DNA from: Candidatus Woesearchaeota archaeon | GTDB lineage: Archaea > Nanobdellota > Nanobdellia > Woesearchaeales > JACQSR01 | Direction of reading: 5' to 3' | Assembly (NCBI GenBank): GCA_016211215.1 | Contig: JACQSR010000014.1 | Location: 14,980 to 78,979, forward strand | DNA: 64,000 nt | Part shown: one piece after another, positions 1 through 64,000 of the stretch | Numbering within the stretch: position 1 is the stretch's first letter | How the letters are laid out: every line of letters begins with the position of its first letter | The notes under the pieces: generated by a model | What the model saw: the letters and a program-made list of their open reading frames with translations, nothing else | Databases searched by the model: none | What the model was told of the DNA's origin: nothing | Made by a program: the position numbers and the translations under genes

Positions 1-451
1 GCGGGAGAGAATTGTGGCGGGGAATTTCTTGAATCAAGCGACAGCTTCAGCTGCTGCTCCGAGAGTTGTGTTGCAAGAGAGCAAAAATCTTTCTCGACAT
101 TTGACTTCGGGCAGGAAAACCAAGCTTTGGGAAGCGTTGGGAAATAAGGTGTCACATGGCATTACGACAGATTCACTACTTGTGCTGTGACCCTGACAGT
201 GGAAATCCCAGATATTACGCGAAGTTCAAGCCCCCAAGGAGACCCATTGGCTGTTGGCTCAACCCCTTATTTTTCCTGGGAAGGGTTCAAGTCTGCGGCA
301 AGGAATTGGGTTGTACGCGGGGATTTGATTGCAAACATAAACCTTCCACAGGATAAGTATGATGAGCTTTCGAGATTGTGCAAATAAAATGGCAGCGCCC
401 AAACAAACCGCCTACTAAATCTTTATTAATACTTACGGGCAACTATCCCGC

Positions 452-2215
452 ATGGCAAGAATAGCAGTAATACACAAGGAAAGGTGCAACCCAATCGGCT
501 GCGGAAATTACCTTTGCATCAGGGTGTGCCCTATAAACCGCAAGGGGGATGAATGCATTTATGTTGACACAGACAAAAAGGCAGGAATTGCGGAAGACCT
601 TTGCATAGGATGCATGATTTGCGTCCACAAATGCCCTTTTGATGCCATATCAATCATCAACCTGCCGCAGGAGCTAAAGCAGCAGCCCATACACCAGTTT
701 GGAAGAAACGGATTTCACCTTTACAATCTGCCAATCCCCATTTTCGGAAAGGTTGTTGGAATTTTGGGAGTAAACGGAATTGGGAAATCAACTGCAGTAA
801 AAATTCTTGCAGGGGCATTAAAGCCAAACTTCGGGAGCTATGAGAACAAAGGCGGTGCAAATTATGACGAGCTTATACACTTCTTCAAGGGCTCAGAAGC
901 GCAGAATTTCTTTGAAAAGATGAAGAAAGGGGAAATTACGGTGAGCTACAAGCCCCAGCAGGTTGAGCTTATACCCAAGGCTTCGAAAGGCAAGGTAAGG
1001 GAACTTCTGAAGAAGGTTGACCAGAAAAACGGATTTGAAAGTGTTGTAAAGGAGCTTGGGCTGGAGCATGTTTTAGACACGGATATAACTAAGATTTCAG
1101 GAGGCGAACTGCAGCGCGTCGCAATTGCCGCAACGGTGCTGAAGAAGGCCAGCGTTTATTTCTTTGACGAGCCTTCCTCGTTTCTCGACATAAAGCAGAG
1201 GATAAAGGTAAGCACGTTCATAAGAAATCTTGCGGACGAAAACACAGCCGTTATGGTGGTTGAGCATGACCTTATAATTCTTGATTACATGACGGACCTA
1301 ATCCACATAATGTACGGAAAAGAGGAGTCTTATGGTATTGTTGGCGGCGTAAAGGCAACAAGAACCGGAATGAATGCCTATCTTGATGGCTACATCAGGG
1401 AAGAGAATGTAAGGTTCAGGGACCACGCAATAAAGTTCCAGGAGAAACCGCCAATAGTCAGGAGGGGCGCCGAAACGCTTACGTCATGGGAAGGCATCAA
1501 AAAAAGGCTGGGCAATTTCAGCTTAAGCGCGGAGAACGGAACCATATTCAATGGCGATGTAATAGGCATAATGGGTGAAAACGGGACCGGAAAGACTACA
1601 TTCGTGAAGATTCTGGCAGGGGTGGAAGAGGCTGACGCAGGAAGGGTTGAAACAAAAATAAGGGTAAGCTACAAGCCGCAGTACATTGAAGCAGACCCTG
1701 AGGAGATTGTATCTTCCGCTTTGGGCGAAGCGGTTGCCAATTACGAAGTCCAGCTTATCAGGCCCCTAAGCATAAAGCCGCTGCTTTTGAGAAAATTAGG
1801 AGAATTAAGCGGGGGCGAACTCCAGAGGGTTGCGATTGCAAAATGCCTGAGCCAGGACGCAGATTTATACCTGCTGGACGAGCCGTCAGCTTATCTGGAC
1901 GCTGAGCAGCGCCTCAATGTTTCAAGCGTCATTGGAAATTTCATGGAGCTTAAGGGGAAGAGCGCGGTGGTTGTTGACCACGACCTTCTGTTCCTGGATT
2001 ACATTTCAAAGAGGCTTATCGTGTTCGGAGGCGTTCCGGGAAAAGAGGGAAACTGCAATGGGCCGTACGGGATGGAGGACGGCATGAGCAATTTCCTAAA
2101 AAGCCTGGGCATAAGCCTCAGGAGGGATGCAGAGAGCAGGCGCCCAAGAATCAACAAGCCGGGAAGCGTGAAAGACAGGCAACAGAAAAACTCCGGGAAG
2201 CTGTATTACGGTTAA
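452..2215 (+). CDS. abcE1: ABCE1 / RNase L inhibitor-like ribosome recycling ATPase (two 4Fe-4S ferredoxin motifs + twin ABC ATPase domains)
   Basis: N-terminal CX2CX2CX3CP and CIGCMICVHKCP iron-sulfur motifs; two Walker A sites (GVNGIGKST, GENGTGKTT); two LSGGELQRVAIA signature motifs. A TATA-like TTTATTAATA lies about 20 nt upstream of the ATG. Confidence 0.9.
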   Translation: MARIAVIHKERCNPIGCGNYLCIRVCPINRKGDECIYVDTDKKAGIAEDLCIGCMICVHKCPFDAISIINLPQELKQQPIHQFGRNGFHLYNLPIPIFGKVVGILGVNGIGKSTAVKILAGALKPNFGSYENKGGANYDELIHFFKGSEAQNFFEKMKKGEITVSYKPQQVELIPKASKGKVRELLKKVDQKNGFESVVKELGLEHVLDTDITKISGGELQRVAIAATVLKKASVYFFDEPSSFLDIKQRIKVSTFIRNLADENTAVMVVEHDLIILDYMTDLIHIMYGKEESYGIVGGVKATRTGMNAYLDGYIREENVRFRDHAIKFQEKPPIVRRGAETLTSWEGIKKRLGNFSLSAENGTIFNGDVIGIMGENGTGKTTFVKILAGVEEADAGRVETKIRVSYKPQYIEADPEEIVSSALGEAVANYEVQLIRPLSIKPLLLRKLGELSGGELQRVAIAKCLSQDADLYLLDEPSAYLDAEQRLNVSSVIGNFMELKGKSAVVVDHDLLFLDYISKRLIVFGGVPGKEGNCNGPYGMEDGMSNFLKSLGISLRRDAESRRPRINKPGSVKDRQQKNSGKLYYG

Positions 2216-2514
2216 ACCGGAATAATCTTGATGAATTTTTCTTTGGGCACAATCGCAACCTCCTTTTTGTCTTTGAGATTGTACTTCTCCACAAGCTCCT
2301 TAGGTATTCTCACACCCAGACTAGTACCCCATCGGGAGATTTTTGTGTTAAACCTTTTCATTTTCCTGTATTCCCTGGCGACCTCCTCCAACTGCCCCAT
2401 GTCGACTATTTCTTCATTGCATTTTTCGCATTTATAAAATCTGTATCTAACATCATCTGGTGTTTTTGCTGACATCTCTTTCATTCTTTTCCCGCAGCGA
2501 AAGCACTTTTTCAT
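2212..2514 (-). CDS. Antitoxin-like protein: N-terminal Zn-ribbon (CX2C...CX2C) fused to a C-terminal AbrB/SpoVT/MazE-like swapped-hairpin domain
   Basis: CFRCG...CEKC zinc-ribbon motif; C-terminal LGVRIPKELVEKYNLKDKKEV resembles the AbrB/MazE fold. It overlaps the upstream DUF4258-like gene by 4 nt and is a paralog of 23721..24059. Confidence 0.6.
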   Translation of the reverse strand: MKKCFRCGKRMKEMSAKTPDDVRYRFYKCEKCNEEIVDMGQLEEVAREYRKMKRFNTKISRWGTSLGVRIPKELVEKYNLKDKKEVAIVPKEKFIKIIPV

Positions 2515-2798
2515 CTTCTTCCTTTCGTCTCAATTGTTAATATTCTCATCGAACATCCCACGAGCTGCCCGATGCACACAACAGTGAACCTCTTGTAATC
2601 CTTGGACAGCCTGAGGTAATTCTTCCCAAACCGCTCCCTCCTTCCCCCTTTCAGGGTTGCCTCAATCATGTCCGGAGTTACTCCCCGCCGTATTGCCCTT
2701 ACAAAGGCGTGCCTCATTATCTGGATTTCGTACCCAGAGGGGTCGTTAATATCCTTTAATATATCTATATATCTTAGAATATATTTAAACCTTTTCAT
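2511..2798 (-). CDS. DUF4258-family toxin-like protein (probable start at the internal Met near MRHAFVRAIRRG)
   Basis: The HAxxRxxxRGV...I.EAL...G..-...VVC pattern is shared with the ORFs at 23512 and 4940. It lies upstream of, and translationally coupled to, the Zn-ribbon/AbrB gene. Confidence 0.5.
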   Translation of the reverse strand: MKRFKYILRYIDILKDINDPSGYEIQIMRHAFVRAIRRGVTPDMIEATLKGGRRERFGKNYLRLSKDYKRFTVVCIGQLVGCSMRILTIETKGRR

Positions 2799-3328
2799 TT
2801 TCTTTTGCGCTTCGGCTCCTTGTCAAAAAACACATAATACACAATCACGCCTCCAAGGGCAAGGACTGCTGCTGCAATGGCAATATTTCTGCCGCCAAAG
2901 GCTATGCTTTCCATGGCAGGCAGTATTGAATCAGTGCCTTCAACAACCCTCAGGTTTACTTTTATGGAAACTCCCGGAGATATCAAAAGAGCTCCCTGAT
3001 TCTCGCTGTAAAAGCTGATTTCTATTCTCTCCTCGCTGTTTTGTATTGCAGCGTCCATCGGTATTCTCAGCAGGAACTGTATTTTTTCCTCTGAATCTTC
3101 TTTAATCTGCCCTTCGGAAGGAATGGTAAAATAATCCGGATGGTTCTTTACTTTAATTCTATAGGCTACATCATGTTTTGAAGGATTGAATATTGTGAAC
3201 TGCGCTTTGGTTTCAGAACCGCGCTCTGCAGTCAAATCCAGCGAAGATGGAGAAACTGCTATGCTCTGGGCTAAAGAAGGGGCCGCAAAAACAAATAAAA
3301 TAAAGAAAAAAAGAAAAATTTTCATCAA
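2795..3328 (-). CDS. Secreted protein with N-terminal signal peptide and C-terminal TM anchor followed by a KRKRK tail
   Basis: N-terminal hydrophobic leader ending LAQS; C-terminal IAIAAAVLALGGVIVYYVFF then KEPKRKRK. Coupled to the downstream lamin-tail-domain (LTD) protein. Confidence 0.5.
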   Translation of the reverse strand: MMKIFLFFFILFVFAAPSLAQSIAVSPSSLDLTAERGSETKAQFTIFNPSKHDVAYRIKVKNHPDYFTIPSEGQIKEDSEEKIQFLLRIPMDAAIQNSEERIEISFYSENQGALLISPGVSIKVNLRVVEGTDSILPAMESIAFGGRNIAIAAAVLALGGVIVYYVFFDKEPKRKRK

Positions 3329-4614
3329 GACTGCACCGCAACCAGGCTTATAGTTCCAACGTAGTCGCCTGCCGGAGTTGACGAAGGGATTGTAACTCCG
3401 AACGAGAGCTCCTTCGTGGAAATGCTGCCGTGCACAAGCCCTATCGAGCTCCTAATGGGGCTTGTCGTCAATGTCTGGGGTGCAGCCAGCGATGGGCTAA
3501 ATGAATATTTTACATTTGCAACCGGTATCGATGCAGAGCCCGAGTTCAAGTCTGTTCCGGAGATTTCAGAATCTATAACCACATTGCCTATGTTTCTAAC
3601 CGTTACCTTGTCAGTGGTGCTGATGTTCTGGTCTCCGGGAATGCTGCATGACTGGCCTGAGCTTGAGGAGCAGATTAAAGACGATGCGTCTATCTCAAGT
3701 CCGATTAGGCTCAGGTATTCAAATGCAGCAGTTCTTGAACTGGAAGATTCAGAAGCCGCGGTAATTGTTATTGTATAGTTCCCTGGGTCTTCAAAAAAAT
3801 CTATTCCCACACTCCCTTCAAACTTTGCCGAGGTCGTGTTTATATCCATCGCCTTGGTAAGATTTACTGTCTCTGCACCAAGAATCGCCCTAACTGATGT
3901 TATGTCCGCAACCTGCCCGCTTGAGACAACCGCTGATAAAGGTATAAGCTTTTTGCCCTTAGGTTGTGGTGTAATCTGGATTCCTGATTTAGTTGCATCA
4001 TCATCAGGTATTATGTCAAAGCTGTCAATTGATGGCGATGCCTGGGTAACTGAAACAAGAAGCTGGATTGTGTTCCCCTCAATATATGAGGCGCTCTGAA
4101 GGTTGGGTGCTGCCGGGATGAAGTCCTGGGAGTTGTCTTGGGTATCCTGGGTGCGCTGCAGAGACTGCCCAGAAGAAGCACCAGGATGGGGTGAGCCCTC
4201 AAAAAGTCCAGCATCTATTCCGGCAGCAGACCCCCAACCGACTGCGTCTATGGCGGTACCATTTTCTATCAGCGCAATTCCGGAATCTGTGTTTGCCAGC
4301 GTGATTGCCTCCTCGTAGTCAGCATCAGGCCATGAGGGATTGTCTTTGCTTGAGGAAAAGCCCGCATCTGCAATAAGGAAATAGGATTCCGGCTGGATTA
4401 TTTTTCCTGACGGAATGGTTGCATCTGCCACTGAAGCCTCCGTTCGGATGATCCAGCCGGAGATGTCAACGGGCGCAGAACCGGGATTGTACAGCTCAAC
4501 TGCCTCCCCGCCGGATTCAGTGTTAACAGGGTCATAATAAACCTCGGATATCTGAACATTTGCCGCAACCGCAAGGCTTTGCATGACTAGCATTAAAGCC
4601 AATATTTTTTTCAT
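3325..4614 (-). CDS. Secreted lamin-tail-domain (LTD) surface protein. The ORF track starts at 4632; the signal peptide begins at the Met at 4614
   Basis: MKKILALMLVMQSLAVAAN signal peptide; ISEVYYDP...EAVELYNPGSAPVDISGWII resembles the LTD; Ser/Thr-rich C-terminal half. Confidence 0.55.
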   Translation of the reverse strand: MKKILALMLVMQSLAVAANVQISEVYYDPVNTESGGEAVELYNPGSAPVDISGWIIRTEASVADATIPSGKIIQPESYFLIADAGFSSSKDNPSWPDADYEEAITLANTDSGIALIENGTAIDAVGWGSAAGIDAGLFEGSPHPGASSGQSLQRTQDTQDNSQDFIPAAPNLQSASYIEGNTIQLLVSVTQASPSIDSFDIIPDDDATKSGIQITPQPKGKKLIPLSAVVSSGQVADITSVRAILGAETVNLTKAMDINTTSAKFEGSVGIDFFEDPGNYTITITAASESSSSRTAAFEYLSLIGLEIDASSLICSSSSGQSCSIPGDQNISTTDKVTVRNIGNVVIDSEISGTDLNSGSASIPVANVKYSFSPSLAAPQTLTTSPIRSSIGLVHGSISTKELSFGVTIPSSTPAGDYVGTISLVAVQS

Positions 4615-4683
4615 ATAAACACCTTCCGCCAAGAAAGAAAATGGATGAAGGGAGCATTAACACCTTAATAAACGTTGCGGTGA

Positions 4684-4702
4684 TTTTTCCGGAAGAAAAA
4701 CG
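4684..4702. repeat. 19-bp direct repeat TTTTTCCGGAAGAAAAACG, copy 1 (partner at 5284-5302, exactly 600 bp away), bracketing the DUF4258/DUF2283 pair
   Basis: Exact 19-mer seen twice; the core TTCCGGAA is palindromic. Confidence 0.7.
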
Positions 4703-4713
4703 GGATTTGAACT

Positions 4714-4923
4714 CTACACTGCCTCAAGAAGAACTTCCCGCTTGAGGACCTTGCTCGCACAAAGTATCTCGACACCCAACAGCTTGTTGTTTTTATCAAA
4801 GTCCAGGATTATGCTGTTGTTTAGCCGGACTGTCTTTTTCGATTCCCCCTTTTTTATAGGATACTCCAGATAAATGTATGCGGCATCAGTTTCCTTATCA
4901 TACTCTAATTTCATGGCGATCAT
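4714..4923 (-). CDS. DUF2283-family small protein (putative antitoxin partner of DUF4258)
   Basis: 70-aa protein with YDKETDAAYIYL...ILDFDKNNKLLGVEIL resembles DUF2283. It lies immediately downstream of the DUF4258-like ORF on the same strand. Confidence 0.55.
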   Translation of the reverse strand: MIAMKLEYDKETDAAYIYLEYPIKKGESKKTVRLNNSIILDFDKNNKLLGVEILCASKVLKREVLLEAV

Positions 4924-4939
4924 ATTACTGTAATCACCT

Positions 4940-5239
4940 TTATATAATTTTCCGTCTCGGCAAACACAATTGTAATGTGCCTGTTGTCAAAAACTGCGGA
5001 CTAAAGTCCACAGCGTGCAGTTTTTGAGCATGCTCAGAAATCGCCTTCTTACTCCGAACTGAAGTAGGGAGATTGCGAATGGCGATTTCTGACATTTCAA
5101 CAACACCCTCCGCCTCTTTTCTGCCTTCAAAAGATTTCTTCACGCAGGCAGGTTGCATAAGAACCTGTTCGACATGAAGGTATGTTACCCCTCTCTGGCC
5201 CATCCGTTTTAGCGCGTGGCTTGAATAAATTATGTTCAT
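4940..5239 (-). CDS. DUF4258-family toxin-like protein. Its C-terminal third overlaps the palindromic element at 5015-5107, so the true stop is uncertain
   Basis: N-terminus MNIIYSSHALKRMGQRGVTYLHVEQVL matches the HAxxRMxxRGI pattern of DUF4258. Confidence 0.5.
   Translation of the reverse strand: MNIIYSSHALKRMGQRGVTYLHVEQVLMQPACVKKSFEGRKEAEGVVEMSEIAIRNLPTSVRSKKAISEHAQKLHAVDFSPQFLTTGTLQLCLPRRKII
5015..5107. repeat. Palindromic structured element copy A (TTGAGCATGCTCAGAAAT / 12-bp stem / 54-nt interior / ATTTCTGACATTT)
   Basis: Shares an 18-mer and a 13-mer with copy B at 12831-12927 at identical 54-nt spacing. The stem extension covaries (CGCC/GGCG here). Confidence 0.6.
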
Positions 5240-5283
5240 AGGGGGCCAAAGGAAAAAGAAGTTATTAATAAAACCATACCCCT

Positions 5284-5302
5284 TTTTTCCGGAAGAAAAA
5301 CG
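5284..5302. repeat. 19-bp direct repeat TTTTTCCGGAAGAAAAACG, copy 2
   Basis: Exact repeat of 4684-4702. Confidence 0.7.
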
Positions 5303-5326
5303 TAGTTCAAAAAGTCTTTGGCAGGG

Positions 5327-6892
5327 TTATCCCACAAACACCGGCACATACCCAAGCGTAAATGTTATTTTGCCATTCTCTGAACCAACAGTCTGGGATG
5401 CCCCATGAGTCTGGCCCCTTTCAGTTGGAATTTCCGTAACTGCCGCGGTTTTCCTTTTCCAGGGCAATGACACGGCAGCTGAAGGCAGATTTGCATCCAA
5501 TCCATAAAACTTCCCGTCGTCGTACCACGCAACAATTATTTCACTGCCGCTTATGTTGAATTCGTATGCATATACATTTTCAGGCGTTGAAAGCCTCCTG
5601 GCATCATTGAATCCCTGAAGCCGGGATGCCATCTTTGCGGCATAAAATCCCGGGCGCCTTTCTTTCGGAGTTCTCTTAGCAGTAAGCTGGTCGCCGCCGC
5701 TGTAGGAGGTGTCAATCAATCCGAAATTAGACGATGTTCCCGCACCGAAGGGAATGGGCCAGTCTTCCAGATTGCCGATGTTGATGCCCAAATAGCCCTC
5801 TGCCGCTGCTGTGGCATATTTTCTTGTGAGCCCTATTGCAACCTGCTTTTCCAGCCACCTTAATGATTCATCGTGGCTGGGGTCGCTTTTCTTTCTGATT
5901 GCATCTATTATCCTTGAGGCCTCGCATCTTGTTTCTGAAGTTACAGGGTAGAATTCCTTTGCCGCAAATATCCCCGGCTTGCATGACTCAAGGCCGTAAG
6001 CAAGCAAAGGCGACATTGGAAACGCGTCTCCGGCGTAGATTTCCCTTGAAGTGCCGCGCCTGGACATTTCATTCCTGAGCCAGCGCGCTGTTGCGGGAAG
6101 CTCTGAATAATCTGAAAGGCTGTGGATATCAATAATGTCAAAGTAATTGTATGCATCAAGCAGGACTGGAACGTCCGTTATGTCCTTCCTTTTTCCGCCA
6201 GGGGGGTTTGCGAGTCTTCTTTGGATTTCCCCATCGTCCGGATTTCCCTGGAAGATATCCCACATAAGCAATGCGTTCAGCATGACCTTTGCATTAGGAT
6301 TTGCCTCCTTGATTTTTGGGTAGGCAAGCTTCAGGACTTCAACGTAATCCGAGCCTGTTCCCGGAAAGAATGCGGTGAATTCGCGCTCAACGCCCCATTG
6401 GCTTATTGGGTAAATCAGGCCGGGCATATCATTTATTCCGTCGCTGTCATAGCGCTCAACTGCCGCACGCACAAAATTTTGATAATCATCCTCAAATTCG
6501 GGCTTTGGCCTTGTATCTTTTTTGCCCCGTGATGCCCAGTCTGACTGAGCTGTAATAAGAAGCTGGATGCCGGGAAATCCTGCCGACTGGTATTCTTTTA
6601 TGGTTGAATCAACGATTGACCAGTCATACGCGGAATTCTGAGAAGGCTGAATCCTGTCCCAATGCACCAATATTGGGCTTGGCTTCATTGTTTGCAGGCC
6701 GGTCTCTGCGTATGTTGATGCGAGGTATGGAACGCCGTATTCGAGCCCGAAGGAGAATTTTCCTGATATTGGAGATGGCTGAACCGGAACAGGTGTTGGA
6801 GGAGGCGGGGTAACCGGCACAGGCTGTTTTTTTGCGCATTGGATTAGCAGGAAGGCAATTACGACCAGAATGAAGATGTGCCTGAATTTCAT
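5327..6892 (-). CDS. Secreted lipoprotein, glycoside-hydrolase-like (TIM-barrel GH-like) with a Pro/Thr-rich linker
   Basis: Lipobox LLIQC after an N-terminal hydrophobic leader; PVTPPPPTPVPVQP linker; overall resemblance to glycosyl hydrolases. The exact family cannot be assigned by eye. Confidence 0.45.
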   Translation of the reverse strand: MKFRHIFILVVIAFLLIQCAKKQPVPVTPPPPTPVPVQPSPISGKFSFGLEYGVPYLASTYAETGLQTMKPSPILVHWDRIQPSQNSAYDWSIVDSTIKEYQSAGFPGIQLLITAQSDWASRGKKDTRPKPEFEDDYQNFVRAAVERYDSDGINDMPGLIYPISQWGVEREFTAFFPGTGSDYVEVLKLAYPKIKEANPNAKVMLNALLMWDIFQGNPDDGEIQRRLANPPGGKRKDITDVPVLLDAYNYFDIIDIHSLSDYSELPATARWLRNEMSRRGTSREIYAGDAFPMSPLLAYGLESCKPGIFAAKEFYPVTSETRCEASRIIDAIRKKSDPSHDESLRWLEKQVAIGLTRKYATAAAEGYLGINIGNLEDWPIPFGAGTSSNFGLIDTSYSGGDQLTAKRTPKERRPGFYAAKMASRLQGFNDARRLSTPENVYAYEFNISGSEIIVAWYDDGKFYGLDANLPSAAVSLPWKRKTAAVTEIPTERGQTHGASQTVGSENGKITFTLGYVPVFVG

Positions 6893-6925
6893 AGAGGCAT
6901 GAATTAAGGAATTGTATTTAAAGTT

Positions 6926-7489
6926 TTATACCCTGCCCTTGCTTTCCCCCAATTTGACGCCGGATGCTATGATGTGGGAAACCCTTATTGGCTCCGGAAT
7001 GAGGGAATGGGTGCAGCATATCTTCAGGAGTTCTTTTGCCCTTGAGAATGTGATGCCAACATGCTGTATGTAGATTCTGCCAGCTTTTTTTACCTCGCCG
7101 GCCTCCTCTATGAATCTAATCTTGTCTTCCATGCCTATTTTCCTAAGCGTCTTGATTATGTTATCCTTATCCGGCATCCTCCTTACCACGACAATCACCG
7201 GAAGACTGGTTTTTTTGTGAAGCTCGTTGATGTCTATGACATTGAATCCGCCAAAGCCTATTCCGTCGAGGAATATGCACTGCAGCTGGGGCTTCCACTT
7301 TGACCTTTCAACCATGGCGCTGATTTTCTCCGTGGAATTATTGCCGTCAACGCGCACCTTTGTCGACACAATGCCGTCAAGTGATGAGCCGCCCCTGAAT
7401 ATAGTCCCTATTACCAATGTATCGCCTTTCACGCGCTTGTCAAACGGCGAGTCATCAATTCCTATGACACGAACTTCCTTCTTGTACAT
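6926..7489 (-). CDS. DUF99/UPF0215-family protein (endonuclease-V-like fold), archaeal conserved
   Basis: About 187 aa with VIGIDDSPF...GTIFRGG... as in DUF99 proteins. Confidence 0.45.
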   Translation of the reverse strand: MYKKEVRVIGIDDSPFDKRVKGDTLVIGTIFRGGSSLDGIVSTKVRVDGNNSTEKISAMVERSKWKPQLQCIFLDGIGFGGFNVIDINELHKKTSLPVIVVVRRMPDKDNIIKTLRKIGMEDKIRFIEEAGEVKKAGRIYIQHVGITFSRAKELLKICCTHSLIPEPIRVSHIIASGVKLGESKGRV

Positions 7490-7565
7490 AAGCTGCAGGG
7501 TATTTGAAGAAGTTTTTAAGGTTTAGTATGGAATGATTTAAATATTCCAATCAGTCTCCGTTCTC

Positions 7566-8153
7566 ATGGCTGGAAAAATAGACTACCTTGCCGGAATAGA
7601 ATCAAGTCCTCCGGTTGGATACCAAAAAAAGCTTGTTTATGAGTATCAAAGCTGCCCTCTTTCTGAGACCTTTTCTCATGAGCAGATAGAAAGGAGAATA
7701 GCTTTCTATGAAGAATTAAACAAAAAGAGGGAAGGAATTCCAAAGGAAAAACGATTAGTTGAAAGAGTATTTGCCCTATATGGGTGGGAAGACACAACAA
7801 CAGTCAGGGTATATATGAGGGAAACTGTCTCGAGGATGGCATCACAACTATTCTCATCAGAATTCTCCATTTCCGTTGACAATGTTAACAGAAAGGGGCC
7901 AGACGGGCAAACTGATAAAGACATTGGACATGTGGTTGTCAGTGTCAGGGCAACAAATCCCGAGATTGAAGCGCTTTTGGACTACATCAAACCCGGTTCT
8001 TCATATTATGTGTACGATGGAGAAAAATCAAAATATGTTAAAGGGAACACCTCAGCATCCGAATTTATTGTGACAAAAACAGATGATTCCCAGCAACCCA
8101 GAAAGTTCTGGAGAAGGAATCAGTCTTTTATATCGAGAATAGAGGAGTTGTAA
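7566..8153 (+). CDS. Hypothetical protein
   Basis: Clean 195-aa ORF with non-repetitive composition; no recognisable motif. Confidence 0.4.
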   Translation: MAGKIDYLAGIESSPPVGYQKKLVYEYQSCPLSETFSHEQIERRIAFYEELNKKREGIPKEKRLVERVFALYGWEDTTTVRVYMRETVSRMASQLFSSEFSISVDNVNRKGPDGQTDKDIGHVVVSVRATNPEIEALLDYIKPGSSYYVYDGEKSKYVKGNTSASEFIVTKTDDSQQPRKFWRRNQSFISRIEEL

Positions 8154-8242
8154 GGATGGAATTTGAGAAACCTCGTTATTATATGGCCTCCCCCAACCCT
8201 AAAGGGCGGGGATTTAAACTCTTATGACATTAAAATAGGAGC

Positions 8243-9355
8243 TTACTTTTGGGAAGTTAACCTCGCAATCTTATCCACTAAATTAGATGCCGTTCCATAC
8301 ATCAAATCTGGATTTACTTTTGGTGTAACAACCATTCTTATCCCATTAATTTCGTAATCTCTTCCTTTAATATGAACTTTTCCAACACTAAAACCTTCGT
8401 TCAATATTTGTGTATGAACGTGTTCAACTTCTTCCTGAGAACCTAAGGCAACTGGAACTATTGACATCTCCGGAAAATGAATAAGAGAAACCCCCTTTCT
8501 TCGCAAATCATCTCCAGCCCGTTTTGAAATCTCAACACATTGATCTGCTATTTCCCGCAGTCCATAAACGTCTCCGCAATCTTTAACTGTTTGACCCCAC
8601 GCCGCAACCGGGCCTGCTGACAAGGTTGTGTGTAAGGTGTGTGGCGAAGGAACATAATAATCAACATTGGGTGTTGGTGCCTCCTCTCTGCCAACCAATA
8701 GCAAGGCAACACCGGGTTTGCCTACAAATTTGTATGGGTCAATAGTTATTGAATCGGCATCAGGAATTTCCACCATAACGTGTCTTGATAGTTTTCCAAT
8801 ATAACCACCATACGCAGCATCAACATGAAGCCATGCTCCTTCGCTTCTCAATTGTTTTACCAGTTCACTTTCGGCCAATCTTTCAACATGGCCTAATTGG
8901 GTAGTTCCGTATGTTGAAACAACTGCTGCAATATCCCTTCCATGTTCAGCAATTGCTCTCGATAATTGCCCATCACTAACTTGATAATCATTTGTATCAA
9001 CATCCAAGACAATCGGCTCTAATCTTAGTGAATCTGCCGCTCTTGCAATTGAGATGTGAGATAAATTACTGCATAGAATTTTATTTCTTCCAGTTGCATC
9101 CCTTGCCAATTCTAAAGCACGATAGTTTGCCAGACTCGCAGATGGCTCAAGAAGACCTTTCATATTTGGGGTTCCCAGCAATTCCTTATGAAAATCAATG
9201 AAATAACCAGCAAGTCTTTGTGCCCCATCATTTGAGCCATCAGCTAAATTAATATTATCCCAACTAGCTCCCGCTTTCCTTCCATTATACGTACAAGAAC
9301 CTACTATCTGAGAAAAATCAAGAGGTTCTCTTCTAGCCCTAAACAATCCTAACAT
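8243..9355 (-). CDS. mfnA: PLP-dependent group II decarboxylase (MfnA-like tyrosine/aspartate decarboxylase)
   Basis: The 370-aa length and an HVDAAYGG-type region are typical of archaeal MfnA / group II decarboxylases. Confidence 0.7.
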   Translation of the reverse strand: MLGLFRARREPLDFSQIVGSCTYNGRKAGASWDNINLADGSNDGAQRLAGYFIDFHKELLGTPNMKGLLEPSASLANYRALELARDATGRNKILCSNLSHISIARAADSLRLEPIVLDVDTNDYQVSDGQLSRAIAEHGRDIAAVVSTYGTTQLGHVERLAESELVKQLRSEGAWLHVDAAYGGYIGKLSRHVMVEIPDADSITIDPYKFVGKPGVALLLVGREEAPTPNVDYYVPSPHTLHTTLSAGPVAAWGQTVKDCGDVYGLREIADQCVEISKRAGDDLRRKGVSLIHFPEMSIVPVALGSQEEVEHVHTQILNEGFSVGKVHIKGRDYEINGIRMVVTPKVNPDLMYGTASNLVDKIARLTSQK

Positions 9356-9463
9356 ATTGAGTGAAGTATTACTAACTACTTATAAATATTTTGTTTATTA
9401 ACCACTATAAAGATACAACAAAATAAGATTGAAGCCACTGAAAATGATGGATACGACACACAC

Positions 9464-10369
9464 TTACTCCCTGAATTCAACATCATCAACTATGCCGTCA
9501 GAATCCTTGTCGAACCCCTCAACTACTTTTGCCATAATCTTATGGTTGAATTTATTGCCCTGCCTGATTTCCCTGAAATTCTTCAGGAATGCTATTATTG
9601 CAGCCTTTGTGCCGGAATGCCTTTTGCCTGCCACAACAAGAATCTGCTTATCGGGATTGAAAGGTGACTTTGCCTTCACGATAAATCCAATTTCGTCAGA
9701 CTGGTAGGTTTTTCCAGAGACCTTTGAGACCACAGCCGAATCTTCAAACATAACGGGAAGCTTCCTGTTGGCTTTTTCCGATATGGTATTTACCCTCGGG
9801 CCGCCGATGATTATGAGGTTGTTGTCATTGAGGTCCTTCTCGTGCACTTCAGTGTCCAGCTTCACATTAAATTTCGGGACATAGTTCAGGAAAGTCCCGA
9901 GAAACAATGCAAGGTCCATGCCGTAATAGCCGTCTCTTGAGCGCGCCTTTTCAGGGCCGTGGGGGTCGGGGGAGCCCACTACAATCAATGCATTCAGAAT
10001 GCCGTTGTCAATAAAAGGGTAGAAAAAATCCGATTCGTTTGCGAATTTCTGTGTTGCTTCCAATTCCCTGAATTTCACAAAAAAAGAGGGTGAAGCCAAA
10101 GCGTAAATGTTTGCCAGAGAACCCTGATGGGGTTCCTTCCTAAGTATCTTTATTATACCCGCCTTCTCAAGGTTGCGGATATGGTAGTAGACTTTCTGCT
10201 CGTGGACTTTAAGATGCCTTGCAATGTCCTTGGGGTATGAAGGGGTTTTTGAGAGAAAGCTAATTATTTTCTGGGAAAGCTCCGAGCCCAAATGGGACAT
10301 CTCCGATGGCTTCAGCTCTGAAGAGGGAAGCGACATCATGGATGTTCCGTGCCTGTCTGTTATAAACAT
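9464..10369 (-). CDS. Winged-helix (ArsR-like) transcriptional regulator with a large C-terminal domain
   Basis: LSQKIISFLSKTPSYPKDIARHLKVHEQKVYYHIRNLEKAGII is an HTH/wHTH; C-terminal ~200-aa domain of unknown function. Confidence 0.5.
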   Translation of the reverse strand: MFITDRHGTSMMSLPSSELKPSEMSHLGSELSQKIISFLSKTPSYPKDIARHLKVHEQKVYYHIRNLEKAGIIKILRKEPHQGSLANIYALASPSFFVKFRELEATQKFANESDFFYPFIDNGILNALIVVGSPDPHGPEKARSRDGYYGMDLALFLGTFLNYVPKFNVKLDTEVHEKDLNDNNLIIIGGPRVNTISEKANRKLPVMFEDSAVVSKVSGKTYQSDEIGFIVKAKSPFNPDKQILVVAGKRHSGTKAAIIAFLKNFREIRQGNKFNHKIMAKVVEGFDKDSDGIVDDVEFRE

Positions 10370-10494
10370 TTTTTTAGGCCCTTTTAAACCGCGGCATTTG
10401 AAATCCCGGTGGGGCTAAGGTTTATAAAACTTTTTATAATAGCTGTACTAACTTTTTAGTAAACCTTATAAAGCGGCCTTTACTGCAGCAGTCC

Positions 10495-12315
10495 ATGTGC
10501 GGCATAATAGGCTACATCGGCCCAAGGGAAGCGGCGAATGTAGGAATAGGCTGCCTGAGGAGGCTTGAGTACAGGGGTTACGACAGCTGCGGGGGAGCCG
10601 TGATACACGACGGCAGGATGGAAATCAGGAAAGGCGCAGGAAAGATAGACGAGATAAACAGGGAACTGAAGCTGGACTCCATGAAGGGGAATATAGGGAT
10701 ATTCCACACGCGCTGGGCAACCCACGGCAATGTCAGCAGGGAAAACGCCCATCCGCACTGCGATGACAATGAAAAATTCAGCATAGTCCACAACGGGATA
10801 ATAGAGAACTACTCTTATCTGAAGGAGCAGCTGGCAAAAAAGGGCCATGCCTTTTCCTCTGAAACCGACACTGAAGTCATAGTGCATTTGATTGCGGATT
10901 ACTACAACGGAAACCTAAAGGATGCGGTGCTGAGGGCGCTGAACGATTTGGAGGGCTCTTATGCAATATGCGTCATATCGTCATACGAGCCGGACGTGAT
11001 TATTGCGGCAAAGAACGAAAGCCAGCTTGTCATAGGGCTGGGAAACGGGGAGAATTTTATAGCCTCAGACATTCCAGCGATACTCTCTGAAACAAAAGAT
11101 TTTATCATAATGGAGAACAGGGAAGTTGCGGTTGTGTCAAGGGATTATGCGGAATTCTGCAATCTTGAGGGAACTGTCATCCAAAAAAAGATTCAGAGAA
11201 CGGAGCTGGACGCTGCCAGCGCTGAAAAGGGGCTGTATGAGCATTTCATGCTAAAAGAGATTCACGAGCAGCCGAGGGCAGTTGAAGACGCCATATCAAA
11301 CCGGATAAGTGAAGGCAGGGTTATACTTGAGGGTGAATTTCCATTATCTGCAAATGATATTAAAAGGATTATTGTAGTTGCATGCGGCACAAGCTGGCAT
11401 GCGGGACTAGTTGGAGAGTTCATGCTCGAGGAGATTGCCAGAATACCAACGGAGGTGGAATATGCCTCTGAATTCAGATACAGGAACCCGGTAATTGAAG
11501 ATGGAACACTGGTGATTGCAATTTCCCAGAGCGGTGAAACTGCAGATACATTGGCGGCATTGAGGGAGGCAAGAAAAAAAGGGGCCAAAATACTAGGGAT
11601 TGTCAATTCTATTGGGAGCTCCATTGCAAGGGAAGCTGATTACGTGCTTTACACGCATGCGGGGCCCGAGATTGGGGTAGCGTCAACAAAGGCATTCACA
11701 TCCCAGCTTGCGGTGCTTTACCTGCTGACCGTTTACATAGGAGATAAGAAAGGTCTTTTGCCGCAGCAACAGGTGCAGAACAGAATCAGGGACATACGAA
11801 AATTGCCGTTGCAGATGCAGAAGGTGCTTGGCAAGAGTGAAGCAATAAGGAAAATTGCCGAGAAATATTCGGGGAAGAACAATGCACTCTACCTTGGGAG
11901 GGGCATTAACTACCCAATTGCACTGGAAGGGGCGCTGAAATTAAAGGAAGTTTCCTACATACACGCTGAAGGGTATCCCGCCGCAGAGATGAAGCACGGC
12001 CCAATCGCATTGATTGATGAGCATATGCCTGTTTTTTTTATTGCAACAAAGGATGAGCGGACATACAGCAAGATTATGGGGAATATTGAGGAGGTAAAAG
12101 CAAGAAACGGGGAAGTGATTGCAATTGCATCGGAAGATGATGAAGATATCGGAAAAAAGGCCCATATCGTGATTAACATACCGAGAAGTTCTTACATTTT
12201 AACGCCGCTGCTTGCAGTTATTCCGCTGCAGCTTCTTGCATACCATACTGCGACACTTCGCGGCTGTGATGTCGACAAGCCCAGGAATCTTGCAAAAGCG
12301 GTGGTGGTGGAATGA
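10495..12315 (+). CDS. glmS: Glutamine--fructose-6-phosphate aminotransferase
   Basis: MCGIIGY N-terminal nucleophile start, two SIS domains, C-terminal ...CDVDKPRNLAKAVVVE; 606 aa. TATA-like CCTTATAAAG about 25 nt upstream. Confidence 0.9.
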   Translation: MCGIIGYIGPREAANVGIGCLRRLEYRGYDSCGGAVIHDGRMEIRKGAGKIDEINRELKLDSMKGNIGIFHTRWATHGNVSRENAHPHCDDNEKFSIVHNGIIENYSYLKEQLAKKGHAFSSETDTEVIVHLIADYYNGNLKDAVLRALNDLEGSYAICVISSYEPDVIIAAKNESQLVIGLGNGENFIASDIPAILSETKDFIIMENREVAVVSRDYAEFCNLEGTVIQKKIQRTELDAASAEKGLYEHFMLKEIHEQPRAVEDAISNRISEGRVILEGEFPLSANDIKRIIVVACGTSWHAGLVGEFMLEEIARIPTEVEYASEFRYRNPVIEDGTLVIAISQSGETADTLAALREARKKGAKILGIVNSIGSSIAREADYVLYTHAGPEIGVASTKAFTSQLAVLYLLTVYIGDKKGLLPQQQVQNRIRDIRKLPLQMQKVLGKSEAIRKIAEKYSGKNNALYLGRGINYPIALEGALKLKEVSYIHAEGYPAAEMKHGPIALIDEHMPVFFIATKDERTYSKIMGNIEEVKARNGEVIAIASEDDEDIGKKAHIVINIPRSSYILTPLLAVIPLQLLAYHTATLRGCDVDKPRNLAKAVVVE

Positions 12316-12809
12316 TCAGGATTGCGAACATCAAAGATGCCGGGGGGATTGGAAATGTTTTGAAGGAAAGCTATAATATTGAGAGTGCTGAAGAAGGAAA
12401 AGAGGCTTTTTTTGAGGAGATGAAGAAAGGCATTATTTACATTGCTGCAGAAGAAAAGGGAAAGGTAATCGGGATTACAACACTGAAATTCCATGGGCTT
12501 CCAAAGCACGGATTGTGCGAGCTTGACAGGATTGCCGTTCTGCCGGAATACCGCGGAAAAGGTGTTGCCGAGAGTTTGTTTAATGCCCTTATTGGCGAGG
12601 CAAAGAAATGGTTTGAGAAGAGAAATGGAAAATTAAGAAAATTGTTTATTCTGACGCACGCTGAAAATGCACGGGCACAGAAATTCTACGAGAAGATGGG
12701 ATTAAAGCACGAAGCAACGCTAAAAGACCATTACTACAATGGAAAGGACGAGTTTGTGTATTCCCGGTTTGTCAAGAACCACCGGTCAGAGACCGGTGGA
12801 ATGAAGTGA
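12312..12809 (+). CDS. GNAT-family N-acetyltransferase
   Basis: RIAVLPEYRGKGVAESL acetyl-CoA binding motif; start overlaps the glmS stop. Confidence 0.7.
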   Translation: MIRIANIKDAGGIGNVLKESYNIESAEEGKEAFFEEMKKGIIYIAAEEKGKVIGITTLKFHGLPKHGLCELDRIAVLPEYRGKGVAESLFNALIGEAKKWFEKRNGKLRKLFILTHAENARAQKFYEKMGLKHEATLKDHYYNGKDEFVYSRFVKNHRSETGGMK

Positions 12810-12830
12810 AAGTTCTATCCTACTTGCAAG

Positions 12831-12927
12831 ACCAGTGGTTCTTGAGCATGCTCAGAAATTTTCCTATTGTCTGTTAACATTGGCTTACGCCACCAGTTGT
12901 AAACTGGTGGAAAATTTCTGACATTTT
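12831..12927. repeat. Palindromic structured element copy B (TTGAGCATGCTCAGAAAT ... ATTTCTGACATTT)
   Basis: Same terminal motifs and the same 54-nt interior length as copy A. The stem extension is TTTCC/GGAAA instead of CGCC/GGCG, and there is an additional internal IR ACCAGTGG/CCACCAGTT. Confidence 0.6.
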
Positions 12928-12946
12928 AGGAACGGAGAAATATCCC

Positions 12947-13522
12947 TTACTTGCATGCGCCGTCTTTGCAGGAGCAGGAAACTTCCCTTTCAACAACCTC
13001 TGAACCTGAGCAGAAGTACTCTATAAGGGTTTTTGGGTCCCTGCACTTCTCAATCTCTGCAAACTCGCCAGCGGCATTTCCCCCGATGAGTATTGACCTT
13101 ACCGGCAGGTTTACCCCGTTATCTGATTCAGAGCATGATGGGTTGCATGCCCCTGCATTGCATCCATTGGCGCATCCAACAAGCTTCTGCAATATCGCTT
13201 CCTTGCCGTCCTTCTCGCCGCAATAGTACTCGAGAACCTTGCTGAGGTGGCAGGAATCTTTTACTGAAATACCGCCAAGTGATGTTTCTCCCTGAATGAA
13301 GATGTTTGTTGCGTCTGAATCGGCGCACTGACGCTCCATTACAACAGCGCCGGTAACTGCCTGATTCGGTGCAGGGACTGGGGCCCCGTTCTGCTTCTCT
13401 ATGGTTACATTGCTTCCGAAAGAAAGAATTGCTATCAACCCTACGACAAGCAGGACTGCGGCGATGGCAGCAACGTTAGTGATTTTCCTGTTGCGCTCCC
13501 TGATTTTCTTTTCCGGGTCCAT
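12947..13522 (-). CDS. Membrane-anchored Cys-rich extracellular protein
   Basis: N-terminal TM (VAAIAAVLLVVGLIAIL); 17 Cys in the ectodomain. Confidence 0.4.
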   Translation of the reverse strand: MDPEKKIRERNRKITNVAAIAAVLLVVGLIAILSFGSNVTIEKQNGAPVPAPNQAVTGAVVMERQCADSDATNIFIQGETSLGGISVKDSCHLSKVLEYYCGEKDGKEAILQKLVGCANGCNAGACNPSCSESDNGVNLPVRSILIGGNAAGEFAEIEKCRDPKTLIEYFCSGSEVVEREVSCSCKDGACK

Positions 13523-13567
13523 GGCTTTTTGACATCACATATAGTATATAAAGTTTTCGAGGATTTC

Positions 13568-13729
13568 GGCTCTGTAGAAAGTCTCACTCCGTTCGGGATT
13601 AGCAGCTTCAAATTCCCTGATGCAGTAAGTGATGGCCGACATTTCCCATAAGGAATGCCCTTTGTCAGCTTGATTTTGAGGGCTATTGGAATTTGACTTA
13701 TGCTGCTAACCTACATTTTCTACAGAGCC
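13568..13729. repeat. Structured ~162-nt element, copy 3 (outer IR GGCTCTGTAGAAA / TTTCTACAGAGCC)
   Basis: Perfect 13-bp terminal inverted repeat; conserved internal blocks TTAGCAGCTTC, GACATTTCCC...CCTTTGTCAGC, GCTGCTAACC. Flanked by GGATTTC on both sides. Ends 8 nt from the stop codon of 13737..14525. Confidence 0.7.
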
Positions 13730-13736
13730 CCGGATT

Positions 13737-14525
13737 TCAGAAGAACTGGGCCTCAATCAGGCCTCCAATCAGCACCAAGAACAGGCCTATTGCCAGAAGC
13801 ATCAGTGCGTCAGTGACTATGTGCATGAATTTTCTTGAGAACAATTTTTCCCTGAGAACTGCCTTGGATACAACTCCGCCTACAATTGCAGCGAACAGGT
13901 AGGCTGTCCCCTCTATTACCATGTGGGGGAAGTATGAGAAGTAGGCATGGAACCCTGCGGAAGAGCCTGAGACTATAATCTCACGAGCAGTAAACCCAAA
14001 CGCAATGCCCCAAACAGAGGCATTCCAGACCAGGAACAGCACTGCACCTGCCCCGTAAATGAATGAAAGCAGGAATGCAACAAGGAAAACTATTGAGTTG
14101 TTGATTACAAGGTCGTTAAAGGCGCTGACAGATATGGCTGCCCCAACTATATTTGCCGCCCTAAACTGGGGGAAGAACATGTCACCGATGATTGAAGTGG
14201 GAAATATCAGCCCGATTAGAAGGAAAACCAAGAGGGAGCCGAAGAAAAGGAAAAAGTAAACCTTGATAATGTCATAGTGGTCTTTAAACAGCATCCTCAG
14301 CGAAAACTTCCTTTCCCGTATTTCTATGTTTTCCTCGAGCTGGAGCAGCATACCCAGCGATGGAATTAGGAGAATTGAGATGAATGCTAGGCTCATCAGG
14401 CCGATGTCATTCGGGAATATAAGCCGTGCGCTTGCGATTCCTATAATAGTGTAGATTACTGCGATGTAAAACGCGTGGAATTTTGACTCCACCCATGCAA
14501 CCTTGAAAAACTGCTCGAGAACCAT
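13737..14525 (-). CDS. DUF95/SpoIIM-like integral membrane protein
   Basis: Six or more predicted TM helices; resemblance to SpoIIM/DUF95 topology. Confidence 0.5.
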   Translation of the reverse strand: MVLEQFFKVAWVESKFHAFYIAVIYTIIGIASARLIFPNDIGLMSLAFISILLIPSLGMLLQLEENIEIRERKFSLRMLFKDHYDIIKVYFFLFFGSLLVFLLIGLIFPTSIIGDMFFPQFRAANIVGAAISVSAFNDLVINNSIVFLVAFLLSFIYGAGAVLFLVWNASVWGIAFGFTAREIIVSGSSAGFHAYFSYFPHMVIEGTAYLFAAIVGGVVSKAVLREKLFSRKFMHIVTDALMLLAIGLFLVLIGGLIEAQFF

Positions 14526-15244
14526 TAAACCTTCCTCGCGAAAATGATGAATCCTGAATGGCCTATCTGCTGTGACATGGGGCGGACTTTTCTGTCTTCA
14601 ACTTCCCACTCGCGCTCAAGGATTTCAATGGCCTTAAGGTAAACAAATGCAGGATTTTGCCTTAATGCAGATACAAAGTCCATCACCTGCGGAACTGTGG
14701 GTGAGTAAGAGACAAGAAAACCTCCGGTTTTCAGTGATTTTCCCGCAGGCTCAATGGCTTTCCACGGCTCCGGCAGATCCAATGTGGCTAAATCAATATT
14801 TTTTTCATCAATGCCGAGATATATGTCTTTGTTTTTCAGCTTAAGATTCCTTAATCCGATGGATTCCTTGTTCGAGAGGGCAATCTTGTAAAAATCCCCC
14901 CTTATTTCGTAGGAGGTTACTTCCTTTGCGATGTTGGCAAGCATGAAAGCCAATGCGCCTGAGCCGGTTCCGGCATCAACAACCTTCCAGGACTTGCCGA
15001 TTCCGGTTTCCGCAATTATGATGCCGACATCCTTCCGGGGGATTATTTGGGGAGCGCGGCTTATCTTTCCGAGCAGGTCTATGAAGGATGGCTTTATTAC
15101 TGCCATTTGGGTGCCGGTATTTGTAGACGCAATGCCCCCTTTCTTCATGTCTGCCGATTTTATGAACCCGTACTTTGTATGGTAATCCCTGCTGTCATCC
15201 CTTACGAAGAACTTCTCGCCGTCTTTTTTCAGGAGGATTTTCAT
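14525..15244 (-). CDS. trmI: tRNA (adenine-N1)-methyltransferase TrmI (Gcd14-like)
   Basis: VVDAGTGSGALAFMLA SAM-binding motif, ~240 aa, N-terminal beta domain typical of TrmI. Confidence 0.7.
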   Translation of the reverse strand: MKILLKKDGEKFFVRDDSRDYHTKYGFIKSADMKKGGIASTNTGTQMAVIKPSFIDLLGKISRAPQIIPRKDVGIIIAETGIGKSWKVVDAGTGSGALAFMLANIAKEVTSYEIRGDFYKIALSNKESIGLRNLKLKNKDIYLGIDEKNIDLATLDLPEPWKAIEPAGKSLKTGGFLVSYSPTVPQVMDFVSALRQNPAFVYLKAIEILEREWEVEDRKVRPMSQQIGHSGFIIFARKV

Positions 15245-16488
15245 GATGCCACATGATGTTTTTTTCTCAATACAAGGTACTTGAACATGACCGGCGACAA
15301 TAAAGTGGTAAAAAGTGTCATGAATACTATCGCCGAGAATATTTCCCCCGAGATTATTCCGTGGGAGCGCGCCATTTCAGCAAACACAAGCTCAACTGAG
15401 CCACGGGAATTGAGCGCCCACCCTATTATGAACCCTTCCCCGGTGCTGCCATTTCCAATAATACTTCCAAGTGTCGAGCCGATAAGCTGGCCGCCAAATG
15501 CCGCAACGGTCAGCGCGACTACAAGCAAGGGACTTTCAAGGAAAGATGACAGCTCGACATTAAGGCCGACCCATATGAAAAAGAAAGGCACGAGAAGCCC
15601 GAATGCTGTTGTTTTTATGGCATTTATGGTAATCTGGTGCTCACTCATCTTCAGCTTGAGCTCATTGAACTTTCTTGTGCTCATCCCAAAAAGGGATTTC
15701 TTGCCCTCTTTGTACTCCAGCCTGCCATGGCGCTCCATTGACTTGCTCATGACGAATCCCGCAATCAGCGCACCGATGAGGAACCCGAACCCGAGGTAAT
15801 CTGCCAATACAGAGAAAACCAGTGCAAGGATGACGGACAGCATGAACATGTTTATCTCAAGATTGTTTTTTTCACCGATAACAAGGGCCTTTGGTATGAT
15901 GTACCTGTAAAAAATCAGGATAACCAATGCAAACAGCAGAAGGAACGGCACAAGAAGTAATGGGGATGAGCCGCCTTCCGTCAACGCAACAATAACCGCA
16001 ATCATCAGGATTTCTATGATGTTGTCCACCAGGCCGGCAGAAACAACTATGGTGCCAATCCTTGACTTAAGCATTCCGACTTCCTCAAGTATGTTAACTG
16101 CCATTGCCTCTGCAGTAACTGATATTGAGGCTCCAAGTATGCCTGAAACAAGGTTCGAGAAGCCGAAGAGCTTTCCAACAGCAAACCCCAGGGTGAATGA
16201 AGAGAGGACGTTAAGGATAGTTATCATCACCGAAATCTTTCCGCTTTTGAGCATGTCCCTTAGATTGAGCTCAAAGCCTACGTAGAACATGAGAAACACC
16301 AGGCCGATGTCGGAGAAAGAGGACATCACCAGGGAATTTCCCAAAACTATTTCTCTCAACGGGCTTATCTTGATTGCAATGCCGACTATGATTGGTGCGA
16401 GAACCCGCGGCAGTTTCAGCTTGGAGAACAATTCGGAAAGGACCCAGGAAAGAGACAGGGCGAGCAGTATGATGTAGAGCACATTCAT
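15241..16488 (-). CDS. Cation:proton antiporter (CPA/NhaP-KefB-like) membrane protein
   Basis: 415 aa with about 12 TM helices; Na+/H+ exchanger-like N-terminus. Confidence 0.6.
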   Translation of the reverse strand: MNVLYIILLALSLSWVLSELFSKLKLPRVLAPIIVGIAIKISPLREIVLGNSLVMSSFSDIGLVFLMFYVGFELNLRDMLKSGKISVMITILNVLSSFTLGFAVGKLFGFSNLVSGILGASISVTAEAMAVNILEEVGMLKSRIGTIVVSAGLVDNIIEILMIAVIVALTEGGSSPLLLVPFLLLFALVILIFYRYIIPKALVIGEKNNLEINMFMLSVILALVFSVLADYLGFGFLIGALIAGFVMSKSMERHGRLEYKEGKKSLFGMSTRKFNELKLKMSEHQITINAIKTTAFGLLVPFFFIWVGLNVELSSFLESPLLVVALTVAAFGGQLIGSTLGSIIGNGSTGEGFIIGWALNSRGSVELVFAEMARSHGIISGEIFSAIVFMTLFTTLLSPVMFKYLVLRKKHHVAS

Positions 16489-16537
16489 TTTTATCCCGGC
16501 TTTAATCCCAGGATAACTGTATAAAAAGGTTTGGGAA

Positions 16538-16557
16538 TAATGGGCCTGGGAAGATTA
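16538..16557. repeat. 20-bp duplicate of the tRNA-Arg 3' end plus downstream flank (ATAATGGGCCTGGGAAGATT)
   Basis: Exact repeat of 16627-16646, 89 bp away. Confidence 0.65.
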
Positions 16558-16629
16558 CACGCAAGGGTTACACCCTACGCACACCCGTACTCAAGTGAGA
16601 CATAAAGTCTCACGGACTTAGGAAAATAA

Positions 16630-16733
16630 TGGGCCTGGGAAGATTTGAACTCCCGATCTTCTGCTGTCTGATATCAGGGTTAGCTCCCTGATGTTAGAAG
16701 GCAGACGCCCTATCCAGGCTAGGCTACAGGCCC
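16630..16733 (-). tRNA. tRNA-Arg (anticodon UCU) with a ~29-nt intron at the canonical 37/38 position; CCA not encoded
   Basis: Acceptor GGGCCTG/CAGGCCC, D-arm GCCT-AGCCTGGATA-GGGC, anticodon stem TCTGC/GCAGA with loop CTTCTAA, T-arm GGGAG-TTCAAAT-CTTCC, discriminator A. Confidence 0.75.
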
Positions 16734-16760
16734 ACATAGAAGAAAGTTGCAAAAGTGTAT

Positions 16761-16901
16761 TTAAATGTTAGTGAAGCCCTGCTGAGATGAAGAGTGCTGC
16801 GTGCAGTTTTTCTTGCCTTCCCAGTATACCCAGCATTCCCCATCGAAGCGCTCCCAGTTAAGGCAGCCGCTGCAGCATTCAGGCGCCTGATTTTTTGTCA
16901 T
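16761..16901 (-). CDS. Possible 46-aa Cys-rich small protein (MTKNQAPECCSGCLNWERFDGECWVYWEGKKNCTQHSSQQGFTNI)
   Basis: Hand-translated; below the 60-aa cutoff of the ORF track; 5 Cys; immediately downstream of top6A on the same strand. Confidence 0.2.
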   Translation of the reverse strand: MTKNQAPECCSGCLNWERFDGECWVYWEGKKNCTQHSSSQQGFTNI

Positions 16902-16935
16902 GGTTATAGTGTGTTATGCAGGGGGTATAAAAATT

Positions 16936-18030
16936 TTATGGTAGCCAGCTCTTCTGGTCAGCAAGCTTTTTGGGAAGATAATCCGATATGACAAAATTAA
17001 GCCCGTGCTTCGCCAATGCCTGCTGCTCCGCCCTTACCTTCATCTTTGCCATCTGCTCCAAGGCTTTCTGCCACGGCTTGTAATGCCTGATGAAAGGGTC
17101 GTTTTTGATTAAGTCCTTTATTTTTTTAATGTCAACCTCTTTTAACGGGTGGGTTGGAAGCTGGTAATCAACAATATCCTGGGGAGTAATGCCTATAAAC
17201 TGAGCCTGGGGCACGCAGAAATACTCGTTAATGTGCGCTGCATTTCCCGAACCGGCTTTTAGTGTCCTATAAATGGACCCGAAGCCGTAAGGATCGCCAT
17301 CAGTAAAAACATAAACTGGAATCTTTTTCGTGTCAGCAAGCCTTCTTATGAATCTCCTGCACGCCCTTGTGGGAACTCCGCCCATGGATATCAATATGCA
17401 GTTTGCCTTCTTCCAGTAATTGTGCTTCACAAGCCTCTGGAACATACCTGCAGTCTCAATTGCAAGAATGAATTTTGCATCTGTTTCAAACTTCAGATGT
17501 TCAACTGAAATCGGGATTGAATACGCCCCGGAGCCGAATTTGGTGCAGTCTATCCTAAGCTCCTTTTCTGTATCGCGGTCTTTGTCTATTACAATAAGCT
17601 TTCCCGCTATTTCACCGCCTTTTTCCTCGGGAATGAAACCAATCTGCTCTCGGTTGACCATCATCATTGCCTCTATGTCGTCCATAACTGCGTCTGAATC
17701 CGGCTGTTCGGAGAATCTTGCAGGGCCCCAGTTTTTTGAGATGTAGTAAGCCTCCCTTTTTGAGGCAATGTCATCAGTTTCAACAAGATTTTTTGAGAGG
17801 GACATCATCTTGAGAGTTTGCGCAAATGTCTTGACTGTTCCAGCTGTAAGGGTGCGCTCCTTGGTCTTGCCGAGAAGCTCGAAGTATCCTTCCTTTTCAT
17901 CGTACTTGACGTTGTTCAGGGCACGAAGTGGCATCCTAAGCTCAGGCTGCTTTTTCTTCAGGATTGAGTTGTAGACATTGCCCGCTATGTTCTTTATTTC
18001 ACCGAGCACATCATTCGCTTTCTTCGTCAT
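16936..18030 (-). CDS. top6A: DNA topoisomerase VI subunit A (Spo11-like)
   Basis: 364 aa; Toprim DxD region (FTDGDPYG); overlaps top6B by 20 nt. Confidence 0.9.
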
Positions 18031-19648
18031 TTTCCCCCTTCCCTATTTTTGCAAACTCCTCGTCGTATTCTATGTTCTCCATCTCAACTGACTCGATCTG
18101 GCCGCGCGTCTTTTCCAGAATTTCAGCAAGAAGGCTCTCGACATTCTTCCTTTCGGAGTCTTTTACCTTGAGAAGCTCCTGGAGAGCCTCGCCTATGTAT
18201 GGGATGTAAGTCTCTATGTAGCCGCGCTTTTTGGATTCGTACTGGACCTTTTTCTTTTTTCGTATGTAAATTCCAAGCTGCCTTCCAACTTCCTGCAATG
18301 CAAGCTTGACCTCCTTCAGGATTTCAGGATAATGGGCAATTGCCTCCTTGCTTTCCGAAGTAAATGGAACCCATACGGAGCAGATATGCACGACAATGGA
18401 GCATGGGCCAACGGGAAGTGAACTCTGGCTTTGGCTTAAGCTGTAATTTCTCCAGTCTGTTTGAGTGCCGGCGCGCGTGATTGCGCATGCACCCTGCTGA
18501 TACAACAATGGAACACGGTTTGCAAAGCGAAGGAGCCTAATGGGCGCATCTGCCTCCTGCTGGCCGCCGTATGCTATTCCTGCCTCGATTATGAAAGGAT
18601 TCCCGCGGTAAACTGACGGAGGCCTTGTCACTGTTGCATAGAATTCCGCATTCACTTCTTTCTTGAGGCCTTTTTCAAGCAGCTCGGAGCCGATTGGAGA
18701 AATGCAGTCAGTTGGAGGGGCAATGATTTTAGTTTTTGCAATGCCCTGTATGAATCTTTCGGCCATCTCCCTTGTTATTTCCTTTGGCTTTGTTTCGGGC
18801 GGAATTGCCGAGTTCTGGCAGATTTCCTTTGCCGTGTTATTGCCCACCCTTGAAAACTCGTTCATCAAAAAGCTCTGAAGCGTCCTTGCTTCCGTGAACT
18901 TGAGCATGTCCATGAGAACGCCGAGCTCGACGCCATAAGGATGCGGCTTTATTTCCTCGGCTTTCTTCGGAAGGACTTCGGTTGCCCTTGGAAAAATAAT
19001 CTGCTCCGCTTTGGGGTTGGTGTATATAAGCGTAACATGGGGATTTACAATTGCGGTCTGCTTAAGATACTGGTCTATTGATTGCGGGCCCAAAGAGTAG
19101 GAGCCCTCCAGCTCAAGCTCAATCTTTGTGCCCTGGTCCTTGTTCCATTCAACAACCTCTTCCTTGATGATGTCAGGCCGGTTGTTCTGGATATCTATCT
19201 TCAGTTCATAGTAATTTGCAGGATGCTTTGGGCTGATTCTGGAGATTATTTTTGCCGGCTTTCCGGTTGTAAGCTGGGAGTATAAAACGGATGCAGAAAT
19301 TCCTATGCCCTGCTGTCCTCTTGATTGGCTGAGTTTAAAGAATTTTGAGCCGTATAACAATCTTGCAAAGATGTGCGGAATCTGCTTTTTCACAATTCCG
19401 GGGCCGTTGTCTTCTATGATAACACGGAAGCGGTCATTTCCCATGTCTATGACTTCAACGCTGACTTCCGGAAGTATCATTGCCTCCTCGCAGGCGTCCA
19501 GAGAATTATCTACAGCTTCCTTGATGGTGGTCATCAGGGCCTTTTTCTTGTTGTCAAAACCGAGAAGGTGCCTGTTCCTTGAGAAGAATTCCGCAACACC
19601 AATCTCTTTTTGCTTTTTTGCCAGCTCAACTGCAATTGGCTCAGTCAT
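18011..19648 (-). CDS. top6B: DNA topoisomerase VI subunit B (GHKL ATPase)
   Basis: Bergerat-fold motifs ([18 protein letters not shown], GxxGxG), 545 aa. Confidence 0.9.
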
Positions 19649-20187
19649 AATTTTGAAAACTCCGCTGCCTTAAAGTCTCTCCTCTTCTTTTCAAGCCATT
19701 TATAAACGTTTGCATGCATCGAACCGTTGATTAGAGACTCTATTGCGCGCCTTGCGATTAATGTGTTCTCGGAAAGGCCAATGATGCCGATTGTTTTTCC
19801 GTAGACTGTAATATGGCATTCTGTCAATTCCTCAATTATGGTTCTTGCCTTGCCTTCCTTGCCAATAATACGGCCCTTTATCCTCAAAAGAGAGTTCTTG
19901 CCCTTGACAAAGTCATTCAGGGAAATTGCCTCATAGGCGTAGTCCGGCTTCAGGAGAAGCAATGCTATTTCAGGGTTAAAGCCGCGGCCTACTGCCCTGA
20001 CGACTTCGCGGGATATGAAAAGCCCGAGGGCATCCTCGCCCTTTATGAAAACGTCGCCTTCGTTGGAATCCACTTCGAGACGGGTCCTGGTTGAATCTTC
20101 AATCTCACGCTTAACTTCGCCCTTTTTGCCTATAAGCACAGCAATCCTGTCTCTTGGTATCCTCATCTCGTAAAGAAATTCTGCCAT
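19645..20187 (-). CDS. KH-domain RNA-binding protein (archaeal)
   Basis: Two KH-like GxxG motifs ([25 protein letters not shown]); coupled to top6B. Confidence 0.65.
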
Positions 20188-20238
20188 AAAGCCAAGAATT
20201 AGGCGGCGTTTTATAATATTTTGTTTTTTGGAAAAATA

Positions 20239-20937
20239 TTATTTGGTTTTTATCCTTTTCATCACCATTTCTTCAGATGCCTCTACCCCTATCTTTCTGA
20301 AATAGCTGCACACATTCCTGACATCGCGCTTAAGGTATTCCTCCGCATTTGGATTCTCTGCCGGAGTGCACTGCGACCAGTCAATAATGTATGGCACATC
20401 ATTATCGTTAAGAATGTTGAAGTGGGACAAATCCGCATGCACAAGATTGTTTTTGTACATCTTTTTCATCATTGAGATTATTTCATCGAAGAACTTTTCC
20501 GGGTTTTTTGGGGGCATGTCCTTGAGCTTTGGCGCAGGGTCTCCGATAAGCTCCATGACAAGTATGTTGAACTTTATTGCGATTGGTTTTGGTACATTTA
20601 CGCCGATTTCCCTTGCCTTAAGGAGATTCCTGAACTCGCGCTGGGCCCACGCAAAGATTATCTCGCGGCGCCTTTTTTTCAGGTAATGATACCTAGGGTC
20701 GTATTTTATATAATCATACATCCTGTTGAAGTCGCATGTCTGCAGGCGGTAGATTTTCACGATAACCTTTTCATCCCCCTTTTTTGCAATGAATATGTTG
20801 GCTTCCTTGCCTAAAGTAAGCTGGCCCTGAATTCCGTCAAAATGCCCTTCCGAGATTAGCTTGAAGATGTTCCTGTCCGTGAAGCGGTCAAACACGTTGT
20901 GGTATGTCTTGAACTCCTCCCTGAATTTTTTTGGCAT
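20239..20937 (-). CDS. rio1: RIO-type serine/threonine protein kinase (RIO1-like, no N-terminal wHTH)
   Basis: ATP-binding GKEANIF, catalytic LVHADLSHFNIL, ~232 aa. Confidence 0.8.
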   Translation of the reverse strand: MPKKFREEFKTYHNVFDRFTDRNIFKLISEGHFDGIQGQLTLGKEANIFIAKKGDEKVIVKIYRLQTCDFNRMYDYIKYDPRYHYLKKRRREIIFAWAQREFRNLLKAREIGVNVPKPIAIKFNILVMELIGDPAPKLKDMPPKNPEKFFDEIISMMKKMYKNNLVHADLSHFNILNDNDVPYIIDWSQCTPAENPNAEEYLKRDVRNVCSYFRKIGVEASEEMVMKRIKTK

Positions 20938-21017
20938 GGGTGAATCATCTGCAGGGAGTATAAAAGGGTTGACATGGTCATGTTTGGGGTTTGTGATTAC
21001 TATCTGATAGTTACAAT

Positions 21018-21992
21018 TTGCAAAGTTTTAAAAAAGGTCCTTTGTTACCTTTGCGCATGGCTTACTTAAATACCTCCGACCTTGGAGCTTTTGTGCGGCA
21101 GGAATTGGATGTCAACAGGGGCAGTTATATAATAAGCCGAGAGGGCGTTCAACCTATCACCCTGAAAACAGGCGATTCTCAGAGAATCGGTATTGAAGAT
21201 AAGCTTGTTACTCTAACTGCAACTGACTCAGGATTATTTCTTAAAATTGACAAGGGCGCAAATGTAATCGTAATGCCGTCCAACAGTGTAAGGCTGGCCG
21301 AACCGAGCGGTGAGGTGAAGGAGGAAGGGAGCAAGAGTTATATCCCGGTGTACGACATCAAAGACCTAGTTGTTCCCTCCAAAAATAACGGCAGGTATGC
21401 AACACTTGTTTTTGAGGGAGATGGTGAACTCGGAATATCTAACTTAGCGAAGGAACCTAAAGAAAAAATTTCAGTTAGGTACAACAAACCGGGCGATGCC
21501 GCAGGAAAAGGAATAAAGCAATTTCTTTATAGCACCTTAAGCAATTTGAGGGGTATGTTTTATCCTATCTGTCAAAACCCAAATGAGTTGGTTGTTAAAT
21601 TAGAATATGGAAAAAAGACCATCCCGCTCTCCGGTAATGACAGATACTTTATTGGCAAGAGGAATAAAAAAATAGATATGCCTCTTGCTGCCAGCAAATA
21701 TATGGGGCTTGACGGCAAACTTATGGAAAAGCAAAGTGTGTTGCTGAGGATTAAGGATGGAAAAGCCTCCCTTGAATTTACCACACCAGAAGAATATCGC
21801 GGAGAGGCATCGTTGAAGCCAGAAGGGAGAAATATTGAATACAGCCTTGATTCCCGCGTAGAGCTTGACCCGAACATATCTGGCACCTGGGAGCTCAGGC
21901 TGGACAGGGATAAAAAGGGCGACAGGGCGAATGTGGTAAAGTTCAGGTTTAAGGGAAGATACTTGCCGCCAATGCCGCCGATTACTGGCTGA
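21018..21992 (+). CDS. Hypothetical protein
   Basis: 324-aa ORF with no recognisable motif; PPMPPITG C-terminus. Confidence 0.4.
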   Translation: MQSFKKGPLLPLRMAYLNTSDLGAFVRQELDVNRGSYIISREGVQPITLKTGDSQRIGIEDKLVTLTATDSGLFLKIDKGANVIVMPSNSVRLAEPSGEVKEEGSKSYIPVYDIKDLVVPSKNNGRYATLVFEGDGELGISNLAKEPKEKISVRYNKPGDAAGKGIKQFLYSTLSNLRGMFYPICQNPNELVVKLEYGKKTIPLSGNDRYFIGKRNKKIDMPLAASKYMGLDGKLMEKQSVLLRIKDGKASLEFTTPEEYRGEASLKPEGRNIEYSLDSRVELDPNISGTWELRLDRDKKGDRANVVKFRFKGRYLPPMPPITG

Positions 21993-22007
21993 AAAATAAG
22001 ATTAATA

Positions 22008-23222
22008 ATGAAAAGTCCCTATAATGCCTATAACAAAATCAAAAAAACAGGAAGGAAAATACTATTAAGTTCCATAATTTCATCCCTTTTCTTAGGCGCG
22101 CTTGGAGTTGGGGGAGAGATTTACTTCAGGCATCTTGCAAAAAAAGAAAGGCCGTGGGAAACTTTGCGGCACCAGGTTCTAAGCGAGGGTTCCCATGTTG
22201 CAAGAAGCTACATTCCCGGATTAAGCTACGTTTTTTCTACAAAGGGGCTTTCTGAATTAAACAGCTGGAGATACCACGACGATGAGTTTGAGGTTCCCAA
22301 GCCCAAAAATACAACGCGTATAACAATCATAGGGGACAGCATGACTGCAGGGCCCGGCGTCAAAGCAGATGAGGCATACCCCAATGTTCTGGAGAAAATC
22401 CTCAGCGAGCATTCAGATAAAAAAATTGACGTCGTAAATTTGGGCGTTGTGGGCTACAGTACTTTGCCGTCGTACGCAACAATGAAGCACACTGCAATCC
22501 CCCTTCTGGAGCCGGATATGATAATTTACGCCTTTTACGTAAACGACCTTTCAGATACAGACCTGAATTTCATGAGGCATGCGGAGAATTTCGTAGGAAA
22601 AGACGGGGATTTTATGAAAGATTCCCAAAAATATCAAATGCGCTGCCTAGAAAAGGATACTTTTTTGGACAACAAAACGGATTTGGGCATTTTAGGCGAG
22701 CTGGCATTTTTTCTGGAGAATAATTCCTCATTTTATTCTGAGTTGAAATACCGGGCAGGCATTTTGCGCTACGAACAAATACTCCCTGCCGTAAATAGCA
22801 TCACCAAATCTATTGACTCTGAATCAAAAAGGAAAAAGTTTTGGAAAATGCTAAGGGGCATGCCTTATTTTTATCCCCATGCGCCAATTTGCAGGGATTA
22901 CGCAACAACCTACAAGGCAATGGAAGGCATGGCAGAACTCGCCAATGAAAAGGGCATAGGCTTTATGGTACTGGATGTTTCCGGGATAGGGAACATGAGC
23001 CATATGTTAAGCAAGGATTTCATGGAATATTTCTCCTCCCATAACCCACCTGTAAAGGTGTATTCGCCGAGGGATGATGTAAATCAAAGGGCTGAAAAAA
23101 GAGGTCTTAATCCTAACGAGCTTTGCTTTGAAGGCGACCCCCATTTAAGCCCCTTGGGGCATGAATTGATAGCAGAATCCGTTGGAAACTACCTTGTACA
23201 GAACGGCCTTCTTGGACATTAA
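22008..23222 (+). CDS. Membrane-anchored SGNH/GDSL-type hydrolase
   Basis: N-terminal TM helix; ITIIGDSMTAG block I with catalytic Ser; DPHLSP near the C-terminus resembles block V (DxxH). Confidence 0.5.
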   Translation: MKSPYNAYNKIKKTGRKILLSSIISSLFLGALGVGGEIYFRHLAKKERPWETLRHQVLSEGSHVARSYIPGLSYVFSTKGLSELNSWRYHDDEFEVPKPKNTTRITIIGDSMTAGPGVKADEAYPNVLEKILSEHSDKKIDVVNLGVVGYSTLPSYATMKHTAIPLLEPDMIIYAFYVNDLSDTDLNFMRHAENFVGKDGDFMKDSQKYQMRCLEKDTFLDNKTDLGILGELAFFLENNSSFYSELKYRAGILRYEQILPAVNSITKSIDSESKRKKFWKMLRGMPYFYPHAPICRDYATTYKAMEGMAELANEKGIGFMVLDVSGIGNMSHMLSKDFMEYFSSHNPPVKVYSPRDDVNQRAEKRGLNPNELCFEGDPHLSPLGHELIAESVGNYLVQNGLLGH

Positions 23223-23511
23223 CCACTCTAAAATGAGTACACATCGAAAAGTTTATATATAAGTTAGGACTATAGAATGGTAACGAAAAAGGGTGGGGGT
23301 GGAAAGCTCTTCTGGAGCTTTAAAGGTCATTAAAGGTTCACGATTATATAAACACCTCTTTTCCCCGTGAATAGTTCCTCACGGAGCTATTTGCGGGGTT
23401 TCATGCTTCTAGAAGGCTTATTTGGTCTTATTTCTGGCTTAAGTGTTATAATCTCAATTTGGAAATATATAAATATAACTTGTTCTTATCTATACGTATA
23501 GGTGCGCATAA

Positions 23512-23724
23512 ATGCTTACAAAAGAGGATTTACTAATCACAAAGCATGCACAGGATAAAATGAACATTGAGGGAATCTCGGTAACACAAATAATAGAGGC
23601 GTTGGAAAGGGGCTCGAAGTTCGAGCAGACGGAGGGGTTGTTAAGCGTTTACAGATATTTTTCAGTTGCATACAGGAGAATAGACACAAAATACATAATA
23701 AAAACCGTGTTTGTAAACAGGTGA
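23512..23724 (+). CDS. DUF4258-family toxin-like protein (paralog of 2511..2798)
   Basis: ITKHAQDKMNIEGISVTQIIEAL...YIIKTVF; overlaps the downstream gene by 4 nt. Confidence 0.55.
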   Translation: MLTKEDLLITKHAQDKMNIEGISVTQIIEALERGSKFEQTEGLLSVYRYFSVAYRRIDTKYIIKTVFVNR

Positions 23725-24059
23725 TAGGAATGAAATGCGTATCATGCGGTGAATCGGAAATGGTCAAAAAGAAAGTCGAATACAACCAGTTTGGAATTCA
23801 TTTTGGGGATTATGATGCAATTGTATGCCCAAAATGCAATGAGACGATTTTTGAAGGACAGGTGAGTGAACAGATAGAAAAAAAGGCAAAGGAGCTGGGG
23901 ATTTGGGGATTGTCGAGAAAGACAAAGATTGGAACTTCCGGTTCTTCCCTCGACGTGAAAATTCCAAAGCAAATTGCAGAATTCCTGCACCTAAAAAAGG
24001 GCCAGGAGGTCATTATTGAGCCTGCAGGGAAGAATAAGATTGAGGTTTCGGTAGTGTGA
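23721..24059 (+). CDS. Antitoxin-like Zn-ribbon::AbrB/SpoVT-fold protein (paralog of 2212..2514)
   Basis: CVSCG...CPKC plus C-terminal SLDVKIPKQIAEFLHLKKGQEV; same architecture and gene order as the 2.2-2.8 kb locus. Confidence 0.6.
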   Translation: MIGMKCVSCGESEMVKKKVEYNQFGIHFGDYDAIVCPKCNETIFEGQVSEQIEKKAKELGIWGLSRKTKIGTSGSSLDVKIPKQIAEFLHLKKGQEVIIEPAGKNKIEVSVV

Positions 24060-24064
24060 AATGT

Positions 24065-24553
24065 CTACTTTGGCATCTTAGGGGGTTTAGGAACCCTTCC
24101 CTGAAGCCCGCGTTCGATTTCTTTTAGACCCTTCCAGTATTCGTCTGCTGATTTGCGCATCTCCCTAACTTCTTTCTCATAGGCAGTTAATGCGTCAAGG
24201 CCATGCTGCCCAAAAGACATAGCAAGTAGTTGCCTCACTTTGTCGGCATCTGTTTCATTGTAACCTGAAGGTATTAAGGGATTCTCGTATAAAACATTCC
24301 CATTTGCATCTGAAATTTTTCTAACCGCCACACCTTCTCCAACAAAGAGTATACCTTCTCCTTCCTTTGACTCGGGGAAATTAATATGAAATACAACGTA
24401 AGGTGACGACACAAAACTAAATATTCCTGTTTTGGCGTAATCTTGCCCATTCCGGCAATACTCAACCTGAACTACTTGGTCTACATGAGTAAACAAGCGC
24501 TCCATCTCACCAACCATTCTGTCTACCAAACTTGGCCCTTGCGAAATTCCCAT
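24065..24553 (-). CDS. Hypothetical protein
   Basis: 162-aa ORF; no motif recognised. Confidence 0.35.
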   Translation of the reverse strand: MGISQGPSLVDRMVGEMERLFTHVDQVVQVEYCRNGQDYAKTGIFSFVSSPYVVFHINFPESKEGEGILFVGEGVAVRKISDANGNVLYENPLIPSGYNETDADKVRQLLAMSFGQHGLDALTAYEKEVREMRKSADEYWKGLKEIERGLQGRVPKPPKMPK

Positions 24554-24944
24554 TATTTAAGCGAGAAGCATTGGAGTATTAATACATCTGTATGCAAGAG
24601 TATATATTCTCTATATAGAAAATAAACAAACCCAAAGATTTTTAAATCAATGGAGATTATAGGGTTATAGTTGGCGAAAGCCAGCTGCCCGTCACGAGAG
24701 TACTCAACGGAGCTTACGCTAAATGCAAGCCATGAACTTGAGGGTTAGTGATGCGGGCATCATTATCATCGAGAAAGAGGAAATTGGGGCAGGTTAGCTA
24801 TCATGTGTCATCCGGTTTTTGCGTTCAAAGATACATAATTGATGGTAACTTGTTCTTAGAGCAGAGGAGTACATCATGATCATGTGTTCACCCATTCATT
24901 GGATGACGTGGTAGAGAGTACTCCTTCTAAAAAACAAACGGGGG

Positions 24945-26222
24945 TTGAACAAAATGGGAAAGATAAGTCCAGTATCTTCCAAGTACATCATACACTCATC
25001 AATCGACATTGAGGGAGTTGTTGACAGGCCAGATGTTATAGGGGCAATTTTCGGGCAGACCGAAGGGCTTCTTGGAGCTGAGCTTGAGCTTAGGGAATTG
25101 CAGAGAAGCGGAAGGATTGGAAGGATAGAGGTAAATGTTGACACTAAAACCGGAAAGACCAAAGGCACCATTATCGTGCCGTCATCACTGGACAAGGCAG
25201 AGACTTCCATTGTTGGTGCGGCGCTTGAAATCATCCAAAGAATAGGCCCATGCAACGCAAAGATAGCGGTGCAGAAAATAGAGGATGTAAGAATAAGCAA
25301 GAGGGCGTTTGTGATTGAGCGTGCAAAGGAGCTTCTGAAGACCATGATGGAAGACACCATGCCAGATTCGCAGGAGCTTGCGGACGAAGTTGCATATTCT
25401 GTAAGAGTTATGGAGATTACAGAGTACGGGAACGAAAGGCTTCCGGCAGGGCCTGCAATAGATGAAAGCGTTGAGGTTATTGTTGTGGAGGGCAGGGCAG
25501 ACGTGCTTAACCTGCTGAAGCATGGATTCAAGAATGCAATTGCGGTAAACGGCACTTCAGTACCCCAAGATATAATTGACCTAACCAAGAGAAAAGTGGT
25601 AACTGCATTTGTTGATGGCGACAGGGGCGGAAACCTAATCCTAAAGGAGCTGTTCAATGTGGCTGACCTGGATTATGTAACAAGGGCCCCTGCAGGAAAA
25701 GAGGTTGAAGAGATAACCAAAAAGGAGATTCACAAGGCCATCAGAAGCAGGATTTCTGCAGAGCAGGCCAAGCTTGAGATTGGAAAGGACATTGACAGGA
25801 TTGATGACAGCCCTAGAAGGCAGCTCTTCCAGCAGCAGAAAAGGCCATTGATGCCGGCAAGACCGCCAATGATGGCACAAAGGCCACCGGTTCCTGTTGC
25901 AGCACCGAGAAGGATGCAGGCAAATCCGCAGGAAGCAAAGGCGTTCAAGGCTATGCTTGAGAACCTTATCGGTACAAGGGGCGCGCAGCTTTTGGACGAA
26001 AAGCTGAATGTTATGGGCAAGGTTCCACTGAGCGAGCTTGGCAGCACAATTGCAAGCCTGGGCAAAGGAGTGTATGCGGTTGTACTTGACGGCACGATTG
26101 AGAGGGAGCTTGTGGGAACGTGCGAAAAAACAAACGTGCAGTACCTTGTGGGGATGGACAGCAGGGTGGCAAGCAGCGAGACAAGGATTAACATACTGAC
26201 CGCAAGCAATTTGCAGCAGTAA
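24945..26222 (+). CDS. dnaG: Archaeal DnaG-like primase / exosome-associated Toprim protein
   Basis: Toprim motifs VIVVEGRADV ... FVDGDRGG; Pro/Gln-rich C-terminal tail. Confidence 0.8.
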   Translation: MNKMGKISPVSSKYIIHSSIDIEGVVDRPDVIGAIFGQTEGLLGAELELRELQRSGRIGRIEVNVDTKTGKTKGTIIVPSSLDKAETSIVGAALEIIQRIGPCNAKIAVQKIEDVRISKRAFVIERAKELLKTMMEDTMPDSQELADEVAYSVRVMEITEYGNERLPAGPAIDESVEVIVVEGRADVLNLLKHGFKNAIAVNGTSVPQDIIDLTKRKVVTAFVDGDRGGNLILKELFNVADLDYVTRAPAGKEVEEITKKEIHKAIRSRISAEQAKLEIGKDIDRIDDSPRRQLFQQQKRPLMPARPPMMAQRPPVPVAAPRRMQANPQEAKAFKAMLENLIGTRGAQLLDEKLNVMGKVPLSELGSTIASLGKGVYAVVLDGTIERELVGTCEKTNVQYLVGMDSRVASSETRINILTASNLQQ

Positions 26223-26237
26223 AACTTTAATAGGGGG

Positions 26238-26699
26238 ATGCAAATCCCCTTTTCTATGTTTTTTGTCCATATCATTCTTCCGTTGATTTTGGGAAAACTC
26301 CTGGGAAGCTACTGGTTTCTGATTGCAGGTTCGCTTATTGTGGATATAGACCACCTGGTTTTGCTGATTAAGAACAGGCACTACAACCTAAGGGAATGCA
26401 TTGATGTACTGAAGCATGAGGAAAAATATGGCGAACGCCTAAGAAGCCCTTACCTGCATTCATTTTTGGGTATGATTGCCACAAGCCTGGCCGTTGGACT
26501 GCTGTTCTCATTGACCGGGGCAATTTACTATGCGATAGGCTATCTGGCGCACCTGATTATTGACTTATTCGACAAGGACGTAATGTACATACTATTCCCC
26601 TCAAAAATAAAATTCAACGGAACTCTGCCGGTGCCGTCGCATGTGGAATTTGCGCTTACGGTTTTCTTTACTGCGTTTATGGTTATACTGTTTTTTTAG
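26238..26699 (+). CDS. Small integral membrane protein (DUF457 / membrane-bound metal-dependent hydrolase-like)
   Basis: Four TM helices; IDHLVLLI and HSFLGM motifs resemble the DUF457 family. Confidence 0.45.
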   Translation: MQIPFSMFFVHIILPLILGKLLGSYWFLIAGSLIVDIDHLVLLIKNRHYNLRECIDVLKHEEKYGERLRSPYLHSFLGMIATSLAVGLLFSLTGAIYYAIGYLAHLIIDLFDKDVMYILFPSKIKFNGTLPVPSHVEFALTVFFTAFMVILFF

Positions 26700-26707
26700 G
26701 GGCATTA

Positions 26708-26869
26708 AGCTTAGTAGAAAACTCCGCTACGCTACGGGTTAGCAGCTTCGAGATTATTCTGTCTTTAGTGATAATTGACATTTCCCGTAGGGAGCGTCCC
26801 CTTTGTCAATGATTATGTAATCGCAAAGAATCTCGACTTTAGGCTGCTAACCTGCTTTTCTACTAAGCT
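26708..26869. repeat. Structured ~162-nt element, copy 1 (outer IR AGCTTAGTAGAAAA / TTTTCTACTAAGCT)
   Basis: Perfect 14-bp terminal IR; conserved TTAGCAGCTTCGAG ... CTCGACTTTAGGCTGCTAA; central TCCC-GTA-GGGA hairpin. Begins 9 nt after the stop of 26238..26699. Confidence 0.7.
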
Positions 26870-27819
26870 GCACATTCATTCAGCAGGCATACCTTGTCCC
26901 TGATTGCAGATGCAGTCTGCAATCCTGAGAATTTCATGCGGTTGTTGACCACAAAAGCAGGTGATGATGTTATGTCGAGCTCCCGCGCAATCCCGGAATC
27001 AGGCGGAGCCCGGATGGTGTTTATCCTTAAATTTCCCGAGAACATTTTTTTAACTTCGTTAATGACCTTCTCCACGGCACCAAAAGAAGTGTCTTCCGGA
27101 TATACAAAAACTTCAAGGGTGTTTTTTGTTTCAGAGCGCCTGAAATAGTAGGGCGAGCCTGTTGCAGTGGATTTCATTATGAATGAATCATCCTGCTCAT
27201 CCAATGCGCGCCTGAAATCCCCAAAGTTAGCTGACTTGGTGATATTTCTGTCAAAAATGTATGCGGGCAGTGATTTCAGGCTTGGAGACAATGAAATTCC
27301 CTCCGGGGATGAAATATCCACCTCATTGAACTTTGCCCCGGGAAACAGCTTGACGATGACGCCTTTCATGCGGTCAGTGCTGCAATAACTGCAATTTTTG
27401 TCGTTTACAACCAGCACTTCAACATCATTTATAGGTAAATTGGACGGCTGCCCGTCTTGGGTCTTGCCGTAGCTGAACAGAAAAAATATCGCGAGAATGA
27501 CAAGCGCGCCTATTATAACCCATTTCCAGACCCCATGTTCTTCAGGCTCTTCCGGCAAATCCTCGGCGGCGGTTATGGTGACAGAATCAATCTCTGGCTT
27601 CTCTTCAGGGATTTCCTCAACAACCTCTTCTTCGCCATTTACCTCGGCAATATCCTCCGGCTTTTGCTCAGGCACTTCGCTCGCCTCAGACATCTCGGAC
27701 CTGCGCTCCTCAATCTCCTGGAGCTTTGCCTCATATTCCTCCTCGGAGATTATTCCCGCCTCGAGGCTTTCGTTGAGGAATTTTATCTCTCTTTCTAAGT
27801 TCAAGGCGTCATTTTCCAT
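26863..27819 (-). CDS. Membrane-anchored thioredoxin-fold (DsbA-like) protein with an acidic N-terminal region
   Basis: CSYC (CxxC) active-site motif; TM helix WKWVIIGALVILAIFFLF; Glu-rich cytoplasmic N-terminus. Confidence 0.5.
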   Translation of the reverse strand: MENDALNLEREIKFLNESLEAGIISEEEYEAKLQEIEERRSEMSEASEVPEQKPEDIAEVNGEEEVVEEIPEEKPEIDSVTITAAEDLPEEPEEHGVWKWVIIGALVILAIFFLFSYGKTQDGQPSNLPINDVEVLVVNDKNCSYCSTDRMKGVIVKLFPGAKFNEVDISSPEGISLSPSLKSLPAYIFDRNITKSANFGDFRRALDEQDDSFIMKSTATGSPYYFRRSETKNTLEVFVYPEDTSFGAVEKVINEVKKMFSGNLRINTIRAPPDSGIARELDITSSPAFVVNNRMKFSGLQTASAIRDKVCLLNECAA

Positions 27820-27822
27820 GGT

Positions 27823-29112
27823 TTAGCTCTCTGCAAGAATCTTGTCAAGGACAGCCTTAAATTCTGCCTGCTCATCCCCTGAAACATACGCGTTCCCTAT
27901 CCTGAAGTACTTGCACGCAAAATCGTAGAAAGGAACAACTGACTGGGGATTCTTCTGGGTAAATGGCTCAAGCTCCTGGGGCTGTATGCCTGTTTCCTTT
28001 TCAGCAGTCATTAAATCGTCGCCAGTGTTCAGCTGGAGTATCTGGACATAAAATGCGTCCTTTGGAAGGGCATCCCTGAATTCAGAAACCCCCTTGTCGC
28101 ACTGCTGGCATGAAGTTGTGGTGTATACCCTAAGCACAGGCTTGCCGTCCTTCAGGCAGGTCTCCTTTCCATACTGCCTAAATGGACTCTTGACCGGAAT
28201 TCCGTTTGTCTCGTTCCATTTCAGTATTTCAGAAGATGCCTTAAGCTGCTGGGCGAAAATCTTCAGTGCAGCCTCGCCTTCCTGCATCCTAAGTGATTTT
28301 TCGATAATAGGGCTTGCTTCCGGCAGGGATATCTTATCGGGCTGCCTTAGTATGATATGATAACCGAACCTTGTCTTTACGGGCCCTGAAATCTGGTCCT
28401 CCTCCAGGGAAAATGCCGCAGCGGAAAATTCCGGAACCATTGTCGCATTGTCAAAGAATCCCAAACTGCCACCTTTGGCCGCAGTTCCCCTGTCCTTAGA
28501 GTATGCTTTAGCAAGAGACCCAAAGGTTTCCCCTTTGTTGTACATCCCAATGAGGTTTTCTGCTTCCTCAATTGTTGCAACAAGTATGTGGGATGCCCTT
28601 ATCTGGCCGGGCTGCGCACTGAACTGCTCCGAATTATCCGCATAGTACCGTTTGATATCTGAATCAGATACTGCAATCTGCTTCCCAAAAGTTTCATTGA
28701 CATATCTTGCCAACTTGATTTGGTGCTCAAGGGAATTTCTAAGCTGCTTGATGGATGTTTTCCTGTCAATAAGGGCTTTTTCAAACTGCGCCTGGGTCAT
28801 GTTGTTCAGTTCCCTTAACTGCATGATTATGGAATCTACCTCGCCTTTTGAGGCGAAGAAGCCGTTCTTTTCTGCTTCCTGGATGAGCAGCTCTTCCATT
28901 ATCAGCTCGTCGAGTATTGCGTCTTTTGCCACAACGCCCTTGTATGAATCAGGGAGGGCAGCATATTCCCTTTCAAGAGTGTCCTCAGTTATTGGAACTC
29001 CGTTAACTATGGCGGCTGCCTTTGGCTGCTCGGGTGCATTGTAAAGGTTTGCACATCCAAGCAGAAACAACGATACGACCATAAGTAGCATAATTTTTCT
29101 CATTTGCTTCAC
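27823..29112 (-). CDS. Lipoprotein foldase: SurA/PrsA-like parvulin PPIase domain fused to a C-terminal thioredoxin-like CxxC domain
   Basis: Lipobox LLGC; parvulin signature ASHILV...GGSLGFF...GPVKTRFGYHII; C-terminal TSCQQC. Confidence 0.6.
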   Translation of the reverse strand: MKQMRKIMLLMVVSLFLLGCANLYNAPEQPKAAAIVNGVPITEDTLEREYAALPDSYKGVVAKDAILDELIMEELLIQEAEKNGFFASKGEVDSIIMQLRELNNMTQAQFEKALIDRKTSIKQLRNSLEHQIKLARYVNETFGKQIAVSDSDIKRYYADNSEQFSAQPGQIRASHILVATIEEAENLIGMYNKGETFGSLAKAYSKDRGTAAKGGSLGFFDNATMVPEFSAAAFSLEEDQISGPVKTRFGYHIILRQPDKISLPEASPIIEKSLRMQEGEAALKIFAQQLKASSEILKWNETNGIPVKSPFRQYGKETCLKDGKPVLRVYTTTSCQQCDKGVSEFRDALPKDAFYVQILQLNTGDDLMTAEKETGIQPQELEPFTQKNPQSVVPFYDFACKYFRIGNAYVSGDEQAEFKAVLDKILAES

Positions 29113-29172
29113 CTTACATCACTGCAATGCCCTAAGAACGACGTCTGGTTCATAAATATTTCGCTATTATAA

Positions 29173-29259
29173 CAGAAGACACAAATATTTATACAAAATT
29201 GTTGTGTCTTCTGAACATAGTAACTGACATCTTGTATAGAAATTTGTGTCAGTTACTAT
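29173..29259. promoter_or_regulatory. Two adjacent perfect inverted repeats in a divergent promoter region: CAGAAGACACAA-17nt-TTGTGTCTTCTG and ATAGTAACTGACA-17nt-TGTCAGTTACTAT
   Basis: 12- and 13-bp perfect IRs; each 17-nt AT-rich loop contains a TATA-like motif. Lies between divergent starts at 29112 (-) and 29343 (+). Confidence 0.5.
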
Positions 29260-29342
29260 AGGTCATTACCTCCGGGTGTCAAAAACCATCTACTAAAGTA
29301 CATGTCAAAAGCTATTTAAATACCTCTTAGTGGGGTGGTTTC

Positions 29343-30656
29343 ATGGCCTATGATATCATAATAGGGAGAACCCAGGCAGATGCAAACAGGCTGGGAAAAA
29401 GGGGAACCATACTTCTCGGAAGGCAGTACGTGCAGATGGGCCAGACATCATCGCTTTCAAACGACATAATGATGGACGTTACAAGGAGCCATGTTGTTTT
29501 TGTCTGCGGAAAGCGGGGAAGCGGAAAATCTTATACTTTGGGCGTAATTGCGGAAGGGATGGCGAATCTCGAGCCGGATGTGAGCAAGAACCTTGCAGTA
29601 ATAATCCTTGACACTATGGGGATATTCTGGACGATGAGATATGCAAACCTTGCCGAGGCTGACCTTCTGAAGGAATGGGGCATGGAGGGAAAAAGCCTGC
29701 AGGTTGCAATTTTCACGCCAGAGGGAAGCTTCAAGAGCTACAAAGACCGCGGCATTCCAACTGATTTTCCATTCTCGATAAAATCGAATGAGCTAAGCGC
29801 GGTTGACTGGTGCAGGACTTTGGGAGTAAACATCAATGACCCAATAGGCGTTCTGATAGACAGGGCAGTTGAATTCCTTGTTGACAAGGGCGGTGATTTC
29901 GGAATAGATGATATAATAGGGTTTGCGGAGAAAGATGAATTCTCGGAAAAGCACGAGAAAAACGCGGTGATAAACAAGCTTGCAGCTGCAAAGAAGTGGG
30001 GATTGTTCAGCGACAAGGGAACCTCTATACAGAGCCTCGTTAAAGGGGGGCAGGTAACTGTGCTGGACTTGAGCTGCTATGCAATGACGCCCGGTGCAGA
30101 AGGATTAAGGGCGCTTGCCATTGGGCTTATCTCGCAGAAGCTTTTTGTGTCGAGGATGGTTGCAAGAAAGGCGGAGGAAATTGCATCCATTGAAAAAAAT
30201 GTGCATTACGTCGAGGAGGAACTTCCATCTTCGGTTGAGGAGCCTTTGGTGTGGCTGCTTATAGACGAGGCCCACGAATTTCTTCCGAACAGGGGGGAGA
30301 CTGCAGCTTCCAATGCGCTGATAACAATACTGAGAGAGGGAAGGCAGCCCGGAATTTCCCTCGTGCTTGCGTCACAGCAGCCGGGCAAGATACATTCGGA
30401 CGTCATGACGCAGGCCGATATTGTGATTTCGCACAGGATAACCGCAAAGATGGATGTTGATGCGTTGGGAACTTTGATGCAGAGCTATATGAGGGAAGGT
30501 CTTGACAAGCAGATTAACATACTGCCGAAGGTAAGGGGGGCTGCGGTGATATTCGACGACACCAATGAGAGAATGCATTCTATGCGTATAAGGCCAAGGC
30601 TGACATGGCACGGCGGGGAAGCACCTGACGCCATGGGGAATAAAGTTGAGCTGTAG
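29343..30656 (+). CDS. HerA/FtsK-like P-loop ATPase (DUF87 family)
   Basis: Walker A GKRGSGKS, Walker B LLIDEAHEF, short N-terminal barrel-like region; 437 aa. Confidence 0.65.
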   Translation: MAYDIIIGRTQADANRLGKRGTILLGRQYVQMGQTSSLSNDIMMDVTRSHVVFVCGKRGSGKSYTLGVIAEGMANLEPDVSKNLAVIILDTMGIFWTMRYANLAEADLLKEWGMEGKSLQVAIFTPEGSFKSYKDRGIPTDFPFSIKSNELSAVDWCRTLGVNINDPIGVLIDRAVEFLVDKGGDFGIDDIIGFAEKDEFSEKHEKNAVINKLAAAKKWGLFSDKGTSIQSLVKGGQVTVLDLSCYAMTPGAEGLRALAIGLISQKLFVSRMVARKAEEIASIEKNVHYVEEELPSSVEEPLVWLLIDEAHEFLPNRGETAASNALITILREGRQPGISLVLASQQPGKIHSDVMTQADIVISHRITAKMDVDALGTLMQSYMREGLDKQINILPKVRGAAVIFDDTNERMHSMRIRPRLTWHGGEAPDAMGNKVEL

Positions 30657-30820
30657 GGCTCTGTCCTGAATCTCGCTTACGCTCGCCTTTAGCAGCTTCT
30701 CGCTTGATATCCTACTCGCCATTGCTGACATTCTCCGAAGGAGCCAACCCTCTTGTCAGCTATGTGCAGAAAGAAAAGAAGCTCGACTTTAGGCTGCTAA
30801 AGGACTTTCAGGACAGAGCC
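30657..30820. repeat. Structured ~164-nt element, copy 2 (outer IR GGCTCTGTCCTGAA / TTCAGGACAGAGCC)
   Basis: Perfect 14-bp terminal IR; conserved TTTAGCAGCTTC ... CTCGACTTTAGGCTGCTAAAGG; central CTCC-GAA-GGAG hairpin. Starts 1 nt after the TAG stop of the DUF87 ATPase. Flanks AGCTGTAG / AGTTGTAG. Confidence 0.7.
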
Positions 30821-30865
30821 GAGTTGTAGGAAAAGAATTTAAACATAGTTCCATTACCCTGTTGC

Positions 30866-31156
30866 ATGCCTTTCAGCAAGAGTTTTCCGCGGGCAGTTAA
30901 GGGTAGCATGTACCCGAAATGGGAAGATGTAGCTCTAACCGAAGAAGAGGAAAGAGAGGTTGAAAAGCTCTGCAGGGTGGAAAACATAAGGCTGATGAAG
31001 GAGTGCATCGAGGATGCAAAGCACATCATTGACGCGATGGAGCTGAAAAGGTTCCAGACAAACCTGGTTGAAGTCGGAATTGCGCTTTTTGAAAAGAGGG
31101 CTTCGCATTCAGTTTACTGGAAAGAAAACAGGGCGAAGGATAAATTTTCCAAGTGA
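30866..31156 (+). CDS. Hypothetical small protein
   Basis: 96-aa ORF; charged, helical; the start may be an internal Met. Confidence 0.3.
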   Translation: MPFSKSFPRAVKGSMYPKWEDVALTEEEEREVEKLCRVENIRLMKECIEDAKHIIDAMELKRFQTNLVEVGIALFEKRASHSVYWKENRAKDKFSK

Positions 31157-31357
31157 CTATTTCTTAATAAAGCCCGTAGGAGCATATGTCATGGAAATCA
31201 TTGATGCTATTACCATAACCACGAATGTAACCGTGAATGCCATGCCCCACGGCAACGGAAGTCTGCCGGAATTGGTAAGTATTATGGAAATCACCGCCCC
31301 AAGAAGCCCTGCGAGCATAAACGTACCCGACAACGGCACGATATTCTTCAGTTCCAT
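31157..31357 (-). CDS. Small membrane protein (2 TM)
   Basis: 66 aa, two hydrophobic helices. Confidence 0.35.
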   Translation of the reverse strand: MELKNIVPLSGTFMLAGLLGAVISIILTNSGRLPLPWGMAFTVTFVVMVIASMISMTYAPTGFIKK

Positions 31358-31455
31358 ATCGGATTTTCAGGCATAGAAGTATTTAAAGATTGCTGATTTC
31401 GGTGGCTAAGGACAAAAGACCTGAAAAAGCGCCTATAGTCTCAACTGAACCCTCC

Positions 31456-31686
31456 TTATTTTTTCTCTTTTTTAATAAGGTGGATAATTACTAGAAGAAA
31501 AGCGGCATAAAATGCAAACAGCATGAACATTCCGACGTTTATGAATATAGCATAAATGCTTGAAAGCCAAGCATATTTTTCCTGGAGAGCCGAGTAATCC
31601 GCTATTGTAATGACAGCCGCGATAAATGAGAATGCGACAACAAAAATCATCAAGGTTCTTGCCCAAAGAAGATACTTCGACGCCAT
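31456..31686 (-). CDS. Small membrane protein (2 TM)
   Basis: 76 aa, two hydrophobic helices, KKEKK tail. Confidence 0.35.
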   Translation of the reverse strand: MASKYLLWARTLMIFVVAFSFIAAVITIADYSALQEKYAWLSSIYAIFINVGMFMLFAFYAAFLLVIIHLIKKEKK

Positions 31687-31727
31687 TAAGTGATTTTCCT
31701 TACTGGACTTTAAAAAACTTTTGTTTC

Positions 31728-32822
31728 CTAACCCAACACAATCTGCTCCGCAACCTTCCTCTTCTTTTCTACACTTTCCTGGTGCTTTGAAAGAGTTTCA
31801 GTCAGGAAATCCCTGCAGATTGCCTTCAATTCTCCTGTAAGCATCCTTCCTGATTTGTAGTCATTGTAAACTGATTTTACAAGCGCGTCATCAGGATGGT
31901 GGAACTTCAATATCTCAAAGGTTTTGTCTACATCTGGATTTCCGCCGAGCTTTCTGTGCTCCTCAAGAGTATCCCTGCCGCCTGAAAATGCCCTGTTGAC
32001 CTTTCTTTTTATGTCATCTGCGGAATCGTCAAGGAAAATAGCAGTATCGGGCTCCGAAGATGACATTTTCTTGCCCTGCTGAAGCCCTGACTGGTGCCTG
32101 AAGTAAATGAACGACGGCGTTTCAATGCTGTAAGGAAGCCTTTTTGCAACATCCCTCGTAATCTTCGCATGCGGGTCCTGCTCCAGCCCGATTCCGGTGA
32201 CAGAAGGCATCTTTCCCCCATACTCCTTGAGCTGCGGATGCAATATGTCTGCAATCTGAAGCAACACTGCAGAAATTTTTCCCAAATCAGTATGCCCGTA
32301 AATTGCCCTGTAAGTGCTTTCAGTTATTTTTTTTGAGATTTCAAATGCAAATTCATAGTACCTTGGCTCCTTGTTTGACTGCAGATAAATATCCTCCTTT
32401 TCCAGGCCAAATGCAAGCAGATGCGCCAGGTTGCCAGCCGCAATTTTCTTTGCGTCTGCCATGGTTTCTATCCTGGGTCTTGATACGTAAGCGTCTATGT
32501 CGGAGACTGCAAAATAATTTTTGGCTCCCTTTGACTTGAAAAACAGGAAAAGGTCTATGTCCACCTTGTGGCCCAGATGAAGCCTTCCGGAAGTTGCAAT
32601 TCCGGTCATGTTGATGAATGGCTTCTTTGCCTCCATGCGCTGAAGAATCTTACCAAAATCACGGTGCGCGACAACAATTCCACGCCTGAATAAATGGTGG
32701 CCGAGCTTCTTGCGCCACGCATCCGGAATCTTTTCCATTCCAAACTCCGAGAAGATGTGCTCGTAATCCTCGATTTCAACAGAAGACCAGGGGTCTATAT
32801 GCGCCATAATGCGGTTTTCCAA
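31728..32822 (-). CDS. trpS: Tryptophanyl-tRNA synthetase (archaeal/eukaryotic type class I aaRS; TyrRS not fully excluded)
   Basis: HIGH-like GRLHLGH and KMSKS-like KMSSS motifs; 364-aa length fits archaeal TrpRS. Confidence 0.7.
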   Translation of the reverse strand: MENRIMAHIDPWSSVEIEDYEHIFSEFGMEKIPDAWRKKLGHHLFRRGIVVAHRDFGKILQRMEAKKPFINMTGIATSGRLHLGHKVDIDLFLFFKSKGAKNYFAVSDIDAYVSRPRIETMADAKKIAAGNLAHLLAFGLEKEDIYLQSNKEPRYYEFAFEISKKITESTYRAIYGHTDLGKISAVLLQIADILHPQLKEYGGKMPSVTGIGLEQDPHAKITRDVAKRLPYSIETPSFIYFRHQSGLQQGKKMSSSEPDTAIFLDDSADDIKRKVNRAFSGGRDTLEEHRKLGGNPDVDKTFEILKFHHPDDALVKSVYNDYKSGRMLTGELKAICRDFLTETLSKHQESVEKKRKVAEQIVLG

Positions 32823-32835
32823 ACAGGCTTTTTAT

Positions 32836-33477
32836 TTATTTACATTCCTTGAGCAGTGAAACTGCCTTTTTAGGGTTTCCTGAATCAAATATGAATGAAC
32901 CGGATACGATAACATTGGCTCCGGACTTTACTGCAAGCCTTGCGGTTTCATCGTTAATGCCGCCGTCAATTTCTATGTCCAGTTTTGGCTTAAGCTTCCT
33001 CAATTCCGCAACTTTTTCCAGGACTTCCGGCATGAATTTCTGCCTCGGCCAGCCCGGCTCAACAGACATTACCAAAACCATGCCAACCATGTCGAGGTAT
33101 GGCAGAATTGCCGACAATGGTGTTTTTGGCTTTAGGGAGATTGCAGGAGATGCGCCTTTTTTCCTGATGTAGGCAAGGGTTTTCCTCACGTCAGTGCAGG
33201 CCTCAACATGAACGGTTATGCTTTTTGCCCCTGCGCCAATGTAATCATCAATTAATTGCATGGGCTCCTCGACCATGAGGTGGACGTCTTTTGGAAGCCT
33301 TGTCTTAACCATCCTGGTTTCCTTTGGACCTATGGTGGTTGGAGGCACAAATTTTCCGTCCATTATATCAAAATGGATGTAATCTGCGCAGTCCTCTATA
33401 GACTTTACCCCGGCTTCGACTTTCTCCACTCCGTCCCTGAACAGGGTAAGAATTGAGACAGATACCTTTGTTTTCAT
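32836..33477 (-). CDS. rpe: Ribulose-phosphate 3-epimerase
   Basis: SILTL...HFDIMDGKFVP and VMSVEPG...KFM motifs; 213 aa. Confidence 0.8.
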   Translation of the reverse strand: MKTKVSVSILTLFRDGVEKVEAGVKSIEDCADYIHFDIMDGKFVPPTTIGPKETRMVKTRLPKDVHLMVEEPMQLIDDYIGAGAKSITVHVEACTDVRKTLAYIRKKGASPAISLKPKTPLSAILPYLDMVGMVLVMSVEPGWPRQKFMPEVLEKVAELRKLKPKLDIEIDGGINDETARLAVKSGANVIVSGSFIFDSGNPKKAVSLLKECK

Positions 33478-33492
33478 GGCGGGGGTTTGTAA

Positions 33493-34089
33493 TTGTATCT
33501 ATTTAAAGATTGGTATAGATACTCCACTACAACATTTTTTATAAAGCAAATACAATTTCCTAACCAAATGGAAGAGTATTACGCAAAAACATTGGCGGAT
33601 TGCCTTGTGGGGCATGAACTTGGAAGACATTTCAACAGATTTTACGGGGATTTTTTCGGGGCTTTAAGCACCACAAACATCCCCTTTTGCCCTTCAGGGA
33701 TTAATGTGGGGGTGGGCATGAAAACGGGTCCTATCGAGCATTGTGACTCAGAATATTCTATCTCCATCGGAAGGATTTTTACAATATCGCAGAGGGGAAA
33801 CGGATCAAATCGCCGGTATGAGGTATTTCATGATATCTTCTCCATTCTTGGGGTTTATTCATCGGACAATATGGTAAACCTTGCCCAAAGCGATAGGGAT
33901 ATCTCAGCGATAATGCAGAAAAGCCATGTCCCTTATTACCTCCTTTGCCAGTTTAGGGAGTTTGACGCTACGAATTCAAAGGCAGCAAAAACGCCGCTGG
34001 TTATAATTGCAAATACTCTGCCAGAAGACGCCGAAAAGCTGAGGAAATGGGAGAAATCGCATAGGATAAGAGATATCCTAAGTAGCTGA
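33493..34089 (+). CDS. Hypothetical protein
   Basis: 198-aa ORF; no motif recognised. Confidence 0.3.
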   Translation: MYLFKDWYRYSTTTFFIKQIQFPNQMEEYYAKTLADCLVGHELGRHFNRFYGDFFGALSTTNIPFCPSGINVGVGMKTGPIEHCDSEYSISIGRIFTISQRGNGSNRRYEVFHDIFSILGVYSSDNMVNLAQSDRDISAIMQKSHVPYYLLCQFREFDATNSKAAKTPLVIIANTLPEDAEKLRKWEKSHRIRDILSS

Positions 34090-34863
34090 CTTCATCTTCC
34101 TTACGTAAGAAGAAATCCTGCTGAGAATTCTTTTCTTGCTGCCAAGATTCTTTTCGATTATTTTCACAATTGCACTCCCGACTATTACTCCGCTAGCGCC
34201 CCCTGAGAGGATTGCCTTGACGTGCTCCGGCTTTGAGATTCCGAATCCAACTGCCAATGGGAGTTTTGTTTTTGGCTTTACAAATTTAAGCAGCCTGTAT
34301 ACAGCGGGGTTTATTCTGTGCCTTGCGCCAGTAACGCCCAGCAATGAAACAACGTAGATGAATCCCCTGGCGTGCCTGAGGATTTTTTTCAGCCTGTTTG
34401 CAGTTGTGGTGGGGGAAACTATAAAGATGGGGGATATTTTTGCCTTCCTTGCAGCCTTTACAGCGTCTCCTGCCTCCTCAATCGGTAGGTCTGCAACAAG
34501 AATGCCGTCAACTCCTGCATTTTTCGCATCACGGTAAAATTTCTCAATTCCGCGCTGATAAATTAGATTGTAGTATATCAGAAGCCCTATTGGAATTTCA
34601 TTGCTGTATTTTCTTATTCGCTTAATGACTCCAAAGATTTCATCGAGATTGGTGCGCCTTTTCAGCACCCTGTCATCTGCCTTTTGGATTGTTGTACCAT
34701 CTGCAATAGGGTCAGTGAAGGCGATACCCAACTCCAATGCATCAGCCCCGGAATCTATCATAGTCCTGATTATCTGTTCCGATGTTTTTAAGTCCGGGTC
34801 TCCGACTACCGTAAACGGGATAAACGCCTTTTTCTTTGAAAATGCTTTTTTGTAGCGGTCCAT
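34078..34863 (-). CDS. trpA: Tryptophan synthase alpha subunit. The track ORF extends to 34896; the likely start is the Met at 34863, coupled to the trpB stop
   Basis: KKAFIPFTVVGDPD, GADALELGIAFTDPIADG and GFGISKPEHV motifs. Confidence 0.85.
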   Translation of the reverse strand: MDRYKKAFSKKKAFIPFTVVGDPDLKTSEQIIRTMIDSGADALELGIAFTDPIADGTTIQKADDRVLKRRTNLDEIFGVIKRIRKYSNEIPIGLLIYYNLIYQRGIEKFYRDAKNAGVDGILVADLPIEEAGDAVKAARKAKISPIFIVSPTTTANRLKKILRHARGFIYVVSLLGVTGARHRINPAVYRLLKFVKPKTKLPLAVGFGISKPEHVKAILSGGASGVIVGSAIVKIIEKNLGSKKRILSRISSYVRKMKSAT

Positions 34864-34864
34864 T

Positions 34865-36043
34865 TCAACCCTTAATCCCCAGTGCATTGCACGCATGGTC
34901 CATGTCCTTGTCGCCCCTGCCGGAAAGATTTATTACCATTATGTCGCTCTTCTTCATCTTCTTTCCAAGCTTTATAGCGTAGGCAATTGCATGGGCAGAC
35001 TCCAGTGCAGGGATAATTCCCTCAACTTCCGAAAGCAGCCTGAATGCCGCCAGTGCTTCTTTGTCGGTTATGGTGGTGTACTCCGCGCGCCTGATGTCAC
35101 GCAAATGGGGATGCTCCGGACCTATACCGGGGTAATCAAGGCCTGCGGATATTGAATAGGTATCCTGAATCTGGCCTTCCTTGTTCTGTAGTACGTAAGA
35201 CAATGAACCCTGAAACACGCCCTCGCGACCTTTTGTCAGTGAAGCACCGTGATATGGTGTGTTTATCCCTTTTCCGCCCGGCTCAACACCGATTAACCTA
35301 ACTGATGCATCATTCCTGAAAGCATCAAAGATTCCCATCGCATTTGAGCCTCCGCCCACACATGCAACAACCGCATCCGGAAGCCTTCCTTCAGCCCTTA
35401 GGATTTGCCTTCTTGCTTCCTTTCCGATTATTTTCTGGAAATGCTTTACTATAGTCGGGTATGGATGAGGGCCTGCAACAGTCCCGAACACATAATAGGT
35501 TGTTTCTATGTTTGTAATCCAGTCCCGCAGAGCATCATTTATTGCCTCCTTCAAGGTTCCTGTTCCCGTCGATACGGGATTTATCTTTGCCCCGCATACA
35601 AGCATTCTAAGGACATTCATGTGCTGTCTTCTTATGTCCTCGACGCCCATGTAAATTTCAGTTGGAATCCCAAAATAAGCGCCAACCAATGCTGTTGCAA
35701 ATCCGTGCTGACCGGCGCCTGTTTCAGCTATTAATCTTTTTTTGCCCATGTACTTTGCCAACAAACCCTGCCCAAGGCCGTTGTTGGTTTTGTGCGCCCC
35801 CCCGTGGAGCAAATCCTCCCTTTTGAGATAAACCCTGCAGCCGCACACTGCCGAGAATTTTTTTGCGAAATAAAGCGGTGTTGGACGGCCGGCATAATCC
35901 TTCAGCAGTTCATTCAGCTCCCTGTTGAATTTTTTATCGTTCCTGTATTTATTGAAAGCTGCCTCCAGCTCTTCCAAAGCGGGCATCAGTGTTTCGGGAA
36001 CAAACATCCCGCCATACTTTCCAAACTTCCCTTTCGATTTCAT
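34865..36043 (-). CDS. trpB: Tryptophan synthase beta subunit
   Basis: [11 protein letters not shown]-lysine motif, GGGSNAMG; 392 aa. Confidence 0.9.
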
Positions 36044-37425
36044 TTTGCGCTTGCGATAAACTTTTTTATTTTGCCGTGGTCCTTGATTCTTGGCTTCAGC
36101 CGAACGCCTGAATTTACATCAACTCCGAATGGCTTTACCATTTTTATAGCTTTTGCTACATTATCCGGGTTTAAGCCGCCGGCCAGAAAGACGGGGCATT
36201 TGCATTTCTTCACGATTTCACGGCTGACAGACCAGTCGTGCGTTTTTCCCGAGCCGCCGTGCTTTGAATCAAGCAGGATAATATCGCAGTAAGGCTCGTA
36301 CCCCAGGGCCTTTTTAATTGCGCCCTTTCCGGTTACCGAGATTGACTTCATGAGAATTATGTTCGGAAATTCCTTACGGAGATTTTTCAGGCCGGGAATG
36401 CTAATTTCCCCGTGGAGCTGGACAACATCCGGCGAGAGTTTAGAGCATATGCCTCTTATTTCGCCAAGGTTTTTTGTGCGCGTTACTGCAACGATTTTTC
36501 CTTTCGCATTTATTTTCGAGGTTATTCTTCCGGCTTCCCTTATTGAGAGATTATCCGGGGCATCGCTGACATTTATTATGAACCCCAGAAGGTCTGCACC
36601 AGATTTCAGGGCCGCACCTGCGTCCCTAATGCCCGAGTTGCCGCAAATTTTTACCTTTACGGACTTTGAAGTTAACTCTTTCAGTTTCGTTCTGATGCTG
36701 TCCGAGCGCATTATTGATGTTCCAATCAATACTGCCCGCACATTCTTTGGCAGCAGTGCAATGTCTATCGGGGACTCAATGCCGGATTCCGCCACCAAAA
36801 TTCTGCCTTTTGGAATTTTTTCTGCAAGCCTTGAGACTGTACGCTTGTCAGTTTCCAGGGTGTCGAGATTCCTGTTGTTTACCCCCATTATCTTTGCTTT
36901 CGACTTCAGGGCCCTGATTAACGCTTCCGGCTCATGCGCCTCCACTATTGCATCCATTCCGAGTCTTTCCGCAATGTCCAAAAACCTGTTTATTTTTTTC
37001 AGCGAAAGAATTTCTGCAATAAGGAGTATTGCATCGGCGCCATAGAACCTGGATTCATACACCTGGTATTCATCAATTATGAAATCCTTCCTGAGAACCG
37101 GCTTTTTTGATGCATTTTTTACTTTTTGGATTAGAGTTATATCGCCTCCAAAGTATTTTTTTTCCGTCAGGACTGAAATAGCCTGAATGTCTGCCCTGCC
37201 GTATTCCTCTGCGACTGCAACCGGGCTGAAGAAATGCCTGATTTTTCCCTCGGACGGAGAGGCTGATTTTATCTCTGCGATTATTGAGGGCTTTTTGGAG
37301 ATTATTGCCTTCATGAAAGAGTGGTTTGCCTTTCTTATTTTAGGGGTTAGGCTAGCCAAAGGCGCTTTTCTCTTGGATGCCTCCAATTCACGCTGCTTTA
37401 TCCTTACAATTTCATTCAAGAACAT
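36040..37425 (-). CDS. trpCF: Bifunctional indole-3-glycerol-phosphate synthase / phosphoribosylanthranilate isomerase (TrpC-TrpF fusion)
   Basis: N-terminal half [27 protein letters not shown] (IGPS). C-terminal half [24 protein letters not shown] (PRAI). Confidence 0.85.
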
Positions 37426-37429
37426 CGTG

Positions 37430-38437
37430 CTACGGCTTCCATTCCCTGAGTTTTGTCAGCACTTCAAGGGCCTTTCCGGAATCTATTGACTGCGATGCCT
37501 TCTTTACAGCGTCCTTCCAGCTGTCTGCCTTTCCTCCGGCTATAATTGCAGCTGCCGAATTCAGAATGACAACGTCGCGCTTCGGGCCTTTTTCTTTTCC
37601 CCTGAGTATGGACAATGTGATTGCAGCGTTTTCCTTTGGAGAGCCCCCCTTTATTTCAGTGAGCGAAGCAAGCTTGAACCCAAAGTCAACGGGATTTAAT
37701 TCGTAGGTCAGCACATGCCCGTCTTTGTATTCAGCAATTTTTGATTTCGCTTCAATTGTAATCTCGTCAATGCCGTTGCCGTGGACAACAAATGCGCGCT
37801 TAAGCCCAAGCTTGCCGAGGACTTCCGCCAATGGGGCAGTAAGCTTCTCGTCAAAGACTCCAACGACCTGGGCGGTTGCATTTGCAGGGTTTGTCAGGGG
37901 GCCAAGAATGTTGAAAACAGTTCTTATGCCCAGCTCCTTTCTTACCGGCATTGCATTTTTCATTGCCTCGTGGAACAACGGCGCAAACATAAAGCCAACT
38001 CCGACTTCATCGATGCATTTTTCAACATCTTTGGGCAACAGGTTTATGTTGACGCCCAGTTCGGCAAGCACGTCTGCAGAGCCGCATTTTGAGGAGACTG
38101 AGCGGTTGCCGTGCTTTGCAACGTGGATGCCGGCGCCAGCGACCACGAAAGCCGATGTTGTTGAGATGTTGAATGTGTCTGCCTTGTCGCCGCCGGTTCC
38201 GCAGGTGTCCACAAGAACCTTTGCCTTCGGGTGTATCCTTGAGGCCTTTTTTCTCATGACGGAAGCGCATGCGGTTATTTCGTCGACAGTCTCTCCTTTT
38301 ATTCGCAGAGCGACAAGAAATGCAGATATCAATGCGGGAGTTGCGAGGCCGGACATTATCTCATTCATTGAGTCTTCGGCTTCCCTGTAAGAAAGATTTT
38401 TTCCCTCGACAAGCTTCTGTATGGATTCCTGAATCAT
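37430..38437 (-). CDS. trpD: Anthranilate phosphoribosyltransferase
   Basis: DTCGTGGD and NGN-like motifs; 335 aa. Confidence 0.9.
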   Translation of the reverse strand: MIQESIQKLVEGKNLSYREAEDSMNEIMSGLATPALISAFLVALRIKGETVDEITACASVMRKKASRIHPKAKVLVDTCGTGGDKADTFNISTTSAFVVAGAGIHVAKHGNRSVSSKCGSADVLAELGVNINLLPKDVEKCIDEVGVGFMFAPLFHEAMKNAMPVRKELGIRTVFNILGPLTNPANATAQVVGVFDEKLTAPLAEVLGKLGLKRAFVVHGNGIDEITIEAKSKIAEYKDGHVLTYELNPVDFGFKLASLTEIKGGSPKENAAITLSILRGKEKGPKRDVVILNSAAAIIAGGKADSWKDAVKKASQSIDSGKALEVLTKLREWKP

Positions 38438-39006
38438 CTTTTTCTCATCATGTTCTCTATGATTTTCCCCCCTAAAGGCGTGAGAACTGACTCAGGATGG
38501 AACTGCACGCCTTCCAGCGGGAATTCCTTGTGGCGCACCGCCATTACGACATTTGATTCTGAACGGGCTGAAATCTCAAGACAATAGGGAACTTCGACTC
38601 CTGCAAGGCTATGATAGCGCCCGGCCTTGAAATTATTGGGTATGCCCGCAAAGATTGTTTTTCCGTCGTGGTGTATAACAGAAGGTTTCCCGTGGACTAT
38701 CTCGTGCGCCCTTGCAACCTTGCCGCCCATTGCTTCTATTATGCACTGATGGCCGAGGCATATCCCCATGATTGGGATTTGCTGATAGTATGCTTTTATC
38801 AATGGGATGCATATTCCTGCATTTGCTGGATTCGATGGACCTGGCGAAAGCACTATTAATCTTGGCTTGAACTGCTTTATGACCTGCTCCATAGTCTTCA
38901 TATCAGTGTTGTTCCTGTAAACAAGGACTTCGCATCCGCGCTTTTCGAATTCATCCACTAAATTATAGGTGAACGAATCAAAGTTGTCGATGAGGAGTAT
39001 GTTCAT
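38434..39006 (-). CDS. trpG: Anthranilate synthase component II (glutamine amidotransferase)
   Basis: GICLGHQ catalytic Cys and FHPES His motif; 190 aa. Confidence 0.85.
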   Translation of the reverse strand: MNILLIDNFDSFTYNLVDEFEKRGCEVLVYRNNTDMKTMEQVIKQFKPRLIVLSPGPSNPANAGICIPLIKAYYQQIPIMGICLGHQCIIEAMGGKVARAHEIVHGKPSVIHHDGKTIFAGIPNNFKAGRYHSLAGVEVPYCLEISARSESNVVMAVRHKEFPLEGVQFHPESVLTPLGGKIIENMMRKR

Positions 39007-39025
39007 TGGAAATCACCCAAAATTT

Positions 39026-40609
39026 TCACTTGAAGCCTCCTGAAAGCTCTATTGCCTTCATGCACGCTTGAGCCTTCCTTTCGGTTTCCTGGAACTCGCT
39101 TTCCGGAATGCTGTCAAACACTATTCCTGCGCCGGCCCTTATGTATGCCTTTTTGTTTTTCAGGCGCATGGAGCGTATTATGATTGCAGAATCAAACTCT
39201 CCCTGGGGGGTTAAGTAGCCAACTGCGCCGCCGTAAAATCCGCGCTTGTTTTTTTCCGCAAGCCTTATCAGCTTTGTTGCCATCACTTTAGGGCAGCCTG
39301 TCAAAGTGCCCATGTTCATGGAAGCGAGGTATGCGTGCAGCGCGTCAAGGTTTTCTTTCATTTCCCCCCTTACATTTGAGACCAAATGCTGGACGTGGGA
39401 ATACTTTTCCACAAAGAATGGTTTGTCAACGTACCTTGTGCCGGGCTTGGAAACCCTTGCCACGTCGTTTCTTGCCAAATCAACAAGCATGGTGTGCTCC
39501 GCAAGCTCCTTCTGGTCTGTTTTCAGCTCAATTTCGTACCTCGAATCAAGGTCTTCGTCAATCTTGTCCTTGTTAAGGCCTCTTGGTTTTGTACCCGCAA
39601 TAGGCCGTATCTGAACTAAATTGCCCGATACCTTGATGGACATTTCCGGTGATGCTCCCAAGAGAACGCCTTCGCCACCGTTTATGTAAAACATGTAGGG
39701 CGATGGGTTTAACCGCCTTAAGTTTTTGTAAATATCCAGGGGCTCTGCGTTGTAATTTGTGATTATGGTTCTTGATGGAACAACCTGCACAACATCGCCG
39801 TTGATAATGTGCTCCTTCATCTTAAGGACAATCCTCTTGAATTCTTCCTCTGACGTGTCTGTTTCAATAATCTGCTTTACCGGCTTGAATTTCGGAACTT
39901 TTGGCGGCTGGGATTCGATTGCCTTTTTGTAATACTGCAGCGTTTTTTGCAGCCTCTGGTGCGTTGCGCTCCTGGATTCGTGGGTTATCACCGCGTTGAT
40001 TACAATGTATGTCTTGCCTTCCATGTGGTTTGTGACAAAGAGGTTGTCGAGATAGTAAAACTCGTAATCCGGGTCGTTCAACGGGTTGTTTGTGTTTTTT
40101 GGCAGGTCCTCAAACTGGTCTATGAAATCAAATGAAAATGCACCGAAAAGGCCGCATGTCGGGAACTTTGATTCCGGAGCCTTGAACGCATTGCTGATGG
40201 TGCGCAATATGTCTATGTGGGTTTTCAGCTTAAGGCGCTGGTCTTCGCTCACCATCTTTCTTTTAGGGGTTAGCCTTCCGGTTATTGCCCCCTTCTTGAA
40301 CACCGCTGAATCGCAGAACTTGAAGTCCTTCTTTATCAGGTGCAGCATCTGGAGTCCCTGCTGGTTTAATGCCCTAATCTGGAACTGCTCTCCCCTGCCC
40401 GTTATATGAAGAGATGGATTTGCCGAGCCTATGCTTTTTTCGCCATAGCGCTCAACGTAGTCTGCAGACTCGAATAACAGCGAGTTTTTCCTTCTCCCAT
40501 AGTCCGAAAGCTTGGAAAACAGCCCTACAGCATCCGTATTTGGGACTTCCTCAACTATTGGAATTACGCTTCCCGGCTTCGCTTTTTTTAGCGTTTCAAT
40601 GTCTATCAT
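39026..40609 (-). CDS. trpE: Anthranilate synthase component I. The ORF track uses a TTG at 40624; the first ATG (MIDIETLKKA) is at 40609
   Basis: Chorismate-binding C-terminal domain (GAVGYLT..G..D, IRAGAGIV); first gene of the operon. TATA-like TTAATAAAT about 30 nt upstream on the minus strand. Confidence 0.85.
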   Translation of the reverse strand: MIDIETLKKAKPGSVIPIVEEVPNTDAVGLFSKLSDYGRRKNSLLFESADYVERYGEKSIGSANPSLHITGRGEQFQIRALNQQGLQMLHLIKKDFKFCDSAVFKKGAITGRLTPKRKMVSEDQRLKLKTHIDILRTISNAFKAPESKFPTCGLFGAFSFDFIDQFEDLPKNTNNPLNDPDYEFYYLDNLFVTNHMEGKTYIVINAVITHESRSATHQRLQKTLQYYKKAIESQPPKVPKFKPVKQIIETDTSEEEFKRIVLKMKEHIINGDVVQVVPSRTIITNYNAEPLDIYKNLRRLNPSPYMFYINGGEGVLLGASPEMSIKVSGNLVQIRPIAGTKPRGLNKDKIDEDLDSRYEIELKTDQKELAEHTMLVDLARNDVARVSKPGTRYVDKPFFVEKYSHVQHLVSNVRGEMKENLDALHAYLASMNMGTLTGCPKVMATKLIRLAEKNKRGFYGGAVGYLTPQGEFDSAIIIRSMRLKNKKAYIRAGAGIVFDSIPESEFQETERKAQACMKAIELSGGFK

Positions 40610-40857
40610 TTTTCTGAAATGCAATTATCGTGAAATTTATTAAGGTTTGGTAAAAAATTGCTGAAATTAGATGAAAATCGGGAGATAAGGTTAAATATGC
40701 CTTTTTCCAAGGTTCTAAGACCATTTAATCGTTTTCTAACTGTCCATAACACAAAGAAGTTTTATCCAGAGCCAAAAGTAGTAAATCTGCTTCCCTTACA
40801 TGAAAAGAGATAGAATAAGCGGAGTTTATAAAGTTCTACTGGAAAGGTGGGATTTTT

Positions 40858-40888
40858 AATTAACTACTCTGGAATAGTTAATTACCGA
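40858..40888. promoter_or_regulatory. Perfect 10-bp inverted repeat TAATTAACTA-N8-TAGTTAATTA, immediately upstream of the Fic gene TATA box (GATTATAAAC)
   Basis: Palindrome seen directly; centred about 50 nt upstream of the 40923 start. Confidence 0.45.
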
Positions 40889-40922
40889 AAAGATTATAAA
40901 CCCTTACGCTTTAAATGGGGTA

Positions 40923-41885
40923 ATGGTAAAGAAAACCCTGCAAAACATAGATTCAATATTAAGCCGTATTAATACTCATCCGGAATTCTCCATTTTGCTA
41001 CGGGCTGAGATTATAAAACAAATGTGGGATGAAGCTACAAGGCATTCGATAGGTATCGAAACCCAGGCCGAATCCGATGGAACCAATAAAACCAAAAGGA
41101 AAAATGGCAACGGCGAAGCGTATCAAAACTTGACTGAAGCTATAAAACACTTATCAACATATGGTATATCCACATCAGTTCTTTCTTCACTTGGCCATAA
41201 AATAGAACCGGAAGGTCAGCCAGAAAATACATTCAGGCAGGTCGAAGTGCAATTCGGTGGGTTTGCTCCCCCATCTCCAAGGGTTTTGATGCAGGACGTT
41301 GATAACCTGGTTCGCAGGCTTGAAACATTCCAACATCCGGTTGAACGTGCAATAGAAGCCCACCTTGATATGGTTAGAATTCACCCATATACAGATGGAA
41401 ACGGGCGAGCAGCTAGGTTACTGCAGAATTTCTGCCTTCAGCAAAGCGGTTATCCGCCTGCGATAATACCCTCAACAGACAGGGATATTTACATAAGTCT
41501 TATAGCGGGTGCACTTTCTGACAGATACACATTAAAAAGCTCGTACGATAAGCCAAGCGAGAAAGAAGATTTATTCAGGATGTTCATTGCAGCAAAAGTT
41601 CTTGCATCCACTGAAAGGCTGGAAAACGAGCTAAAATCAAAGAGAAGGTATTCCATAATGTTAAGTGGGGTTGATGGGAAAGGACTTGCAATAACTCTTT
41701 GTGACAACCTTAGAGGTTATGGGAAAAAAGACCCACACAGGGGTATCACTTCCGGTATTGAAAAGATGAGGGGGGGTTACGTTATAAACGTTACTGGGAA
41801 TGTTAGCTCAGATGAGTTAGATAGTATTATGGGGCCTTTGTCAAAAAGGTACCACATAAAGTACAAACTGAAGACGTTGGTTTAA
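40923..41885 (+). CDS. Fic/Doc-family protein (AMPylase-type toxin domain)
   Basis: Canonical Fic motif HPYTDGNGRAARLL. Confidence 0.75.
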   Translation: MVKKTLQNIDSILSRINTHPEFSILLRAEIIKQMWDEATRHSIGIETQAESDGTNKTKRKNGNGEAYQNLTEAIKHLSTYGISTSVLSSLGHKIEPEGQPENTFRQVEVQFGGFAPPSPRVLMQDVDNLVRRLETFQHPVERAIEAHLDMVRIHPYTDGNGRAARLLQNFCLQQSGYPPAIIPSTDRDIYISLIAGALSDRYTLKSSYDKPSEKEDLFRMFIAAKVLASTERLENELKSKRRYSIMLSGVDGKGLAITLCDNLRGYGKKDPHRGITSGIEKMRGGYVINVTGNVSSDELDSIMGPLSKRYHIKYKLKTLV

Positions 41886-42097
41886 TCTTGTAGCAACATT
41901 GAAGGGGAAATAATCGATAAAGAGAAGTGCATTAAAATATGCAGGGTTACAAGTATCAAAGGGATAATACATTCTGAGTTGGGAGGGCTTCTTGAGGGGA
42001 ATGAAAAGAATGATTGCCTAAAGAAAGGAGTCAGTTACTCAGGGGGCTAAGTCTGGACTAGAAAGCAATAAAAAGCAGGTTAGATTCCCCTGCACTC

Positions 42098-43054
42098 ATG
42101 CAAACACAAGAACTCATAAATCTCATTATGTGGGATAATTCTGAATGTAAAATCAGGTCAGATGCAAAGGATTTTGATGGAGCATTTTTAATACATGGTG
42201 TGGCAGTTTTTTTATCAAGAAGGGGTGTTGCGGAAGGGATAAACCCTGATTACCTTGCCTTTTCCCTTGCAAATAGGGCTTATTCGGAGCGACAGCTTGG
42301 AAGATACGATGTTTCATTGGATACCCTTGAAGAAGCGCTTTTATGTGTGGAGAAAAGTACAACAAGTTTTGGGCGTGGCCGTGTTCTTGAGGAAATGGCT
42401 CTTGTGCACAGGTACCGTGGAGTCGATAAGGAAAAAGACCTGGAAATTGCTTTGCCACTCGCAGAAAAGGCTATTGAGGCTTACGAAAAGGGACTTTCTG
42501 CCCGTGCGGATGGGGAGATTGTTGATAGGAAGGAGATTTATGACAGGTTCTGCCGGGTTACCGGTATTGCAGGCATGATATATGCAGAATTAGGAAGATT
42601 AAAAAGTGGAGAAGAAAAACAAGTTCTACTTAAAAAAGGCGCTGAATATGCGTTTAAAGAGGTATGGCTAAGAAAGATTGGGGGCATAGATAAAGGCGAG
42701 GCATACAGCAACGCATGCCACTCGGCAGGAGCTGCTCTCACCGAGTCCGTAGGGCAAGATACAGTCGATGAATATCACAAAGCTAAGGACTGCCTGTTAG
42801 AAGCGGGGGTAGATGCCTCAGAAGCAACAAAAGCTGTATTGAAATTACGCCTTGCATGGCTTGAGTATAAGCATGCAGATCCTTCACATGAAAGCGAAAT
42901 GAGAAATCTTTTTGACACGTTCATGTCAGACCCTATTGTTGGAACAAAAGGGTTTAAAGGTGTAAGAGATGCTCTTCGTGTCCAGGTGGAGACTCTCTCA
43001 AAACAGTTTGGCGAGCCTTACCTATCCCAAGCCGAAAAGTTCTATAGTTCATGA
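42098..43054 (+). CDS. Hypothetical all-alpha (TPR-like) protein downstream of the Fic gene
   Basis: 318 aa; helical repeats rich in A/E/L/K/Y. Confidence 0.4.
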   Translation: MQTQELINLIMWDNSECKIRSDAKDFDGAFLIHGVAVFLSRRGVAEGINPDYLAFSLANRAYSERQLGRYDVSLDTLEEALLCVEKSTTSFGRGRVLEEMALVHRYRGVDKEKDLEIALPLAEKAIEAYEKGLSARADGEIVDRKEIYDRFCRVTGIAGMIYAELGRLKSGEEKQVLLKKGAEYAFKEVWLRKIGGIDKGEAYSNACHSAGAALTESVGQDTVDEYHKAKDCLLEAGVDASEATKAVLKLRLAWLEYKHADPSHESEMRNLFDTFMSDPIVGTKGFKGVRDALRVQVETLSKQFGEPYLSQAEKFYSS

Positions 43055-43123
43055 GACAGATGAACTTCTTTCGGGGCATCCTGGTTTGCAAGTTTTTATA
43101 AAGCTGATATTTTTCTACCCTTC

Positions 43124-43436
43124 TTCGTGGGGCCATGGTGTAACTTGGCCAACATTGGGTCTTCGGGGGACTCAGCTCGGGGTTCAAATGTAAGGGCTGC
43201 GCCGTGAGAGACTGCACCTGATGGAAACAACGAGTTTCCAGCACATCCACAACTATGCGGATGCTTCACACGCTGGCAGTCAAGTGGGATTTTCAATCCC
43301 ACGGACTTTGCTGAAGTGAAGAAAAATGCAACCCTTAATGAAAGTCCCCGTGGCCCCATATCTAAGGGTTGCACCCGATAGACCCCCGCAGTTAAGTGGG
43401 ACTTGCAGTCCCACGAACTGCACGATTTAAGAAATT
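43124..43436 (+). ncRNA. Hairpin-dense intergenic region / candidate structured RNA(s); includes two ~35-nt paralogous hairpin units (43277-43313, 43389-43424)
   Basis: Possible long-range 10-bp helix GGGGCCAUGG (43126-35) / CCGUGGCCCC (43349-58); 10-bp hairpin GCAACCCTTA...TAAGGGTTGC (these two are mutually exclusive unless a pseudoknot forms); GTGGGAT-TTTCA-ATCCCAC and GTGGGAC-TTGCA-GTCCCAC hairpins with a compensatory T:A to C:G change. Confidence 0.3.
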
Positions 43437-43889
43437 CTACTTGAATATTTCCTGAATAACTTTTTCAGCAACGCTTCTCTTTTTCGGAAATGACGCAATG
43501 CTGATTCTAATGTGGAAGCAGTTGCCTGAATCCGTAACCTGAAAGATGTTTTCATCAATTAATTTGTCCTTTTCGAGGCGAATGAAGAAATCCATATCCT
43601 CATCAAGCCTCGAATGGAGCTGGCGGATTAGAAGCTGTTTTTGGTCCGCGGAAAGCTTTTCCCTGAGATTGTCAATAAATGGATTTGTATGCCTCTCTTT
43701 TGTCAGCACAACTTTGTAAATCAGGATTGCGCTTTCGTCTGCCGCAGTAGCCTTCGTGGATTCTATCGGGATTTTTTCCTGCTCAAGGTCAAACGGAAAC
43801 AGCTCTTTCAGCCTTGAAAGAACCATCTCCTCCCCTGCTTTTGCAAATACTGTCACCTGGATGGTGTGCGCGAGTTTCACGAACTGCAC
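43437..43889 (-). CDS. UPF0201/DUF54-family archaeal protein
   Basis: N-terminal VTVFAKAGEEMVLSRLKELFP pattern typical of UPF0201; 150 aa. Confidence 0.45.
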   Translation of the reverse strand: MQFVKLAHTIQVTVFAKAGEEMVLSRLKELFPFDLEQEKIPIESTKATAADESAILIYKVVLTKERHTNPFIDNLREKLSADQKQLLIRQLHSRLDEDMDFFIRLEKDKLIDENIFQVTDSGNCFHIRISIASFPKKRSVAEKVIQEIFK

Positions 43890-43964
43890 TAATTACCAGG
43901 GATATTTAAATCATTGGGAAACAAAAAAGTAAAGATATAAATACATACCTATAGGGGGGGAGAC

Positions 43965-44849
43965 ATGAAACACACCATTGCGCCGAGCCTCATGCTGATA
44001 GGGCTTTTCGTGGTTTCCCAGGCTGCGGGGCTTGCAATAATAAGCGCGGATGCGAAAATTAACATGCTGCCTTCCGGCGAGATTGAGGTTTTCCACGGCA
44101 ATACTGCGCTTGGGGAAAGGCCGCAAATCCAGGGTGGCACAACAACTGCATACATCCTCGGGGCATTGATATTTGGAACTGTGCTGCTTCTCGTGATTAT
44201 AAGATTCGGAAAAATCAGGCTTTGGAAAATATGGTACTTCACTGCAGTATGGGCAACAATAACTGTCTCCATCGGAGTTTTCCTGCACCCCATTGCTTCC
44301 GGCGCAATTGCGCTTTTGCTTGCAATCGCAAAGATATTCAGGCCAGGCCTGATAACACACAACACAACGGAAGTGCTGATGTATTCGGGCATTGCACTGC
44401 TCTTTGTGCCGCTGCTGAACATAAAATGGATGATTGTCGTTTTACTGATAATTTCTGCCTATGACGCCTATGCGGTGTGGAAGAGCAAGCACATGATAAA
44501 AATGGCAAAGTTCACTATGGATTCAAAGGTCTTTGCCGGTCTCGCAATTCCCTACAAAGGCGAGAAGATTGTGGGAAAGGGCTTAAGCAAAGGGCAGGGC
44601 CGAACTGCAATACTTGGGGGCGGCGATGTTGCGTTTCCGCTCATGTTTTCAGGGGTTGTGATGGAAGGGCTAATGTCGGGCGGAATTTCAGGGGCTTTTG
44701 CATATTACGAATCACTTATCATCGTGGGATTTGCAACAATAGCGCTGAGTTTCCTGCTGATTAAGGGAAAGAAAGGAAGATTCTATCCCGCAATGCCGTT
44801 CCTTACTGCAGCGTGCCTCCTTGGGTACGGGGTAATATTACTTCTCTGA
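43965..44849 (+). CDS. Presenilin/signal-peptide-peptidase-like intramembrane aspartyl protease (archaeal PSH-type)
   Basis: YD motif (ISAYDAYAVW), GxGD motif (LGGGDVAFP), PAL-like PAMP near the C-terminus; about 8-9 TM helices. Confidence 0.65.
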   Translation: MKHTIAPSLMLIGLFVVSQAAGLAIISADAKINMLPSGEIEVFHGNTALGERPQIQGGTTTAYILGALIFGTVLLLVIIRFGKIRLWKIWYFTAVWATITVSIGVFLHPIASGAIALLLAIAKIFRPGLITHNTTEVLMYSGIALLFVPLLNIKWMIVVLLIISAYDAYAVWKSKHMIKMAKFTMDSKVFAGLAIPYKGEKIVGKGLSKGQGRTAILGGGDVAFPLMFSGVVMEGLMSGGISGAFAYYESLIIVGFATIALSFLLIKGKKGRFYPAMPFLTAACLLGYGVILLL

Positions 44850-45710
44850 ACCAAAAATCTCATTGAGGGTTTTATTCTCTTCAATCGCCTGTACAATGTC
44901 CACATCCTTCGCCGGGGTCAGTTCAGTAACTTCTGCATTCTTTGGCGGAGAAAAAACATTCAATGTCATCTGCCCCTGGGAAACTGAATAATTCACAGGA
45001 TTGACAACCATCCCGTCCTTTGCGGCTATCACCTGTACGCCGGTTTCATTTTGGAGCTCTCTAGCAGCAATGATAGGGTCGTACTCCATCATGGAAATCC
45101 CAAAGTGGGTGATTATGCACAGCCTGGGCTTCACTTCGGAGATAATTTTCAATGCGTCATTGACAGAAAGATTCTTGCCGTCGCCCTTCACTGAAACCAC
45201 ATTCAAAATCAGCACATTCGAATTTCTGTAAAATTCTATCAGCCTTCTTGAATACATTGCGTCAGAGCTGTATGACAGCGTGAATTCGGTTGTGTAAAAC
45301 TTGAATCCCACTGTTGAAGGGTCTGAATGGTCGCACGGCAGCATTTGAATCTCAACGTCGTTTATGCCTATGCGCTGATGAGGCCTAAGCACTATAAAGC
45401 GCTCAAGGCATTTCTTGTAAAACTCCTGAAGCACTGGCTGCTGACTTGAGCTTCCGTTGATTACCGTGTCAGATGCCAATAGAACGCCTTTCTTGTCAAA
45501 CCCGCGGTAAGTCATTGCATCTATAACTGCATTTAGGTCATTTGAATGGTTCATGTGGGAATGCGAGACAAGAATTGCAGTGTTTGCCCTGAGATTTACC
45601 CCATATTCATGCGCCTTTGCCAATGCACCGGGTCCCGGGTCGATGTGGAACTGGTTTTCTCCAACCTGCAGAACAATGCCTCCCGAAGAGCGCAGCTGCC
45701 TGCCTAACAC
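44838..45710 (-). CDS. MBL-fold metallo-hydrolase
   Basis: HxHxDH-type motif (VSHSHMNHSND) and beta-lactamase-fold length. Confidence 0.6.
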   Translation of the reverse strand: MLGRQLRSSGGIVLQVGENQFHIDPGPGALAKAHEYGVNLRANTAILVSHSHMNHSNDLNAVIDAMTYRGFDKKGVLLASDTVINGSSSQQPVLQEFYKKCLERFIVLRPHQRIGINDVEIQMLPCDHSDPSTVGFKFYTTEFTLSYSSDAMYSRRLIEFYRNSNVLILNVVSVKGDGKNLSVNDALKIISEVKPRLCIITHFGISMMEYDPIIAARELQNETGVQVIAAKDGMVVNPVNYSVSQGQMTLNVFSPPKNAEVTELTPAKDVDIVQAIEENKTLNEIFGSEK

Positions 45711-45887
45711 ATAAGTGTCCCCTGCAGTTCCGAGAAATGTTATTGATGAAATTTTGGCCCCCGAGAGGCGAGTATTCTGCGAAGTTAATAAATTTTTTGA
45801 TTTGGGTTGCCCATACCCTCACTTGTAAACTGATGTAAAGCGTGTATTAAAGCAACCTTTATAAGGCATTATTTACTCTACCATACC

Positions 45888-46158
45888 GCAGGCTAGGTTG
45901 GGAAGATAGCACTCTCCTGTCACTCCAGACGTGCTTAGGGAGGACTGAATGCCGGAATGAGGGTGCATCAGATTGCATTGGTCTTGGCCTGGACGAAGAC
46001 GCTTTGTCCTGCTGGGCTGATGCTTCTGGGAAACGTGTCAGGTCAGGAATGAAGCAGCACTAACCTTTTGCATTGGTGTCTTCAGGGTTGCAGAGCCGAG
46101 GAAAGGACAAGGCAAACCATTGCAGTTTGGTGTATTCGACTTCCGGATGCCTGCACTT
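45888..46158 (+). ncRNA. Signal recognition particle (7S) RNA candidate
   Basis: Helix-8 signature GUCAGGUCAGGAAUGAAGCAGCAC (46036-46060); Alu-domain-like CCUGUCACUCCAGAC; 5' GCAGGC pairs with 3' GCCUGC; followed by an oligo-T (TTTTATTT) terminator; TATA CTTTATAAGG about 25 nt upstream. Confidence 0.55.
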
Positions 46159-47061
46159 TTATTTCGCATAACTCAGCCAGCTCCCGTATTTCTTGTTCCT
46201 TCCCTGAACAACATCTAGAAATGCAGTTTTGAGCTTTCTTGTAATTGGGCCTATGCTGCCATTGCCTATCACTGTTTCATCAATCTGCTTTATTCCGGTT
46301 ACCTCTGCGGCAGTTCCTGTATAGAAGCATTCGTCCGCTGATTTTGCATCTTTTACCGAGATTACTTTTTCTTCAGAATCGTGGCCTAAATCCCTTGCAA
46401 TCTTTATTATTGAATCCCTTGTAATGCCCGGCAGGATGTTTCCAAGCGGAGGGGTATATAATTTTCCTTTTTTAATCATGAAGAAATTTTCTCCGGGGCC
46501 TTCTGCAATGTTGCCTGTATAATCAAGAAGCAAACATTCCTGGTATCCGGATTCCTTTGCCTCAAGGCTTGCAAGTATGGAATTGACATAATGGCCGGAG
46601 ACCTTTGCGTCAGAGATTAGTGATTTGGGGTGTATTCTCATGTACTTTGAAACCTTTACCTTAACTGCCTCCTCGCCCAAATAAGAGCCCCAGGGCCAGA
46701 CTGCGATTGCAACATCAACAGGAGCCCCTTCAGGGTTCAGTCCCATTTTTCCATAGCCGAAGAACGCAATTGGCCTTATGTATCCTGCGCCGATTTTGTT
46801 TTTCCTTATCGTCTCCAAAGTTGCTTCCTCAAGCTGCTGCTGGGTGAATGGAATTTTCATGTTAAAGACTTTTGCAGACTTAAGCAGCCTTGCAGTGTGC
46901 TCCTTCAGCCTGAAAACCGCAGGGCCTTTATCGGTCTTGTAGAACCTTATCCCCTCGAAGACAGCAGAGCCGTAATGCAACGCGTGGACCAAAACGTGGA
47001 TTTTTGCATCCTCCCATTTTACAAGCTTTCCGTTGAACCAAATATAGTCTGTCTTGTCCAT
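46159..47061 (-). CDS. ilvE: Branched-chain amino acid aminotransferase
   Basis: Fold-type IV PLP enzyme motifs (…EGIRFY…, TGTAAEV), 300 aa. Confidence 0.85.
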   Translation of the reverse strand: MDKTDYIWFNGKLVKWEDAKIHVLVHALHYGSAVFEGIRFYKTDKGPAVFRLKEHTARLLKSAKVFNMKIPFTQQQLEEATLETIRKNKIGAGYIRPIAFFGYGKMGLNPEGAPVDVAIAVWPWGSYLGEEAVKVKVSKYMRIHPKSLISDAKVSGHYVNSILASLEAKESGYQECLLLDYTGNIAEGPGENFFMIKKGKLYTPPLGNILPGITRDSIIKIARDLGHDSEEKVISVKDAKSADECFYTGTAAEVTGIKQIDETVIGNGSIGPITRKLKTAFLDVVQGRNKKYGSWLSYAK

Positions 47062-47107
47062 TCGGCAAAGAATTTGATTTATGTTTATAAATGTTGTTTA
47101 ATCTTGA

Positions 47108-47971
47108 TTATGCAAGGAAATACACAATCAGGGGTATTGCAAAAAGAGAAATCAGGGTGGACAGGAAAACCGTGGAGGCTACATAATCCGGGTCTGCCCG
47201 GAATTTCTGAGCCAGCAGCAAGGACATAAGCGCGGATGGCATTGCAGACTGGAGGATTATGGTGGATTTTGTAACGCCCGAAATTCCCAGAAGATAAACG
47301 AACAATAAAGAAACGGCAAGGCCTCCAAGGATTCTTGCAATTGATGAAATAAGCCCTATCCTGAATGTGGTAATCTTAACTTCAGTCAGCTTATACCCGA
47401 GTATTATTAGGGCAAGCGGAATGGTAGCCTTTCCGACAATGTCCATGGTTGAAAAAAGGACATCCGGAATCCTGATGTTGAAATATACAAGGATTACGGA
47501 GAGCAGGATTGCATAAAGCTGGGGCATTTTTGCAACTTCCTTAAAGGAGTCCCTGCTGCTGACTATGTATATTCCAACCGTGTATATCAGCACCGATGTC
47601 ACCATGTTATACACCAATGCCTCTGCAAGGCCGACACTGCCGAACGCAAAAAGCGCAACCGGCAATCCCATATGCCCGGTATTCCCGAAGATTAAAGACA
47701 GCTTAACGCCCCGGGAATTGAATCCTGAAATCCTGTAGAATATTGACACCAAAACCCATATTGAGAGCATGACAAAGCATGCGCCGGCGATGATTACCAC
47801 AATGTTTGACAGCTGTGTTGCACTGCCAACAAGAGATGTGACAATCAGCGGCGGAATGGTGACATAAAGAAGAAAATCAACAAACGGATTGATGTCAACC
47901 CTCTTTATCTTCCCAAGGAAAAAACCTAGCCCGATTATCAGGATTAGCGGAAGTATGACATCAATAACCAT
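47108..47971 (-). CDS. AEC-family (auxin efflux carrier-like) membrane transporter
   Basis: 287 aa, about 8-10 TM, N-terminal ILPLILIIGLGFFLGK typical of the Mem_trans family. Confidence 0.55.
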   Translation of the reverse strand: MVIDVILPLILIIGLGFFLGKIKRVDINPFVDFLLYVTIPPLIVTSLVGSATQLSNIVVIIAGACFVMLSIWVLVSIFYRISGFNSRGVKLSLIFGNTGHMGLPVALFAFGSVGLAEALVYNMVTSVLIYTVGIYIVSSRDSFKEVAKMPQLYAILLSVILVYFNIRIPDVLFSTMDIVGKATIPLALIILGYKLTEVKITTFRIGLISSIARILGGLAVSLLFVYLLGISGVTKSTIILQSAMPSALMSLLLAQKFRADPDYVASTVFLSTLISLFAIPLIVYFLA

Positions 47972-47972
47972 G

Positions 47973-49652
47973 TTAGCTCAAATCAGTAACTGCTCCTTTG
48001 TCAGCTGACGAGACGTTTTTTGCATATTTGTAAAGCACCCCTCTTTTGTATTTCAGCCCGGGAGCTTTCCATGACTTCAGGCGCTTTTTTATCCCGTCTT
48101 CGGGGATGTTGAGCCGCAGCGACTGCCTGTCTGCGTCGATGGTTATGGAATCGCCTTCCCTGATGATTGCGATTGGGCCTCCCACCTGGGCTTCCGGGCA
48201 AACGTGGCCAACAACCAATCCGTGAGTGCCTCCTGAAAACCTGCCATCCGTGATTAATCCCACTTTGTCGCCAAGGCCTTTTCCGACGATTGCTGATGTC
48301 GGGGCAAGCATCTCGCGCATTCCAGGACCGCCTTTCGGGCCTTCATACCGTATTACAATAACATCTCCGCTTTTGATTCTGCCCTTCAATATCGATTCCA
48401 AAGCAGCCTCTTCTGAATCGAACACCTTTGCAGGGCCGGTTATTGAAGTTGAATTTAATCCTGAGACCTTTGCAACTGCGCCGTTAGGGGCAAGATTGCC
48501 GCGCAAAATTACTATTGGTCCTGTTGGCCTGAGAGGATGCCTTAAATCACGAATTATTTCCTGATGCGCCTTCAGTGGAGGCACATTCCGCAGGTTTTCA
48601 GCCAATGTTTTTCCCGTCACAGTAATGCAGTCACCGTGCAACAGCCCTGCATCGAGAAGCATCTTCATAACGCCGGTTATTCCGCCAACCTTGTACAAGT
48701 CATACATCACATATTTTCCGGACGGCTTAAGGTCTGCAAGATGGGGGACTTTTTTTGAAATCCTGTCGAAGTCATCAAGGGTCACACTAACCCCGACGGT
48801 GTGCCCCATTGCAATTAAGTGCAACACGGCATTTGTTGAGCCTCCAAGCGCCATCACCAGGGAGATTGCGTTCTCAAACGCTTTTTTGGTCATGATATCT
48901 TTTGGGGTGATGCCTTTTTCCATAAGATTCATCACGGCCTTCGCTGCATTGTAGCATTCCTCTTTCTTTTTCTGGTCTTCAGCAGGAGTTGATGCTCCAC
49001 CCGGCAGCGACATTCCCAAAGCTTCTATGGCAGAGGCCATCGTGTTTGCGGTGTACATTCCGCCACAGCTTCCGGCGCCCGGGCATGCACGGCACTCTAT
49101 CTCATGGAGGTCTTCCTTCGAAATCTTCTTTGCGCTGTACTGCCCCACAGCCTCGAAGATGCTTACTATGTCTATATCCTTTCCATGGTATTTTCCCGGC
49201 AGTATAGTGCCGCCATAAACAAAGACAGAGGGGATGTTAAGCCTCGACATGGCCATAACGCACCCGGGCATGTTCTTGTCGCAGCCGCCGATTGCGATTA
49301 AGCCGTCAAACCTCTCAGCCTGTGAAACAGTTTCAACTGAATCCGCAATTATTTCCCTTGAACTCAATGAGAATTTCATTCCTTCCGTGCCCATGGAAAT
49401 TCCGTCGCTTACAGTAATTGTCCCAAAAGTAAGCCCTGCACCGCCATTTTCCCTTATGCCGCGCCTTGCCTCTATTGCGAGCTTGTCTATGTGCATGTTG
49501 CACGGCGTAACATCAGACCATGTGGAAGCAACGCCAATAATCGGCTTGCTGAAATCTTCGTCTTTAAATCCAACGGCGCGAAGCATGCCGCGGTTTGGGG
49601 CTCTTGAGTCTCCCTCTGTCAGAACCGATGATTTAGTTTTGAGCGTTTTCAT
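47973..49652 (-). CDS. ilvD: Dihydroxy-acid dehydratase
   Basis: CDKNMPG, SRE and GGxxG ILVD_EDD motifs; 559 aa. Confidence 0.9.
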
Positions 49653-50245
49653 TCAAATCCGCCTGTGTAAGGCAATTTGCCGTGGATGTTTTTTGCCAGA
49701 TTTTTATTGCTTAGCATTTCCCCCAGCACATCCCATGTTCCCTGCGTAAGGCTCTTTTTATCCCTTGCTGTAACCCCAATTGAAAAATCCCCATATTCAA
49801 CCCTGTCGTTTTCTATGTCAATCCTTATTTCCGCATCTGGGTTTTCCCTGATGAATTCCATGAGATTTTTTATGTCTTCCTGTTTTGCAGCCACGATGGG
49901 AATTCCGTTTGCGATGCAGTTTCCGGCGAATATTTCAGCGAAGCTTTCACCGATTATTGCTTTTATTCCGAAACCTATCAACGCAGCTGGTGCATGCTCC
50001 CTGCTGGAGCCGCATCCGAAGTTTTTGTTGACAACCAGAATTGATGCCCCCCGGTATTTTTTGTCATTGAATGGGTGCCTGAGCGGTTTTCCCTTCCCGT
50101 CAAAGCGGGCATCCTGGAATGCATACTGGCCAAGTTTGCTGAAGTCCAGCACTTTCATGTACCTTGCGGGAATAATCCTGTCAGTATCTATATCATCTCC
50201 TTCCACAAATATACCGCGGCCCTTGACTTCGGTGATTTTGGTCAT
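49649..50245 (-). CDS. leuD: 3-isopropylmalate dehydratase small subunit
   Basis: Aconitase swivel domain, 198 aa, coupled to ilvD. Confidence 0.8.
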
Positions 50246-50342
50246 GATGCCATTAAGGGTTATTAGGGGGTTTTATAAATATTGTTGGCAAATGGAGAAT
50301 AATAGCAGATCGCATTAATAATTGGACATTTGTGCGCTCTGC

Positions 50343-50394
50343 TAGTATAGTAAAGTGCAATAATAAAGTTCCAATATTTATGCACTTTACTATA
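50343..50394. promoter_or_regulatory. Perfect 14-bp inverted repeat TATAGTAAAGTGCA-N21-TGCACTTTACTATA between divergent leuD and relB starts
   Basis: Seen directly; candidate operator or hairpin. Confidence 0.4.
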
Positions 50395-50452
50395 ACATTG
50401 GAAAACAGCAATATTTATATACTAGTTATAACTACTATATAAGGTACGAGAG

Positions 50453-50692
50453 GTGATAAGTATGCCAACAACAGTTCAACTGAAAGACCAAACACTTGAA
50501 AGATTAAAATACTTTAAAGAAGCATCTAAAGAGAGCTACGATGAGATTATTAACAAAATTCTTGATGATGTTGAAGAAGGCGAGCTGAGTGATGAAACTA
50601 TTGAGGACTTGAAAAAGGGTATTCGTGAAATAAGGGGGGGGAAAGGCGAAAGTATTGAAGATGTTGCAAAAGAGCTGGGTATTAAGTTATGA
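50453..50692 (+). CDS. Ribbon-helix-helix antitoxin (RelB/ParD-like)
   Basis: N-terminal PTTVQLKDQTLERLKYFK beta-strand/helix pattern of RHH; overlaps relE by 4 nt. Confidence 0.55.
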   Translation: MISMPTTVQLKDQTLERLKYFKEASKESYDEIINKILDDVEEGELSDETIEDLKKGIREIRGGKGESIEDVAKELGIKL

Positions 50693-50940
50693 GATTTGTA
50701 ATCCAGCCTTCAGCAAAGAAGGAGTTAAAGAAGCTTGACAGGCAAATAATCGAGGTAATCCTGAAAAAGTTCTATTCGATACAAAATAATCCTTTGCCTA
50801 ACTTAATCAGACTGAAAAACAGCCCTTTCTGGAAATTGAGGATTGGGGATTACAGGGCAATTGTTGTTATAAACACGAAGGACCAGATAGTTAATGTCAT
50901 AAAGATTGGCCACAGAAAAAATATCTATAAGAGATTGTGA
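50689..50940 (+). CDS. relE: RelE/ParE-family type II toxin
   Basis: FWKLRIGDYRAIVVINTKDQIVNVIKIGHRKNIYK matches the RelE/StbE C-terminal pattern. Confidence 0.7.
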   Translation: MRFVIQPSAKKELKKLDRQIIEVILKKFYSIQNNPLPNLIRLKNSPFWKLRIGDYRAIVVINTKDQIVNVIKIGHRKNIYKRL

Positions 50941-51008
50941 TTCCCATATAATGGGTACTTTTTGGTACAGATGTAACAAACATATGGTTGCGTTTGTAAC
51001 TAACCTTC

Positions 51009-52391
51009 CTAAAGGTAATCCCTCACATCCGCAACCTTTCCCTCGCACGCCGCGATTGCCACCATGGCAGGGCTCATTAACAGGGTTCTTCCAGTCGGGC
51101 TTCCCTGACGGCCCTTGAAATTCCTGTTTGATGTTGACGCGCAAACTTCATCTCCAATTAATTTGTCAGGGTTCATTGCAAGGCACATACTGCATCCGGC
51201 ATTGCGCCATTGGAATCCTGATTTTTTGAAAATTTCATCAAGGCCTTCCGATTCTGCCTGCATCCTGACCTGCTCAGAGCCGGGAACAACCAATGCACGG
51301 ACTCCATTGTGAACCTTCCTTCCATTGACAATTTTAGCGGCTTCCCTCAAGTCTGAAATCCTTGAATTTGTGCAGGAGCCTATGAATGCAACGTTGATTT
51401 TTTTTCCTTTTATTTGTTCTCCCTTCCTGAATTTCATGTACTGCAACGCCTCTTCATCCGCATCATCCGGTATTTTTTCATTTACAGATATGCTCTGGCC
51501 CGGGTTTATTCCATAAGTAACTATAGGCTCTATTTTGCTTCCGTCCAACTTAATTTCATCATCATATCCTGCGTTCCTGTCAGATTTTACCGAATCCCAG
51601 AATTTTACTGCTTTGCTGAAGTTTTTCGGGGCAAACTCCCTGCCTTTCAGGTAGTCGTATGTTGTTTCGTCAGGGTTCACATATCCCATTCTTGCTCCGC
51701 CTTCAATTGACATATTGCAGACGGTCATTCTCTCTTCCATTGAGAAATTGTCCAAGACATTTCCGGCGTATTCGTATGCATACCCTATTCCGCCCTTGAC
51801 GCCTAAATTATTGATTATTTTCAGTATGACATCCTTTGCGTAAACGCCTTTTTGCAGTTTTCCGCTTACATTAATCCTTCTGAGCTTCGGCTTTGACGCT
51901 GCAAGGCATCCCGTTGCAAGTATGTCGCGTATCTGCGAAGTTCCGACGCCCATCGCTATTGCTCCAAACGCCCCGTGAGTTGATGTGTGGCTGTCTCCGC
52001 ATGCTATTGTCATGCCGGGCTGTGTTAAACCCAATTCGGGGCCTATTATGTGGACAATTCCGTGCTTTTTGCTGCCCAACCCGTAAAACCGGATTTTGCT
52101 GCTTTTTGTGTTTTCCTCCAGCGCCTTCAGCATTTCCTCCGCAAGCCTGTCCCTGAACGGCCTTGACAGAATGTCGGTCGGAATTATGTGGTCGGCAGTT
52201 GCAGCGCAGTTTTCAGGGAACATCACCTTAAGATTTTTCTCCCTCAGCACGGAGAATGCCTGCGGGCTCGTTACCTCATGTATCAGGTGCAATCCTATGA
52301 AAATCTGGTCTAACCCGGACTTTAAAGTTGCGACCTTGTGCATTTTCCAGACTTTGTCTAACAGACTTTCTCCCATGAATTTTGATAACAT
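51009..52391 (-). CDS. leuC: 3-isopropylmalate dehydratase large subunit
   Basis: Aconitase family Fe-S ligand region ([27 protein letters not shown]); 460 aa. Confidence 0.9.
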
Positions 52392-52415
52392 TGGGCTATT
52401 TTTAAAGGTAAGGAT

Positions 52416-53300
52416 TTAGATTAGCAAAAGTTGGCGCTGCTCTTTAGCCGCCTTCAAGCCCTTTCTGCCAGCAGGAATCAGGGTAAATCCTCCCCTGATA
52501 ATATTGTCTCCCAACATCATCTGCCTAATATGATCGTGCAGACCCTGCTGGATTTGTCTGTAAATCTCTGCTTTCCTTGAGCTGTCCCCTTCCTCTGGAG
52601 GATTAAATCTCAAGAAATCCCACAAATAGCCCTGAACCAGCGGCCTCTCATCCGGAATTCCTTTTGAGGATGGAACCTTACTGAAACGGCATACTTCTAT
52701 GCTCCGAGAACTAGGATTATAATACAAGATAAAGGAACCTTGAAAGGGTATAACAGTTTCCCATTCCGCCCGCGTCAGTATCTTGTATTTTTCCCTCTCG
52801 TAATCCCCTAATTCTTGATATAGCTTTTGGGCCCTCCCGAAGGCTTGTCTTGTTGTTGCTGCATTAAATATCCCTTTTATTTCCTCAATTTCTTCCGCTG
52901 TCACACTTTTATCGCCAATCATGTATGCGACTATATCCTCTACCGTTTCCTTTATTGTTCCGAGCAGACGCGCCTGCCTCAAGAAGGGCCCCTCATACCT
53001 TTTCTTTGCACGGTCGTAGTCTATCGCCCTGGGAAAAATAAATCCAACTCTATTGCCGGGACTGGCTCTGTCAATCCTTGACTGCAGATAACTTTGTAAA
53101 CCGGTATTTTCAATCGTTGAAACGTCTGTAATCACATCAAGCGAGAAGTGGGTTTTCTTTAAGCCAGAGCGGATTCCGTTCCCTTCAAATATATGGGAGT
53201 AATCAGTTTGAGAATCACCCATATTAGCGAGCATTAGATTATTTTTTACATATGCAATCATTGAATGCACTACTTGCTCATTGGTTAACATCTCTGCCAT
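52416..53300 (-). CDS. Hypothetical protein embedded in the ilv/leu cluster
   Basis: 294-aa ORF, no recognisable motif. Confidence 0.4.
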   Translation of the reverse strand: MAEMLTNEQVVHSMIAYVKNNLMLANMGDSQTDYSHIFEGNGIRSGLKKTHFSLDVITDVSTIENTGLQSYLQSRIDRASPGNRVGFIFPRAIDYDRAKKRYEGPFLRQARLLGTIKETVEDIVAYMIGDKSVTAEEIEEIKGIFNAATTRQAFGRAQKLYQELGDYEREKYKILTRAEWETVIPFQGSFILYYNPSSRSIEVCRFSKVPSSKGIPDERPLVQGYLWDFLRFNPPEEGDSSRKAEIYRQIQQGLHDHIRQMMLGDNIIRGGFTLIPAGRKGLKAAKEQRQLLLI

Positions 53301-53412
53301 ACTCTTAACGAATCTATACCAGTATAAGAAAGTTTACATCCCCCCATTATTGCCTAAAATGTATCCCTATTTCTTTGGCAACTTTTTTATATACCTGCCG
53401 GCTTAATAGGCT

Positions 53413-53898
53413 ATGGACTTCATTGCGCACGGATTTTGGAGTTATATTATCTTTCACAGGACAAAGAAGGCGTTATATGCAGTGTTTTTCGGACTGCTTC
53501 CCGACATTGTTTCATGGGGTCCTTATTTCTTCTACAGGCTTTTCACCGGAGCTTCCTTCGGTAAGCCGGATATTTCCCAAATACCAAGCTGGACATACAC
53601 TCTTTACGGTATTGGGCACAGCCTGATTGTGTGGCTTGCAATAATTGGAATTGTTTATTTAATCCTGAGAAGGGTTCCGGTTTATCTCTATGCAGCACCG
53701 CTGGAGGTTCTGATGGACATACCGACTCACTCGCAGGAATTTCTTCCAACACCATTTCTCTGGCCGGTTTCTGACTGGGCATTTCCCGGAATAAGCTGGG
53801 GACAGTGGTGGTTTATGGTTTTGAATTATAGTTTGATAGCTATATTCATGGTTTATATTTTGAACGAGAAGAGAACAGAAAAGATTAAGAATAAGTAA
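53413..53898 (+). CDS. Membrane protein (DUF457 / membrane-bound metal-dependent hydrolase-like)
   Basis: MDFIAHGFWSY start with His-rich TM helices; 161 aa. Confidence 0.45.
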   Translation: MDFIAHGFWSYIIFHRTKKALYAVFFGLLPDIVSWGPYFFYRLFTGASFGKPDISQIPSWTYTLYGIGHSLIVWLAIIGIVYLILRRVPVYLYAAPLEVLMDIPTHSQEFLPTPFLWPVSDWAFPGISWGQWWFMVLNYSLIAIFMVYILNEKRTEKIKNK

Positions 53899-54108
53899 GA
53901 TTCCCTTAGAGCATGGATATGAAAAAATTGCTAAAAGAAGGCTACATTGAAATGGCGGAAGAATCCCTGAGAATATGCAAAGAATGGGAAGCTGTTGATG
54001 AGGAATGGGGATAGCCCAAAAGATAAAGCCCCGATTTGTAGTCGCTTCTCCAATGAAACTTTTTCTGCATTGCAAAACCTTATAAAGTTGTCCTTACTGC
54101 TAAGTAGT

Positions 54109-55152
54109 ATGAAAAGTGCAAAGGTTTTTGCTCCTGCAACCATCGCAAATATCGGCCCCGGTTTTGATATTTTTGGGGTTGCTTTGGACGAGCCAGGCGA
54201 TATTGTTCTTGCAGTCGAATCAGAAGCAAATATAGGGGTGAAACTTGTTGACATAATCAACAACCCCGGACTGCCTTACGGCCCTGAAAATGTTGTTGAA
54301 GCAGTTGGCGCAAAAGTCCTTGAGGCTTCCGGAGAAAGCAAGGGCATTGAGCTTATTCTTCAGAAAAACATGAAAATTGGAACGGGCATGGGAAGCAGCG
54401 CTTCAAGTGCTGTTGCTGCCGCGCTTGCGGTAAATTCTGTTCTTGACAAGCCCTTCAGGAGAAATGACCCGGTAATAATAGATGCTGTTGTCTATGGAGA
54501 AGCAGTTGCAACCAAAAGCCAAAGAGGGCATCCCGACAATGTTTTGCCGTCTCTGCTTGGCGGATTTGTATTCATATACGACTCAAATAATTTTGCTCAT
54601 CGAAGGTACGAAATCAAAGACTCTCCTTACCTTGTTGTTGTAGCCCCTGACTTAAGGGTTGATACCGGAGATGCAAGAAGAGCCTTGAAGGATGCACCAT
54701 ACGATATTTCTAAGTTAGTTTCCCTAAGCCAAAGATTTGTGATTTGGGGCAGATTGGACGAATCTTTTATGCCTACTGAAAAAGCAGTAAAATCTGGCGG
54801 TTCTGTCTCGGTGGTTGAAGAATACCTAAATGGTGCATTGATGGTTGCTGAAGGACTTCAGGAAGGTGATTTTGAAAAAGTGGGTAAAGGAATGATGATG
54901 GATGGCATAGTAACTCCTGTAAGGGAAAAATTTATTCCGGGATATGACAGAGCAAAATCTGAAGCCCTGAATGCAGGCGCTTATGGATTTACAATCTCAG
55001 GCTCAGGACCTTCTGTTGCCATGGTTGTGCGAGATGATGCACTTTCCGCCTGTAAGGTACAGGGCGCAGTAATCAATGCATTTAAGGCAGAAGGCATCAG
55101 TGCTGTTGGTTACATTTCCAAAGTAAACAATAACGGCGCAAGGTTACTTTAA
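54109..55152 (+). CDS. thrB: Homoserine kinase (GHMP family). The likely start is the Met at 54109; the track ORF starts at 53995
   Basis: VFAPATIANIGPGFDIFG (ThrB N-terminal signature) and GMGSSASSAVAAALA (GHMP motif II). Confidence 0.65.
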   Translation: MKSAKVFAPATIANIGPGFDIFGVALDEPGDIVLAVESEANIGVKLVDIINNPGLPYGPENVVEAVGAKVLEASGESKGIELILQKNMKIGTGMGSSASSAVAAALAVNSVLDKPFRRNDPVIIDAVVYGEAVATKSQRGHPDNVLPSLLGGFVFIYDSNNFAHRRYEIKDSPYLVVVAPDLRVDTGDARRALKDAPYDISKLVSLSQRFVIWGRLDESFMPTEKAVKSGGSVSVVEEYLNGALMVAEGLQEGDFEKVGKGMMMDGIVTPVREKFIPGYDRAKSEALNAGAYGFTISGSGPSVAMVVRDDALSACKVQGAVINAFKAEGISAVGYISKVNNNGARLL

Positions 55153-55154
55153 GT

Positions 55155-56129
55155 TTATCTCTTCTTAAACAACTCCCGTATTTCCTTCCCAACAACTTCT
55201 ATCGGGTGCTTTGCCTCTTCTTCGCGCAATCTTTTCAGGTTTGGAAGTCCTTTTTTGTTTTCGGCAATCCATTCTTCCGCGAACTTTCCGTTTTCAACGT
55301 TCTTCAGGATTTCCTTCATGTTTTTCCTTACTTCGTCAGTTATTATCATCTTGCCCCTGGTACGGCCACCATACTCAGCGGTGTTGGAAACAACGTCCCA
55401 CATCCTTGTCAAGCCGCCTTCGTGCACAAGGTCAACAATCAGCTTCATTTCATGCAGACACTCAAAATATGCCATTTCAGGTGGATAGCCCTTTTCCACA
55501 AGAGTTTCAAAGCCTGCCTTAATCAGTTCCGCAAGGCCTCCGCACAGAACTGCCTGCTCCCCGAAGAGGTCTTCAAATGTTTCATCCTCAAATGTGCAGT
55601 CAATGACTCCTGCACGGGTAAATCCGCACGCTGATGCCATAGCAAGCGCAGTCTGCCTTGCGTTTCCCGAAGCATCCTGTGCAACTGCAATCAGCGCTGG
55701 CACCCCATACCCTTCCACAAACCTTTTTCTCTCTTCGGTTCCCGGCGCCTTGGGAGCAACCATTATTGCGTCAACGCCGGCGGGAGGAACAATTCTCCTG
55801 AACACGAAATTAAACCCGTGGCTCCATGACAGGGTCTTTCCGGGAGCAACGTGCTGTTTAATCTCCTTCTCATAAACATCCTTTTGGTTCTCGTCGGGAA
55901 TCAGTATGTGGATTATGTCTGCCTTTTCTGCAGCTTCCGAAACGGGCATTACCTTTACGCCATCGTTTTTCGCCTGCTCAAAAGACTTTCCCTGCCTGCA
56001 CCCAACGATTACACTGACGCCAGAATCTTTCATGCACAACGCCTGAGCACGGCCCTGGGCGCCATACCCCATTACAGCAATAGTCCTGCCCTTCAGCACA
56101 TCAAGATTTCCTTTTTTTATTATGTTCAT
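55155..56129 (-). CDS. ilvC: Ketol-acid reductoisomerase
   Basis: Rossmann GYGAQGRAQA, class I KARI, 324 aa. Confidence 0.9.
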   Translation of the reverse strand: MNIIKKGNLDVLKGRTIAVMGYGAQGRAQALCMKDSGVSVIVGCRQGKSFEQAKNDGVKVMPVSEAAEKADIIHILIPDENQKDVYEKEIKQHVAPGKTLSWSHGFNFVFRRIVPPAGVDAIMVAPKAPGTEERKRFVEGYGVPALIAVAQDASGNARQTALAMASACGFTRAGVIDCTFEDETFEDLFGEQAVLCGGLAELIKAGFETLVEKGYPPEMAYFECLHEMKLIVDLVHEGGLTRMWDVVSNTAEYGGRTRGKMIITDEVRKNMKEILKNVENGKFAEEWIAENKKGLPNLKRLREEEAKHPIEVVGKEIRELFKKR

Positions 56130-56140
56130 GTTGTACCACC

Positions 56141-57283
56141 CTATTTATTTTGATGCAATTCTTCGCATTTCTTCGCAATCGCAGTTCCCATATCGGAGCA
56201 TTTGCTTGAGCCGCCCATGTCCTTGGTCTTAACTTTTCCATCTCTGATAACTTCCTGGACTGCGTTTAGCATCAGGTCTGCAGACTTCTGCATTTTCAGC
56301 TCCGAAAGCATTAGAGAGCCAGCCCATATTGTTGCAAGGGGATTTGCAACATTTAATCCCCTGTACTTTGGAGCAGAGCCGTGAATGGGCTCGAACATTG
56401 AGATTCCATCCGGATTAATGTTGCCTCCGGGAGCCAGCCCAAGACCACCCTGAATCATTGCCCCCAGGTCAGTTATAATGTCCCCGAACATGTTTGGCGC
56501 AACAACCATCTGGAACCACTCTGGATTTTTCACAAACCACATTGTGATTGCATCAACATAATTAAAGTCATATTCTATGCCGGGATACTTTTTCGCAACC
56601 TCGTCAACGGTTTCGCGCCAGAAGGAATAAACGCTGTCCAGTACATTTGCCTTGTCAACTGCGGTAACCTTTGTCTTTTTGTTTTTCCTTGCGCGCTCGA
56701 ATGCATATTCAATCACGCGCCTGGAGCCTTTTTTTGACAAAACCCCGATTTGATACGCTATTTCGGAGCCCTGCGTGTCAATGTCGAGGCCGAATTTAAC
56801 GCTGTACAGAGACCTTATGACTTCCAGCTCCTGCTTTGAGTTTCCAATCTTTGCCCTGTTTCCGATTCCAACGTAAAAATCCTCGGTGTTTTCCCTTACA
56901 ACTTCAAAGTTTATGTCCTTCGGCGTTTTGTTCTTTAACGGGCATTCAACACCATCCAATAATTTAATTGGCCTAAGGTTGACATACTGGTCAAAATAAA
57001 ACCTTGTTTTCAGCAGAATTCCTTTCTCAAGAATTCCGGGCTTAACGCGAGGGTCTCCAAGCGCTCCAAGATAAATGGCTTTGCAGGTCTTTTTGATTTC
57101 CTTTAGCGTGTCTTCAGTTATAAGCTCCCCGGTTTTGAGGTATCTGTCCGCGCCATTGTCATACCTAACCCATTCCACTTCAAAATTATGGAGCTCGGAA
57201 ACCTTGTTGATTACCTTTACGCCCTGCTCAATTATCTCAGGCCCAATGCCGTCGCCCGGCATCAGCGCAATTCTGTATTTCAT
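56141..57283 (-). CDS. leuB: 3-isopropylmalate dehydrogenase
   Basis: IDH/IMDH family motifs (NLFGDIITD, GSAPK); 380 aa; sits in the leu cluster. Confidence 0.8.
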
Positions 57284-57369
57284 CTGGTCACGGAATTTAT
57301 AATGTTATATAAAGGTTATTGTGCTTGCCAATACAAAAGTTTAAGAATATTTGATGGGAATTTAGCGTC

Positions 57370-58329
57370 ATGAAAAGGATTATGTGCCTGATTCTGGTGC
57401 TTCTTGTGCTTGCAGGCTGCGCGAAGGAGCAGAAATCGAACCTTCGGCTGCCCTCTGAGAGTTTCGTGAGGCAGAACATAATGCCTTCCCCTCCTTTCGA
57501 AAACCTGCCGCAGGCAAAAGAGAGCGATTACGACATAAATGATATTCTTTTTGACGACATAATTCCCGGGATTGGCGCCGGAGACAAATTTGGCGAAGGC
57601 GCATGGAACAACAGGGTGCTTATTTCTGAATCCACGAATTCAAAGGTATGGAGCAAGAGGGCAAAGATTATAGCGGAGCAGGCGTCATATCCCGAGGCTT
57701 TTGTTGATAATGAAGGCAGGCTCAGGGTTTATTTTTCAGACTCCAAAAACAAGGGGACAAGCGTTGCAATATGGCACAACAGCAAGTGGATTTACAAGCA
57801 CGTCGGAATAGAGGAGGGTGTAAGCGACACCAGCATTACAGCTTCTGGCGACGGCAATTACAGGATGTACTACCAGATTGGAAACAGCATATTCAGCGCA
57901 AAATCAAGGAACGGGGTTTACTTTGAGAGGGAAACAGGGGTTAGATTGAGCGGAAACGACATAGGGGGATTTGATGTTTTTAAAATTCCGTCCGGATGGG
58001 AAATTATTGTTTCAGAAGGAGGCGAATTCTTCGCCTCAGATTCGCAGGACGGCCTTGCATTCGGAAACCTGGAAGACATTAGTATACATGGATTTGGAGG
58101 GGATGTATTAAGCGAAGGCGACAGCTACCGGCTGTTTTACGAGGACGATTACGCAAAGCAGCCTGCAGTATTCTCTGCCTCCTCAAAAGACGGGATTTCG
58201 TGGAGCAGGGATTCGGGAGTGAGGCTTATTGGGGGCTCGAAGCTCGACAAGAAGGGAGTATTCGGGCCGTCAGTTGCCAAGCTGGATGAAAAATCCTACA
58301 GGATGGCATATTATTCCAGGATAAATTAG
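57370..58329 (+). CDS. Secreted lipoprotein, beta-propeller-like (unknown function)
   Basis: Lipobox VLAGC; repeated G-rich beta-strand segments. Confidence 0.4.
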   Translation: MKRIMCLILVLLVLAGCAKEQKSNLRLPSESFVRQNIMPSPPFENLPQAKESDYDINDILFDDIIPGIGAGDKFGEGAWNNRVLISESTNSKVWSKRAKIIAEQASYPEAFVDNEGRLRVYFSDSKNKGTSVAIWHNSKWIYKHVGIEEGVSDTSITASGDGNYRMYYQIGNSIFSAKSRNGVYFERETGVRLSGNDIGGFDVFKIPSGWEIIVSEGGEFFASDSQDGLAFGNLEDISIHGFGGDVLSEGDSYRLFYEDDYAKQPAVFSASSKDGISWSRDSGVRLIGGSKLDKKGVFGPSVAKLDEKSYRMAYYSRIN

Positions 58330-58817
58330 CTTTTTTTCGGGGATTCCCTTGAGATTCCCGTAACGCCTGTCCTGCTTACGTCCAGAATTCCGAAAGGAGA
58401 CATAAGCTCGAGAAAGGTGTCTATCTTCTGGGGTTCGCCCATTATCTCCAAAGTTATGGTCTTTGGCGTTATGTCCACTATCTTGTTCTTGTAGACATTT
58501 GCATATTTTATTATGTCTTCCTTCCTTTTTCTTCCGTTAATACTTATTTTTGCAAGGCACAACTCCCTTATCACGGAATCATCGGGCTTAAGCTCAAATA
58601 CGCTGATAACGTCTATGAGCTTGCCCACCTGCTTTTCCACCTGCTCCATTGTTTTATCGTCGCCAATTGCAGTGATGATTATCTTTGAAGCCCCCCGGGA
58701 ATTGGTTTTTCCAACTGTAATTGTATCTATGTTATAGCCGCGCCTTGCAAACAAGCCGGCAACGCGCGTCATCACGCCTGGCGCGTCATTTACAAGTATG
58801 CAGATTGTGTGCCTCAT
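58326..58817 (-). CDS. ilvN: Acetolactate synthase small (regulatory) subunit. The track ORF starts at 58928; the ACT domain starts at the Met near 58817
   Basis: ACT domain MRHTICILVNDAPGVMTRVAGLFARRGYNIDTITVG. Confidence 0.75.
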   Translation of the reverse strand: MRHTICILVNDAPGVMTRVAGLFARRGYNIDTITVGKTNSRGASKIIITAIGDDKTMEQVEKQVGKLIDVISVFELKPDDSVIRELCLAKISINGRKRKEDIIKYANVYKNKIVDITPKTITLEIMGEPQKIDTFLELMSPFGILDVSRTGVTGISRESPKKS

Positions 58818-60628
58818 TTTAAACCCCGGGCGGACCTTGACTTCAGGATGTCCTGCCACGTCTGCTTGAATATGACATTTCCGCCGATGATTTCCTTCAG
58901 CGAACCGCCGGCAGGCAGCATGGGCCATATGTTCTTTTCCTTTTCTACCATCACGTCAATCACCGTGGTCTCGCCGCTTTTGTAGGCTGTCCTAAACGCC
59001 TCTGCAAGCTCGGATTTTCTGGTGACAGTTATTCCCGGCAGCCTGTATGCTTCAGCCATTTTCTCAAAGCTTGGGTTGTCCGTAAAGTGCACGGTCGAGT
59101 ATCTTTTGTTGTTGAAAGTTTCAAGCCACTGGCGCACCATGCCCAAATATTGGTTGTTCATGATTACCGGAATTACCTTGATGTTTTCTTCCTTGCACAC
59201 CGCAAGCTCCTGGGAAGTCATCTGGAAGCTTCCGTCACCGTCAATGTCTATAACCTCTACTGAAGGCCTGCCGACCTTTGCGCCTATCGCAGCAGGAAAT
59301 CCAAAGCCCATGGTGCCTGCACCGCCGGAGGAAATCCATGTTCTCGGCAAAGTCCTTGACATGTAAAGCTGGGCAAACATCTGGTGCTGCCCAACTCCCG
59401 TTGCTACAATATCTTTTGGCTTTATCATCCTCGAGATTGTCTGGATGGAAAATATCTGGGTAAGCCCTTCCGTCTTTATGTCCCTTTCATGGTGGCTTTC
59501 AACTATTGCCTTGACATCTTTTATCCTCCTGTTCCATTCGGAATGCTTATGATGCCTCTTCGCTCCGGCATTTCTGACTGCTTTCACGAGCTGAACAAGG
59601 CACTGCTTTGCATCGCCCGTTATGGCAACTTCCGCTTCAACGTTTTTTCCTATCTCTGCAGGGTCTATGTCTATATGGATTATCTTTTTTCCTTCCTGGA
59701 ATGACTTTGTGTCTCCGGTAATCCTGTCGGAGAACCTGCATCCAACCGCTATAAGCAAATCAGAGTTGATTACTGCGTAGTTTGCGTGCTCCTCGCCGTG
59801 CATGCCCAAAACTCCCAAACTCAATGGGTGTGTTTCTGGAAAAGCGCCTTTGCCCATCAGGGTTGTTGCAATGGGGCAGTTTACGGTTTCAGCGAGCTGC
59901 CTTACCTGATGCGAGGCATTTGAGATTATTACTCCGCCGCCGGAAATTATCAGCGGCCGCTCGGCTTCCATAATGAGCTCGGCTGCGTCCAGAACCTGCT
60001 GCCTGCCGGGCTGAGGGACTGGGTGAAGTGAGTATGCAAACTTTCTTGCAGAGTTTTTGGAGGCCGTTTTTGTCTGAATATCTTTTGGAACGTCAATGTA
60101 AACGGGACCGGGCCTGCCTTCCGTCGAGATTTTGTATGCCCTTGTCAGGGTTTCCGCTATGTCATCAACATGGCGAATCTGGAAATTGTGCTTTGTGATG
60201 GGCATTGTTACGCCTATCATGTCAGTTTCCTGAAATGCGTCGTTCCCTATAAGAAACGTTGGAACCTGGCCGGAGATTGCAATTATGGGTGTTGAATCCA
60301 TGTAAGCATCCGCAATGCCAGTAACCAGGTTGCATGCCCCGGGACCTGAAGTTGAAATGCAAATTCCGGGCTTGCCGGTAACCCTTGCATATCCCTCTGC
60401 AGCATGGACTGCGCCCTGCTCGTGGCGCATCAGTATGTTCCTTATCCTTCCCTTGTAGTCAAAGACAGCGTCGTAGAATGGTATTATTGCGCCACCGGTG
60501 ATTCCAAATAGCGTGTTGACGCCAAGCTTCACAAGCGTTTCCGTCATGACATATTTGCCAATAGCCCTGTCCTTGGAAGTTATTTTTCTTGACTGCTGCA
60601 TTACCGGAGTTACCATTTTAATCTCCAA
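58814..60628 (-). CDS. ilvB: Acetolactate synthase large subunit
   Basis: TPP-binding GDGSFQM...N; 604 aa. Confidence 0.9.
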   Translation of the reverse strand: MEIKMVTPVMQQSRKITSKDRAIGKYVMTETLVKLGVNTLFGITGGAIIPFYDAVFDYKGRIRNILMRHEQGAVHAAEGYARVTGKPGICISTSGPGACNLVTGIADAYMDSTPIIAISGQVPTFLIGNDAFQETDMIGVTMPITKHNFQIRHVDDIAETLTRAYKISTEGRPGPVYIDVPKDIQTKTASKNSARKFAYSLHPVPQPGRQQVLDAAELIMEAERPLIISGGGVIISNASHQVRQLAETVNCPIATTLMGKGAFPETHPLSLGVLGMHGEEHANYAVINSDLLIAVGCRFSDRITGDTKSFQEGKKIIHIDIDPAEIGKNVEAEVAITGDAKQCLVQLVKAVRNAGAKRHHKHSEWNRRIKDVKAIVESHHERDIKTEGLTQIFSIQTISRMIKPKDIVATGVGQHQMFAQLYMSRTLPRTWISSGGAGTMGFGFPAAIGAKVGRPSVEVIDIDGDGSFQMTSQELAVCKEENIKVIPVIMNNQYLGMVRQWLETFNNKRYSTVHFTDNPSFEKMAEAYRLPGITVTRKSELAEAFRTAYKSGETTVIDVMVEKEKNIWPMLPAGGSLKEIIGGNVIFKQTWQDILKSRSARGLK

Positions 60629-62174
60629 CGTCCTCCGGCTTTATACTCTTTTTGGGTTTGTGCATCAGGGCATAGTTCACTCCCTTAATAAGCGCCTCAA
60701 CGGATGCCTTTACGATGTCTTCATTGACGGAGCCTGCCTTGAACTTCTCGCAGTTTTTGTTCTCGACTGTTATTGCAACGTCCGCAAGCGCGTCAGTTCC
60801 GCCGGTGATTGCCTTGAGATTGTAAGAGGTTAATTTCAATGAGGGATCCACCAGCTGCTTTATTGCCTTTGAGGCAGCATCAACAGGCCCAACTCCGGTT
60901 GCAGAACCCACCTTCTCCTTTCCGTCGACTTCAAGCTTTACCGTTGCTGTAGGGGTTACATTAGAGCCTGTCATGATTGCAAATTCCCTGAGCTTAACCT
61001 TCTGCTCCTGGCCTGACAATGCCTGGGTTGCATCATTGGCAATTGCGATTATGTCTGCCCGCTCAACTTCCTTCTGCTTGTCCGCCAAGTCTTTTATCCT
61101 CGAGGTTATTGCTGAAACCTGGACTTTTGAGAATTCATAGCCCATCTCCTTAAGGACATTTTCCACCGCGTGCTTTCCGGAATGCTTTCCTATGACTATG
61201 CCTTCCCCTTCCCACCCCACATCCGATGCGCGCATAATCTCATAGGTTTCACGCGCGCTTATCACGCCGTGCTGGTGGATTCCTGCCTCGTGGGCAAATG
61301 CGTTTTTTCCCACAATTGCCTTGTTGCGCTGGACTGAAATTCCAGTTAAGCTTGATACAAGCTTTGATGCGGCGAAAATCTCACCGATGTTTATGGACGT
61401 GAAAGCACCATTAAAGTAATTGGAGCGCACCCTGAGGTTCATGACGCATTCCTCAAGCGAAGCGTTTCCCGCGCGCTCACCCAATCCATTAATAGTGCAT
61501 TCTATCTGCGTGGCGCCTGCGTTGACTGCAGCCAATGAGTTTGCAACCGCATTTCCAAGGTCATTGTGGCAGTGGACCGAGATGGTTATCTTGCTGCTTT
61601 CGGGGACTTTCTTTCTCAGATACGTTATCCTTTGGGCAAACTCTTCAGGCTCTGCATATCCAACTGTATCGGGAATGTTTATGGTTGTTGCGCCTGCCTT
61701 TATTGCGGCGCTTACAACATCGCACATGTAGTTAATATCTGTCCGCGAAGCGTCTTCCGGGGAGAATTCCACGTCACGGGTGTATTTCTTTGCGCGCTTT
61801 ATGCCTTCAACGGCAATTTTGATTACCTCTTCCTTGGATATCCTCAGCTTCTTTTCCATGTGTATTTGGGAGGTTGCAATAAATACATGTATCCTCCTTT
61901 TCTTTGCAGGTTTTATTGCTTCCCAGGCGCGGTCTATATCGGCAGGCATGCACCTTGCCAAGGCGCAGATTACGGGGCCTTTCACCTTCTGGGCAATTAA
62001 TTTTACGGCATCAAAGTCGCCCTGCGATGCTATCGGGAATCCCGCCTCTATGACATCCACATTAAGCCTGGCAAGCTGCTTTGCAATGATTAGCTTTTCC
62101 CGTATGTTAAGCGATGCTCCCGGCGACTGCTCGCCGTCTCGCAATGTCGTGTCAAATATTTTTATTCTTCCCAT
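60618..62174 (-). CDS. leuA: 2-isopropylmalate synthase (or closely related citramalate synthase)
   Basis: HMGL-like TIM barrel (FDTTLRDGEQ, HCHND) plus C-terminal LeuA dimerisation region; 518 aa. Confidence 0.8.
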   Translation of the reverse strand: MGRIKIFDTTLRDGEQSPGASLNIREKLIIAKQLARLNVDVIEAGFPIASQGDFDAVKLIAQKVKGPVICALARCMPADIDRAWEAIKPAKKRRIHVFIATSQIHMEKKLRISKEEVIKIAVEGIKRAKKYTRDVEFSPEDASRTDINYMCDVVSAAIKAGATTINIPDTVGYAEPEEFAQRITYLRKKVPESSKITISVHCHNDLGNAVANSLAAVNAGATQIECTINGLGERAGNASLEECVMNLRVRSNYFNGAFTSINIGEIFAASKLVSSLTGISVQRNKAIVGKNAFAHEAGIHQHGVISARETYEIMRASDVGWEGEGIVIGKHSGKHAVENVLKEMGYEFSKVQVSAITSRIKDLADKQKEVERADIIAIANDATQALSGQEQKVKLREFAIMTGSNVTPTATVKLEVDGKEKVGSATGVGPVDAASKAIKQLVDPSLKLTSYNLKAITGGTDALADVAITVENKNCEKFKAGSVNEDIVKASVEALIKGVNYALMHKPKKSIKPEDVGD

Positions 62175-62243
62175 TTTGGTTCCTTTCCTGCGGCTGTAAA
62201 TCTAACGTTTGCAACGATGAACGCCTTGGTGTTTGGGCAAGGC

Positions 62244-62309
62244 TCACAACAGCAGCACAAGAACTGAGACTAGCAAAACTGCCAACACGGCTGAAGTGAT
62301 GTTAGTCAT
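62244..62309 (-). CDS. Candidate 21-codon leader peptide MTNITSAVLAVLLVSVLVLLL (7 Leu, 5 Val), 70 nt upstream of leuA
   Basis: Hand-translated. A TATA-like TTTAAAAATA (plus 62331-62340) lies 22-31 nt upstream of its ATG, consistent with a leaderless start. A 6-bp hairpin GCCUUG...CAAGGC immediately follows the stop. Confidence 0.3.
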   Translation of the reverse strand: MTNITSAVLAVLLVSVLVLLL

Positions 62310-62361
62310 TGCCGACTGCGGAGAGACACTTATTTTTAAAGATTGCGGTTTTTGTTATTTG

Positions 62362-62595
62362 CTACATCTTTTCCAGGGCCTTCTGCATTAAGGGAATTAT
62401 TGTCTCTGCCTCGTCCTTGAACATCCTGCCGAGCTTTGAGAATGTCCACTCTCCGTTCTGGTTGCGGTTTTCGCGCGAGATTTGGAGCTTCTTTTCGCCC
62501 TCGCTGTACTGGAAAACCCCGACCTTGATTCTTGTTGTCTCAAATTCCTTTGTTTCCGACCAGATTTCCTTGTCCAGATTTTTGTCAAATGCCAT
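62362..62595 (-). CDS. PC4/p15-like ssDNA-binding transcriptional coactivator family small protein
   Basis: 77 aa, central pattern resembling bacterial/archaeal PC4-like (DUF2128-type) proteins. Confidence 0.4.
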   Translation of the reverse strand: MAFDKNLDKEIWSETKEFETTRIKVGVFQYSEGEKKLQISRENRNQNGEWTFSKLGRMFKDEAETIIPLMQKALEKM

Positions 62596-62811
62596 TTGAA
62601 AGTGTATTTACGGGCCGGTTTTAAGGTTTTCCATAATTTGGACAGCTGTTGATTAGTATCGTCCCACTTAGAATACGACAGCACCTTTTGGGTAGTTATA
62701 TTCTCTCGCTTATTTTATAGCACGGAAATGAATTTATATATGGGATGCCTACTAGACAGTGAAGGTAGAAATGCCTCATTCCCAAGTGAATACGAGGGAC
62801 TGAGCGATCTA

Positions 62812-63987
62812 TCACCTCTTTTTTCCCAGCAGGCGCGTTTGCCTGCTCGGGTTTTTAATGACCGCAACAAGGTATCCGGCTACCAGGCCGATGATTAATG
62901 CGATGGCTATTGAAAGCAAGGTTGTGTTGTTGGATTGCAATTCCTGAGCCATTGCGGGCGCTTTTCCGCGCTCCTGGAAGTAGAGGTCAAGGTTGCTTAA
63001 TTCAAGCGCATACTCGGAATACAAAAGGGCAGAGTACTTGTCCGTCTTTGCAAGATTGCTTGCATACTCATAGTAAGAATACCCAAGTATCGGGAATATG
63101 CCCTTTGAAGACTGCCTTGCAATGCTTGATTTTGCAAGGTTGATTTTCTTATAGACGTACTCGTCAAACTGGCCCTCGGTAACGCCAAGCATATTCAGGG
63201 GCACGTTGACTTCGGCCTTTGCCTTTGAAGCCTTGAACAGGCACAATGCATAATTGCCCCTATCAAGCTCCTTATTGGCGCCTGAAAAATCGCTGGACGC
63301 ATCAAAAGTCCTGTCAGGGAAAAATATCTGCAGGTATTGCGCGCGCTCCTCAACCTCAAGCAGCGCTTGCTGGCAGGAATCCCTTAGAATATTTTTATTC
63401 ATGTTGAACTCCTTTCCGCGGTGGTCAAAAAAGGTGTACCAGGAGAATGCAGAGTAGATGCGCTCATTGGCATACGCAAGATTGTAAAATTTATCACCAT
63501 TATCTGCCGACATGGACTTGTTCACGAAATCATCTGCTTCTTCCAGGCGCTCCTTGACGGCAATGTAACTTTCCAAATCAGTAATGGTCCTTATGTCCTT
63601 GCTTTCAATTTCTGAATCAAGCTTAAGTATATTGGTGACTATATGGGAATACATATTTTTCATTTCTTCAGGAGAGGATTCCTTTTCCTGAAGGATAAGG
63701 GTGAGGTATTTTACATTCGCGCCAAAGCAGAAAGACGCAGATGAATAGTAATCGCCATTTTGGTAGGCATCCATGCCCCTAGAGGTGAGGTTAAGCGCCT
63801 CTTCGCTGCTTTTTGCTGGAGTATCGTTCATGAGCTTGCTGCTTCTCCCGCACAGGTCATCGGCAAGGAACCTCATGGTTTCACGATAGGAATTGTCAAC
63901 CTCTATGCTGCTGTTATTTGCATCAATGTATTTGCCGGAAAGCTGGTAGAGGGCCGTGTTAACGTCAGATACTTCAACCACCTCCAC
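62812..63987 (-). CDS. Hypothetical protein with C-terminal TM anchor
   Basis: 391-aa ORF; C-terminal LLSIAIALIIGLVAGYLVAVI then a basic tail. Confidence 0.4.
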   Translation of the reverse strand: MEVVEVSDVNTALYQLSGKYIDANNSSIEVDNSYRETMRFLADDLCGRSSKLMNDTPAKSSEEALNLTSRGMDAYQNGDYYSSASFCFGANVKYLTLILQEKESSPEEMKNMYSHIVTNILKLDSEIESKDIRTITDLESYIAVKERLEEADDFVNKSMSADNGDKFYNLAYANERIYSAFSWYTFFDHRGKEFNMNKNILRDSCQQALLEVEERAQYLQIFFPDRTFDASSDFSGANKELDRGNYALCLFKASKAKAEVNVPLNMLGVTEGQFDEYVYKKINLAKSSIARQSSKGIFPILGYSYYEYASNLAKTDKYSALLYSEYALELSNLDLYFQERGKAPAMAQELQSNNTTLLSIAIALIIGLVAGYLVAVIKNPSRQTRLLGKKR

Positions 63988-64000
63988 GCCAAGTGATTTT

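Follow-up and report, generated by a model that had tools for sequence, protein, structure and literature searches.

The stretch of DNA analysed here (64,000 nt, hereafter the window) belongs to a contig of Candidatus Woesearchaeota, a DPANN archaeon. Inspection of its open reading frames revealed two loci, A and B, at which a gene for a small DUF4258-type protein is followed by a gene for a protein of 100–109 aa; we refer to these predicted partners as toxin and antitoxin. At locus A, on the minus strand, toxin A is a DUF4258/Ntox49-type small protein (longest ORF 2511..2798, giving at most 95 aa), and antitoxin A (2212..2514, 100 aa) was recognised through a PF04014 match and alignment as a zinc ribbon joined to an AbrB/MazE domain. 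At locus B, on the plus strand, toxin B (23512..23724, 70 aa) was assigned to DUF4258 by a Pfam match above the gathering score, and antitoxin B (23730..24059, 109 aa from its ATG) combines an MqsA-type zinc domain with an AbrB/MazE domain; an alternative start, GTG at 23721 (23721-24059, plus strand), would give 112 aa. The first-pass annotation had described two toxin-first loci of one architecture, with a 4-nt overlap of the genes at each. The common architecture is confirmed by the ORFs, the motifs and the homology of the large proteins, and the toxin-first order by a pairing that is kept across many genomes in different contexts. The overlap stands at locus A, where the antitoxin ATG overlaps the toxin stop by 4 nt (ATGA). 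At locus B it is present only if the antitoxin begins at GTG 23721, and it is lost with the start that the homologues support, all of which begin at the ATG equivalent to 23730, with a 5-nt spacer after the toxin gene, preceded by GGTGA. The generic layout of type II toxin-antitoxin (TA) modules is present, in that two small genes, overlapping or abutting, share one orientation and stay together in variable contexts.

Antitoxins A and B align at 31% identity (E=7e-12), indicating that the large proteins are homologous. Across 26 homologues drawn from both families, four cysteines and a G..L.V.IP motif show no or almost no variation, which together with this alignment argues that the motif pattern did not arise by chance; on the same conservation, chance ORFs were rejected as an explanation. 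The cysteines form a CxxC...CxxC arrangement in antitoxin A (C4, C7, C29, C32) and correspond to C3, C6, C33 and C36 in antitoxin B, and the C-terminal motif reads SLGVRIPK in A and SLDVKIPK in B. The AlphaFold2 (AF2) model of antitoxin B (pLDDT 82) superposed its N-terminal half onto the N-domain of MqsA (Foldseek matches 3gn5/3ga8/3hi2, probability 1.00, TM 0.63-0.70 on target). Among 26 family members, the zinc domain matched NCBIfam TIGR03830 in 13 and YgiT_finger in 10, and the whole large protein reached about 20 bits against TIGR03830, for which the cut-off is 61.8. The C-terminal half gave no helix-turn-helix (HTH) match, and the XRE-type domain of the MqsA (YgiT) family (TIGR03830/PF15731) was not found there. 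Instead, residues 59-100 of antitoxin A correspond to AbrB/MazE: against PF04014 (cut-off 24.7 bits) antitoxin A scored 34.1 bits and antitoxin B 19.2 bits, below the cut-off, and the C-terminal half of a joint family profile matched solved antitoxins in the PDB, with 7d2n_E at E=5.6e-5 and E. coli MazE at about 1e-3. The AbrB half of the antitoxin B monomer model had no structural match in Foldseek, as expected because the AbrB fold forms only upon dimerisation, and the AbrB assignment therefore rests on sequence profiles. Thus, both domains proposed in the first-pass annotation, an MqsA-like zinc ribbon at the N-terminus and an AbrB/MazE domain at the C-terminus, were recovered, and the suggested Foldseek and profile searches identify the large partner as a genuine two-domain chimera. 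The NCBI annotation of antitoxin A begins at M11 and lacks the first conserved CxxC. Most relatives that seemed to consist of the zinc domain only were rejected as new architectures, being frameshifted or truncated AbrB proteins; among relatives with an odd C-terminus, the sole apparent real swap was P0264, in which the zinc domain is followed by a UPF0175-type C-terminus.

The small proteins carry the motifs HAFVRAIRRGV (A) and HAQDKMNIEGI (B). Toxin B scored 27.4 bits against the DUF4258 model PF14076, above its gathering score of 25 bits. Toxin A alone scored 14.6 bits, below the cut-off, so its assignment rests on its family, in which 20 of 28 members match PF14076 at E<=0.01 (best 8e-7), compared with 21 of 23 in the toxin B family. 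With this qualification for A, the profile searches bear out the earlier proposal that the small partners are DUF4258-like. BLASTP found no similarity between toxins A and B; only their profiles could be linked, in an hhalign alignment that keeps register and spans the whole length (E=1.6e-4, probability 50%). All members of the toxin B family keep H12 and at least 90% keep K16, and the toxin A family shows no or hardly any variation at H30, R34 and R38. The H and [KR] of both families agree with the published Ntox49 signature 'H, [KR]' (Zhang et al. 2012, PMC3482391). The AF2 model of toxin A (pLDDT 83.6) matched RelE, HigB, MqsR and CdiA-CT folds weakly, with a best E of about 0.1 and TM of about 0.4. 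Searches of the PDB with single proteins returned noise only, so that profiles were needed, and the toxin profiles found no solved sequence relative there. Toxin and antitoxin could not be told apart by isoelectric point. We predict that the small proteins are RNase toxins of the BECR (RelE/colicin-like) fold, an alpha/beta fold with helices ahead of an antiparallel sheet.

The sequence separating an archaeal TATA box from the start codon holds a candidate operator that differs between the two families. In family-A promoters (n=43) the hexamer GATATC is enriched about 60-fold, and the spacing of neighbouring boxes is nearly always 10 bp. In family-B promoters (n=24) TACGTA occurs 20 times, corresponding to 17 per kb versus 0.03 per kb in the rest of these loci. 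Both hexamers are palindromic and their distribution is reciprocal, GATATC-like boxes being missing from family-B promoters and TACGTA-like boxes from family-A promoters; the geometry is shared (~35 nt from TATA to ATG, boxes recurring at 10-bp intervals). At locus A the ancestral promoter and operator (2748..2789, minus strand) now lie within the 95-aa ORF, and consist of a TATA box, TTTAAATA, at 2789-2782 and degenerate GATATC-type boxes in 10-bp phase (ATATTC 2782-2777, GATATA 2773-2768, GATATA 2765-2760 and GATATT 2753-2748). At locus B the promoter and candidate operator (23466..23508, plus strand) comprise a TATA-like element, TATATAAATA, at ~23466-23475 and hexamers in 10-bp phase, TTCTTA (23483-23488), TACGTA (23493-23498) and TGCGCA (23503-23508), of which TACGTA is the centre of a perfect palindrome, CTATACGTATAG (23490-23501). 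The third B box overlaps the Shine-Dalgarno (SD)-like GGTG/GAGG and may be a ribosome-binding site instead of an operator. Within the window the candidate operators occur solely at each module's own promoter. A DNA-binding antitoxin with candidate operator repeats in its own promoter, as found here at the sequence level, is a trait of type II TA modules. A sigma-70 promoter scan was set aside because the host is archaeal.

The pairing of the two genes is well conserved among relatives. A zinc-AbrB gene lies immediately downstream in 49 of 54 loci containing relatives of toxin A; in four of the remaining five the sequence ends within ~90 nt of the toxin gene, and the fifth (L094) holds a truncated toxin fragment only. 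Relatives of antitoxin B have an intact toxin upstream in 26 of 33 cases, a toxin remnant only in 2 and none in 5. TA systems typically show such decay of the toxin, with orphan antitoxins left behind. The gene of P0256, a divergent member, likewise follows a DUF4258 gene at a distance of 4 nt. Gene neighbourhoods of the relatives are unrelated and differ between loci, and judged from this comparison the gene pair is evidently mobile. Searches of PADLOC and of plasmid, phage and IMG/VR sequences returned no matches, so that nothing connects the modules with mobile elements or defence islands, and a PHROGs search found unnamed families only. The named members of the zinc-AbrB family are all from DPANN archaea. 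The locus A module is syntenic and stably inherited in two genomes. Comparison with the syntenic orthologue L041 gave pN 0.148 and pS 0.708 for the toxin A core, and pN 0.17 and pS 0.80 for antitoxin A, beside pN 0.10 and pS 0.67 for the comparison gene ABCE1; by these values both locus A proteins are under purifying selection. The two copies had previously been taken to suggest an expanding family, and this did not hold, as there is no local expansion. Each copy has relatives with 60-76% identity in other genomes, far closer than the 31% between the two antitoxins and the toxins that BLASTP does not align, and the operator motifs differ. A local duplication was rejected on these grounds, and the sequence comparisons indicate that the two copies represent old lineages, each maintained separately.

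One of the closest parallels is the type II TA system MqsR/MqsA (YgiU/YgiT) of E. coli, in which the toxin gene also comes first. Like the present antitoxins, MqsA has an N-terminal zinc domain with two CxxC motifs, on whose residues 1-65 the present domain superposes, and a C-terminal DNA-binding and dimerisation domain; a BECR-superfamily toxin (predicted here) and palindromic operators in the system's own promoter (candidates here) are further likenesses. However, the C-terminal domain is an XRE helix-turn-helix in MqsA and an AbrB/MazE swapped hairpin in the present family, the upstream partner is DUF4258/Ntox49, from the colicin-like branch, rather than MqsR, and the present host is an archaeon with a TATA-box promoter. 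DUF4258 has been listed as a TA toxin with ~6,000 Pfam members, in a family called undescribed, and 17 DUF4258-MqsA fusions were reported (Gerdes 2025, PMC11980606); in E. coli its partners are strictly downstream (PMC10790755). Those DUF4258-MqsA modules, computational predictions like ours, share the toxin family and a downstream partner of the same zinc-domain class, but the partners were called MqsA, implying the HTH form, whereas the C-terminus here is AbrB/MazE. By profile, the DNA-binding fold is that of MazE, PemI and AbrB-type VapB (PF04014). MazE and VapB carry the AbrB domain at the N-terminus and neutralise MazF, PIN or Doc through a disordered C-terminal tail, and the antitoxin gene comes first; in the present family, by contrast, the AbrB domain lies at the C-terminus, with a folded zinc domain in place of the tail, the toxin is DUF4258 and its gene comes first. 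Autoregulation via palindromic or repeated operators is the norm for MazE, PemI and AbrB-type VapB.

Each locus is, in our view, probably a type II TA module with an autorepressing chimeric antitoxin. The first gene would encode a small DUF4258/Ntox49 protein acting as an RNase via its conserved His and Arg/Lys. The N-terminal MqsA-type zinc domain of the antitoxin would bind and neutralise it, as MqsA does with MqsR, and the C-terminal AbrB/MazE swapped-hairpin domain would dimerise and bind the phased palindromic hexamers that lie downstream of the TATA box and ahead of the start codon, thereby repressing the operon. Module A would bind GATATC-like and module B TACGTA-like hexamers, and the differing operators would prevent cross-regulation between the co-resident modules. 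Toxicity, RNase activity, neutralisation, the antitoxin domain that contacts the toxin, and repression are what we infer for these modules.

That the pair is non-toxic, with the zinc-AbrB protein serving as an ordinary transcription factor on the hexamers and the DUF4258 protein as its co-regulator or modulator, seems unlikely. The operators give direct sequence support to the DNA-binding side only, toxicity has been demonstrated for no DUF4258 protein, and the stable, syntenic inheritance of the locus A module in two genomes would suit such a role. However, DUF4258 overlaps Ntox49, which serves secreted polymorphic toxins as their toxic tip, and retains the H/[KR] signature; decay of toxins with retention of antitoxins, like the scattered genomic contexts, is typical of addiction modules; and the operators in the window are confined to each module's own promoter. 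The same overlap with Ntox49, which is found C-terminally in secreted polymorphic toxins that have an immunity gene downstream, could be read as a sign that the loci are remnant polymorphic-toxin cassettes, consisting of a stand-alone tip and its immunity protein. We rejected this as highly improbable: no trafficking domain, RHS/filamentous repeat or larger toxin gene lies nearby, the published immunity partner is Imm22 rather than a DNA-binding protein, and the product of the downstream gene carries a transcription-factor domain, with candidate operators of its own.

The autorepressing TA module remains our preferred reading for both loci, and at locus A it may need qualification. Here the usual start codon of the family is replaced by AAC at 2747-2745, which makes the start of toxin A uncertain; an alternative ATG at 2717 gives 68 aa and is the form called by NCBI. 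Because the start codon is lost and the boxes are degenerate, locus A is possibly regulated differently or attenuated. It is conceivable, though we hold this only tentatively, that it is a domesticated or attenuated copy whose activity and autoregulation differ from those of the ancestral module, and whose toxin is either the 68-aa form without the first beta strand (from 2717) or made only by read-through from the upstream gene (from 2798). Every GATATC box is degenerate, the TATA box lies inside the long ORF, and L041 shares both the start-codon and the box changes. Synonymous sites of codons 1-27 had a pS of 0.40 versus 0.71 in the core, suggesting constraint at the DNA level, but this comparison covers 27 codons only. 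On the other hand, both orthologues keep the frame open across ~80 nt of AT-rich sequence and carry an ATG at the stop of the upstream gene, and the toxin core is under strong purifying selection. Attenuation would thus modify the TA module at locus A and does not exclude it. Two public annotations are corrected by this work, that of antitoxin A without its first CxxC and that of toxin A, whose start is ambiguous.

We found no paper describing an antitoxin composed of a zinc ribbon and an AbrB domain, consistent with the first-pass annotation, which had not recognised the fusion as described. What is new is only the swap of the DNA-binding domain, as DUF4258 with MqsA-type zinc-domain antitoxins has already been published (PMC11980606). 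The chimera, although undescribed, recombines known elements and comes as no surprise. Antitoxins are well established to exchange their DNA-binding domains, and the present picture of TA biology is unchanged by our finding. Also new are the family-specific candidate operators with their phased hexamers. Taken together, the two modules invite a reading that we offer as a speculation: the MqsA-type zinc domain may be a portable neutraliser of colicin-like BECR (DUF4258/Ntox49) RNases that can be plugged onto varied DNA-binding domains, including HTH in bacteria, AbrB/MazE in the present family, which is centred on DPANN, and, for one relative at least (P0264), a UPF0175-type domain. Once the domain had been swapped, lineages would have re-programmed the operator half-site (GATATC versus TACGTA) and kept the promoter geometry. 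If this is true, a very small genome could accommodate both copies without cross-talk.

To our knowledge, DUF4258 is a large predicted toxin family without experimental characterisation. The two modules yield a testable regulatory prediction, namely that two paralogous repressors have reciprocal hexamer specificities within the same promoter layout. They also offer a compact system for asking how an AbrB-type domain becomes re-targeted, whether the MqsA zinc domain is a general neutraliser of BECR toxins, and what role TA modules play in very small DPANN genomes.

Two predicted toxin-antitoxin modules, both toxin-first, are encoded in the window, and HMMs from both families found exactly two copies of each partner there. 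A six-frame ORF listing bore out the first-pass annotation's description of a small ORF together with a large one at both loci, on the minus strand at locus A (toxin A, 2511-2798, 95 aa; antitoxin A, 2212-2514) and on the plus strand at locus B (toxin B, 23512-23724; antitoxin B, from ATG 23730 or GTG 23721 to 24059). The 4-nt overlap claimed for both loci holds at locus A (ATGA), but at locus B it needs the GTG at 23721; since the antitoxin B homologues all begin at the counterpart of the ATG at 23730, the junction there probably consists of a 5-nt spacer with GGTGA ahead of it. NCBI annotation (HY638_ locus tags) begins antitoxin A at M11 (90 aa), so that its first conserved CxxC is missing; the protein in fact starts at 2514. 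Each copy is 60–76% identical to relatives in other genomes, far closer than to the other copy, so these sequence comparisons indicate that modules A and B are not a recent expansion, contrary to the expanding family that had been suggested. The window also holds an archaeal SRP RNA at 45886-46156 (+; full-length Rfam match, 105 bits) and, at 16630-16733 (-), a tRNA spanning 104 nt (Rfam, 54.7 bits) that is absent from ARAGORN output and is probably an intron-containing archaeal tRNA. The SRP RNA and an ABCE1-like ORF (452-2215) agree with the origin of the window, which belongs to a 79,690-bp Candidatus Woesearchaeota contig.

The pairing of toxin and antitoxin is genuine. A toxin A profile scan of metagenomes recovered 54 loci, 49 of which have a zinc-AbrB gene directly downstream of the toxin; four of the other five sequences stop about 90 nt or less past the toxin gene, and the last (L094) is a truncated toxin fragment only. 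Among 33 loci from an antitoxin B profile scan (one genome per species), 26 have the antitoxin a few nt behind an intact toxin B homologue, two carry a C-terminal toxin remnant only, and five no toxin, so the proposed toxin-first, two-gene organization is kept in most relatives of both families. The far more divergent relative P0256 also lies 4 nt behind a DUF4258 gene. Flanking genes vary by locus (glycosidase and histone; sugar epimerases; ribosomal protein and RNase P; serpin and reverse transcriptase), indicating that the pair moves as a unit. Decay of the toxin with retention of the antitoxin is typical of toxin-antitoxin modules, and it has occurred in L024 and L038, where C-terminal toxin B pieces (about 1890-1990) lie upstream of intact antitoxin genes.

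Among 1.8 billion cluster representatives, 637 relatives were recovered (E<=1e-3); the cysteine pairs occur together with the AbrB loop in at least 52 of the best 149. Searches of plasmids, phages, IMG/VR contigs and PADLOC gave no match. The antitoxin B loci carry DPANN or unassigned archaeon names, except for bulk-submitted MAGs named 'uncultured Methanosarcinales archaeon' (L009, L011, L017, L018, L022, L025, L029, L031, L033); their modules share 48–73% identity with modules from Woesearchaeota and Nanoarchaeota MAGs, and the names seem to be generic ones given on bulk submission and not real taxonomy. In the MAG locus L028, the zinc-AbrB gene, a family B antitoxin homologue, is without a DUF4258 partner and directly follows a HepT-like HEPN RNase toxin gene (1550-1972, +; PF01934, E=2e-27), representing either a toxin-antitoxin island with an orphan antitoxin or an exchange of toxin partner. 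In another DPANN genome (L006), a family A module is immediately followed by the gene for a 599-aa reverse transcriptase (RVT_1 and HTH_40; 3307-5106, -).

Antitoxins A and B are homologous to each other (31% identity, E=7e-12), and an alignment of 26 homologues from both families showed four invariant cysteines (C3, C6, C33 and C36, counted from ATG 23730) and invariant G71, L74 and P79 in the G-x-S-L-x-V-x-I-P-K loop. The C-terminal half of antitoxin A matches the AbrB/MazE family PF04014 at 34.1 bits and that of antitoxin B at 19.2 bits (Pfam cut-off 24.7), with matches in 15 of the 26 members, and profile positions 65–106 of the family align with the solved AbrB/MazE-type antitoxin 7d2n_E (E=5.6e-5) and E. 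coli MazE (E about 1e-3). The five best PDB matches of the AlphaFold2 model of antitoxin B (pLDDT 82) are to the E. coli MqsA N-terminal domain (3gn5, 3ga8, 3hi2; probability 1.00, sequence identity about 26%), with TM normalised on the target of 0.63–0.70 for the isolated-domain entries 3ga8 and 3hi2. The NCBIfam MqsA model matches 13 of the 26 members and YgiT_finger 10; since the proteins have no HTH half, every one of these matches stays under the whole-protein cut-off. Structure match, Pfam and family profile therefore agree with the earlier reading of a YgiT/MqsA-like zinc ribbon and a C-terminal AbrB/MazE domain: the antitoxin is a real chimera, an MqsA N-domain fused to an AbrB/MazE DNA-binding domain. 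Relative P0264 has the same MqsA-type zinc domain with a UPF0175-type C-terminal domain in place of AbrB, which suggests that the zinc domain is constant and the DNA-binding domain exchanged between relatives; such exchange is a known theme among antitoxins.

Toxin B passes the Pfam threshold for DUF4258 (27.4 bits), and 21 of its 23 relatives match the model; toxin A alone scores 14.6 bits, under that threshold, with 20 of its 28 relatives matching (best E=8e-7). In a full-length hhalign alignment of the two family profiles (E=1.6e-4, probability 50%), the His-Ala motif is in register, and the family B HMM also picks up several family A toxins. Both small partners can thus be called DUF4258-like, as proposed, B through Pfam and A through its family and the profile-profile alignment. 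Their conserved residues (H12 and K16 in toxin B; H30, R34 and R38 in toxin A) agree with the 'H, [KR]' signature of Ntox49 (Zhang et al., PMC3482391), which a 2026 preprint equates with DUF4258 and places in the colicin-like branch of BECR RNases. Modelled with AF2 (pLDDT 83.6), toxin A comprises two helices followed by a four-stranded sheet; PDB matches of the model include several RelE proteins, HigB, MqsR and a CdiA-CT toxin, at no better than E>=0.1, so a BECR fold is compatible with the model and not demonstrated by it. No DUF4258 member has been characterised experimentally (PMC11980606).

Locus A has a syntenic orthologue, L041, which shares its upstream surface-protein genes and, downstream, a convergent ABCE1-like gene; in the window, we take ORF 452-2215 to be ABCE1-like from its sequence. 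Nei-Gojobori counts between the two loci gave pN 0.148 and pS 0.708 for the toxin A core, 0.17 and 0.80 for antitoxin A, and 0.10 and 0.67 for ABCE1; toxin A and antitoxin A are both protein-coding and under purifying selection. In both the window and L041, the usual family A start codon is gone (ATG to AAC at 2747-2745) and all boxes, the palindromic hexamers of the candidate operator, are degenerate (GATATA, GATATA, GATATT). Because the start codon is lost and the TATA box (2789-2782) sits within the 95-aa ORF, toxin A would be made from M1 (2798) or M28 (2717). The former lies across the stop codon of the preceding gene and would depend on read-through transcription; the latter, at which NCBI begins its 68-aa annotation, would remove the first strand of the modelled fold. 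Synonymous sites are more conserved in codons 1–27 than in the core (pS 0.40 vs 0.71, over only 27 codons), a hint of continuing constraint on this stretch at the DNA level. The former family promoter, with TATA box and GATATC-type boxes, makes up the first 80 nt of the ORF (2717-2798, -), which suggests either that promoter DNA was taken into the coding sequence or that the start is wrongly annotated.

In the promoters of toxin B homologues, two or three TACGTA-like hexamers come after an archaeal TATA box (TTTAAATA or TTTATATA) that lies about 35 nt ahead of the ATG. Family A promoters have the same geometry with GATATC-like hexamers, the last abutting the start codon (GATATT ATG GAC). Over non-redundant promoters, TACGTA occurs 20 times in 24 of family B (17 per kb, versus 0.03 per kb elsewhere in the same loci, about 600-fold) and GATATC 38 times in 43 of family A (18 versus 0.3 per kb, about 60-fold); TACGTA is absent from the 43 family A promoters and GATATC from the 24 of family B. 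Neighbouring boxes are spaced by 10 bp in nearly all cases, or by 20 bp. The candidate operator of module B (+) consists of TTCTTA (23483), TACGTA (23493), which lies within the perfect 12-bp palindrome CTATACGTATAG, and TGCGCA (23503); the third B box overlaps a conserved GGTG/GAGG that may be a Shine-Dalgarno element. No comparable array occurs elsewhere in the 64-kb window, save one weak B-like pair at 10-bp spacing (56162-56177, TTCGCATTTCTTCGCA), which is probably due to chance. The DNA-contacting loop also differs by family (RWGxSLGVRIPK in A versus TSGSSLDVKIPK in B). Palindromic half-sites on one helix face, placed between TATA box and start codon, would fit the needs of a dimeric AbrB-type autorepressor.

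The module belongs to the computationally defined DUF4258 toxin-antitoxin group and would work like MqsRA, but lacks two defining MqsRA features, an HTH domain and an MqsR toxin as partner; it shares the MazE-type domain with MazE, but differs in domain order, gene order and toxin partner. We found no description of a zinc-ribbon and AbrB antitoxin in the literature searches, which included Makarova 2009, where the YgiT zinc finger is mentioned just with HTH; the first-pass annotation likewise did not recognise the combination as described. By analogy with MqsR/MqsA, the zinc domain may bind and block the putative DUF4258 RNase, as suggested by the structural match to MqsA, the toxin-first order and published DUF4258-MqsA fusions (PMC11980606). 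Dimerisation and repression of the operon at the phased hexamers would fall to the AbrB domain, and the predicted toxin would be freed if the antitoxin were lost or degraded. The family-specific candidate operators are a new observation here, and their distinctness may serve to insulate the two co-resident modules.

Follow-up and report, generated by a model that had tools for sequence, protein, structure and literature searches.

Two palindromic repeats of a woesearchaeal contig probably belong to a family of gene-less mobile elements of DPANN archaea

Introduction

Two palindromic sequences, copies A and B, occur in the window (the whole 64-kb stretch of DNA analysed here), one of them within a DUF4258 toxin gene. 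The question raised by this locus is whether such sequences represent a small structured RNA or mobile DNA and, in the latter case, what could mobilise them. DPANN archaea have tiny genomes, are known almost solely from metagenomes, and their mobile DNA has scarcely been described. A 2024 census gives about 105 MITEs per Mb in one Woesearchaeon (PMC11602168), and a review of prokaryotic MITEs of the same year names no DPANN family (PMC10969869).

Both copies are, in our view, probably members of a large superfamily of mobile DNA, gene-less and non-autonomous, whose hosts are DPANN archaea (Woesearchaeota, Nanoarchaeota and Pacearchaeota). The family is apparently undescribed, and the general kind of selfish DNA is already known. 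A literature search gave no paper with the element sequence string.

Architecture of the two elements

An earlier note on this DNA described two sequence blocks common to both copies, and both are exact: the 18-mer TTGAGCATGCTCAGAAAT is located at positions 5024–5041 and 12842–12859 (chance expectation 0.08 matches at up to three mismatches), and ATTTCTGACATTT at positions 5085–5097 and 12914–12926. The stems, described there as differing yet complementary, form perfect helices of 12 bp in copy A (5034–5045/5081–5092) and 13 bp in copy B (12852–12864/12909–12921). The interior had been given as exactly 54 nt in both copies; this is the distance between the blocks in copy B, whereas in copy A it is 43 nt, and the loops are 44 and 35 nt, respectively.

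A third shared block, TTGTCAARAAC, is found upstream at positions 4984–4994 and 12769–12779 and pairs with GTTYTTGA of the central block, with a covarying position that is A/T in copy A and G/C in copy B. Because the upstream block pairs with the central one, the true units are two-hairpin elements at positions 4985–5094 and 12770–12923; the extents 5015–5107 and 12831–12927 proposed earlier cover one hairpin of each and miss the upstream block. The features of the two elements are as follows.

4985–5094, minus strand: element A, a complete two-hairpin element of 110 nt, TGTCA...TGACA (from the empty-site allele L004)
4987–5027, no strand: hairpin 1 of element A, foot TCAAAAACTGC/GCAGTTTTTGA (11 bp), the RE-side module on the top strand (sequence and DNA folds)
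4994–5013, minus strand: apical hairpin of element A, CTGTGGAC-TTTA-GTCCGCAG in the minus-strand reading (match to an IS200-type RE hairpin)
5026–5035, no strand: central palindrome GAGCATGCTC linking both hairpins, core GCATGC at 5028–5033, inside the 18-mer
5034–5092, no strand: hairpin 2 of element A, a 35-nt loop closed by the stem TCAGAAATCGCC/GGCGATTTCTGA, the LE-side module on the top strand (sequence and folds)
12770–12923, minus strand: element B, 154 nt, architecture as in A, another subfamily (sequence and ends of GNAT homologues)
12772–12845, no strand: hairpin 1 of element B, arms 12772–12787/12830–12845 (16 nt, 94% complementary; sequence and folds)
12852–12921, no strand: hairpin 2 of element B, containing CCACCAGTT-GTA-AACTGGTGG; its stem TCAGAAATTTTCC/GGAAAATTTCTGA closes a 44-nt loop (sequence and folds)

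The element consists of two hairpin modules arranged head-to-head and joined at GCATGC, with the termini TGTCA...TGACA. The superfamily consensus is 5'-TG-TCARRAAY-(variable stem-loop)-RTTYYTGA-G-CA:TG-C-TCAGAAAT-(variable stem-loop)-ATTTCTGA-CA-3', the colon standing at the middle of GCATGC. The ends, TGTCAARAAC on one side and TGTCAGAAAT on the other (as the reverse complement), match at 8 of 10 positions; they look like inverted repeats because the palindromes reach the termini. The inferred top strand of element A is the minus strand, which is the sense strand of the toxin gene.

Elements A and B are 56% identical overall, and the description of their interiors as unrelated is correct for this pair but does not extend to other genomes, in which both have relatives: the right half of A is 91% identical to locus L022, and for B and L018 the figure is about 80%.

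Insertion into the toxin gene and at the end of the GNAT gene

The genes affected by the two elements are listed below.

5095–5239, minus strand: 5' part of the DUF4258 toxin gene, codons 1–48, ...EAEGVVE (partial Pfam match)
4920–4984, minus strand: 3' part of the DUF4258 toxin gene (NRHITIVFAETENYIKVITVI, then stop), out of frame (comparison with the intact allele)
4714–4923, minus strand: intact DUF2283 antitoxin-type partner of the toxin–antitoxin pair (Pfam E = 1.5e-15)
12312–12809, plus strand: gene for a GNAT acetyltransferase; element B supplies the final 13 codons (VKNHRSETGGMK, then stop) (Pfam and homologue comparison)

Element A is a recent insertion. The allele L004, from a strain that is 99.8–99.9% identical, lacks exactly the 110 nt of element A, the locus being filled or empty in near-identical strains, and in-silico excision of the element regains a 69-aa DUF4258 protein. 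In the window the toxin gene is frameshifted by the element, and a Pfam search found no intact DUF4258 domain in the interrupted ORF (19.7 bits at a cut-off of 25 bits, profile positions 1–32 of 71); the element-free allele gives 32.7 bits over positions 1–70 of 71. The idea that the element may have replaced the C-terminus of the toxin is imprecise: the element was inserted, and the native C-terminal coding sequence (DNRHITIVFAETENYIKVITVI, then stop) is retained downstream in another frame, its stop codon overlapping the DUF2283 start codon. The residues EMSEI, attributed in the earlier note to the 3' arm of copy A, were read correctly, the ORF junction being E-MSEI. The elements have no designed role in the toxin–antitoxin locus.

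Copy B had been regarded as intergenic, which needs correction at one end: the first 40 nt of element B are the 13 terminal codons and the stop of the GNAT ORF. The GNAT homologues terminate in ...SRFF and a stop codon exactly at the left boundary of the element; element B has replaced the GNAT stop codon and rewritten the 3' end of the gene. As the boundary was set from the protein homologues and falls in a T run, it is uncertain by 1 nt. An empty site for copy B was not found, the contigs with the neighbouring gene all carrying the filled allele.

No target-site duplication was detected in the comparison of the empty and filled alleles of element A (ambiguity of at most 1 nt), nor was one seen for the copies within genes at L109 (GatA-like) and L085 (PGM/PMM). 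The target is one-sided: TWTYAA lies directly at the right flank, with up to 1.57 bits per position (T at +1 in 94%, T at +3 in 93%, A at +5 in 76% and A at +6 in 71% of cases), and no information content was found in the left flank. The target mimics the far end of the element itself; read on the opposite strand, the two are TTTTRAWA^ (target) and TTYTTGACA^ (element end). Taking the strain polymorphism and the family described below together, we hold it very probable that the elements are mobile, non-autonomous DNA.

The elements also affect assembly and annotation. Three independent contigs terminate within element A, the family breaking assemblies, and false ORF extensions and fusions arise, annotation giving 99 aa for the toxin ORF, in place of 69 aa, and 165 aa for the GNAT gene, in place of 154 aa. 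The 18-mer TTGAGCATGCTCAGAAAT can serve as a simple annotation marker.

A peptide reading of copy A was also considered: on the minus strand, MSEIAIRNLP...ISEHAQ resembles the N-terminus of a ribbon-helix-helix antitoxin. It was rejected, since there is no Pfam match, the frame in copy B has stop codons and another frame offset, and the peptide sequence varies among other A-type copies.

Distribution in DPANN archaea

Further copies, for which the earlier note had proposed a search, are numerous. At least 119 genome loci, from about 60 DPANN MAGs, contain the 18-mer core, against a chance expectation of about 17 calculated from the collection size, and nearly all of the matches are in DPANN archaea, in which hundreds of further copies are found; together with the 110-nt empty-site allele, these copies uphold the mobile-element reading put forward there. 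A metagenome scan gave variant two-hairpin forms among the matches listed, and no element matches were present in the viral contigs searched.

The full elements extracted (n = 97) are 52–233 nt long, which is too short for a transposase gene. Minimal forms of 52–54 nt are abundant and consist of feet only, without the IS200-type apical hairpin. The foot is a conserved helix of 8–10 bp with one bulged base, and foot and exact 18-mer are common to whole orders; across the superfamily, only GAGCA(C/T) of the central palindrome is kept. In 182 of 223 cases, nothing separates the two halves. Elements within one genome are 85–100% identical to each other; homogeneous bursts within genomes stand against heterogeneous subfamilies between them. 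Recent bursts are seen in the MAGs CAYNHV01, JAZDHV01 and DATDSP01. Nesting in other copies is frequent, and head-to-tail tandem arrays occur (L087), the junction of tandem copies reading TGA-CATG-TCA.

Besides inactivating genes, the elements add peptides to essential enzymes: in-frame copies lie within genes for an amidase, PGM/PMM, the CCA-adding enzyme and GATase. The four Pfam-confirmed in-gene copies are 54, 111, 120 and 126 nt long, all multiples of 3 without stop codons.

Relation to IS200/IS605 transposons

IS200/IS605 elements, of which IS608 and ISDra2 are the models, are moved by a Y1 HUH transposase, TnpA, as single-stranded DNA ("peel and paste"). IS of this family carrying tnpA only are abundant in the element-bearing organisms, and two Y1_Tnp families, here ISx and ISy, were recovered from DPANN contigs, their ends being defined from 10 insertion sites each. 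In element A, CTGTGGAC-TTTA-GTCCGCAG coincides at 19 of 20 nt with the RE hairpin of ISx, an IS200-type element of a Nanoarchaeota MAG, and lies 9 nt from the end, compared with 11 nt in ISx. Ten elements carry the ISy RE hairpin, with the same BLAST polarity in 10 of 12 matches and a position in the RE module in 11 of 12, the strand having been inferred independently from the target side. Hairpin 1 of element B contains CCACCGGTC-AGA-GACCGGTGG, resembling this hairpin, and the LE of B, ^13 nt-CCACCAGTT..AACTGGTGG-CGTA, is similar to that of ISy, ^15 nt-CCACTGGTGT..ACACCAGTGG-CGTA. One MAG, JAFGRO01, contains an element (L083) as well as an ISy tnpA (L257).

The agreement is confined to the interior hairpins. 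ISx is bounded by ^ATTGTC...GGTCATT^ and ISy by ^TAGAAGC...TTTTAC^, both unlike the element ends, and the feet and termini match no tnpA-bearing element found. Neither the 64-kb window nor the element-bearing loci, about 1.6 Mb, yielded an autonomous element with TGTCA...TGACA termini; the window has no tnpA, and a single one was found in these loci. A search for autonomous copies by orphan half-elements and recurrent neighbouring protein families returned more two-hairpin elements only, as did, among the matches listed, a metagenome scan with the LE half and a non-canonical centre. The genes between paired elements encode ScpA/B-like proteins and GyrA (L070) or secreted proteins (L110), with no autonomous copy found among them.

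We infer that the elements are PATE-like derivatives or associates of IS200/IS605 elements, and we lean slightly towards mobilisation in the manner of that family. The variable interiors would be hairpins bound by Y1 (HUH) TnpA transposases, with an ISx-type RE hairpin on copy A and ISy-type LE and RE hairpins on copy B; in the conserved feet, the cleavage-site tails would be base-paired to a guide-like strand within the element; and TnpA, acting in trans, would excise and insert the element as single-stranded DNA by "peel and paste". Since the minimal forms lack the IS200-type hairpin, the feet may themselves be recognised by the mobilising enzyme, and secondary insertion by nesting could explain the IS200-type hairpins. 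It should be noted that hairpins placed terminally, 2 nt from the ends, and a dyad with TG...CA inverted repeats are atypical of IS200/IS605 and typical of DDE elements.

More tentatively, and with less likelihood, the feet (TCARRAAY/RTTYYTGA, one base being bulged, with TG...CA at the termini) might define an undescribed, phylum-wide class of single-strand hairpin transposons, in which the 4-nt guide/cleavage-site pairing of IS200/IS605 would have grown into a full helix, or another enzyme would act, and subfamilies would plug in hairpins of different TnpA families. If this were true, a modular, adaptor-like hyperparasite of IS200/IS605 would have spread across DPANN orders, tolerated as peptide insertions in essential genes. 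The family in any case offers a natural series of elements in which a single outer helix is conserved and the inner hairpins, from two IS200-type families, are interchangeable, a series suited to tests of cleavage and target-site choice by Y1 transposases.

Folding and alternative explanations

The covarying stem noticed in the two copies holds throughout the family: 94% of the stem cells are paired, compared with 80.5% in shuffles (none of 500 shuffles reached the observed value), and 149 cells are changed on both sides, compared with 49. Whichever strand is folded, and with RNA as with DNA parameters, the z-scores lie between −4.6 and −5.6. The strong covariation of the stems indicates that the hairpins are under selection.

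A structured small RNA gene or cis-regulatory RNA, possibly spread by mobility like the PATEs that bear guide RNAs, would account for the strong folds (z about −5) and the abundant covariation, as well as for the GNRA-like and UNAA-type apical loops, the conserved unpaired interior segments and the excess of A over T in the hairpin loops of one strand. However, both strands fold equally, no match to Rfam 15 was obtained at the coordinates of A and B in a scan of the window at gathering thresholds or, at E <= 1, on three element-bearing loci, and the stems have no strand bias of G·U over A·C (33 vs. 22, p = 0.18). With neither an Rfam match nor a G·U bias, an RNA gene is unsupported. The presence or absence of the element between near-identical strains, within a coding gene, and the in-frame copies in the amidase, PGM/PMM and CCA-adding-enzyme genes also speak against the RNA reading suggested earlier; we regard it as improbable and conclude that the elements are not an RNA gene. 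Introns bounded by a bulge-helix-bulge (BHB) motif occur in archaeal protein-coding genes, and a mobile intron of this kind, cut out by the splicing endonuclease, would make gene insertions harmless, in keeping with the copies in essential genes of very small genomes. Against it, the termini TGTCA/TGACA pair flush, without two 3-nt bulges 4 bp apart, and the constraint that the BHB motif requires on the exon side is missing. Moreover, the four in-gene copies are stop-free multiples of 3 nt, as would result from selection on translated insertions and not from splicing. The intron is the least credible of the explanations considered.

Among explanations that treat the element as mobile or recombining DNA, a classical MITE would be moved in double-stranded form by a transposase, DDE-type or other, that recognises the TGTCARRAAY repeats, the IS200-type hairpins having nested later. 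The terminal inverted repeats, TG...CA termini and dyad architecture, the minimal 52–54-nt forms made of feet alone and the frequent nesting suit this explanation, and SMR-A, of about 110 bp with inverted terminal repeats and no target duplication, is a precedent (PMC3119063). On the other hand, no target-site duplication of fixed length accompanies the directly observed insertion or the in-gene insertions, the target preference is strictly one-sided, and the IS200-type hairpins are consistent in polarity and module position. Unrelated stem sequences stay near-perfectly complementary, which indicates recognition of a folded single strand. Neither a recurrent DDE gene near the elements nor an autonomous IS with these repeats was found in the window or in about 1.6 Mb of loci, a limited sample, and on balance we consider a classical MITE unlikely. 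A site-specific recombination site, Xer/dif-like or attC-like, with TTYTTGA-GCATGC-TCARAAA as the core of a tyrosine recombinase, is suggested by the central block, which has two inverted arms and a 6-bp spacer and is resembled by the tandem junction TGA-CATG-TCA. Yet the central palindrome varies across the superfamily except for GAGCA(C/T), the target of the A insertion has AAAC where the joined ends have CATG, with no shared overlap, and no integrase gene recurs nearby. The attC consensus R'/R'' is GTTRRRY/RYYYAAC, and it is missing from the elements. Such a site is accordingly very improbable. PATE-like mobilisation by IS200/IS605 enzymes remains our preferred reading.

Several known motifs were also rejected as identities of the elements. 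C/D-box and H/ACA sRNAs and the K-turn do not fit, as a RUGAUGA box is absent and the 3'-terminal ACA varies in the superfamily; integron attC, dif/Xer and replication-origin (ORB) sites do not match their consensus sequences.

Comparison with known systems

The PATEs (PMC3119063) are the closest in several respects: they are gene-less, have a palindrome at each end, insert without target duplication at a short one-sided target and form homogeneous bursts and heterogeneous subfamilies. Terminal-only PATEs of 52 bp, derived from IS605-type elements and possibly mobilisable, are known in Haloquadratum walsbyi (PMC3119063), a size close to the 52–54 nt of the minimal forms here. The interior hairpins of our elements appear to be related to the hairpins at the LE and RE of IS200-type elements that occur alongside them. 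The differences concern the ends: the hairpins lie 2 nt from the ends and not 10–20 nt inside as in PATEs, there are TGTCARRAAY inverted-repeat ends, a bulged 8–10-bp foot and an 18-mer common to orders, and the termini match neither of the two IS200-type families recovered.

Compared by description, SMR-A of Haloquadratum (PMC3119063) shares the size of about 110 bp, the terminal inverted repeats, the absence of target duplication, strong target preferences and nesting with PATE/IS605-type hairpins. SMR-A, however, inserts into IS605-type palindromes, whereas here the IS200-type hairpins are inside the element loops. With IS200/IS605 elements proper, the family has in common the lack of target-site duplication, insertion 3' of a 4–6-nt target on one strand, a target resembling the right-end cleavage site, and LE and RE hairpins of the same polarity; it differs in having no transposase, a dyad-like structure and fully paired tails instead of a 4-nt guide.

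The Rickettsia palindromic elements (RPEs; PMC10969869) are also palindromes, of about 100–150 bp, lying in frame in essential genes of very small genomes, but their sequences are unrelated, their hosts are bacteria and they are not known to be linked mechanistically to IS200/IS605. REP/REPIN sequences and RAYT (TnpA_REP) resemble the present case in their short hairpin repeats with conserved feet, their arrangement in pairs and clusters, and a Y1 HUH enzyme. REPs, unlike our elements, are species-specific and lie outside genes, and RAYT is single-copy and REP-flanked, whereas the tnpA genes here belong to multi-copy IS200-type units with ends unlike those of the elements. The JGI label for the TnpA family of ISy is "REP element-mobilizing transposase RayT".

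Architecture of the elements

Elements A and B, the two copies of the gene-less palindromic element in the window, share an 18-mer (TTGAGCATGCTCAGAAAT, exact at 5024–5041 and 12842–12859; 0.08 chance matches expected in the window with up to three mismatches allowed) and a second block (ATTTCTGACATTT, exact at 5085–5097 and 12914–12926), as the earlier note had claimed. The complementary stems described there are perfect, with 12 bp in A (5034–5045/5081–5092) and 13 bp in B (12852–12864/12909–12921), and enclose loops of 35 and 44 nt, respectively; the interior, said to be exactly 54 nt in both copies, measures 43 nt between the blocks in A and 54 nt in B. Compared with shuffled controls, folding is much stronger in both regions (z = −4.6 to −5.6 on either strand, with RNA or DNA parameters).

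The unit first described makes up just the right half of the full element. Upstream of it, both copies share a third block, TTGTCAARAAC (4984–4994 and 12769–12779), which pairs with GTTYTTGA at the start of the central block, and the sole difference between A and B in this pairing covaries (A-T in A, G-C in B). Because the third block pairs with the central one, each element consists of two hairpins joined at GCATGC. The termini are TGTCA...TGACA, and the foot of every hairpin, TCARRAAY/RTTYYTGA, is conserved and carries a single bulged base toward the centre.

Features in and beside the two elements (inferred top strand of A and B, minus strand of the window)
4714–4923: DUF2283 gene (Pfam E = 1.5e-15), adjoining element A
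4985–5094: element A, 110 nt
12770–12923: element B, 154 nt

At 29277–29310, two neighbouring TGTCAAAA motifs (TGTCAAAAACCATCTACTAAAGTACATGTCAAAAGC) without the central block may be a decayed remnant of the family.

Insertion of elements A and B into genes

Element A is a recent insertion that disrupts the toxin gene of this strain. The locus L004 (run SRR12113383) is 99.8–99.9% identical to the window on both sides and lacks exactly 110 nt, and its toxin is intact (69 aa; DUF4258 32.7 bits, profile positions 1–70 of 71), with a stop codon overlapping the DUF2283 start codon. The window ORF (4940–5239, 99 aa) diverges from this allele by the 110-nt insertion and matches only DUF4258 positions 1–32, at 19.7 bits, below the cut-off. 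The suggestion that the element may have replaced the native C-terminus is inexact, since the C-terminal coding sequence persists at 4920–4984 in another frame. On the plus strand, the sequence of the empty site is CCTGT^TTTCAACAAC, and comparison of the empty and filled alleles reveals no target-site duplication at A, only a 1-nt ambiguity. The DUF2283 neighbour is present on four other public contigs, L004 among them. Short-read assemblies are broken by the element: three independent Logan assemblies (L001, L002, L003), 100% identical to the window, all stop at 5021, inside element A just ahead of the central palindrome.

Alignment with homologues indicates that element B has rewritten the end of a GNAT gene. 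The search gave 1,022 homologues at E ≤ 1e-20, and those nearest to the 165-aa window protein have lengths of 154–156 aa and cover 92–93% of it; NCBI annotates the identical protein to a Candidatus Woesearchaeota archaeon. The six close homologues aligned end at ...VYSRFF* or at most one residue away, which is the exact start of element B, and the window protein runs on with VKNHRSETGGMK*, encoded by the element. Deleting 12771–12923 in silico gives back SRFF followed by TAG, whereas deleting 12770–12923 leaves the T homopolymer one T short, so that the boundary of element B is good to within 1 nt.

The family in DPANN archaea

In a species-representative genome collection, the 18-mer was found in at least 119 stretches, against about 17 matches expected by chance from the collection size. 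Hosts among the matches listed are about 60 MAGs labelled Woesearchaeota, Nanoarchaeota/Nanoarchaeia, Pacearchaeota, Aenigmatarchaeota or "uncultured Methanosarcinales"; the handful of bacterial matches listed lack the two-hairpin architecture, and viral contigs gave no matches to the element. These further copies and the empty allele bear out the mobile-element reading of the earlier note: this is a multi-copy, modular, non-autonomous mobile DNA element distributed across DPANN archaea.

We extracted 97 full elements of 52–233 nt. The minimal forms (52–54 nt) consist of two feet and 3-nt loops and nothing more, and the larger forms contain recurrent interior modules. Identity among copies from a single genome is 85–100%. 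A and B are only 56% identical and have nearer relatives in other genomes: L022 for the right half of A (91% identity) and L018 for B (about 80%). When metagenomes were scanned for one half followed by a non-canonical centre, all of the matches listed were more two-hairpin variants, often nested in larger hairpins.

Many element-bearing MAG records (L007, L008, L009, L014 and other TPA entries) are titled "uncultured Methanosarcinales archaeon", and L050 is titled Saccharibacteria; given their element content, these titles may be coarse, wrong or due to mis-binning. In L110, two 161-nt elements (2251–2411 and 5365–5525), 100% identical and in the same orientation, enclose about 3 kb, an arrangement that resembles a composite transposon. 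The enclosed interval encodes two proteins, one of 134 aa and a cysteine-rich one of 706 aa; the latter has a hydrophobic, signal-like stretch at its start and is probably secreted. At 1791–1947 in L088, the left-hairpin interior is inverted relative to all other copies of the 157-nt subfamily (L005, L091 and others), which suggests that the loop flipped between the hairpin arms.

Target site and in-gene copies

Across 95 non-redundant flank pairs, the right flank reads T (94%), W, T (93%), Y, A (76%), A (71%) and the left flank is uninformative; the target is one-sided and not duplicated. TWTYAA is like the element's own left terminus TGTCAA, and on the other strand TTTTRAWA^ is like the far end TTYTTGACA^; for A, target GTTGTTGAAA and end GTTTTTGACA agree at 8 of 10 positions. 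This resemblance accounts for head-to-tail arrays (e.g., L087) and frequent nesting.

Six elements lie inside open frames that read through on both sides, and the host gene is Pfam-confirmed for four of the six.

In-gene copies with a Pfam-confirmed host gene
L109: 54 nt, amidase (360 bits)
L085: 111 nt, PGM/PMM enzyme, between domains I and II
L068: 120 nt, GATase
L012: 126 nt, CCA-adding enzyme

All four have lengths that are multiples of three and are free of stop codons, the same pattern of in-frame, stop-free insertion into genes as that known from Rickettsia palindromic elements (PMC10969869).

Selection on the stems

We aligned 45 distinct elements, anchored by register, over stem positions 1–12 of both hairpins. 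In this alignment 94% of cells are paired, compared with 80.5% in column shuffles (0 of 500 attain the observed value), both sides have changed in 149 cells compared with 49, and sliding the partner strand by 1–3 columns lowers pairing to 50% or less. In the covarying extension noted before, each position has three to six pair types, and the hairpins are under selection. The stems are about 96% Watson-Crick, and G·T mismatches are not in excess of A·C (33 and 22, p = 0.18), which gives no indication of a structure read on just one RNA strand. Rfam gave no match to the element in the window at gathering thresholds, nor in three element-bearing loci at E ≤ 1; with the mismatch counts, this speaks against the structured RNA that had been proposed. 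In both modules, the hairpin loops hold more A than T on the same strand (184:127 and 231:177), in counts that are phylogenetically non-independent.

Proposed relationship to IS200/IS605 families

No transposase gene was found in the 64-kb window, and none recurs beside elements in the element-bearing loci. A single locus with a Y1_Tnp gene (L181, E = 9.5e-22) led to two abundant tnpA-only families of IS200 type from the same kind of sample, here called ISx (TnpA 143 aa; one copy annotated Nanoarchaeota) and ISy (TnpA 148 aa; copies annotated Woesearchaeota and Nanoarchaeota; right end finishing TTTTAC). Their TnpA proteins are 22% identical, and the copies (L246–L268, L181, L256, L257) occupy many different insertion sites, mostly on contigs below 2 kb from DPANN-type metagenomes. 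The ends, each defined from ten insertion sites, are as follows.

ISx: ^ATTGTC...[CTGTGGAC-TTTA-GTCCACAG]AGGAGGTCATT^
ISy: ^TAGAAGCTGAGCTTT[CCACTGGTGT...ACACCAGTGG]CGTA...AATG[CCATCCAGTC-TATT-GACTGGTGG]...ATTTTAC^
Element A, minus strand, 4994–5013: CTGTGGAC-TTTA-GTCCGCAG
Element B, minus strand, start: ^TGTCAGAAATTTT[CCACCAGTT-TAC-AACTGGTGG]CGTAAG
Element B, minus strand, finish: CATT[CCACCGGTC-TCT-GACCGGTGG]TTCTTGACA^

The hairpin in A matches the ISx right-end hairpin at 19 of 20 nt and lies 9 nt from the element end, compared with 11 nt in ISx; in B, the start parallels the left end of ISy and the finish its right end. A blastn-short search located the right-end hairpin of ISy in ten elements and that of ISx in A. 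Ten of 12 right-end matches are in the same sense, and 11 of 12 fall in the right-end module, with the strand assigned independently from the one-sided target. An element (L083) and an ISy tnpA (L257) occur together in one MAG, JAFGRO01.

We infer from these likenesses that the elements belong with the palindrome-associated elements of IS200/IS605, moved as single-stranded DNA. Y1 transposases supplied in trans would mobilise them, the interior hairpins being putative protein-binding sites; the conserved feet would pair the cleavage-site tails with the internal strand, in an extended form of the guide/cleavage-site pairing of IS608, on which Barabas and colleagues and Ton-Hoang and colleagues reportedly worked. 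The main alternative is that the feet are recognised by an as yet unknown enzyme, with the IS200-type hairpins as nested passengers. It arises because the searches turned up no tnpA-bearing element whose ends are TGTCA...TGACA, the minimal forms lack IS200-type hairpins, and terminal inverted repeats with TG...CA ends have the outline of a DDE-type MITE. We consider it rather unlikely.

The kind is already known (MITE, PATE, i.e., palindrome-associated transposable element, or SMR, small mobile repeat). Closest among published descriptions are two from Haloquadratum (PMC3119063), the terminal-only PATEs of 52 bp and the enigmatic SMR-A repeats. The searchable literature yielded neither this family nor its architecture or DPANN breadth. 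The family is of use for DPANN genome annotation and offers a natural experiment on how IS200/IS605 ends are recognised, but it is not a new principle.

Other repeats and features

The window also holds three copies (13568–13729, 26708–26869, 30657–30820) of another MITE-like family, about 162 nt long and unrelated to that of A and B, with terminal inverted repeats GGCTCTGTAGAAA or AGCTTAGTAGAAAA and subterminal repeats TTAGCAGC...GCTGCTAA; it is probably the "first family" alluded to in the earlier note. A complex repeat of GTGGTTTTTGA(C/G)...ATTCCAC units adjoins or is fused to elements in other loci (L069 ~2240–2560, L082 ~7060–7158, L112 ~2950–3110). The AT-rich palindrome cluster at 50274–50442 (e.g., TATAGTAAAGTGCAATAATA/TATTTATGCACTTTACTATA) has a close match in a Nanoarchaeia MAG, where the very similar hairpin TAGTAAAGTGCA...TGCACTTTACTA adjoins an element (L022 ~6810–6870); it may represent a further conserved repeat, or a site of regulatory or origin-like function.

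An exact 21-nt direct repeat (AATAATGGGCCTGGGAAGATT, 16536–16556 and 16625–16645) has one copy overlapping the 3' end of a tRNA gene (16630–16733, minus strand) and the other 89 nt downstream, and could be the att-site remnant of an integrated element. The tRNA gene, 104 nt long, was detected by Rfam and missed by ARAGORN, and may contain an intron. Rfam also identified an archaeal SRP RNA in the window.

What the first reader, a model, noticed from the sequence alone, without database searches (positions are those of the whole stretch)
30657..30820. Structured elements sit 1-9 nt after stop codons with TSD-like flanks, and two copies bracket a 4-kb extracytoplasmic-folding/ATPase segment
Copy 2 starts immediately after the TAG of the DUF87 ATPase, and its flanks AGCTGTAG / AGTTGTAG form a 7/8 direct repeat that includes the stop codon. 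Copy 3 is flanked by GGATTTC on both sides and ends 8 nt from the stop of the SpoIIM-like gene. Copy 1 begins 9 nt after the stop of 26238..26699. So each copy is either a terminator-embedded 3'-UTR structure or a mobile hairpin element that targets sites just after a stop codon and creates a short target duplication. Copies 1 and 2 are in direct orientation about 3.95 kb apart. They enclose exactly three genes: the DsbA-like protein, the parvulin-Trx lipoprotein and the HerA-like ATPase.
Basis: partly seen in the sequence, partly recalled or inferred. Interest (0 to 1): 0.6.

Follow-up and report, generated by a model that had tools for sequence, protein, structure and literature searches.

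The report
Hairpin mini-transposon inserted beside archaeal promoters
The three structured elements are copies of a small non-coding mobile element (a MITE) of Woesearchaeota, moved by an IS903-like transposase; it nearly always lands exactly six bases upstream of a gene's TATA box, so the kind of element is ordinary but its landing-site precision is unusual.

Summary
Three ~162-164-nt rod-like hairpin elements lie on the + strand at 26708-26869, 30657-30820 and 13568-13729.

They are MITEs, not a dedicated 3'-UTR structure. A covariance model finds about 47 copies in about 27 Woesearchaeota/Nanoarchaeia genomes. Of 43 tested copies, 26 have perfect 9-bp target duplications and GGC...GCC ends.

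I found the autonomous partner, a 901-bp insertion sequence with the same terminal repeats, 9-bp duplications and an IS5-family DDE transposase related to IS102/IS903. Orthologous loci in relatives (67-84% protein identity) keep the gene order but lack all three window copies. The 4-kb "bracketed" segment is therefore ancestral synteny, not a composite transposon.

Closeness to stop codons is a by-product of tight gene packing. The real regularity is the target N9-aAAAnn-TTTAWAWA: the duplication ends exactly 6 nt from a TATA box in 21 of 36 copies, against 1.5 expected, and in 5 of 7 insertions of the IS itself.

Two things remain unexplained. The internal core is more conserved than the terminal repeats and is exchanged among different terminal repeats, and the whole hairpin covaries. 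No test of RNA function was possible.

Verdict: a new MITE/IS family of a known kind, with unusually precise promoter-edge insertion.

The parts
30657..30820 (+). MITE copy 2 (164 bp), with ends GGCTCTGTCCTGAA...TTCAGGACAGAGCC. This is the finding's own interval.
   Evidence: Sequence; covariance model 174 bits; fold -66.4 kcal/mol, z = -5.5.
30648..30656 (+). Left target-site duplication of copy 2, GAGCTGTAG. It holds the last two sense codons and the TAG stop of the DUF87/HerA-like gene, so the gene stays intact.
   Evidence: the orthologous empty site is shown.
30821..30829 (+). Right target-site duplication of copy 2, GAGTTGTAG (8/9 match to the left copy).
30830..30843 (+). BRE-like gaaaag plus TATA-like aatttaaa of the downstream 96-aa gene (ATG at 30866). 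It starts immediately after the duplication. The orthologous empty site reads gaaaag-ATTATAAA.
13568..13729 (+). MITE copy 3 (162 bp), with ends GGCTCTGTAGAAAG...TTTTCTACAGAGCC. These match the left terminal repeat of the autonomous IS at both ends. The copy is antisense to both neighbouring genes.
   Evidence: (144 bits).
13559..13567 (+). Left duplication of copy 3, GAGGATTTC.
13730..13738 (+). Right duplication of copy 3, CCGGATTTC (7/9). It overlaps the stop codon (13737-13739) of the SpoIIM-like gene on the minus strand.
13545..13558 (-). Promoter of the minus-strand gene 12947-13522. Read on the minus strand it is gaaaac + TTTATATA, with the TATA box exactly 6 nt from the duplication.
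26708..26869 (+). MITE copy 1 (about 162 bp), with ends AGCTTAGTAGAAAA...TTTTCTACTAAGCT. These match the right terminal repeat of the autonomous IS at both ends. The duplication has decayed. The copy lies between convergent genes, and its 3' arm holds the stop codon (26863-26865) of the 318-aa gene.
   Evidence: (171.6 bits).

Best explanation
The three elements are copies of a non-autonomous DNA transposon (a MITE) that is widespread in Woesearchaeota/Nanoarchaeia.

Anatomy. Each copy has GGC...GCC termini and terminal inverted repeats of about 14-19 bp. These match the ends of a 901-905-bp insertion sequence that encodes an IS5-family (IS903-like) DDE transposase. Between the repeats sits a non-coding palindromic core of about 130 nt that is unrelated to the interior of the IS.

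Mobilisation (inferred). The transposase, supplied in trans, joins the element to target DNA cut with a 9-bp stagger, which produces the 9-bp duplication.

Target choice. It is not random. The 9-bp target lies directly upstream of an A-rich hexamer plus an A/T octamer (N9-aAAAnn-TTTAWAWA), which is the upstream edge of an archaeal BRE/TATA promoter. The element can lie in either orientation. In these very compact genomes that spot is also just after the previous gene's stop codon, and the duplication regenerates the stop codon, so neither gene nor promoter is damaged.

What is shown: mobility (TSDs and empty sites), the partner IS, the transposase family, and the position of the target.

What is inferred: trans-mobilisation by this transposase; that target choice is made by the transposase, either by sequence read-out resembling the IS903 motif WTTYA-N9-TRAAW or by recognising the promoter complex; and any effect of the hairpin on transcripts.
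For: Family size: the covariance model finds 47 copies of mostly 161-167 nt in about 27 species-level genomes.

Duplications: 26 of 43 copies have perfect 9-bp TSDs, against 0.25% of random placements. The modal TSD is 9 bp with GGC/GCC ends.

Partner IS: it is 901 bp. Its left repeat is GGCTCTGTAGAAAAT, as in copy 3; its right repeat is GGCTTAGTAGAAAAA, as in copy 1. It has perfect 9-bp TSDs CAAGCAGGG (L119) and TATTTTACG (L185). One copy directly abuts a MITE in a Nanoarchaeia MAG (L107).

Transposase: Pfam DDE_Tnp_1, E = 2.4e-13. Its best NCBIfam model is NF033579 (IS5), which is also the best model for IS102. BLASTP against the IS102 transposase aligns over most of both proteins, E = 4e-12.

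Terminal repeat: the IS102 repeat GGCTTTGTTGAATAAATC matches one MITE sub-type, GGCTGTGTTGAAA, at 12 of the first 13 positions.

Empty sites: relatives at 67-84% protein identity keep the gene order but lack the element at all three window positions.

Target: a TATA box lies exactly 6 nt beyond the TSD in 21 of 36 copies, against 1.5 expected from local shifts (0 of 200,000 simulations). A conservative binomial bound gives 1e-12. The same spacing holds at 5 of 7 IS insertion sites.

Published IS903 target motif: WTTYA-N9-TRAAW, with a 9-bp TSD (PMC2577343 Table 1).
Against: No transposase gene lies in the 64-kb window or in the fetched MITE-bearing loci, apart from the truncated start in L107. 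Trans-mobilisation in this particular genome is therefore inferred.

The transposase scores 130.9 bits against NF033579, just below the curated cut-off of 140.

The internal core (for example TTAGCAGCTTC, identical in 46 of 47 copies) is more conserved than the terminal repeats. An asymmetric mini-hairpin on one arm covaries. A plain selfish MITE does not predict either feature.

Some copies keep the core but lack the terminal repeats and TSDs (L024, L034, L016).

Part of the promoter adjacency could reflect purifying selection rather than targeting.
Confidence: 0.9

Rival explanations
1. The element is primarily a functional structured RNA, either a ncRNA gene family or a 3'-UTR/terminator-insulator structure. 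On this reading its mobility is secondary, or it is a domesticated MITE whose core has been kept by the host.
For: Fold z-scores are -5.5 and -6.7. On 47 copies, 92.4% of cells are paired and 36 of 48 pairs show changes on both sides; sliding the partner columns drops pairing to about 31-50%. This includes interior helices that are not terminal repeats. The one-armed mini-hairpin covaries (CUAGC/GCUAG, CUUGC/GCAAG, UUCGC/GCGAA). The core is more conserved than the terminal repeats and occurs with at least 8 terminal-repeat types, and also without them.
Against: Rfam gives no match at the gathering threshold or at E up to 10. There is no consistent orientation relative to neighbouring genes or promoters. 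No internal promoter is evident. G-U versus A-C mismatches show no strand bias in the terminal stem (10 versus 12). The element is absent from the orthologous sites of close relatives, so it is not needed for expression of those genes. A palindrome maintained at the DNA level would covary in the same way.
Confidence: 0.2
2. Promoter-edge location is a product of survivorship alone. On this reading insertion is essentially random, and only insertions in the few harmless bases between a stop codon and the next BRE are retained.
For: Spacers are very short: the orthologous empty site has 12 nt between stop and TATA. About a third of copies have a stop codon inside or next to the TSD. Insertions into genes would be purged.
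Against: Because the TSD restores both flanks, at least 10 positions per site are harmless even with no free spacer. Yet 21 of 36 copies sit at one exact offset (binomial bound 1e-12; local-shift expectation 1.5). By crude ORF calls, copies with 45-250 nt free on the other side still sit 33-40 nt from the downstream start codon (L050, L082, L069, L059). IS copies show the same offset. IS903 relatives are known to read the bases flanking the 9-bp target.
Confidence: 0.15
3. Copies 1 and 2 act as the ends of a composite transposon that moves the 4-kb segment (318-aa gene, SurA/rotamase gene, HerA-like ATPase).
For: Two copies in direct orientation, 3948 bp apart, enclose exactly three genes.
Against: The same genes lie in the same order between DnaG (followed by YdjM in all relatives but L128/L129) and the 96-aa gene in four relatives that have no element at either boundary. 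The outer flanks (GGGGCATTA versus GAGTTGTAG) share no duplication, and copy 2 carries its own TSD. Composite transposons normally need the outer ends in the appropriate inverted configuration.
Confidence: 0.02
4. The elements are mobilised by a different transposase family, such as IS1 (ends GGnnnTG, 8-9-bp TSD) or IS4. On this reading the match to the IS5/IS903-like IS is coincidental.
For: GGCTCTG fits the IS1 end formula GGnnnTG (from my own recollection of the ISfinder family table). A 9-bp TSD is also typical of IS1, IS10 and IS50.
Against: Other sub-types end in GGCTTCA, GGCAGCG or GGCTACA, which breaks the GGnnnTG rule. An IS with 15-19 nt identical to the MITE ends and with 9-bp TSDs was recovered, and it encodes an IS5-family protein.
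Confidence: 0.03

Closest known systems
IS903 / IS102 (IS5 family, IS903 group) and its derivatives
   Same: 9-bp target duplication and GGC termini. The terminal repeat resembles one MITE sub-type (GGCTTTGTTGAAT versus GGCTGTGTTGAAA). Both transposases have NF033579 as best model, and they align pairwise at E = 4e-12. IS903 has a known preference for A/T-rich bases flanking the 9-bp target (WTTYA-N9-TRAAW).
   Different: The host is archaeal (Woesearchaeota). Transposase identity is only 22%, and the score falls below the curated family cut-off. The transposase ORF runs through the right terminal repeat without a stop codon. The target signature is one-sided and extends over a TATA box 6-14 nt from the duplication, rather than forming a short palindrome.
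Hairpin-forming bacterial MITEs (Correia/NEMIS of Neisseria, ERIC, RUP)
   Same: Intergenic palindromic elements of 100-170 bp, non-coding, multicopy, with terminal repeats and TSDs. They are often next to promoters and able to fold in transcripts (review PMC10969869).
   Different: Correia elements carry their own promoters and IHF sites and duplicate TA. Here no internal promoter is evident, the TSD is 9 bp, the element sits upstream of (not within) the promoter, and the core is exchanged among different terminal repeats.
Archaeal MITEs already described (Sulfolobus SM1-4, Haloquadratum, and others) and the MITE census that reports a Woesearchaea genome with 105 MITEs per Mb
   Same: Non-autonomous IS derivatives in archaea. 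High MITE density in a Woesearchaeal genome is on record (PMC11602168; PMC10969869).
   Different: In the passages I read, those reports give no family anatomy, partner IS or target rule for Woesearchaeota. I did not check whether this family is in their supplementary sequence files.
Promoter-complex-guided integration in eukaryotes (Ty3 at Pol III start sites, Dictyostelium TRE5-A upstream of tRNA genes). This is a comparison of how it works only, from my own knowledge.
   Same: Insertion at a fixed distance from a TBP-dependent promoter element, in a position harmless to the host.
   Different: Those are retroelements tethered by protein-protein contacts with TFIIIB. Here the element is a DDE DNA transposon, and there is no evidence yet that TBP/TFB rather than plain sequence is recognised.

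Membership tests
MITE (miniature inverted-repeat transposable element) | Short (under about 300 bp) with no coding capacity | tested here: met
   Most copies are 161-167 bp (two reach 176 and 179). Only spurious ORFs overlap them.
MITE (miniature inverted-repeat transposable element) | Terminal inverted repeats | tested here: met
   The 13-bp terminal helix is paired in 97% of cells, and the termini are GGC...GCC.
MITE (miniature inverted-repeat transposable element) | Target-site duplication of fixed length | tested here: met
   The mode is 9 bp. 26 of 43 copies are perfect, against 5 of 2000 random placements.
MITE (miniature inverted-repeat transposable element) | Multicopy, with insertion polymorphism (empty sites) | tested here: met
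   3 copies in the window, at least 8 in MAG DATDXC01 and 47 overall. All three window positions are empty in relatives.
MITE (miniature inverted-repeat transposable element) | Ends shared with an autonomous element that encodes a transposase | tested here: met
   A 901-905-bp IS shares 15-19 nt with the MITE ends, has the same TSD length, and lies adjacent to a MITE in L107.
MITE (miniature inverted-repeat transposable element) | Actual mobilisation in trans by that transposase | not testable with these tools
   This needs a transposition assay. No transposase gene was found in the window.
IS5 family, IS903 group (for the partner IS) | DDE_Tnp_1 transposase with the YREK signature | tested here: met
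   PF01609 at E = 2.4e-13. The motif Y-x2-R-x3-E-x6-K is visible in YWQRNIVESLFSALKR.
IS5 family, IS903 group (for the partner IS) | Passes the curated NCBIfam IS5 model that IS102/IS903 passes | tested here: inconclusive
   NF033579 is the best model at 130.9 bits against a cut-off of 140. IS102 scores 352 bits on the same model.
IS5 family, IS903 group (for the partner IS) | 9-bp TSD and GGC termini (group definition recalled from the ISfinder table) | tested here: met
   TSDs CAAGCAGGG, TATTTTACG and CGAGACATG; ends GGCTCTG...GCC. The IS102 ends were read directly.
IS5 family, IS903 group (for the partner IS) | Target preference for A/T-rich bases flanking the 9-bp target (WTTYA-N9-TRAAW) | tested here: inconclusive
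   One flank shows aAAAnn (A in 26 of 28 copies at position +4). The other flank shows no pattern. Motif taken from PMC2577343.
Any Rfam RNA family | Match to a curated covariance model | tested here: not met
   No hit at the gathering threshold in the window. Only chance-level hits at E up to 10 on 30600-30880.
Composite transposon (copies 1 and 2 plus the 4-kb segment) | A common TSD outside the pair, and a segment that is absent or relocated in relatives | tested here: not met
   The outer flanks differ, and the segment is syntenic in L125-L129 without elements.
Intrinsic terminator / 3'-UTR cis element | Transcript 3' ends or processing inside the element, with orientation tied to the upstream gene | not testable with these tools
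   No transcript data are available. Orientation is not tied to neighbours: copy 3 is antisense to both, and the family splits 15 versus 11.

The most novel reading that the evidence does not exclude
The IS903-like transposase does not simply read DNA sequence. It recognises the bent, TBP/TFB-bound archaeal promoter (or contacts TFB) and inserts at a fixed 6-15 bp upstream of the TATA box. That would be the first case in an archaeon of a DNA transposon guided by the transcription pre-initiation complex. In addition, the conserved palindromic core, which is swapped among unrelated terminal repeats, would be a selected module. It might bring the two close ends together by cruciform extrusion, or insulate the promoter from upstream read-through.
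Probability: 0.2. Interest if true: 0.75.

Novelty: new variant of a known kind. Interest (0 to 1): 0.45.

Why it matters
As a kind of object this is ordinary: a MITE with its IS5-family partner. Three points make it useful.

1. It explains recurrent contig breaks and "structured intergenic RNAs" in Woesearchaeota MAGs. It also gives a covariance model and end sequences for masking or annotating them.

2. The single-nucleotide regularity of insertion (N9, then 6 nt, then TATA) is a rare example of a prokaryotic transposon with a promoter-edge safe haven. It can be tested with purified transposase on naked versus TBP/TFB-bound DNA. It also provides independent markers of promoter positions in uncultivated DPANN archaea.

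3. A core that is more conserved than the terminal repeats, and is exchanged among them, runs against the usual picture of MITE evolution. It may show how very short elements solve the problem of synapsing two ends only about 160 bp apart.

Tried and rejected
- Rfam at the gathering threshold on the window and at E up to 10 on the element: nothing.
- ARAGORN: no tRNA-like element.
- By-eye tests of the conserved internal loop (GCAGC-UUC-GA / GACCUUAGG-CUGC) against K-turn and H/ACA-pocket rules: the non-bulged strand lacks the required GA next to the C-stem and the loop is too small. Rejected by inspection only.
- IS1 affiliation from the end formula GGnnnTG: rejected because other sub-types break the formula.
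- tblastn of the IS102 transposase, and later of the archaeal transposase, against the window and all loci: only the 18-aa start in L107 and the two full IS copies.
- Looking for shared sequence between the MITE interior and the IS interior: only the 13-17-nt ends match.
- G-U versus A-C mismatch counts to decide the functional strand: overall 111 versus 53, but driven by two conserved positions; the terminal stem gives 10 versus 12. Inconclusive.
- Viral contigs: 49 pattern matches, none confirmed by the covariance model.
- Exact-protein look-up of the HerA-like gene for strain-level polymorphism: only same-strain contigs, which break 29 nt into the element.
- Reciprocal empty site for the related copy L083: its flanks are not in the window.
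- A strict RAAA half-site regex is enriched (16 of 36 versus 4.5 expected) but is weaker than the TATA-offset statistic.
- ORF-based gap estimates are crude (ATG-only starts) and were used only qualitatively.

Full report
**What is there**

The window comes from a Candidatus Woesearchaeota archaeon. Its proteins carry that name in public sources, and it holds an archaeal SRP RNA and an intron-containing tRNA.

Three elements of about 162-164 nt lie on the + strand at about 26708-26869, 30657-30820 and 13568-13729. Each folds into a nearly continuous rod-like hairpin far more stable than shuffled sequence: -61 and -66 kcal/mol, z = -6.7 and -5.5. A covariance model built from the three copies finds only these three in the window with filters off. 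Rfam and ARAGORN find nothing at these places.

**It is a family**

One scan of species-representative genomes with the pattern TTAGCAGCTTC-N80-110-GCTGCTAA returned 115 stretches. The covariance model confirmed about 47 copies, most full-length at 161-167 nt, in about 27 Woesearchaeota/Nanoarchaeia assemblies. Some of these assemblies are labelled otherwise. Bacterial and viral pattern matches were all rejected by the model.

**It is mobile**

- With flanks printed, almost every copy is bounded by a direct repeat.
- Formally, 26 of 43 copies have a perfect 9/9 repeat and 7 more have 8/9. Only 5 of 2000 random 163-bp placements reach 9/9.
- The modal repeat is 9 bp, with element ends GGC...GCC.
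- In the window, copy 2 has GAGCTGTAG/GAGTTGTAG and copy 3 has GAGGATTTC/CCGGATTTC. Copy 1's repeat has decayed.
- Orthologous loci of relatives keep the gene order DnaG - 318-aa homologue - SurA_N/rotamase - DUF87/HerA - 96-aa gene, with YdjM after DnaG in all but L128/L129. These relatives have HerA-like proteins 81, 78 and 67% identical and a SpoIIM-like protein 84% identical.
- Those loci lack the element at all three positions: 42 nt from the HerA stop to the next ATG, 0 nt between YdjM and the convergent gene, and 38 nt after SpoIIM. The covariance model finds no copy in them.
- The downstream promoter is recognisably the same in the filled and empty alleles: gaaaag-AATTTAAA versus gaaaag-ATTATAAA.
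- Short-read assemblies of the same strain break 29 nt into the element, as expected for a repeat.

**The autonomous partner**

In a Nanoarchaeia MAG, a MITE copy directly abuts another element end, GGCTCTGTAGAAAATGTCGAAAG, followed by the start of an ORF at the contig edge. Scanning metagenome contigs for that 23-mer gave five loci, two of which hold the complete element.

- It is 901 bp long. Its left repeat is GGCTCTGTAGAAAAT and its right repeat is GGCTTAGTAGAAAAA.
- It has a perfect 9-bp duplication (CAAGCAGGG).
- It encodes one ORF of about 272 aa that runs through the right repeat without a stop codon.
- The left-repeat type is found at both ends of window copy 3, and the right-repeat type at both ends of window copy 1.
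- The protein has a DDE_Tnp_1 domain.
- Its best NCBIfam model is NF033579 (IS5 family), at 130.9 bits against a cut-off of 140. The same model is the best for the IS102/IS903-type transposase of pSC101.
- It aligns with that protein over most of both sequences (22% identity, E = 4e-12).
- The IS102 repeat GGCTTTGTTGAATAAATC, read from pSC101, matches the MITE sub-type GGCTGTGTTGAAA at 12 of 13 positions.
- A 9-bp duplication and GGC ends are, from my recollection of the ISfinder table, the hallmarks of the IS903 group. The 9-bp TSD is confirmed in PMC2577343.
- The transposase has 463 homologue clusters at E up to 1e-20. Most lie on 1-2-kb contigs and have variable C-termini. Further complete copies of 901-905 bp show the same ends and 9-bp duplications.
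- Only the terminal 13-19 nt are shared between MITE and IS. The MITE interior is unrelated to the IS interior.

**Where it lands**

Stop-codon proximity is not the rule: about a third of copies abut a stop codon. The rule is the promoter.

- Reading outward from the duplication, an archaeal TATA-like octamer begins exactly 6 nt away in 21 of 36 copies with good TSDs, and 5-9 nt away in 28 of 36.
- Shifting each site by up to 40 nt predicts 1.5 copies at exactly 6 nt. None of 200,000 simulations came near the observed 21; the highest reached 10.
- The oriented consensus is N9-aAAAnn-TTTAWAWA. The A-rich hexamer was not used for orientation, yet it is A in 26 of 28 copies at its fourth position.
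- The promoter can lie at either end of the element (15, 11, 2 at both, 8 at neither).
- The duplication restores both flanks, so at least 10 insertion positions would be harmless at every site. The concentration at one offset therefore has a binomial bound of about 1e-12. This argues for target choice rather than survival alone.
- The IS itself shows the same spacing at 5 of 7 independent sites.
- IS903 is known to prefer WTTYA-N9-TRAAW. An inherited taste for an A-rich flank, which the archaeal BRE supplies, is therefore the simplest mechanism. Recognition of the TBP/TFB-bent promoter is not excluded.
- Window copies 2 and 3 both fit the pattern, with gaaaag-AATTTAAA and gaaaac-TTTATATA at 6 nt. 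Copy 1, between convergent genes, does not.

**What remains odd**

- The hairpin covaries along its whole length. 92.4% of cells are paired, 36 of 48 pairs show changes on both sides, and pairing falls to about 31-50% when partner columns are slid.
- A mini-hairpin present on the 5' arm only also covaries.
- The core blocks TTAGCAGCTTC, GACCTTAGGCTGCTAA and the apical GAC-AUUCCCC-GUAA-GGGAC-AU-CCCCCUU-GUC are more conserved than the terminal repeats.
- The family is modular. In one MAG, nearly identical cores (95-96%) carry different terminal stems (65% identity). Conversely, identical terminal stems carry cores only about 50% alike. A copy in a relative is a mosaic of window copies 2 and 3.
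- A few loci keep the core with other terminal repeats or none, and without TSDs.
- Mismatch statistics do not identify a functional strand.
- I infer, without a test, that the palindrome is maintained either because it helps two ends only about 160 bp apart to synapse (for example by cruciform extrusion) or by intra-palindrome conversion. Both ends of a given copy being of one repeat type fits such symmetrisation. A host-level RNA role, such as a read-through barrier in front of the promoter, is possible but unsupported.

**The 4-kb segment**

Copies 1 and 2 do not define a unit. The enclosed genes are in the same order in relatives without the elements, the pair has no common outer duplication, and copy 2 has its own.

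**Comparison and verdict**

MITEs are well known in bacteria and some archaea. A census has already noted a Woesearchaeal genome with 105 MITEs per Mb. I found no description of this family, its partner IS or its target rule, but the library searched is incomplete.

The finding is therefore a real, correctly observed feature whose "mobile hairpin" reading is right. It is a new MITE/IS pair of the IS5 (IS903-like) kind. Its distinguishing traits are single-nucleotide placement at the upstream edge of archaeal promoters and a conserved, exchangeable structured core.

Noticed in passing
window 16630-16733 (-): Rfam calls a 104-nt tRNA (54.7 bits), presumably intron-containing, which ARAGORN does not report at all.
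   Followed up: no
window 45886-46156 (+): Archaeal SRP RNA (105 bits). At 271 nt it is shorter than the 317-position model.
   Followed up: no
window 29219-29259: A perfect 10-bp inverted repeat, GTAACTGACA...TGTCAGTTAC, lies in the AT-rich divergent spacer between the SurA-like gene and the HerA-like gene. It was also picked up as a weak partial hit of the covariance model (8.8 bits). It could be an operator or another hairpin.
   Followed up: no
L119 (rc) 3456-4356; L120 10-910; L185 1418-2318: The transposase ORF of the partner IS has no stop codon inside the element. It reads through the right terminal repeat (…SELFLLS) into flanking DNA, so each copy has a different C-terminal tail. Homologue lengths range from 256 to 309 aa.
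   Followed up: partly
L107 5895-6205: A MITE copy (GTCCC sub-type, TSD CTTTTAATT) is inserted with 0 nt of spacing against the left end of an IS copy, and the contig ends inside the IS. Repeats of this family fragment MAG assemblies. L009/L085 and L048 show contig ends inside copies, and the Logan contigs L122-L124 end 29 nt into copy 2.
   Followed up: partly
L024 1737-1855; L034 5542-5665; L016 1815-1938; L089 6359-6504; L009 3048-3215: These are versions of the element that keep the conserved core but lack the GGC terminal repeats, the 5' bulge and any visible TSD, or that carry a quite different terminal stem (AGAACCTATCTC). In L034 a TATA-like box lies about 18 nt upstream of the core. 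The core may exist independently of the IS903-like ends.
   Followed up: partly
L125 3070-3567 versus L126 2926-3567; L127 2524-3092; L128 7938-9263: The region orthologous to the window is a hotspot for other insertions in relatives: an HNH endonuclease ORF after YdjM, a PemK toxin plus DUF7557 pair between DnaG and YdjM, and an IS66-family transposase downstream of the 100-aa gene.
   Followed up: no
L083 1363-1525: A copy in a related MAG (DATDYF01) is 84% identical to window copy 2 overall, but a 41-nt apical stretch is 97.6% identical to window copy 3. This points to recombination between sub-families.
   Followed up: partly
L181 1430-2331 versus L182: The same IS right junction is joined to two different left flanks in two assemblies. 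In L184 the two flanks do not form a TSD, yet each has a TATA-like box at 6 nt. This suggests IS-mediated rearrangement or chimeric assembly.
   Followed up: no
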